DNA of 24,380 bases from a virus (Duplodnaviria; Caudoviricetes). A model generated the notes under the pieces. That model made no database searches. It had not been told where the DNA came from and saw nothing but the letters and a program-made list of their open reading frames with translations. How positions within the stretch are numbered: position 1 is the stretch's first letter; each line of letters starts with the position of its first letter. Of the stretch, positions 1-24,380 are shown in pieces. Both the position numbers and the translations under genes were made by a program. The stretch is taken from positions 1-24,380 of IMG/VR virus record IMGVR_UViG_3300022671_000055; one strand, written 5' to 3'.

Positions 1-2
1 AA

Positions 3-170
3 TTAAAAATAAAACCAGATTTCTTTTTAGAAATCTTGAATTTGAATAATAACATTATAAAATCATTAAGTTTATATAGAAACAAAAAAGCAAAACCAGT
101 AGAAAAAAGACCAAATTCAGTAAAAGCAAATACAAATAATGATATGGGAGAAAGAGGGATAGGATTTTAA
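3..170 (+). CDS. 3' end of an unidentified low-GC ORF (partial, probably not phage-derived)
   Basis: Open frame from the window edge (LKIKPDFF...MGERGIGF*) in very AT-rich sequence. GAGGGAT/ATCCCTC inverted repeat (154-176) overlaps its stop. Confidence 0.35.
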   Translation, partial: LKIKPDFFLEILNLNNNIIKSLSLYRNKKAKPVEKRPNSVKANTNNDMGERGIGF

Positions 171-186
171 TCCCTCATTTAAGTAT

Positions 187-378
187 ATGGAATATAAAAA
201 TTATGAAGTAAAAATAGTAAGAAAAAATATTAAAAACACATATATCAGAGTTAAAACTGACAAAAAAATATCTATTACAACATCTAAATTTACTACACAA
301 AAAGAAATTAACAAAATAGAAGACACCTTTAAAAAAGATACCGAATCCCTCTTCTCAGAAGACGATATTCCGTTCTAA
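187..378 (+). pseudogene. Chimeric ORF: N-terminus of a YgjP/DUF45 (M48-like) metallopeptidase fused to an SSB-type acidic C-terminal tail
   Basis: Residues 1-44 (YEVKIVRKNIKNTYIRVKTDKKISITTSKFTTQKEI) resemble the YgjP N-terminus, but no HExxH follows. The last residues SEDDIPF match the SSB C-terminal tip. Base composition shifts at about 320. Confidence 0.55.
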
Positions 379-392
379 ACACACAAATTTAT

Positions 393-421
393 TTGCAAAT
401 AAAATAAGCGCGTAAAACAAT
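393..421 (+). promoter_or_regulatory. Putative sigma70-type promoter, leaderless, for ORF 428
   Basis: TTGCAA (393-398), 17 nt, AACAAT (416-421), 6 nt, ATG (428). No SD. The perfect palindrome TTTATTTGCAAATAAA (388-403) covers the -35. Confidence 0.5.
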
Positions 422-427
422 AAATAC

Positions 428-625
428 ATGAAACGCGATTACGAACTAGAACTCATACTCGAAAACTTCTGTAGACCAGAAATCCTCTACGACTTTCTAG
501 AAGAACACGGACTCGTCCTTGACGAAATTAACGCCGAAAGACTCATAGGCTTCGTCCTAGAAGAACGAATGTTCTTTAAAAAACGACTCGAAGAAAAAAT
601 ACACGAGCTTCAAACACAAGCATGA
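428..625 (+). CDS. Hypothetical phage protein (65 aa)
   Basis: ATG ORF with phage-like codon usage and a plausible promoter directly upstream. No recognisable motif. Confidence 0.7.
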   Translation: MKRDYELELILENFCRPEILYDFLEEHGLVLDEINAERLIGFVLEERMFFKKRLEEKIHELQTQA

Positions 626-635
626 CTCCCCGCGC

Positions 636-664
636 TTGACACCGATAAACCCACGTTAAATAAT
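636..664 (+). promoter_or_regulatory. Putative sigma70-type promoter, leaderless, for ORF 671
   Basis: Consensus TTGACA (636-641), 17 nt, AATAAT (659-664), 6 nt, ATG (671). Confidence 0.6.
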
Positions 665-670
665 TAAATA

Positions 671-751
671 ATGATGTGGGACGAATTCACTTTGTTAATT
701 GCTTGTATTTCCTGCCTCGTTGCCGGAATCTATTTAGTAACCGCAAAGTGA
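671..751 (+). CDS. Small single-pass membrane peptide (26 aa, MMWDEFTLLIACISCLVAGIYLVTAK); not in ORF track
   Basis: ATG at the predicted +1 of a TTGACA promoter, one hydrophobic helix, and a TGA overlapping the GTG of the next gene (GTGA, 748-751). Confidence 0.6.
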   Translation: MMWDEFTLLIACISCLVAGIYLVTAK

Positions 752-1119
752 ACTTTAACAAACATAAGTACAAAGCAACACGCGTTAACTTCGACGGCTA
801 CTCTTTTGCTTCTAAAGGAGAGGCCGCCTGTTACCAACTCCTAAAAGATAAAGAAAAAAGAGGCGAACTTAAACTCCTAAGAACACAAGTACAAATCTAT
901 CTCACTAAAGCTAAAATCCTCTACAAACCAGACTTCGAATGCCAAGACCCAGATACTAACGAAATCTTTTACGTAGAATACAAAGGCGTCGAAACCCCCA
1001 CATGGAGAATTAAAAGAAAACTATGGATCCACTACGGACCAGGAAGACTCATCATCTACAAAGGGTCATATAAGGGCCGCATCGATATCTTCGAGGAACT
1101 CATTCCTGAAAATGATTAA
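748..1119 (+). CDS. DUF1064-like PD-(D/E)XK endonuclease
   Basis: KYKATRVNFDGYSFASKGEA...YKPDF...YVEYKG motif series typical of phage DUF1064 proteins. Start moved to GTG 748 (track gives 676). Confidence 0.8.
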   Translation: MNFNKHKYKATRVNFDGYSFASKGEAACYQLLKDKEKRGELKLLRTQVQIYLTKAKILYKPDFECQDPDTNEIFYVEYKGVETPTWRIKRKLWIHYGPGRLIIYKGSYKGRIDIFEELIPEND

Positions 1120-1290
1120 TTCAAAACTTTATACTAAAATAATCACAACCACGGTTCCGAAACATCTGATGCCATTCCAGCTTGATAGGATTAAAAAGAG
1201 GGTAACACCCCTTGCCGTGGCCAATTTGTTAGTTTATCTAAACAATATGAAAACAAGCGCAATGATGCGCACTTTCGAAAGCAGGTAATT

Positions 1291-1710
1291 ATGTCAATAA
1301 TGGGGAGACCAAAAAAAGAATTCGATTGGGAACTATTTGATAAACTCTGTAGCTACCCGCCAGTCATCACTCAAGAAGATATAGCAGACGCACTCAAAGT
1401 CTCTGTCGATACCTGCTCCAGACAAATTAGAAAAAAATATGATTGCACATTTGCGCAATATCGCGTCAAAAGAATGGGCAGCATGCGCAGAGCTCTTTTT
1501 TCCTGGCAGTTAAAATCTGCTGAAAAAGGCAACGTCACTATGCAAATATGGCTCGGCAAACAATACCTCAATCAAAAAGAACCTAAGGTAGAACAAGAAG
1601 TTGTCATCAACGATGAAAACGATAAGCTAAAAGTCTACGCAGAAAAGCTTAAGGAAATGGCAACAGATGACGCTGGATCTAAACAGTCTAAGTCCGATTC
1701 AAAAAATTGA
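1291..1710 (+). CDS. terS: Terminase small subunit
   Basis: MGRPKK N-terminus, HTH (TQEDIADALKVSVDT), GNVTMQIWLGKQYLNQ motif. Directly upstream of and overlapping the TerL ATPase gene. Confidence 0.8.
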   Translation: MSIMGRPKKEFDWELFDKLCSYPPVITQEDIADALKVSVDTCSRQIRKKYDCTFAQYRVKRMGSMRRALFSWQLKSAEKGNVTMQIWLGKQYLNQKEPKVEQEVVINDENDKLKVYAEKLKEMATDDAGSKQSKSDSKN

Positions 1711-2353
1711 AGCTTATAAACACGCACTAAGAGATTCGTACAAAGAATCACTTTTTAAAACCGCCAAATACCTCCTAGGCTACAAAGACATAAGAGCAGG
1801 CACACACAAACACATCTGTGAATCACTACAATCAAATACCACTAGAAAACTAATCGTGTGCCCAAGAGGAGCTTTTAAATCCTCCATCGCAGCAGTCGCT
1901 TACCCCATTTGGCTTCTCATTAATAACCCAAACCTTAGAATCCTTCTTGATTCAGAAATCTTCACCAATAGCCGTAACTTCATTAGAGAAATAAAAGGAC
2001 ACCTAGAGTCACCAGACTTCATTGACCTTTTTGGTAACTGGAAAACAAAACACGACTGGACACAAAGCACCCTTTCTGTCGCAGCCCGTAGCATTATTAA
2101 AAAAGAATCATCTATTACCGCAGGTGGTGTCGGCACCGTCAAAACAGGTCAACATTTTGACGTCATCATTGGCGATGACTTAAATAGTCACAAAAATTCA
2201 GCAACGCAAGATGGCAGACAAAAAGTTATTGAACACTATAGGTATTACACCTCATTATTAGATCCGGGTGGCACCATCGTAATTATAGGGACACGCTACG
2301 CCGAAGACGACGTCATCGGTTACATTTTAGAAAATGAGGTAAAACATGAGTGA
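1667..2353 (+). CDS. terL: Terminase large subunit, N-terminal ATPase half (split gene part 1)
   Basis: Walker A region PRGAFKS, AGGVGTVKTGQHFDVIIGDD (Walker B), coupling motif IIGTRYAEDD. Ends with TGA right after motif III, with no nuclease domain. Confidence 0.9.
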   Translation: MTLDLNSLSPIQKIEAYKHALRDSYKESLFKTAKYLLGYKDIRAGTHKHICESLQSNTTRKLIVCPRGAFKSSIAAVAYPIWLLINNPNLRILLDSEIFTNSRNFIREIKGHLESPDFIDLFGNWKTKHDWTQSTLSVAARSIIKKESSITAGGVGTVKTGQHFDVIIGDDLNSHKNSATQDGRQKVIEHYRYYTSLLDPGGTIVIIGTRYAEDDVIGYILENEVKHE

Positions 2354-3152
2354 ACAAAAACACGTGGTAGGCGAGCTTAAAAACTTTAACACGGCAAAAG
2401 AACATTTAAAAAAATGGGTAAGCTTTCTAGTAGAAGCAGATGAGGCAAATGCAGCCCTGGACGCTTTAAAAGCACTACCTGGGTTTTATCGTGAACACCT
2501 CCCCGTTGATCTATTACAGCTTAGAAGAACGATTCTTAAGCAGTTTATGACGCAAAAAGATTATATAGAAAACGACATTGAAACTGAACTTATGGGCGAA
2601 GAGCGGGCAAAAGAAATTGTTAAAATTACTCACCGGGCACAAGCAGTTTTAAAAAAGATCAAAGAATATAACGACCGCGGCCTTAAACCTCACCTTGTAG
2701 ATCTAGGTCCTGGAGAATACTGGCTACCGATGGGTTTAAAGGCCGAAGGGTGCAACTTTACCTATCAAGGCATCGGACTTCAAAACAAAGCAGAATCCCA
2801 AGCAAAAGCAATTTTAAAAGATATTTTGTTTAATTTAAAACACCCTATTCAAAGACCCGTTATCTTTTGTGCGATGGAAATTATAGAGCACCTCTGGAAT
2901 CCATACGAAGTAGAAATGCACTTGGCAAAGCTTCCCCAATTACCTGATTACATGTTCATTTCTACGCCTCTTTATACCTTTGGAACCGGTAACGATACTT
3001 GGACCAAACCTGAAGACTTTGGTAAACTAGGACATATTAAAACATACACTCCAACTGATTTGGTGCAGTATTGTTTAAAAAGCTTTCCTGATTACGCTTG
3101 GGAAATTAAATTACATGTTTGCATGCTGGCTGAAGGGAGTCTAAAGCAATGA
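2346..3152 (+). CDS. Class I SAM-dependent methyltransferase-like protein
   Basis: Motif I LVDLGPGE, then IFCAMEIIEHLWNP, FISTP and GHIKTYT, the pattern of small-molecule/sugar methyltransferases. No DNA-MTase DPPY/NPPY/PCQ motif. 8-nt overlap with the terL-N stop. Confidence 0.75.
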   Translation: MSEQKHVVGELKNFNTAKEHLKKWVSFLVEADEANAALDALKALPGFYREHLPVDLLQLRRTILKQFMTQKDYIENDIETELMGEERAKEIVKITHRAQAVLKKIKEYNDRGLKPHLVDLGPGEYWLPMGLKAEGCNFTYQGIGLQNKAESQAKAILKDILFNLKHPIQRPVIFCAMEIIEHLWNPYEVEMHLAKLPQLPDYMFISTPLYTFGTGNDTWTKPEDFGKLGHIKTYTPTDLVQYCLKSFPDYAWEIKLHVCMLAEGSLKQ

Positions 3153-3445
3153 GTTCAAATTCTAACCGTCAAGGTATTGGCTTACAAAACACGAGAGTGG
3201 TTGTTGGAACTTCTCAAATAATTGGAGCAACCGCAGTATCCGGTCAAATTTCCGTACAAATTAGAAAAGCATCGGGCGGAAGTTTGTTAGTTGGCGGACC
3301 CGAAATGGACTATACCGACGGTTTAAGAGTTCCAAATTTAGATGCTCAGGTTTTAGAAATTAAAACTGCTGGCAATGTTTACTTTAGAGCACAAGGTAGT
3401 ACTGCCACAATAGACGTACTACACTTAACAACTATTGCTGAGTAA
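3149..3445 (+). CDS. Small beta-rich protein (paralogue A), probably virion-associated
   Basis: 98 aa, ATGA overlap with the upstream gene. Aligns by eye with the next ORF. Confidence 0.7.
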   Translation: MSSNSNRQGIGLQNTRVVVGTSQIIGATAVSGQISVQIRKASGGSLLVGGPEMDYTDGLRVPNLDAQVLEIKTAGNVYFRAQGSTATIDVLHLTTIAE

Positions 3446-3447
3446 TT

Positions 3448-3741
3448 ATGTCAGACCGTAGAGATGTTCACGGGTTAGAGGGTTTTCGTTTTCATGTCGG
3501 ACTTTCTGCTCCCGTAGGCATTACTGTGCAAGCAGGTCAAATTGTTACAGCCTTTAAATACTTCAGTGGTGGCACACTTGAGATTGTATCTGGACAAACA
3601 ACCTCTCCCTGGGGGTTAGGTTACGTGTTTTCTGTGGGCGAAGCATTAGAGATTGATTCTTCAACTACAACGTATTTTGCTGCAACCGGTGCGACTGTCA
3701 CAGTTATGGCACTTAGAGGAAAGTCTGCGGGGTCACCTTAA
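3448..3741 (+). CDS. Small beta-rich protein (paralogue B), probably virion-associated
   Basis: 97 aa. Shares GL..R..VG.S...G.T...GQI...SGG.L...LEI...YF.A.G.T.T with 3149-3445. Confidence 0.7.
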   Translation: MSDRRDVHGLEGFRFHVGLSAPVGITVQAGQIVTAFKYFSGGTLEIVSGQTTSPWGLGYVFSVGEALEIDSSTTTYFAATGATVTVMALRGKSAGSP

Positions 3742-5465
3742 TGCCTAGAATAAGAGTCACGACTCCTCAAACCGCCGATGTAAATTCGTTTTCTATTATT
3801 CAACCAGATTTTGGTACAAGTCCTACAGCGGATTCTCCAAACGACACACTCAATCTTACAAGCACAGATAATTCAATCACTATTACCGGTGATTCAACTA
3901 CTGATACAATCAACTTCTCTACAAGCGCTACAGGTGGATCTATGGCAATAAATGACGCGGTATATGCTAACCAGGACCCTTTTGATAAAACAATTTCAAT
4001 TGGCGGGCTTTATGATGAAACGGCAACAATCATTACTGCAGAAGATGGGATCAGTCCTTTTCGGATTACTGAAAGCTTAGCGCTTCACATAAACATAAGA
4101 GACGAATCAGGTGTTGAGTTAGGTTCAACTTTAAACCCATTGTACGTGCAAGGTAATTTCGGTGGTTCAACTGTAAGTATTGCCGGCGGATCAGTAAATG
4201 CTCTTATAGGCGGCACGGCTTCCATTGCTGGCGGGAGTTTAAATATTACCGGTGACGTGACCATTGGATCGACCGTCTTTGCCGACATAGGATCTTCAAT
4301 TAATGCGCTTGTTGGTGGGACCGTAACAATTGGACAAACACTAAGCAGTGTTATCGGAGGTAGCGTTTTTGTTTCTGGAGGAAGCTTAAACATCACGGGC
4401 GATGTTACGGTAGGATCTACAATCTTTGCCGACATTGGTTCTTCTATAAACGCATTAGTCGGTGGAACCGTTACCATTGGTCAAACCTTAAATAGTCAAA
4501 TAGGCGGATCTGTTTTTATCTCTGGAGGATCTTTAAATATAACAGGCGATGTCACCGTAGGATCTACAATATTTGCTGACATTGGATCATCTATCAATGC
4601 CCTTGTAGGAGGCACTGTTAGCGTCTCTGGGGGCTCTTTAAACATTACTGGAAGTGTTGATATAGGTTCGACCGTTTTTGCTGATATTGGATCGAGCATC
4701 AATGCGTCAGTTGGCGGTACTGTAACGTTAGGTTCTACAGTGTTTTCAGATATTGGATCTTCCATTAACGCTTTAGTGGGCGGAACTGTAGCGATAGGCG
4801 ACACAATCTTTGCGGACATTGGATCTAGTATTAACGCTTTAATTGGTGGAACGGTTTCAATAGGCGACACTATTTTTGCTGAGATAGGATCAAGTATTAA
4901 TGCGCTCATAGGTGGAACAGTTTCAATTGGATCTTCTGTTCAAGGTAGATTTACTGAATATGGTACAGGCGGAAGGCCAAATCTTTACAATAACGTATTA
5001 AACCTTTTTGATATCCCTACTATGGCGTTAGGTGACCCCGCTTTGGGTGCGCTTGCAAACGTCCAGGCTGGAAGCTTAAACACACGAGATATTACAAGAA
5101 CAAGCGGAGACATTTCTCTAGGTGGACTTGTAACAACGTTTAATAACTCTACAACGACAGCGCTTGTCCCATTTAGTGTTACTGGATACAGGAATGGATC
5201 TTTTCAAACCATAATGGGATCTAGTGGAACTCCTACAGATGTTCAGTTTTTCTTACTGCAAAGGGCGGGTGCTACTTATACACAAGTGACCAGTGGAAAA
5301 TGGGCTAGGCTTAAAATGGTTGATACAAACACCAATCCACCTAAATCTGAAAGTTTAGAGTTTAATTGTGTAGGTCAAACAATGGCGATCAGAATTGACG
5401 CAACAGGCACAGACGCTACAAACACGTTTAACTCTCTTTTAGCCCAAGTGCATTTAAGAACTTAG
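3741..5465 (+). CDS. Gly/Ser/Thr-rich beta-repeat protein, putative fibre/spike
   Basis: 574 aa. N-terminal TADSPNDTLNLTSTDNSITITGDSTTDTINF resembles phage fibre anchor segments. Central repeats and a globular C-terminal domain. Confidence 0.65.
   Translation: MPRIRVTTPQTADVNSFSIIQPDFGTSPTADSPNDTLNLTSTDNSITITGDSTTDTINFSTSATGGSMAINDAVYANQDPFDKTISIGGLYDETATIITAEDGISPFRITESLALHINIRDESGVELGSTLNPLYVQGNFGGSTVSIAGGSVNALIGGTASIAGGSLNITGDVTIGSTVFADIGSSINALVGGTVTIGQTLSSVIGGSVFVSGGSLNITGDVTVGSTIFADIGSSINALVGGTVTIGQTLNSQIGGSVFISGGSLNITGDVTVGSTIFADIGSSINALVGGTVSVSGGSLNITGSVDIGSTVFADIGSSINASVGGTVTLGSTVFSDIGSSINALVGGTVAIGDTIFADIGSSINALIGGTVSIGDTIFAEIGSSINALIGGTVSIGSSVQGRFTEYGTGGRPNLYNNVLNLFDIPTMALGDPALGALANVQAGSLNTRDITRTSGDISLGGLVTTFNNSTTTALVPFSVTGYRNGSFQTIMGSSGTPTDVQFFLLQRAGATYTQVTSGKWARLKMVDTNTNPPKSESLEFNCVGQTMAIRIDATGTDATNTFNSLLAQVHLRT
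4161..4928 (+). repeat. Intragenic tandem repeats: 7 x 22-aa unit G[SD]T[VI]F[AS][DE]IGSSINA[LS][VI]GGTV.[IVL], partly nested in a 49-aa (147-nt) higher-order unit
   Basis: Counted from the translation. GGSLNITG units start near 4230, 4377, 4524 and 4629. Confidence 0.9.
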
Positions 5466-5468
5466 TTT

Positions 5469-6230
5469 ATGGCAAATAGGTTTGCAATTTACGACATATC
5501 TACAAAACCTTTTACGCAATACGCGGTATTAAGCATAAATCAAGGCTCTGGTTCTTCAGGAGGGATTTATTTTGACGGCAGGCATTTTTGGTATGGTGAA
5601 GATAAAATGCTTTATTGCTTACAGCTTGAAGGAAATACGTTTACAGCCTTAGATTCTGTAGATTTATCAAGCATTTATAGTGGTACTACTGGAGTTCGTG
5701 GTATTATGGGATATGGTAGAGATTTACTTCTTGCTGTAAGAGTAAGTGCTGCAATTGCTTCCAGATATATTATTGTAAGTCCTACTGATTTGACTCTTTT
5801 AGAAGACTTAACTGTTTCTGGATTTCCTGCCGGTACATCACAAACAAGTGATATTACAATGTTTGATAATATTATTGTTCATTGTACTGAGGGTACCCCA
5901 TTTCAAAATGCGCAGTACAGGTATACAGATATTTCAGATTTGCAACAGTTGTTTCAGACAACACAACCTTTTATTCGAAGGCTTCAAGCGATATGCTATG
6001 CTGGAAGGGATTTAGTTAGAATTGGTGTTGGGAATAACAATGCCCAACAAATAATAGATTTAGATTTTGTTATACAAGACGTTTTAGGGGGGACTACTTT
6101 AACAAATACGCAAAATTGTTGTTACATTGGAGAAGGTCATTTGCATGAGTATTTTGGTAAAGTTGTTTCTGGAAATGGTGAGCAAGTAAACGATAGTTAT
6201 GGCAAATTTATAGGGGTAATAAGGCAATAA
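5469..6230 (+). CDS. Putative beta-propeller protein (possible receptor-binding tip)
   Basis: Roughly 45-aa recurrences GIYFDGRHFW / GIMGYGRDLL / DITMFDNIIV / AICYAGRDLV suggest propeller blades. Confidence 0.5.
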   Translation: MANRFAIYDISTKPFTQYAVLSINQGSGSSGGIYFDGRHFWYGEDKMLYCLQLEGNTFTALDSVDLSSIYSGTTGVRGIMGYGRDLLLAVRVSAAIASRYIIVSPTDLTLLEDLTVSGFPAGTSQTSDITMFDNIIVHCTEGTPFQNAQYRYTDISDLQQLFQTTQPFIRRLQAICYAGRDLVRIGVGNNNAQQIIDLDFVIQDVLGGTTLTNTQNCCYIGEGHLHEYFGKVVSGNGEQVNDSYGKFIGVIRQ

Positions 6231-6231
6231 G

Positions 6232-6579
6232 ATGATTAAAGAAAAACGAACTGTAAAAATTAAAGTGAGTGCCTCGGATTTAACAACGACCCTGCTATCG
6301 CAAGCAGATCCGATGGTGAATGCTTCGGAGATAGACGAATTTGAACTCGATTCTTCTGATACCTCTTTTGTTTCTATTAAAACAGTAGAGTCCGATTTAA
6401 CTGAATATAAAGAACAGAGGCATTTTAGTTTTTCCAAGCAAGAGTTAGTTGATGAGCTTTTAATAGATAAATATCCACAAGTAGAAACATCTGAAATCGA
6501 TACAATTTTAAAAGAGTCTGCTGGAAACTTTTTAGTAATTTTAAAACAAAAGCTTTTTGCTGAATATCAAGGAGTATAG
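6232..6579 (+). CDS. Hypothetical protein (115 aa, acidic)
   Basis: Tightly packed ATG ORF in the operon. No motif recognised. Confidence 0.7.
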   Translation: MIKEKRTVKIKVSASDLTTTLLSQADPMVNASEIDEFELDSSDTSFVSIKTVESDLTEYKEQRHFSFSKQELVDELLIDKYPQVETSEIDTILKESAGNFLVILKQKLFAEYQGV

Positions 6580-6582
6580 GCC

Positions 6583-6777
6583 ATGGCGTTTACACAAGAA
6601 ATTAATCAAAAAATTAATCAGCTGCAAAAGAAAAAGAAGCAAAGAAAAGCATTAAAAGCTCAGTTTGATGTTTTAAAATCTAAGTCAGACGAAATTAAAG
6701 ATCAGTTTAATATAATAAAAGCTGAAGAAGACGCTTTAGAAGTAGAGATTGAAACTTTAATTAAAGCGCTTCCATAA
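6583..6777 (+). CDS. Small coiled-coil protein (64 aa)
   Basis: AGGAG SD upstream. Heptad-like K/E/Q-rich helix. Confidence 0.7.
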   Translation: MAFTQEINQKINQLQKKKKQRKALKAQFDVLKSKSDEIKDQFNIIKAEEDALEVEIETLIKALP

Positions 6778-6790
6778 ATAAAAAGGTCAA

Positions 6791-7192
6791 ATGATAACCG
6801 TTGTGGCTTTTACAAAGAACAATGCAAAAGTATTAAAGATGTCTTCTAAACAAGACCTAAAACTTTTGAGTGTGCCATTTGTATTAAATCCTTCACTTGA
6901 AGAGGTCCGAGGAATTCCGCCACATTTTTGGAAGATTAAAAATAATCAGATAGTACCAATGAATGAAGTCGAGCAATTACAGCGTGCTCGATCAATAGCA
7001 AAAGAAGGAATTGATAATAACGTTTACTTGAGCAAGAAAAAGATTAACCACTGTCATAGATTTTTAAAGATTTTAAATTTTGTTTTAAACTCAATGATTG
7101 TTTTAGCTGCCATTGTAGTTGTCTTTGCGGCTGTAAAGTATTTAGCTCCAGAGATTCAAGAGTTTTTATCTGTATGGACAAATGGTCGGTAG
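6791..7192 (+). CDS. Hypothetical protein with C-terminal transmembrane helix
   Basis: Hydrophobic stretch ILNFVLNSMIVLAAIVVVFAAV. The PPHFWKIKNNQIVPM segment is reminiscent of tail-fibre assembly proteins. Overlaps the terL-C start by 19 nt. Confidence 0.65.
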   Translation: MITVVAFTKNNAKVLKMSSKQDLKLLSVPFVLNPSLEEVRGIPPHFWKIKNNQIVPMNEVEQLQRARSIAKEGIDNNVYLSKKKINHCHRFLKILNFVLNSMIVLAAIVVVFAAVKYLAPEIQEFLSVWTNGR

Positions 7193-7998
7193 TTTACGAA
7201 AAAGCGATTCGTGATGACGGGTCTCTTTTTTTTCCTGAACGTTTAACCAAAGAGTTTTTAGATCAAGCAAAAAGAGTCATGGGCTCTTACATGTTTGCTA
7301 ACCAGTATCAAAACGAGATTATTCCTCAGGGTGAGCAAACGTTTAAAAAAGAGTGGATTAGGTATTACAAAGCAAAGCCTGAATTAAAAACAACGTTTGC
7401 CATGATTGATCCAGCTATTTCGCAGCAAGATAACGCAGACTTTACTGCCCTTGTGGTGGTCGATTGTGATGTTGATGGCAATTGGTATGTCAGATCTGCG
7501 ATGAGGTATAAAATTACTCCAACGCAGATTGTAAACTTGTGTTTTAAGGTATGGGAAAAGTTTAAGCCTCAAGCAATAGGCATTGAGGATGTAGCTTATC
7601 AAAAGGCGCTTTTGTATATGCTGGATGAAGAGATGAAGCGGCGCAACGCCGTGTTACCTGTTACGGGGGTAAAGCCTGACAGTGATAAGTCAAAAGAGAT
7701 TAGAATTTTGGGATTAGTGCCAAGGTTTGAGTGGGGAAGAATTTTGCTTGCTCAAGGGCTTCATGATTTAGAGCTTGAGCTTGCACAATTTCCGAGATCA
7801 AAGAATGATGATTTATTAGACGCGCTTGCATACATTGAACGCATTGCGTTTTATCCGCAAAAAGAGAGGAGCACAAATGAGCCGCCAAACCCAAACGACC
7901 CAGCAAACTACGAAAGATGGTACCGACAAAACATCTCCAAAATCCGAGAAGGCAGAATCAATCCTTTTGGACGAGCAGGAGAGTTCGGAAATTATTGA
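7174..7998 (+). CDS. terL: Terminase large subunit, C-terminal lid + RNase H-fold nuclease half (split gene part 2)
   Basis: WSVVYEKAI..DGSLFFPE...MGSYMFANQYQNE linker/lid, then IDPA...DFTALVV, IGIED and FPRSKNDDLLDALAY nuclease motifs with acidic residues intact. Confidence 0.9.
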   Translation: MDKWSVVYEKAIRDDGSLFFPERLTKEFLDQAKRVMGSYMFANQYQNEIIPQGEQTFKKEWIRYYKAKPELKTTFAMIDPAISQQDNADFTALVVVDCDVDGNWYVRSAMRYKITPTQIVNLCFKVWEKFKPQAIGIEDVAYQKALLYMLDEEMKRRNAVLPVTGVKPDSDKSKEIRILGLVPRFEWGRILLAQGLHDLELELAQFPRSKNDDLLDALAYIERIAFYPQKERSTNEPPNPNDPANYERWYRQNISKIREGRINPFGRAGEFGNY

Positions 7999-8254
7999 TA
8001 TTGATGACACTAAAGAAACCGTGCAAACTTTTTTAGATAAGATCGCATTTGCAAAAGCAAACGGGGAGAGTGCCATTGAAACGACGGACGAAATCTTTAA
8101 ACATTATTTTCCGCGAGGTTATGACAAAGACTACTTCCACTTCCAAGGTATTGAAGTGGTTCGAAAAGGAAAGCTTGAAAAAGTGGAAGCTGAAAAGGAG
8201 AGACAGACGAATCAGCGGTTACACCCCAACGATGGAGCGTTTGTCAACCGATGA
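7877..8254 (+). CDS. Hypothetical protein overlapping the terL-C 3' end
   Basis: Strong SD GAGAGGAG (7864-7871) before ATG 7877 (track start 7826). ATGA overlap with the next gene. Confidence 0.7.
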   Translation: MSRQTQTTQQTTKDGTDKTSPKSEKAESILLDEQESSEIIDIDDTKETVQTFLDKIAFAKANGESAIETTDEIFKHYFPRGYDKDYFHFQGIEVVRKGKLEKVEAEKERQTNQRLHPNDGAFVNR

Positions 8255-8463
8255 GTGTTCTTGAAGCCTTTTTAGTAGCTCTATTAGTTGCAGAACAAGC
8301 CATATCGTTTTACTTTATTAATAAGCTTGTAAATAAAATCATGTCTCGTAACTATGCGGAATATGAGCAAGCGCAAATTAAGCCTGAAAGGCAAAGGTTT
8401 AGGGTTCCATTGGAAGATGAGCCCGAGGACTTAAGAAATATTGAGTCACCTTATGTAGGATAG
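8251..8463 (+). CDS. Small membrane-anchored protein (70 aa)
   Basis: N-terminal hydrophobic helix followed by LVNKIMSRNYAEY. Immediately before the portal gene. Confidence 0.7.
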   Translation: MSVLEAFLVALLVAEQAISFYFINKLVNKIMSRNYAEYEQAQIKPERQRFRVPLEDEPEDLRNIESPYVG

Positions 8464-8465
8464 CT

Positions 8466-10478
8466 ATGGCTTTTTCTGACATCTTTACAAAACAACAAGA
8501 GCCGGGAACTACATCTGAAGACAAGAAAATGTCTGGATGGATTAAGTCCAAAGTAGAGGAAGTTAGAAAACAAGGCGCCAGAGTGTCTAACGAAGGCATT
8601 TGGATGACTAATATCGCCTACTTGGTTGGATATGATAACGTATTTTATGACACAGCTACCCGCCAGTTTCGAGTTAATAACCGTGCTAATCGTCCTCTTA
8701 GTCGTAACCGCTTACATGTAAACCGGATATTGCCGACAATACAAAACAGGCTTTCAAGACTTACTAAAAACCGTCCACAATACACAGTGCGTCCTAACTC
8801 TATGGAGCAGGACGACAAAGAGGCGGCGACTTTAGCTGAGCAAGTTTTAAATTGGCATTGGCAAGAACAGCAGATGTCAGACAAACAGATTGAGCTTTAC
8901 ATGTGGTTGCAGCAATGTGGCCATGCTTATTTAAAAGTTAACTGGGATACTCAGTTAGGCGAAATGATCGAAGATCCTGCAACCGGGGAAGCGGAATATG
9001 AAGGTGAAGTAAGGGTAGATGTTGTTTCACCTTTTGAAGTGTTTCCTGATCCTTTGGCGAAAAATTTAAGAGATGCGCAGTGGTTAATACAAGCAAAAGT
9101 TAGAAAGCTTGATTATTTCAAATCTCATTATGAAAATGGCAATTTAGTGAAGGCTGAAGATACTTGGTTATTATCGGCTCAATATGAAGAGCGAATTAAT
9201 TCGATGAACACTCAAGGTGCTTTGGGTGGATCTCGAAGAACCAATGATCAAGACACTGCAATTGAGCTTATTTATTATGAGCGTAGATCTAAAAAGCATC
9301 CAAATGGACGAATGGTAATTTGTGCCAATGGAGTTTTATTAGAGGATAAGGAATTGCCGGTAGGTGAGATTCCGTTTGTAAAGTTTGATGATATTGTTAT
9401 TGCGGGTAAATATTATTCTGAGGCTGTAATTACGCATCTTCGTCCAATACAAGATCAGTATAACAGGACTATTTCTAAGCGTGCTGAATGGACAAATAAG
9501 ATGTTAACTGGAAAGTATTTAACTGCACGTGGTTCCCAATTAGTAGCGGAAGCTTTAAATGATCAAAGTGGTGAGGTAGTAGAGTTTACTCCTGTACCGA
9601 ATGCACCTCCTCCTACTGCAATGGCAACTCCTACTATTCCTTCTTATGCTTACAAAGAAGAAGAGCAGTTAAAGCAACAATTTGATGAAGTGTCAGGTAT
9701 TAATGAAGTTTCTCGTGGTCAAGCACCTGGAGGTGGGATTACAGCTGCAATTGCGCTTCAATATTTGAGTGAGCAAGACGATACTCGTATTGGTATTATG
9801 TCTCGTAAAAACGAGCTAGCGTATGCCAGGGTGGGCGCTTTAATTTTAAAGTATGTGCACGAGTTTTATAAAAACCCAAGGCTTTTAAAGATAGCGGGTC
9901 AGAACCGCGATTATATGGTCAAAGAGTTTGTGGGGGCTGACATTCGGGGGAATACTGATGTTCAGGTTGTTGAGGGATCGACACTTCCTAGTAGTGAAAC
10001 TGCCAAGCGAGATTTCATCCTCACACTTCGCAGGGAAGGTCTACTTGGAAGCCCACAGGACCCTAAGGCAAATGAGCGAGTATTAGAGTTATTACAGTTT
10101 GGTGATGTTGATGGACTTTGGGACGATTACTCAATTGATATGAATCAGATTCAAGAATCTATTCAAATGATTGAGAACGAGCAAATTCCTGAAATATCTG
10201 AGCTTGATAACAATCAAATGCACATACAGGTAAAGAATCGTTATCGTAAAACTGACAAGTTTAAAAAGTTAACGCCAATATCTCAGCAAATACTTTTAGA
10301 TGATATTAATCAGCGTATTGATCTTTTGGTAAACCAAGCAAACCCTGGACTAGCTGAGGAGCCAGCGCCTGCTGGTCCTATGCCGTTAGCTGAGGGTGCG
10401 CCTTTGCCGGGAGCTGGGGAGTTATTGGATCGAGAAGAACAATTAACTGAAGATTTAGCAAACATGGAAGGAATTTAA
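8466..10478 (+). CDS. Portal protein (P22-like size and layout)
   Basis: 670 aa after terminase. LHVNRILPTI..., VDVVSPFEVFPDP, LRPIQDQYN and VSGINEVSRG motifs are typical of podovirus portals. Confidence 0.88.
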   Translation: MAFSDIFTKQQEPGTTSEDKKMSGWIKSKVEEVRKQGARVSNEGIWMTNIAYLVGYDNVFYDTATRQFRVNNRANRPLSRNRLHVNRILPTIQNRLSRLTKNRPQYTVRPNSMEQDDKEAATLAEQVLNWHWQEQQMSDKQIELYMWLQQCGHAYLKVNWDTQLGEMIEDPATGEAEYEGEVRVDVVSPFEVFPDPLAKNLRDAQWLIQAKVRKLDYFKSHYENGNLVKAEDTWLLSAQYEERINSMNTQGALGGSRRTNDQDTAIELIYYERRSKKHPNGRMVICANGVLLEDKELPVGEIPFVKFDDIVIAGKYYSEAVITHLRPIQDQYNRTISKRAEWTNKMLTGKYLTARGSQLVAEALNDQSGEVVEFTPVPNAPPPTAMATPTIPSYAYKEEEQLKQQFDEVSGINEVSRGQAPGGGITAAIALQYLSEQDDTRIGIMSRKNELAYARVGALILKYVHEFYKNPRLLKIAGQNRDYMVKEFVGADIRGNTDVQVVEGSTLPSSETAKRDFILTLRREGLLGSPQDPKANERVLELLQFGDVDGLWDDYSIDMNQIQESIQMIENEQIPEISELDNNQMHIQVKNRYRKTDKFKKLTPISQQILLDDINQRIDLLVNQANPGLAEEPAPAGPMPLAEGAPLPGAGELLDREEQLTEDLANMEGI

Positions 10479-10479
10479 G

Positions 10480-10857
10480 ATGAAAGCACCTATGGCTGAG
10501 ATGAAAGAAAAAATGAACCCAATGAAAGAGGCGATTAAGAACAAGCGAATGAAGCTTGTAATTTCTTTTGGAGATTCTGACGATGATGAGTCTCCTATGG
10601 CCGAAATGATGGAAGATATGATGGAAGGTGAAGAAGATGAGGAAGATGAAAAAGAGAAAACATCTTTAGCGCCTAATTTAAAGACTTCTGTAAAAGAAGA
10701 AAAGATGGCTTCTAAAATGAACGAAGGAATGGATCCCATGGCTATGGCAGAAGGTGAAATGCCAGAGGAAATGGATGAGGACATGATGGAAGCGATGTTT
10801 GGCGGCGGGAAGCTTGGTCGTCGAGCAATGGAGATGATGAAAAAAAAGAAAGCTTAG
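10480..10857 (+). CDS. Met/Glu/Lys-rich low-complexity protein
   Basis: 125 aa, about 24 Met, acidic core, basic termini. Lies between portal and scaffold. Confidence 0.7.
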   Translation: MKAPMAEMKEKMNPMKEAIKNKRMKLVISFGDSDDDESPMAEMMEDMMEGEEDEEDEKEKTSLAPNLKTSVKEEKMASKMNEGMDPMAMAEGEMPEEMDEDMMEAMFGGGKLGRRAMEMMKKKKA

Positions 10858-10872
10858 TGAGGAGAGAAAGTT

Positions 10873-11661
10873 TTGGAAACAACCCAGGATGAAGGGACTT
10901 CCGGTAATGAAGACCTCGATTTGGATCAACAAGGCTCCGAGGGCAATGAGTCTGAGGACATCCTTGATTTAGATTCCGTTGAGAGGTTTCGATATGGCGG
11001 TGTTGAGTACACTCCTAAGGAGTTACAAAACGCCATGCTTAGGCAAAGTGATTATACTCGCAAGACTCAAGCGTTAGCTGAAGAACGGAAATACGCCGAA
11101 AACTTTGCAGCCGATGCAGCAAGAGTCATGGAAGATCCTAGTCTTTTGTCTAAATTTAAAGAGATTTACCCTGATAAATATGTTCAGGCTTTAATGCCTT
11201 ATGTGAAGCAGAGTGAATCTCAAACCCAATCTCAAGGTAACTTACCTCCTGAGATTATGGAAAAACTGAATAAGTATGATCAGTTTATGTCTCAAATGGA
11301 GCAAAAAGAGTTTGAAACTCAGGTGCAACAAAACGAGGCAAAGATTGATCAAGCGATCTCAAAGTATTCGGATAAGTATCCCTTGGCCGATGAGCAGACA
11401 GTACTTTCGTATGCGTCTTCTTATGCGGACAAATACGGAAACTTAAACGACAAGGTTTGGGAGCAAATATTTAAAACAGTTCACTCCAAAGTCGAGGGGT
11501 ATGTAAACCAGAGAAAGGGCGAAACCTTTAACCAACAGCGATCTGCTAACCGTAAGGGTAGGGACATTGCTCCGGGTGGAGGAATACCTGCTCAAGCGCC
11601 TGAAAAGGTTCCTTTAAACAAAGTGAAAGATCTTTGGATTAAGGATTTAGAAGGTCGTTAA
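10873..11661 (+). CDS. Capsid scaffolding protein
   Basis: Acidic N-terminus, LRQSDYTRKTQALAEERK motif, helical. TTG start with GAGGAG SD, directly upstream of the capsid gene. Confidence 0.8.
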   Translation: METTQDEGTSGNEDLDLDQQGSEGNESEDILDLDSVERFRYGGVEYTPKELQNAMLRQSDYTRKTQALAEERKYAENFAADAARVMEDPSLLSKFKEIYPDKYVQALMPYVKQSESQTQSQGNLPPEIMEKLNKYDQFMSQMEQKEFETQVQQNEAKIDQAISKYSDKYPLADEQTVLSYASSYADKYGNLNDKVWEQIFKTVHSKVEGYVNQRKGETFNQQRSANRKGRDIAPGGGIPAQAPEKVPLNKVKDLWIKDLEGR

Positions 11662-11682
11662 ATCAGATAAGGAAGTCATGTT

Positions 11683-12900
11683 ATGGCAAATAAATTTGAT
11701 AACATAACCGACAACCTGGCTCAGCTTAAACAATACTATCAAGGTCCGATTACAGATCAGTTAAACAACGATCTTCCGGTTCTTCGTGGTGCTGAAAAGG
11801 TGAAGTCAGGATGGAGTGGATCTGAAGTAATTCGTCCACTAAGAGTACGACGTAACCAAGGTATTGGAGCAACCACTGACGGTGGTTCATTGCCGAACAT
11901 TGGTCGTCAAAGCACTGTTCAAGCTAAGATCACTGCGAAGTATAACTACCTTCGTTTTGGTATTACTGGGCCAATGATTAAAGCATCTGCTGCGGATGTT
12001 GGATCATTTGTTCGGTCTGCTACATTTGAGCTTGAGATGGGTTATGAAGATTTATCTTCAGATCTTAACCGTCAATATGCTTGGACTGGAGAAGGTACGC
12101 TAGCGACTGTTTCAGCTAACGCAGTTTCTTCTACTGTAATTACAGTTACAGGAAGAGAAGATGCGGAAGATGGAAACAAGTTTTTAGATGTTGGCTTAGT
12201 AGTTGACATTTATACAGCGGCTGGATCTTTAGTTGCATCTGGTGTTGAAATCACTGGATTAACTGGAACTGCTACAGCTACGTTGACGTTGTCAGCGCCT
12301 GTTACAGTTTCTGCGACTGATATTTTAGTTCGAGCTGGATCTTTTGAAAACGAAGTAAATGGTCTTGAGTTCGCACTTGATGGCGGAACTACTACTATTT
12401 ACAACGTAGATCGTTCTATTTTCACTTCTTACCGAGGAAACGTTGTAGACGCGTCTTCTGGTCAGCTAACGCTTGATCTAATGCAACAAGTTTACAACGA
12501 AGGTCTTAGAAGGGGTGGAATTAAGGATGCAAGTTACAGTGCGATTTACTGTGACTTTGATTCTTTACGATTCTATCAAAAACTTTTGACTCCAGATAAG
12601 CGATATACAAACACAGTTGAGGGTGACGGTGGATTTGCTAAAAAAGGTCAATTCTACTTAGACTTTAACGGCGTACCTTTGGTTGCTGATAAAGACTGTC
12701 CTCAGCGTATGTATTTTATTCCTCATACAGCATTACAAAACTTTGTTTTGGCTGAGATGGAATTCGCTGATGAGACTGGAAGCATGTACATTGCACAAAC
12801 TGACAATGATCAGTTAGAGGCACGTATTCGCTACTTTGCTAACCTTTTCAACACTAAGCCAGCGGCTTGTGGTGCATTAAAAGGTTACATTTCTCCGTAG
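11683..12900 (+). CDS. Major capsid protein (HK97 fold, with beta-rich insertion domain)
   Basis: 405 aa after the scaffold. LKQYY.GPI.DQLN, DLNRQYAWTGEG, FNGVPLVADKDCP patterns. Thr/Val/Ala-rich insertion at about residues 138-220. Confidence 0.88.
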   Translation: MANKFDNITDNLAQLKQYYQGPITDQLNNDLPVLRGAEKVKSGWSGSEVIRPLRVRRNQGIGATTDGGSLPNIGRQSTVQAKITAKYNYLRFGITGPMIKASAADVGSFVRSATFELEMGYEDLSSDLNRQYAWTGEGTLATVSANAVSSTVITVTGREDAEDGNKFLDVGLVVDIYTAAGSLVASGVEITGLTGTATATLTLSAPVTVSATDILVRAGSFENEVNGLEFALDGGTTTIYNVDRSIFTSYRGNVVDASSGQLTLDLMQQVYNEGLRRGGIKDASYSAIYCDFDSLRFYQKLLTPDKRYTNTVEGDGGFAKKGQFYLDFNGVPLVADKDCPQRMYFIPHTALQNFVLAEMEFADETGSMYIAQTDNDQLEARIRYFANLFNTKPAACGALKGYISP

Positions 12901-12911
12901 TTTGTAAATTT

Positions 12912-13385
12912 ATGGAATACTGGCTCAGACGGTTAAACCAAGAGATACAAAAGCACGATCGAAAGCTCGTAGCTTTGAGGTGTAAAGACCGTATAGATAT
13001 AAGTCGTCAGTCAGTTAGGTTTTTGCCCTACGAGGTTTTTGGCAATACCATTTGGGTCAGTGTTCCATTATTACAAGATGTTTTTTCATTAACTCATAAC
13101 TGGAAAAAAACGGGTGTACCTGTGAGTTGGGGTATAGAGCCTGTGTGTCAGCGTTTAAAAATGATTGATACATGGAATCATCCTGACTTTTTAGACCGTC
13201 TTTTGAAGGATTATGAGAAAATGGAAGAAAGTGAGAAGCGAGCCAGGATGAATGATTTTGAGGCATTTGCCCATGATTTTCGTCCTGAATTCAAACGTGC
13301 ATTTAATGATTATAACGTTGCCTCAATGAAAAAGGTTTATTCTGAGGCAAAGTATGAAAGGAAACAGAAAAAATGGGTATCGTAA
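12912..13385 (+). CDS. Hypothetical phage protein
   Basis: ATG 12912 is more plausible than the track start 12867, which lies inside the capsid gene. Confidence 0.7.
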   Translation: MEYWLRRLNQEIQKHDRKLVALRCKDRIDISRQSVRFLPYEVFGNTIWVSVPLLQDVFSLTHNWKKTGVPVSWGIEPVCQRLKMIDTWNHPDFLDRLLKDYEKMEESEKRARMNDFEAFAHDFRPEFKRAFNDYNVASMKKVYSEAKYERKQKKWVS

Positions 13386-13804
13386 ACCGATCAATGGACG
13401 CATCTGAGCAAAAGGAAACAATCTCAGTTGCATTATCACCGGTAGCAACTGCGGGGGGAACTTACCTTTTAGCGGCGGCACCTTATCAGTGTGAAGTGAC
13501 TGACATTGCAGTGAGTGCAAACGGTCTTTCAAACACTCCTAGCTTGGAAGTTGAGGCTTACAAGTTTGCGGGTGGTGTTACAATTAACAGTGATTTATCT
13601 ACTGCAATTGCACTTCCTGCTACAGCAACCAGTGGTATTTTTGCTTTAACTCTTGGGACAGCTGGATCCACTCAAGTTCAACTTGATGCTGGTGAAATGC
13701 TTGTTGCACGAGTAACAGGCACAAACGGTGCTGCAGCTTCTGCGACAGTAAACATTGTTGTTCGCAAGCTTCAAGACATCGTAACAACTGATTTTGGAGT
13801 TTAA
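13373..13804 (+). CDS. Probable capsid decoration/cement protein
   Basis: 143 aa, Ala/Thr/Val-rich beta protein near the capsid gene, followed by a terminator. Confidence 0.5.
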   Translation: MGIVNRSMDASEQKETISVALSPVATAGGTYLLAAAPYQCEVTDIAVSANGLSNTPSLEVEAYKFAGGVTINSDLSTAIALPATATSGIFALTLGTAGSTQVQLDAGEMLVARVTGTNGAAASATVNIVVRKLQDIVTTDFGV

Positions 13805-13828
13805 TCTCTCACAATCACTAATAGAATC

Positions 13829-13860
13829 GGGGGGTGGGTTTTGCTTGCCCCCCAACTTTT
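13829..13860 (+). terminator. Putative intrinsic terminator after the head genes
   Basis: GGGGGGTGGG-TTTTG-CTTGCCCCCC hairpin (with G-U pairs) followed by AACTTTT. Confidence 0.65.
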
Positions 13861-13871
13861 AGGGCATTTTT

Positions 13872-16800
13872 ATGGCAATTAATGGAAACTTTACGTTATT
13901 TCGATCTTCGGCGGGTGCCGGTGCTTCAGCGAGTGATTATTTAAAAGATGTTTTTAAAGACGTAAGTCTTCCTGCCACAAACAACACTGGGTTTACTGAT
14001 AATGCTGATACAAACCCTTTGGGTGGATTTTTCAACGACGACGATGCTCCCAAGTATGGTTGGAAGCAATTAAGCATTAAAAATTTTGAAGTTATTTCTG
14101 ATCGATCAAAATGGATTGATAATAAGCCAACCTATTTAATTGAATTTAAAGAAGGCGGTGTGGGTGTACTTGCTTATGCTTACGGTGATGTGAGGCTTGG
14201 CAGGAATAAGGATGGTTTATCTGTAAGTGTAAACCAAGTGGGTGATGGATTTGGTATTACAGGAGTCATTAGAAAAGCTGGTTGGCTAGTTGCTCCGAAT
14301 GTAAATTCATCTGCTACAGCAAACATTTTAATTGACGGTACAGACACGACTAATGATGTAACGTTTTCAGATGCGTCTGCACCTTTTGATGGGTTAGGGC
14401 AAAATAAGCAATTTATAGCGCTTGCTTCAACAAGTAATCAGACTGAAGACATTCACGATTACCGTTTAACTGTGAACAACAAGGATACGCTAACAATTAC
14501 TGGCATTGTTGTTTATTTTGAAAACAGCGGTGCAAACATTGAGTTATTTCCTGGTAACACTTATGTAGATAAAACAAAATCTACTACGACAGTCGGTGCG
14601 ACATTAGATTTAGCGGGTCTTGGTATAAAGGGTGGCAGGACTGTCATTAGCAAAACAGCTGCAAATGCGTACACACAAGAAAGTGTGGAACCTCCTGGGG
14701 TTACCTCTATTGCGACTGGATCAAGTGGGACTAATTTATTGACTGTGGCGGCTGGCGATGGTTCTAGTTTTCCAATTGGATCAGGTATTGCGGCATTTTC
14801 TGGAACGAGTGCTTATTTAGGTACAGTTTTAAATGTTTCTACAGATACATTAACTGTTAGTCCTACTTTAGGTTTTGGAATAAGTGGAGATTGTTACAAG
14901 TTATTTCAAACGGGTGCTTCTTACGCTATTTCATCTACTTTGTATCAATTAGATTACGAAATTGATTTTGCAAATCTTCAAAATGATAACAATTCTGCAC
15001 TTGGTTTTGCTGAGGAAGGCAATAGTGGAAACTTACAATACATAGATCCACAGGGTCGTTATAGTGTTTACGGTTTTGGTTTAAATACTAGAACTGATTT
15101 AGGTTATTACGGTGTGGGCTTTGCCAATTCTTCTACTGGTATATTGTATGTAGATGCGTATGCAAGCGCTTGTGAAATTATCTACGCTGCAAGCGAGGGT
15201 GGCGGCATTCATGCTACATTTCATGTGAGTTTTGGAACCGCCCAGGGTGTGCTTCAAGGTGTAACTGGTTTGTTAACTCAAACTGTTTTTACGGATGCAG
15301 GCCCTGGTATGAAATCTTTTTTCTTACAAAACGGTGCTTCGACAATAAATTGTAATATTCATAGATTGCGTTTTTATAGGTTAGCCGATCCTGTTGGCTC
15401 TAGTTTTGGACAGCTTGCAAGTTATGAAACATTAGAAAATGTTTACAAGCCTGATAGTGTAGGCCTTTCAACGATTACACCTGGAACATATAGAAGGGTT
15501 TATGCAGATCAACTTTATTATGAAGGTGATTGGAGAAGAATTACTGACACTTTCTTTTTGGGTCAGGTAACGGCAAGAGGGGTTTCTACAAACTGTACTT
15601 TTAAATACAACTATTTTGGTAAAGACTTTGCAATTATTGGCGAAAGTGGTGCGAGTGGTAACTTAACGATTGATGGAGCAAGTATTAGTAGTGATTTTAA
15701 TACTTTACAAAGTGTTGCGACGTTAGGTTTTCATGAACTTGAGTACACTCATTTAGGTAGTACGGTACAAATTGGCGGGATTGATATTACTAATCCTGTA
15801 GCTGATTTTAATCATCTTCAAAACTTTGATTTTTTTGACGAGCAAAAGGACATTCCTGCCGTTTATGAAACGGGTGATACGCCACGAAATCCTAAAGCTG
15901 GGGATGTTTGGGCGGATAACAAGGATAATAAATTTATTTGGGTTTATTTATGGGAGAAGTGGAACCGATTAAGAGTTGATGTATCGGTAGATGATCCTAA
16001 TGGATTTAGTTCTTTTTACTTTGCCAGTGGTGCGAGTAATGGAAACGGTGATAGCACAAATAACACACAAGTTAGGCGTTATGATTTTGCAAGTTATCAA
16101 GTAGCTGCAGCGATTCCGTCTGCACGTTACAGTGTTGGTTTGGGAGATGGATCTTTTAGAGACAAGATGTATGTAGTAGCGGGATTAGATTCTACTGCAA
16201 ATGTGACGACGAGTACGCAAGAGTTTAACGCTGCAAGTTGGGCAACACTTGCTGCGATTAGTGCTGGAAGGCATGCCATGTGCTATTTAGGGTTTAAGGC
16301 GATTAATCTTTTAGTGGTAGCAAATGGTGCGAGTACAACTAACACTGGAAACAGTGGAGCTGCAACGTCTGTCAGAACGTTTGACGGAACGTCTTGGACT
16401 GTGTTTGGTGACACATCATTGGCCAGAAATTTAAGAGGGACTTTTGAAGTAAATGCAGTCATGTCTTTACTGGCTGGAAGGAGTACAACGGATACGACTT
16501 CAAACGGGCATGAAACATTTGATGGATCTTCAATTGGTTCTTCTACTGTAACGCCAACAAGCGCGGCCAGTGCGATGAGTTGTAACAGTCCTGGCGGGCG
16601 AGGAATAGTGGGTTACGAAAATACTACTAACACTAACGAATGGGATGGATCTTCGTGGTCGTCTGCCATTGTAAACAATAACGCAAAAGCAACTACAATG
16701 AACGGAAGAGCTTGTGGTGCGGCATGCGCATTTGTATCAAGTGTGAGTAGAGCAATTTTTTACGGAAGATCAGCTGCGGGTAGTTCTTTTGCTGATCAAG

Positions 16801-16883
16801 ATGAATTTGACGGTACAAGCTTTATTGTTTTAGGTATTTCTGGCGGATTAGCGAGGGCTGGCGCTGGCGGAGGTGCAATTTGA
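13872..16883 (+). CDS. Large virion fibre/spike protein with C-terminal kelch-like propeller
   Basis: 1003 aa, G/S/T-rich beta domains. P.NPKAGDVWAD linker, then repeats YDFASY / FNAASW / FDGTSW / FDGSSI / WDGSSW / FDGTSF from about 16010. Confidence 0.7.
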   Translation: MAINGNFTLFRSSAGAGASASDYLKDVFKDVSLPATNNTGFTDNADTNPLGGFFNDDDAPKYGWKQLSIKNFEVISDRSKWIDNKPTYLIEFKEGGVGVLAYAYGDVRLGRNKDGLSVSVNQVGDGFGITGVIRKAGWLVAPNVNSSATANILIDGTDTTNDVTFSDASAPFDGLGQNKQFIALASTSNQTEDIHDYRLTVNNKDTLTITGIVVYFENSGANIELFPGNTYVDKTKSTTTVGATLDLAGLGIKGGRTVISKTAANAYTQESVEPPGVTSIATGSSGTNLLTVAAGDGSSFPIGSGIAAFSGTSAYLGTVLNVSTDTLTVSPTLGFGISGDCYKLFQTGASYAISSTLYQLDYEIDFANLQNDNNSALGFAEEGNSGNLQYIDPQGRYSVYGFGLNTRTDLGYYGVGFANSSTGILYVDAYASACEIIYAASEGGGIHATFHVSFGTAQGVLQGVTGLLTQTVFTDAGPGMKSFFLQNGASTINCNIHRLRFYRLADPVGSSFGQLASYETLENVYKPDSVGLSTITPGTYRRVYADQLYYEGDWRRITDTFFLGQVTARGVSTNCTFKYNYFGKDFAIIGESGASGNLTIDGASISSDFNTLQSVATLGFHELEYTHLGSTVQIGGIDITNPVADFNHLQNFDFFDEQKDIPAVYETGDTPRNPKAGDVWADNKDNKFIWVYLWEKWNRLRVDVSVDDPNGFSSFYFASGASNGNGDSTNNTQVRRYDFASYQVAAAIPSARYSVGLGDGSFRDKMYVVAGLDSTANVTTSTQEFNAASWATLAAISAGRHAMCYLGFKAINLLVVANGASTTNTGNSGAATSVRTFDGTSWTVFGDTSLARNLRGTFEVNAVMSLLAGRSTTDTTSNGHETFDGSSIGSSTVTPTSAASAMSCNSPGGRGIVGYENTTNTNEWDGSSWSSAIVNNNAKATTMNGRACGAACAFVSSVSRAIFYGRSAAGSSFADQDEFDGTSFIVLGISGGLARAGAGGGAI

Positions 16884-17545
16884 GCGAGCTTCAAAAAACC
16901 AAAGATCTTTTATCTGACACCAAGATAGATGAGTCTTTAAATTTACGAGAGCTTTTAAACAAAGAGTTTTGTTTAGGAATGACTCGTCATGTTTGTCGTC
17001 ATGGGACTTTAGGTGAGGGTCATGAAAAGATTACGGACGCACAGAGGTATTATCAATCGATTAAAGAGGTTTATACGCGTGCGGTTACGCTTATTCAGAT
17101 GCGGGCTAGTTTATTAGAATTAGAGGCTGAGCTTTTAGAGGTAGAAGAGATGCCTGAAGGTAAAAAGTCTCAGGTTTTACGAAAAGAGGCGGCTCGTATG
17201 AAAGCAGAGCTTAGGCTTAAAACGACTAAGATTGAAATTGAGGATACTTTTAGGCAGCTTGATGAGTTTGACAAAGTAAGGCGTGAATTAGGGCCACGTG
17301 TAAAAGAAAAATATCCTCATGGTATTGAGCAAGCGGAAGTTGACAATTGGAAAGCGGTTGCTCGTTTTAGGCAATTAAAAAACCCCAATAACAATTTAAA
17401 TAACATACCTCTTTCTGATCAAGACAAGTGGGACCTTGCAGATGAGATTGGTAGATTAGATTTAAAGGCTGTAAAATTGGTTAGAGAGCCTGAATCGATG
17501 AAAAAACTGACGGAGCAGTTACATGAGCAAAAAGTATTACCTTAA
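16880..17545 (+). CDS. Coiled-coil protein coupled to the fibre gene (possible chaperone)
   Basis: TTGA overlap with the fibre stop. Long charged heptad helix. Confidence 0.65.
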   Translation: MSELQKTKDLLSDTKIDESLNLRELLNKEFCLGMTRHVCRHGTLGEGHEKITDAQRYYQSIKEVYTRAVTLIQMRASLLELEAELLEVEEMPEGKKSQVLRKEAARMKAELRLKTTKIEIEDTFRQLDEFDKVRRELGPRVKEKYPHGIEQAEVDNWKAVARFRQLKNPNNNLNNIPLSDQDKWDLADEIGRLDLKAVKLVREPESMKKLTEQLHEQKVLP

Positions 17546-17993
17546 TTTTGGAAGTGGAAACCCTGCGGATAACTCTGGATTGTCACCTACATTTATTAAC
17601 TTTGCAGATGAGACAGGACAAACCTTAACACCGCCTGGAATTACTGAAATTACGGCCGGGTTTTATCAATTTGAATATGGTCCTACATTGAGTGTTGCAA
17701 TGGTAGTAGACGGGGGTGCGGCTTTAGCTGCGAGTGATCGATATGTTTCAGCGGTACTAGATCCAATTCAGACGGTTGATCAAAAAGTAGGGAATGCTGA
17801 TTCTAGCTTTGGAAGTACTGCAGTAGATCCTGATACTTTGTTTGGTTTTGCCAAACGGTCACAAGAGTTTTTTGAAGGCGATGCGACATTTACTAAAGCG
17901 ACAGGTAAGTGGAGAGTTTTTAGCAGGGGTTCTTCAACACTGTTAAGAGAAAAAGATTTAACCAACAATACGACGGTTGCAAACAAGTCATAA
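17523..17993 (+). CDS. Hypothetical virion-like protein (156 aa)
   Basis: GGAG SD, beta-rich composition, in the structural operon. Confidence 0.65.
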   Translation: MSKKYYLNFGSGNPADNSGLSPTFINFADETGQTLTPPGITEITAGFYQFEYGPTLSVAMVVDGGAALAASDRYVSAVLDPIQTVDQKVGNADSSFGSTAVDPDTLFGFAKRSQEFFEGDATFTKATGKWRVFSRGSSTLLREKDLTNNTTVANKS

Positions 17994-18026
17994 GTAAGTG
18001 AAATTTATAGGCTAAAGGAGGGGACT

Positions 18027-20243
18027 ATGACACGCCCAAGCATTAGCCTAGCAATGATTGTTAAGAATGAAGCGCACAATCTTCCAGCGCTTTTTAAGTC
18101 AATTGAAAATTGTTTTGACGAAATTCACATTACGGATACAGGTTCAACGGATGAGACGGTTGATATCGCAAAGCAGATGGGAGCCCGTGTTCATTATTTT
18201 GAGTGGGTTAATGATTTTGCTGCTGCTAGAAATGCTAGCTTAGAGCCTATAAAAACTGATTATGTGATGTGGTTAGACGGTGATGATGTTTTGTCTGACA
18301 AAGACGCATTTATCCGTTGGCGTGACTATGCGATGACGCAATCAGATTTTTGGTTAGCGACTTATCATTATGCTTTTCATAAAAACGGGGTACCTAGTTG
18401 TTCATTTGTAAGAGAGCGGGTATTTCGAGCAAATATTGGTTTAAAGTTTAAATATTTTGTGCATGAGGGTGTACCACCTATTCGTCCTGACGGAAGGCGT
18501 GTTGAGGTTAATACGTGTACAACCTGGACGATTAATCACATGCGATCAGACGATGATATCAAGGCTGATAAGGCTCGTAACTTAAAGTTGTTTGAGGGGC
18601 GTGATGATATTGATGCTCGAATGCAATATTATTGGGGGAAAGAGTTATTTGAAAATAACGAGCCTAAAAAAGCGATAGAAAAGTTTAAGGTTGCGCTTGC
18701 GGATTCTAAGCTTGAATTGCACGACAAGATACTTGCTATTCAGTACATGTGTTTATCTTTAATGCGTGTGGGTGTTGAAGAAAAGAAGGTTGAAGTTTTT
18801 CCAAAGGTTATAGAGTTTGCGCAGCAGGGGTTGATGTTAGCGCCTCATCGGGCTGAGTTTTATACGTTTATAGGCGATTCATACATAAAGATGAATCGTT
18901 TACATGAGGCAATTCCATCGTTTTCGGCGGCTAAGGCGTGTCGATTTACCTCTCTGTCGGAGACTGGGATTGCCTCGCCCATATTTAGTTATGAAGATTG
19001 TTATGGTGCTTATCCTAGAAAAATGCTTGCCAAGCTTTATGCAAAAGAAGGCAATTTAGATCTTGCTCATCAAAACGTAAATGAGGTGCTTTCTGTAAGT
19101 CCTGATCATGAGGAAGCAAAGCTTATAAAAAGCGAGCTTGAAAAACTTGAGGTTAAGGTAGCTAAGAAAACAAAAACTCAACTTGAGGATGCAATTGTTT
19201 TTACGACTCCTGAGATGAATCTTTATCAGTGGGACTGGGAGACCTACAAGAAAAAGGGAATTGGCGGCAGTGAGACTGCGTGTGTTGAGATAGCTTATTG
19301 GTTAAAGCGTTTGACTAATAAAAGGGTTATTGTTTTTAACACTAGAGAAAAAGAAGATGTACAAGAAGGTGTTGAGTATTTTCCTTTAAATAGGGTTCAT
19401 GAGTATTTTGAAAAGTACGAGCCTAGTTTGCACATAGCTTGGAGGCATCCGATAGATTTAACAAAAGCTCCTACTTATGTTTGGTCGCATGATTTAGTGG
19501 TGCCTCAAATTGAAAACAGGAATCATTATGAAAAGGTTCTTTGTTTATCACCGTTTCATAGAAATTATTTGAATGCGTATCGTGGTGTAAGTTTAGATAA
19601 GATTATGCTTACTAAAAACGGTATTGATCCTAATCGTTTTAGTGGTGTTTTAGAGGTTGATAAAGATCCGAACAAGGTTGTTTTTTCTAGTTCTCCTGAT
19701 CGTGGTTTAGACCGTTGTATACGCGTGATGGATGAGGTGCGGAAAGAAAATCCTAAGGCTTATCTTTGTGTTTATTATGGATTTGAGAACATGGAAAAGA
19801 TGGGCATGAAGGATGAGGTTTTGCGTTTTAGAAAGCTTTGTGAGGAAAGGCCTTATGTGCGTTTAATTGGGAATGTAAACCAAAGGACGCTTACTCAAGA
19901 GTTTGCTTCAGCAGGTGTTTGGCTTTATCCGACACATTTTATGGAAACGTTTTGCATTACGGCATTAGAGGCGGTTTTGTGTCGCACCTATCCAATTGTA
20001 CGTAAATTTGGTGCCCTCCCTGACACTCTGGCATTTACGCAAGGCGACAATAAAATGGCAACTATTATTGATTCACCTTGTGAGAATGAGGAGCATTATA
20101 AGCTTTATGCGCGTGCTGTCTTAGATGCACAAAGGGATAAGTTATGGGAAAATATGGATGCAAAGCCTGAAGATTTTTCTTGGGAGAATGTGGCAAAACA
20201 ATGGCTTACGGATATGAAATTCAGATCGTCGGAGACGCACTAA
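18027..20243 (+). CDS. Bifunctional glycosyltransferase: GT2 (GT-A) - TPR - GT4-like (GT-B) fusion
   Basis: GT2 motifs SLAMIVKNE, DTGSTD, DFAAARN, WLDGDD, VHE. Helical TPR-like middle. GT-B motifs GIGGSETA, SSSPDRGL, ETFCITALEA. SD AAGGAGG. Confidence 0.88.
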   Translation: MTRPSISLAMIVKNEAHNLPALFKSIENCFDEIHITDTGSTDETVDIAKQMGARVHYFEWVNDFAAARNASLEPIKTDYVMWLDGDDVLSDKDAFIRWRDYAMTQSDFWLATYHYAFHKNGVPSCSFVRERVFRANIGLKFKYFVHEGVPPIRPDGRRVEVNTCTTWTINHMRSDDDIKADKARNLKLFEGRDDIDARMQYYWGKELFENNEPKKAIEKFKVALADSKLELHDKILAIQYMCLSLMRVGVEEKKVEVFPKVIEFAQQGLMLAPHRAEFYTFIGDSYIKMNRLHEAIPSFSAAKACRFTSLSETGIASPIFSYEDCYGAYPRKMLAKLYAKEGNLDLAHQNVNEVLSVSPDHEEAKLIKSELEKLEVKVAKKTKTQLEDAIVFTTPEMNLYQWDWETYKKKGIGGSETACVEIAYWLKRLTNKRVIVFNTREKEDVQEGVEYFPLNRVHEYFEKYEPSLHIAWRHPIDLTKAPTYVWSHDLVVPQIENRNHYEKVLCLSPFHRNYLNAYRGVSLDKIMLTKNGIDPNRFSGVLEVDKDPNKVVFSSSPDRGLDRCIRVMDEVRKENPKAYLCVYYGFENMEKMGMKDEVLRFRKLCEERPYVRLIGNVNQRTLTQEFASAGVWLYPTHFMETFCITALEAVLCRTYPIVRKFGALPDTLAFTQGDNKMATIIDSPCENEEHYKLYARAVLDAQRDKLWENMDAKPEDFSWENVAKQWLTDMKFRSSETH

Positions 20244-20398
20244 ACAGCACAGGATTTACGGGTCTTGATTCGATTTCTGGATTAGGTTTAAACACGTTTG
20301 GTTTTTTGTGGTCTAATGCAGACCGTTGGTCAGAGTGTGACAAAGCTGAGAGCACTACCTGGACGGAGTGTGAAATTTGCACGGATGGTAACGGATGA
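20201..20398 (+). CDS. Small hypothetical protein (65 aa)
   Basis: ATG 20201, overlaps the GT end, ATGA overlap with the next gene. WSEC/WTEC duplication near the C-terminus. Confidence 0.55.
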   Translation: MAYGYEIQIVGDALNSTGFTGLDSISGLGLNTFGFLWSNADRWSECDKAESTTWTECEICTDGNG

Positions 20399-21045
20399 CA
20401 TTTTTAGAGTTAAAAAGATTAGTATCTTATTGGGTTGATGATCTTGATTTTGGTTATTTTACTGAAATTCAAGTTGGGGACTTTATCAATAATGCTTTAA
20501 GAGAAATTCAAAAGTATTTAGTTCTTGCGGGAGAGAACTATTACCTACGTTGTGTTGAAACTCAGATAGTCAATGAGCAGGCGGATTATGTATTGCCTCA
20601 AGACTTTATGAAGTTAAACAGGCTTGAGATGGTTTATCCTGGGCAGTCTGTTCCGTGCACGATTGACAGTATTACGCTTAATCAAAAGGCATTATTGGCT
20701 GTAGGTCCCGGGGAGCCTTTGAGTTATTTTTTAAAAAAGGGTCGGATTGTATTAGTGCCCAAGCCTAATTCTTTAACTCGTACATTGCGTTTATTTTACA
20801 CTTACCGAATACCGGAGTTGGTTGAGGATGCCGAAGTTCCTGATTTACCTGCGGAATATCATGAGGCGCCTGCGATATTTGCTGCCTATGATTGTTTGCT
20901 TAAGGATGGCCGTGACCCGTCTACGTTACTGGTTAAGAAGCAAGAATACATTAGATTGATGAAAGAGCATGCTGACGAGCGTACGGTTGATCAGCCGAGG
21001 GAAGTAGTTGTTACTGAGGATTATGGTTACGGGACAATTGTATAA
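20395..21045 (+). CDS. Head-to-tail adaptor protein
   Basis: MTF.EL...FINNALREI...YVLPQDF...VPKP...PDLPAEYHEA pattern typical of podovirus adaptors. Precedes the nozzle gene. Confidence 0.75.
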   Translation: MTFLELKRLVSYWVDDLDFGYFTEIQVGDFINNALREIQKYLVLAGENYYLRCVETQIVNEQADYVLPQDFMKLNRLEMVYPGQSVPCTIDSITLNQKALLAVGPGEPLSYFLKKGRIVLVPKPNSLTRTLRLFYTYRIPELVEDAEVPDLPAEYHEAPAIFAAYDCLLKDGRDPSTLLVKKQEYIRLMKEHADERTVDQPREVVVTEDYGYGTIV

Positions 21046-22785
21046 ATGCCAGAGCCAAAGATTAAGTCTGAAAATTATGCAAACCTTGGAGGAATAAACA
21101 CTAAGGTATCTGAGTATATAACGGGTGAGTTTCAATTTTTAGATCTTAAAAACTTTACGTTTGAGCGTCCTGGGAGTCTTACCAAAAGAACCGGGTTTAC
21201 TCAGTTTGTGGGGGCTACTGTAACGGGTCGTTTTACGGGGGTTTACGAGTTTGAAAAACTTGATGGATCTTCTTATGTTATTGCTGCTGCTAATACTAAT
21301 GCATATGACGTCACTGCTGGCAGCTTTAATCCTATTAAAACGGGTTTAACTCAAAATGCTGTATTTGATTTTGAAACTTATGTTGATCGCTTATTTGCTA
21401 CAAATGGGTCTCAGTTTTTTAAGTATGATGGGGCTAATGTAACTGAATTTAGTTTACCGAGACCTGATGCCGCGCCGGTTGGATTTACGTTAGGTGTGAC
21501 GGGTACTGTTTCTGGATTTACTGGTATTTATCAATATGCAATTGGTTATAAAAACGACATTGGTTATTTTGGCCCTGTTAGTCCTGAAGATAGTTTAGGT
21601 GTGAGTGGGCAGGCTACGGTATTAAGTGGTTTTACGACGCCTGCGGGGTTTGGAATAAGTTCTATTGTTATTTACCGTACAGGCCCTAACCAGGGTGATT
21701 TATTTTTATTAGACGAGATATCTGCGGGTAGTAGTCTTTACGTTGATAACAATTCTGCAACACTTACAACACAAGCTGCAAATGATAATTTGTTTTTTAC
21801 TTTGGTTCCTAAATATTTAGAATTGTATAATAATCAAATGTTTTTTGCTGGGGCCAGTTCTCAGTTATCGACTGTTTATTTTTCTGACATTGGAATACCT
21901 GAAAGCATTAGGCCTGAATATTTTTTTGAGGTCAGGACAAATGACGGTGATCGTATTACGGGGATGGAAAGTTATAAGGGATTTTTGCTTATTTTTAAGG
22001 AAAGATCTTGTCATGTTTTAAGCGGGGATAATCCTGATAATTTTTTATTAAGAGAAATTAGTGATCAATATGGTTGTATTTCAAATAGATCAATTGTGAC
22101 GTTTGAGGATCGTTGTTTCTTTTTGGATCGCAAGGGTGTGGTTGAATATAACGGTGCAAACATTCGTGTTGTTTCAAATGCAGTGGAGCAAGATTTTTTA
22201 CGAATTAATTTAGCGGCGGCTAGAGAAAATGCGACTGCGATTCATAACCGATTAAGAAACGAAGTTTGGTTTTCTATTCCTGTTGATGGCAGTGAAGAGA
22301 ATAATTTAACGCTTGTTTACGATTATGTAGTAAACGCGTGGACTACGTTTGAGGGGTTTTCTGTTTCATCTATTACGACAGCGAGGTCTCGATTTGACAG
22401 AGAAACTGTTTTATTTGGTGGTTATAGTGGTGCTTTGTTTAATTTTGGAGCGAGTATTTTTGGCGACAATGGCAATGGATTTACTGCCTTACTTAAAACA
22501 CGTTTTATTAAGCCTTTAGGTAATTCTACTACTGAGCAGTTTAGAAGGCTTTATGTAGATCAAGATCCTATTATGGGAGTGAGTTCTCCTTTTCAGGTGG
22601 AGTTTTTTAAAGATTATGATGAAGTTGCTATATTAGAGCGGGACATGTCGCAGACTGAGTTTCAGTCACGAATTGATTATGGGATTCCTGCTAAGGCTTT
22701 ATCATTTCAAATATCAAACAGTTCTACATTACCTATTCGTGTTAATGGGTTTACGGTGGAGTCTAGATTACAGCGGAGAGTTTAA
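21046..22785 (+). CDS. Tail nozzle / stabilisation protein (P22 gp10 / T7 gp12-like)
   Basis: 579 aa. GGIN...GSLTKRTGF N-terminus, propeller strands (VYFSDIG.PE, DGDRITG, LLIFKE, GCIS..SI, LVYDY...AW). Confidence 0.78.
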   Translation: MPEPKIKSENYANLGGINTKVSEYITGEFQFLDLKNFTFERPGSLTKRTGFTQFVGATVTGRFTGVYEFEKLDGSSYVIAAANTNAYDVTAGSFNPIKTGLTQNAVFDFETYVDRLFATNGSQFFKYDGANVTEFSLPRPDAAPVGFTLGVTGTVSGFTGIYQYAIGYKNDIGYFGPVSPEDSLGVSGQATVLSGFTTPAGFGISSIVIYRTGPNQGDLFLLDEISAGSSLYVDNNSATLTTQAANDNLFFTLVPKYLELYNNQMFFAGASSQLSTVYFSDIGIPESIRPEYFFEVRTNDGDRITGMESYKGFLLIFKERSCHVLSGDNPDNFLLREISDQYGCISNRSIVTFEDRCFFLDRKGVVEYNGANIRVVSNAVEQDFLRINLAAARENATAIHNRLRNEVWFSIPVDGSEENNLTLVYDYVVNAWTTFEGFSVSSITTARSRFDRETVLFGGYSGALFNFGASIFGDNGNGFTALLKTRFIKPLGNSTTEQFRRLYVDQDPIMGVSSPFQVEFFKDYDEVAILERDMSQTEFQSRIDYGIPAKALSFQISNSSTLPIRVNGFTVESRLQRRV

Positions 22786-23118
22786 GTGAAGATTAAGGCA
22801 ACGCCTGAATTATCAAACCTTGAGACTTTAGAAGATGTTACGAGATATGGCACTCAGGTGATTCGTGAAATAGTTGACTTAATAAACGGTAATCTTAGAA
22901 TTACGGATAATTTATCAGTTTCTTTGCGCGATGTTGTTTTTTCGGCATCAAGCACTGAGGTACAAGTAGAACATGGTTTGAACCGTTTGCCGACGGGGTA
23001 TATACTAGTAAAGTCAAACGTAAGTACGACTTTATTTGACGGGGACACTGCAAACAGTACAACCCTTATTTATTTGAAAGCCTCGGCAGCAGCAAACACG
23101 AAAGTGCTGATATTTTAA
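22786..23118 (+). CDS. Small tail-associated protein
   Basis: GTG start abutting the nozzle stop. VEHGLNRLPTGYILV motif common in phage tail proteins. Confidence 0.6.
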   Translation: MKIKATPELSNLETLEDVTRYGTQVIREIVDLINGNLRITDNLSVSLRDVVFSASSTEVQVEHGLNRLPTGYILVKSNVSTTLFDGDTANSTTLIYLKASAAANTKVLIF

Positions 23119-23127
23119 GGGGTTAGC

Positions 23128-23667
23128 ATGTCAATAGTAGATCGATTAATGTCACAAGCGATGGGGGATGCACAAAATTTTGTGGGTTCTCAAAAGGGTC
23201 CGGTTGATCGAGATTTACGAGCACAGAACAAAGCGATTAAAGAGCAGCAAGCGCGGTTGAGAAGATCTCAGCGTCAGAGGGCTGAGGATTACACTCGTGG
23301 AGTTGAGCAAGAATCTAAAAGACAGGTTGAGCGTCAAAGAGAGGGCATTCGTCGTGGTGCTCAGAGTCGTGGTCTTTTGTACTCTGGTTTAAGGCAAGCG
23401 GCGGAAAGTGAAGCTGCGTTAGCGCCGGCAATGCAGGCTCAGGCGGCTCGTGAAGCGATTAACCGAAGATTGGGAGATGAGGCATTTAACGCTGAGCTTG
23501 CGACGGTGAGGAATTTACAGCAAGAGCTTGGGTTACAAGACCAGAGAAACGCGATGATACAAAACGAGCGTATGATGGAAAAGCAAAGACGAGATCAGGC
23601 TTTGGGTGGTCTTTTAGGTGGTATTGGTGGTGTTATTGGAACTGGATTAGGGTACGGGTTGAGATAG
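23128..23667 (+). CDS. Putative DNA ejection (internal virion) protein
   Basis: Q/R/A-rich helix, SRGLLYSGL motif, C-terminal glycine zipper LGGLLGGIGGVIGTGLG. Position after the nozzle. Confidence 0.65.
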   Translation: MSIVDRLMSQAMGDAQNFVGSQKGPVDRDLRAQNKAIKEQQARLRRSQRQRAEDYTRGVEQESKRQVERQREGIRRGAQSRGLLYSGLRQAAESEAALAPAMQAQAAREAINRRLGDEAFNAELATVRNLQQELGLQDQRNAMIQNERMMEKQRRDQALGGLLGGIGGVIGTGLGYGLR

Positions 23668-23668
23668 T

Positions 23669-24196
23669 ATGTCTTGGCAGCAAAAGATTCAGCAATTACA
23701 GGCACAAGCATTAGCACCTACGGAAGTAGAAACGGAAGAGGGTGTACAGCGGGGTGAGTTTTTAAAAAGATCTCGTTTAGGTGAAGATCGGTTAATAAAG
23801 CGGCAGTTAGAAGGTGCAGAACAGGTGGGTCAGGGTTTACTTGCTAGTGCTGCTGCTTCTCCTATGAATTATCAGCAATCAATTGGGATGGAACAAAACC
23901 CTGCATTACAGCAAGCATTAGAGCGTAGGAATCGTCGTGGTCTTGCTAGTAGTTTTAAAGATTTAGAAGCTCGTGCACGTTTTGAGGCTCCGACTCGACG
24001 ATTTGAGAGAATGCAAGCGGCGGTTGATCCTGCATTAAATTACTTACAGATTCAGCAACAAAGGGATGCGCAGACGCAAGCTCGTGATGCACAGAGAAGG
24101 GCTGCGCGATCGCAGATGATTTCATCTATTGCCGGCGGAGTGGGTCAAATAGCGGGCGTTGGATTAGGTGCGGCCTTAGGAGGCGGTGGTCAATGA
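23669..24196 (+). CDS. Putative DNA ejection (internal virion) protein
   Basis: Q/R/A-rich helix with C-terminal glycine zipper IAGGVGQIAGVGLGAALG. Confidence 0.65.
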   Translation: MSWQQKIQQLQAQALAPTEVETEEGVQRGEFLKRSRLGEDRLIKRQLEGAEQVGQGLLASAAASPMNYQQSIGMEQNPALQQALERRNRRGLASSFKDLEARARFEAPTRRFERMQAAVDPALNYLQIQQQRDAQTQARDAQRRAARSQMISSIAGGVGQIAGVGLGAALGGGGQ

Positions 24197-24357
24197 GTGA
24201 AGGATTATTGGGCGGCATAGGAGCGGGTCTTCAGGGTTTGACTCGTGGATTTCAGGCGGGCTCTCAGCTTTCGATGCAAAAGGAGCAGCAGCGATTAGCG
24301 AAGCAAGCAAGAGAAGAGGACAAGCAATTTTCTTGCTTTCCAGTCTGTCTACTCTGA
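24193..24357 (+). CDS. N-terminus of a third putative ejection protein, apparently truncated by a junction; not in ORF track
   Basis: ATGA overlap. MSEGLLGGIGAGLQGLTRGFQAGSQLSMQKEQQRLAKQAREEDKQF, then an abrupt out-of-character SCFPVCLL*. Confidence 0.55.
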   Translation: MSEGLLGGIGAGLQGLTRGFQAGSQLSMQKEQQRLAKQAREEDKQFSCFPVCLL

Positions 24358-24380
24358 GTGGTTCTTCCTTGACAAGATGT

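Follow-up and report, generated by a model that had tools for sequence, protein, structure and literature searches.

Organization of the terminase locus

The window analyzed here, 24,380 nt of a tailed-phage record (IMG/VR IMGVR_UViG_3300022671_000055), carries its large terminase gene (terL) as two intact, collinear open reading frames on the plus strand, which we call chain 1 and chain 2. Eight closely packed genes fill the 4,820 nt that separate them, and no intergenic space from 1291 to 7998 exceeds 13 nt. The features of the region are:

636..664, plus strand: promoter-like site (11 of 12 consensus positions), upstream of the all-plus-strand block
1291..1710, plus: probable small terminase, 139 aa, directly 5' of TerL with a 44-nt overlap; weak HTH match below the Pfam cutoff
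1667..2353, plus: TerL chain 1, 228 aa; ATPase core (Walker A through motif III plus the next helix), without the last strand and lid (phrog_38, partial NF033889, motifs, mapping via the one-chain relative L109)
2346..3152, plus: class I SAM-dependent methyltransferase-like gene, 268 aa (Atlas feature score 0.96; structural TM about 0.6 to methyltransferases; no Pfam match)
3149..3445, plus: small all-beta protein, copy 1, 98 aa (clustering, alignment)
3448..3741, plus: 97-aa second copy of the small all-beta protein; its model (pLDDT 85.5) has eight strands and predicts a jelly-roll
3741..5465, plus: Gly/Ser/Thr-rich repeat protein, 574 aa, probably fibre-like; seven repeats spaced 66-147 nt at 4256-4930; a singleton family, confined to this locus among 53
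5469..6777, plus: three uncharacterised genes (253, 115 and 64 aa), each confined to this locus among 53
6791..7192, plus: 133-aa gene with a hydrophobic C-terminal stretch; 19-nt overlap with chain 2; family in 11 of 53 gaps
7174..7998, plus: TerL chain 2, 274 aa; last ATPase strand and lid at residues 4-51, with the remainder an RNase H-like nuclease (phrog_38, PF17289)
8466..10478, plus: portal protein (PF16510 P22_portal, E 5e-29; phrog_156)

A sequence-only reading had described terL as two intact genes 4.8 kb apart, overlapping their neighbors by 8 nt and 19 nt, with the Walker motifs on the first and an intact nuclease on the second, and each of these points holds. In chain 1, PRGAFKS (at residue 66), IIGDD (167) and GTR (208), which we take to be Walker A, Walker B and motif III, are invariant in 120 homologs. 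Chain 2 carries IDPA (78), GIED (136) and NDDLLD (211), and its acidic residues D79, E138, D213 and D216 are invariant in 72 sequences. The TerL profile phrog_38 (E 3e-39) is covered by chain 1 at positions 290-465 and by chain 2 at 466-718, with nothing missing or duplicated, so the halves abut as had been proposed. PF17289, the RNase H-like nuclease, matches chain 2 at residues 78-220 above its cutoff, while chain 1 has no Pfam match. Neither half reaches the NF033889 cutoff of 150 (96.5 and 28.1), and the one-chain relative also falls below it (70.7). Each half alone is shorter than the standard full-length TerL marker, and the two activities otherwise found on one TerL polypeptide lie on two ORFs, the first with its stop and the second with a separate start. 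The pair occupies a head-packaging module, with the portal gene at 8466, scaffold-like and major head genes downstream, and the probable small terminase upstream.

Judged from sequence, the promoter-like site at 636..664 could place both terL halves on one transcript; such sites are not enriched (17 found, 19.7 expected in shuffles). The jelly-roll protein at 3448..3741 has weak cupin-fold matches (best E 4e-4), and its nearest named Atlas clusters, DUF7243 (0.84) and the PRD1 P5 spike N domain (0.82), both lie below 0.9; as a lead only, the model suggests that it is possibly a virion spike or fibre base. By clustering, this family occurs in 41 of 53 gaps and the methyltransferase-like family in 15 of 53. 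Two of the 53 gaps hold no ORF of at least 45 aa and 12 lack a jelly-roll family member; among 68 gap proteins scanned in relatives there is one HNH protein, and the gaps have no endonuclease in common. The first ~330 nt of the contig have 15-30% GC, against about 40% elsewhere, and because of this shift in composition the left end of the assembly may be chimeric.

The split marks a whole clade

The divided gene is not a one-off. Both TerL parts are present at 102 non-redundant loci: the 53 closest, the window included, are split at the same loop, and the 49 more distant encode one chain. In a further 85 loci, which include some duplicates, 26 are split. The sequence-only reading had asked whether related contigs share the split, and 52 other non-redundant loci are indeed cut alike, with differing gaps. 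These gaps range from -1 to 8,689 nt and fall in all three frames, with zero length in 1 of the 51 measured; in one relative (L038) the terL genes abut (TAATG), leaving 59 nt between conserved codons, and in another that distance between conserved codons is 138 nt. With profiles built from clade members, and with 5'-truncated ORFs left aside for chain 1, every split locus outscores every one-chain locus (chain 1, at least 257 against at most 229 bits; chain 2, at least 321 against at most 242). All of the best 120 near-length homologs of chain 1 are 213-266 aa long without a chain-2 match. Among 120 longer matches listed, the 12 best are chain 1 with an intein, still ending at the cut, and the other 108 are distant one-chain proteins. 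The chain-1 tails after GTR are 18-54 aa long and unconserved.

The split forms make up a single clade in trees of either half (IQ-TREE support 100/99 and 100/98, 48 rows including 14 of the nearest one-chain proteins). In FastTree trees of 91 rows, one branch parts split from one-chain forms (1.0/0.955/1.0). Both halves are under purifying selection, with pN of 0.02-0.30 against pS of 0.52-0.92 in 12 of 12 pairs. Distances in the two halves are only moderately correlated (r 0.45-0.53, against 0.82 for halves of the portal), a point against docked chains, although their scatter is not above that of one-chain proteins (sd 0.054 against 0.063). One pair suggested that halves are freely swapped among phages, with identities of 85% for chain 1, 97% for chain 2 and 98-99% for the portal, and with DNA identity rising from 0.74 to about 0.9 across the gap; the idea was dropped, since the one-chain control is equally scattered.

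Among cultured phages in the GenBank set there was no clade-level match, the listed matches having at most 35% identity. A GTDB scan gave two clade-level matches, on short contigs (5.6 and 16.5 kb) of metagenome bins labelled Gammaproteobacteria and Nitrosotalea, labels that differ too much to be trusted for a host. The contig, at 24.4 kb, is shorter than related contigs reaching 35-41 kb, so that a further terL is possible in the missing part of this genome.

The cut lies inside the ATPase domain

To place the cut structurally we used the one-chain relative, in which it corresponds to loop 221-224. Solved ATPase domains align onto this relative at residues 22-272 (4znl; Z 19.1, rmsd 2.8, 218 aligned) and 6-274 (2o0j; Z 19.6, rmsd 3.9, 238 aligned). 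Both span the loop, and the cut is therefore inside the ATPase domain, leaving about 50 ATPase residues, the last beta-strand and the lid, on the nuclease chain. The break had been expected to precede the segment that completes the lid, and the mapping places it there, some 50 residues short of where the ATPase domain ends. The description of the products as separate ATPase and nuclease polypeptides stands in that two chains are separately translated; the labels are wrong, because chain 2 bears the last ATPase strand and the lid.

Reassembly by fragment complementation, also proposed from the sequence, remains the likeliest mechanism. The predicted complex of chain 1 with chain 2 scored 0.88 and the best of three controls 0.01; of 157 solved complexes 116 reach the mark used, and of 215 mismatched pairs 2 do. 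The score may reflect memory of one-chain terminase structures, so that it shows likeness and not binding. The runs had at least 96% contact agreement and a partner pLDDT of at least 79. In the prediction, residues 4-9 of chain 2 form an edge beta-strand on the Walker A strand of chain 1 (60-64), and the lid (43-52) rests against P66, R67 and R210. Of 72 split sequences, 97% have Trp4 and 90% have Tyr8 in the docking strand; the corresponding residues of 108 one-chain proteins are mostly Phe and Lys/Ile. In the lid, the motif Q44-Y45-N47, conserved at 99-100%, is predicted to contact the Walker A arginine. The chain-1 side of the predicted interface is no better conserved than the remainder of chain 1 (0.72 and 0.72), which counts against docking, and a search of solved structures with the chain-2 profile gave no terminase among its matches.

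Could the two chains instead work largely apart? Chain 1 would then form a ring in which the small terminase or the jelly-roll protein fills the missing part, and chain 2 would be recruited for cutting only, at free stoichiometry, which comes closest to the earlier proposal that the ATPase:nuclease ratio is uncoupled. In the model the donated strand contacts one strand of chain 1 only, as an edge strand, so chain 1 may fold alone; a jelly-roll protein is available in most gaps; and the ATPase domain is reported to be the main DNA grip in P74-26 (PMC5389665). The near-invariant lid motif on chain 2, however, is predicted to contact the Walker A arginine, lid residues of P74-26 are described as important for ATP hydrolysis and ring contacts, and the active isolated P74-26 ATPase construct (1-256) contains the lid (PMC5389665). 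A jelly-roll filler would also be missing wherever the gap lacks this family. Every complete ATPase site would have to borrow its last strand and lid from one copy of chain 2, which makes uncoupled stoichiometry unlikely, and we consider this arrangement as a whole unlikely.

The junction carries a start codon and no splicing signals

Chain 2 has a start codon no more than 3 codons from its invariant Trp at 35 of 51 loci, against 14% by chance, and within 12 codons at 49 of 51. No junction bases are conserved beyond coding (50-51 loci), Rfam gave no match over positions 1-9000 at E<=1, none of the eight intervening ORFs matches an intein or endonuclease in Pfam or PHROG, and none of the repeats shown (20 direct families, 25 inverted pairs) forms a pair flanking both junctions. 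The sequence GAG/GTAAAA near the end of chain 1 was considered as a splice donor and ruled out, as it is not conserved in relatives. These results bear out the earlier statement that intein termini, homing endonuclease and ribozyme space are all lacking.

They also make it very unlikely that the halves are exons, joined into one chain at the RNA stage (in trans, or through a group I or II intron that has genes nested in it), by ribosomal bypass or by programmed excision of DNA. Such joining would fit halves that abut exactly, genes that all lie on a single strand, and chain-1 tails as unconserved as intron sequence would be, and self-splicing introns in phage terL have been described and tested (PMC11878797). 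Against it stand the lack of an Rfam match, of non-coding room and of conserved or repeated junction sequence, gaps that fall in every frame, the 59 nt of L038, which are too short for a ribozyme, and the enrichment of a start codon of its own ahead of the invariant Trp.

Misassembly, or decay of a broken gene in a dead prophage, is less credible again. The composition shift at the left end is compatible with a chimera there, but independent contigs from many assemblies share the cut with different gaps, which excludes misassembly as the cause of the split, and intact motifs under strong purifying selection argue against decay. Protein trans-splicing by a split intein is a negligible prospect: a fractured terminase with a split intein has been described, its published kind having halves mostly of 88-105 and 33-54 residues (PMC2677866), and whole inteins invade chain 1 in 12 clade proteins, yet these occupy two positions away from the cut, within the ATPase core, and the facing ends here (chain 1 continues for 13 residues after its last conserved Asp, D215, chain 2 has 3 ahead of its invariant Trp, and there is no HN[CST] end) are too short, which refutes it barring an unknown ligation.

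Comparison with known systems

The fold and motif order are those of one-chain T7-type TerL (PhiV-1 TerL, PDB 8dgc chain E; T7 gp19 model 4bij; NCBIfam NF033889), which is encoded by one gene rather than two. Structure 8dgc is the best match both to the one-chain relative (Foldseek E 4e-26; VIA Z 26.2, rmsd 10.9, 428 aligned) and to the chain-1 profile (E 3e-7). The exons of herpesvirus UL15, with other DNA between them, are spliced to give one chain; the analogy drawn to it from the sequence is weak, because nothing here points to splicing. In Bastillevirinae, terL is likewise interrupted, by group I introns, and is reported to be spliced to one chain (PMC11878797), whereas this locus has no ribozyme, non-coding room or splice motif.

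A large terminase in two ORFs is already published for cluster AY Arthrobacter phages (PMC11920828, PMC12820723). There, TerL is annotated as two genes in most of the cluster, with no splicing mentioned. The BillyTP genes 2 and 3, however, are consecutive (359 and 198 aa, with a 17-nt overlap), whereas the halves in our clade are up to 8.7 kb apart; the AY TerL belongs to a different family (PF20441), and its cut appears from sequence to follow the lid, at the ATPase/nuclease boundary. Among the papers searched, judged by titles and abstract openings, none treats this clade, this cut site or such gene separation.

Aeh1 nrdA, an essential enzyme cut by inserted DNA and reported to be rebuilt non-covalently without splicing (PMC3045599), is a precedent for such 'genes in pieces'. 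Its pieces are described as flanking the homing endonuclease mobE and as depending on new tails; here no such gene lies in the window, the tails vary, and the predicted docking element is the enzyme's own strand. Non-covalent assembly is here a prediction, with the caveat on memory of one-chain structures. The split-intein fractured genes, one of them a terminase in two pieces with DNA between, are reported to carry intein halves and a free endonuclease gene (PMC2677866), neither of which occurs here.

Discussion

Throughout this clade terL is cut inside its ATPase domain, and the two separately made chains likely dock to restore the enzyme, with neither RNA nor protein being spliced. The best reading is an ancient fission rescued by chain complementation. 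The chains probably pair 1:1: neither alone would package DNA, and the pair would be the working unit, assembling on the portal into the customary ring. Tolerance of the cut would have left the interval between the two genes free to take up changing accessory genes. In other motors, force is believed to pass through the covalent bond that joins the lid to the ATPase core (PMC5389665); here a docked strand would have to bear it, which counts against this explanation.

There is a small chance that the fission is itself a working feature. Docking of the lid-plus-nuclease chain would then complete the ATP site and gate the motor, release or exchange of chain 2 would switch between pumping and cutting, and unpaired chains might evade host sensors, Avs3 for example, that hold both terminase domains simultaneously. 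EcAvs2 is reported to respond to ATPase domains alone (PMC13601566), which counts against a general escape from sensors.

Fission with docking has consequences for how phages are found and how packaging motors are understood. Phages are routinely detected and classified with TerL as a marker; here neither half is full length and chain 1 escapes Pfam. In models of packaging motors, the lid is the lever by which ATP hydrolysis moves DNA, and what keeps the nuclease off while the motor pumps is under debate (PMC5389665, PMC7617512, PMC3074133). A split system would be a reagent in which ATPase, lid and nuclease could be mixed, titrated and swapped, and a widespread natural motor with its lid and nuclease on a second chain would be a direct test of whether the lid must be covalently linked to the ATPase core.

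Results

TerL is encoded by two separate genes

The plus strand of the 24,380-nt phage contig carries genes for a P22-like portal, a major head protein, an adaptor and the tail. As the sequence-only reading had proposed, TerL is present as two genes, whose ORFs match consecutive stretches of one TerL profile:

TerL genes of the window
1667-2353, plus strand, TerL chain 1, 228 aa, phrog_38 positions 290-465
7174-7998, plus strand, TerL chain 2, 274 aa, phrog_38 positions 466-718

The ORFs lie 4,820 nt apart (∼4.8 kb had been claimed), with eight genes between them and a longest spacer of at most 13 nt; the 8-nt and 19-nt overlaps with neighbours reported earlier are both in the sequence. Chain 1 has its Walker A, Walker B and motif III sequences at residues 66, 167 and 208, and the acidic nuclease motifs of chain 2 are at residues 78, 136 and 211. 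No further TerL sequence was found in the contig, whose genome is probably incomplete, since related contigs reach up to 35-41 kb.

In a conserved gene after chain 2 (7826-8254), the open frame shares up to 170 nt with the end of chain 2, and similar overlaps occur in four related loci (L001-L004). At the left end, GC is 15-30% over the first ∼330 nt (∼40% elsewhere), and in region 1-378 an ORF (187-378) combines an AT-rich start without family match and an acidic, SSB-like DDIPF tail; this end of the contig may be chimeric or may mark an integration junction.

The cut falls within the ATPase domain

In the model of L109, a one-chain relative of 466 aa (pLDDT 94.3), the cut maps to a loop (221-224) that connects helix 213-220 to strand 225-229. 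The ATPase domains of P74-26 (4znl; residues 22-272, Z 19.1, rmsd 2.8, 218 aligned) and T4 (2o0j; residues 6-274, Z 19.6, rmsd 3.9, 238 aligned) superimpose on this model, and solved nuclease domains begin at ∼272-276. Because the ATPase domains thus extend to ∼272-274, where the nuclease starts, chain-2 residues 4-51 belong to the ATPase domain, as its last strand and the lid.

Co-folding of the halves, a check suggested earlier, produced a predicted docked complex with a score of 0.88 (best of 3 controls, 0.01). Of 157 solved complexes, 116 attain this mark, as do 2 of 215 mismatched pairs. Runs share at least 96% of contacts, and partner pLDDT is at least 79. In the predicted complex, chain-1 residues 60-64 pair with chain-2 residues 4-9, and chain-2 residues 43-52 touch P66, R67 and R210 of chain 1. 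Halves of a split gene can pass because the predictor has learned one-chain structures, so the complex shows a possible geometry, not binding. The interface side of chain 2 is more conserved than its remainder (0.73 vs 0.61, p 0.013), with no difference for chain 1 (0.72 vs 0.72). In split forms Trp4 (97%) and Tyr8 (90%) prevail where 108 mutually related one-chain proteins mostly have Phe and Lys/Ile, a possible compensation for the lost covalent link.

We consider it likely that the chains, made separately, perhaps off one transcript, would pair through β-strand addition into a normal TerL subunit. A loose coupling of the two chains has a small but appreciable chance of being correct.

The junctions give no sign of rejoining

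Joining of the halves at the RNA or DNA level is improbable: Rfam gave no match in window positions 1-9000, and no junction bases were conserved beyond codons at either junction (50-51 loci). The start codon lies within 3 codons of an invariant Trp in 35 of 51 loci (14% expected) and within 12 codons in 49, and often overlaps the upstream stop. In one relative (L038, 9300-10780) the two genes abut as TAATG, unfused, with 59 nt between conserved codons; its nesting among relatives that carry inserts suggests that the gap can empty without re-fusion.

The split is widespread and of single origin

Four scans of viral contigs gave 157 loci (two alignment scans contributing the best 80 of 133 and the best 80 of 82), from which, with the window, we obtained 102 non-redundant loci with both TerL parts. 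This search for the same split in related phages, also suggested earlier, found 53 split and 49 one-chain loci, with differing gaps: from -1 to 8,689 nt (median 1,955; all three frames; 51 of 53 measurable) within the 10-kb flank examined per locus, beyond which longer gaps escape detection. With profiles built from clade members, split and one-chain sets do not overlap, either for chain 1 (at least 257 vs at most 229 bits, 5'-truncated ORFs aside) or for chain 2 (at least 321 vs at most 242 bits). GTDB and metagenomes yielded 85 more loci (best 80 of 340; duplicates of the viral set retained): 26 split, 34 in which a stop closely precedes chain 2 and chain 1 is out of view, 15 one-chain (none above 248 bits) and 10 truncated. 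Among proteins in the database, the best 120 of 1,274 near-length chain-1 matches measure 213-266 aa, none with a chain-2 match; among 120 of 282 longer matches listed (7,991 candidates scored), the top 12 are chain 1 plus intein, ending at the cut, and the other 108, every one of which includes chain 2, are distant, with identities no higher than 45%. The split is a trait of a clade; it is real, ancient and widespread, and the chance that it is an artefact is very slight.

In twelve stand-alone chain-1 proteins (P0121-P0132), LAGLIDADG inteins occupy two positions, one within Walker A and one immediately ahead of Walker B, and one chain 2 (L076:1655-3397) has an in-frame insert of ∼310 aa. 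Joining via a split intein is the remotest reading, since the facing ends of the ORFs have no room for intein halves.

In FastTree trees of 91 rows (11 of the 102 loci left out as truncated or insert-bearing), all 49 split forms lie on one side of a single branch (support 1.0 for chain 1, 0.955 for chain 2, 1.0 for both); IQ-TREE, run with 25 split loci, 9 one-chain loci and 14 of the nearest one-chain proteins (48 rows), supports this branch at 100/99 and 100/98 in the trees of the two parts. These trees point to a single origin, and because diverse one-chain forms lie all around the split branch, fission appears to be the derived state. In all 12 pairs, each of the two parts shows purifying selection (pN 0.02-0.30; pS 0.52-0.92, mostly saturated).

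The same relative (L011) is closest to the window for both chains. Distances in the two chains correlate moderately (0.49; permutation maximum 0.23), the TerL-part correlation is 0.45 vs 0.82 for portal halves, and the FastTree trees of the two chains contain 12 conflicting pairs of supported clades. Reassortment of the halves is not established, because the same regions of one-chain proteins scatter at least as much. In one pair of loci (L048/L049; ∼7300-9900 of L048), DNA identity is 0.74 in chain 1 and ∼0.9 in chain 2 and portal, and their gap is a possible recombination point.

Gap contents vary

The 53 gaps hold 234 ORFs in 131 families, 114 of them confined to one locus; two gaps lack any ORF of at least 45 aa. 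A 100-aa family occurs in 41 gaps, with two copies in the window, a spread that suggests a first or early insert; its product is a predicted jelly-roll and, as a lead only, a spike or fibre base. Methyltransferase-like, 130-aa and GT2 glycosyltransferase families occupy 15, 11 and 9 of the 53 gaps. Because only one HNH endonuclease was found among 68 scanned gap proteins (two individual proteins and, of the 73 family representatives sized 90-900 aa, 66), the present-day gap appears unexplained by any mobile element. A 574-aa fibre-like gene of the window contains seven diverged tandem repeats (4256-4930; 66-147 nt spacing). The structural block includes a 738-aa GT2-TPR-GT1 glycosyltransferase (18027-20243), common to relatives, which together with the gap methyltransferase and GT2 genes hints at virion glycosylation.

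Discussion

A split TerL as such is already in print: most cluster AY phages carry ATPase and nuclease domains on two consecutive genes (PMC11920828, PMC12820723). Also described are a fractured terminase gene whose pieces carry a split intein (PMC2677866), an intron-split terL (PMC11878797) and non-covalent rescue of the split enzyme Aeh1 nrdA (PMC3045599). The present clade belongs to none of these, and in its working it is most like Aeh1 nrdA. We found no published account of this cut site or clade in a search confined largely to openly available papers. GenBank podovirus MW202554.1 (L163:2914-5451) has terL in two CDS, one of 551 aa that bears an intein-like insert and one of 229 aa, separated by a 62-aa gene; its cut follows the lid, which marks a separate fission. 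Two half-length "terminase large subunit" families, phrog_4758 (243 positions) and phrog_5573 (250), end and start near the present cut and score below phrog_38 on the window ORFs. Together with MW202554.1, they argue that TerL fission arose more than once.

In P74-26, residues of the lid are important for hydrolysis and for contacts within the ring, and the lid is part of the ATPase construct that is active (PMC5389665). The arginine of Walker A toggles towards the lid (PMC7617512), and T4 subdomain II acts as a transmission (PMC3074133). With the lid on chain 2, every ATP site would thus need one chain 2, so a 1:1 ratio is more likely than the uncoupled ATPase:nuclease stoichiometry that the sequence-only reading had envisaged. 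The split opens the function of the covalent ATPase-lid link in TerL to direct testing.
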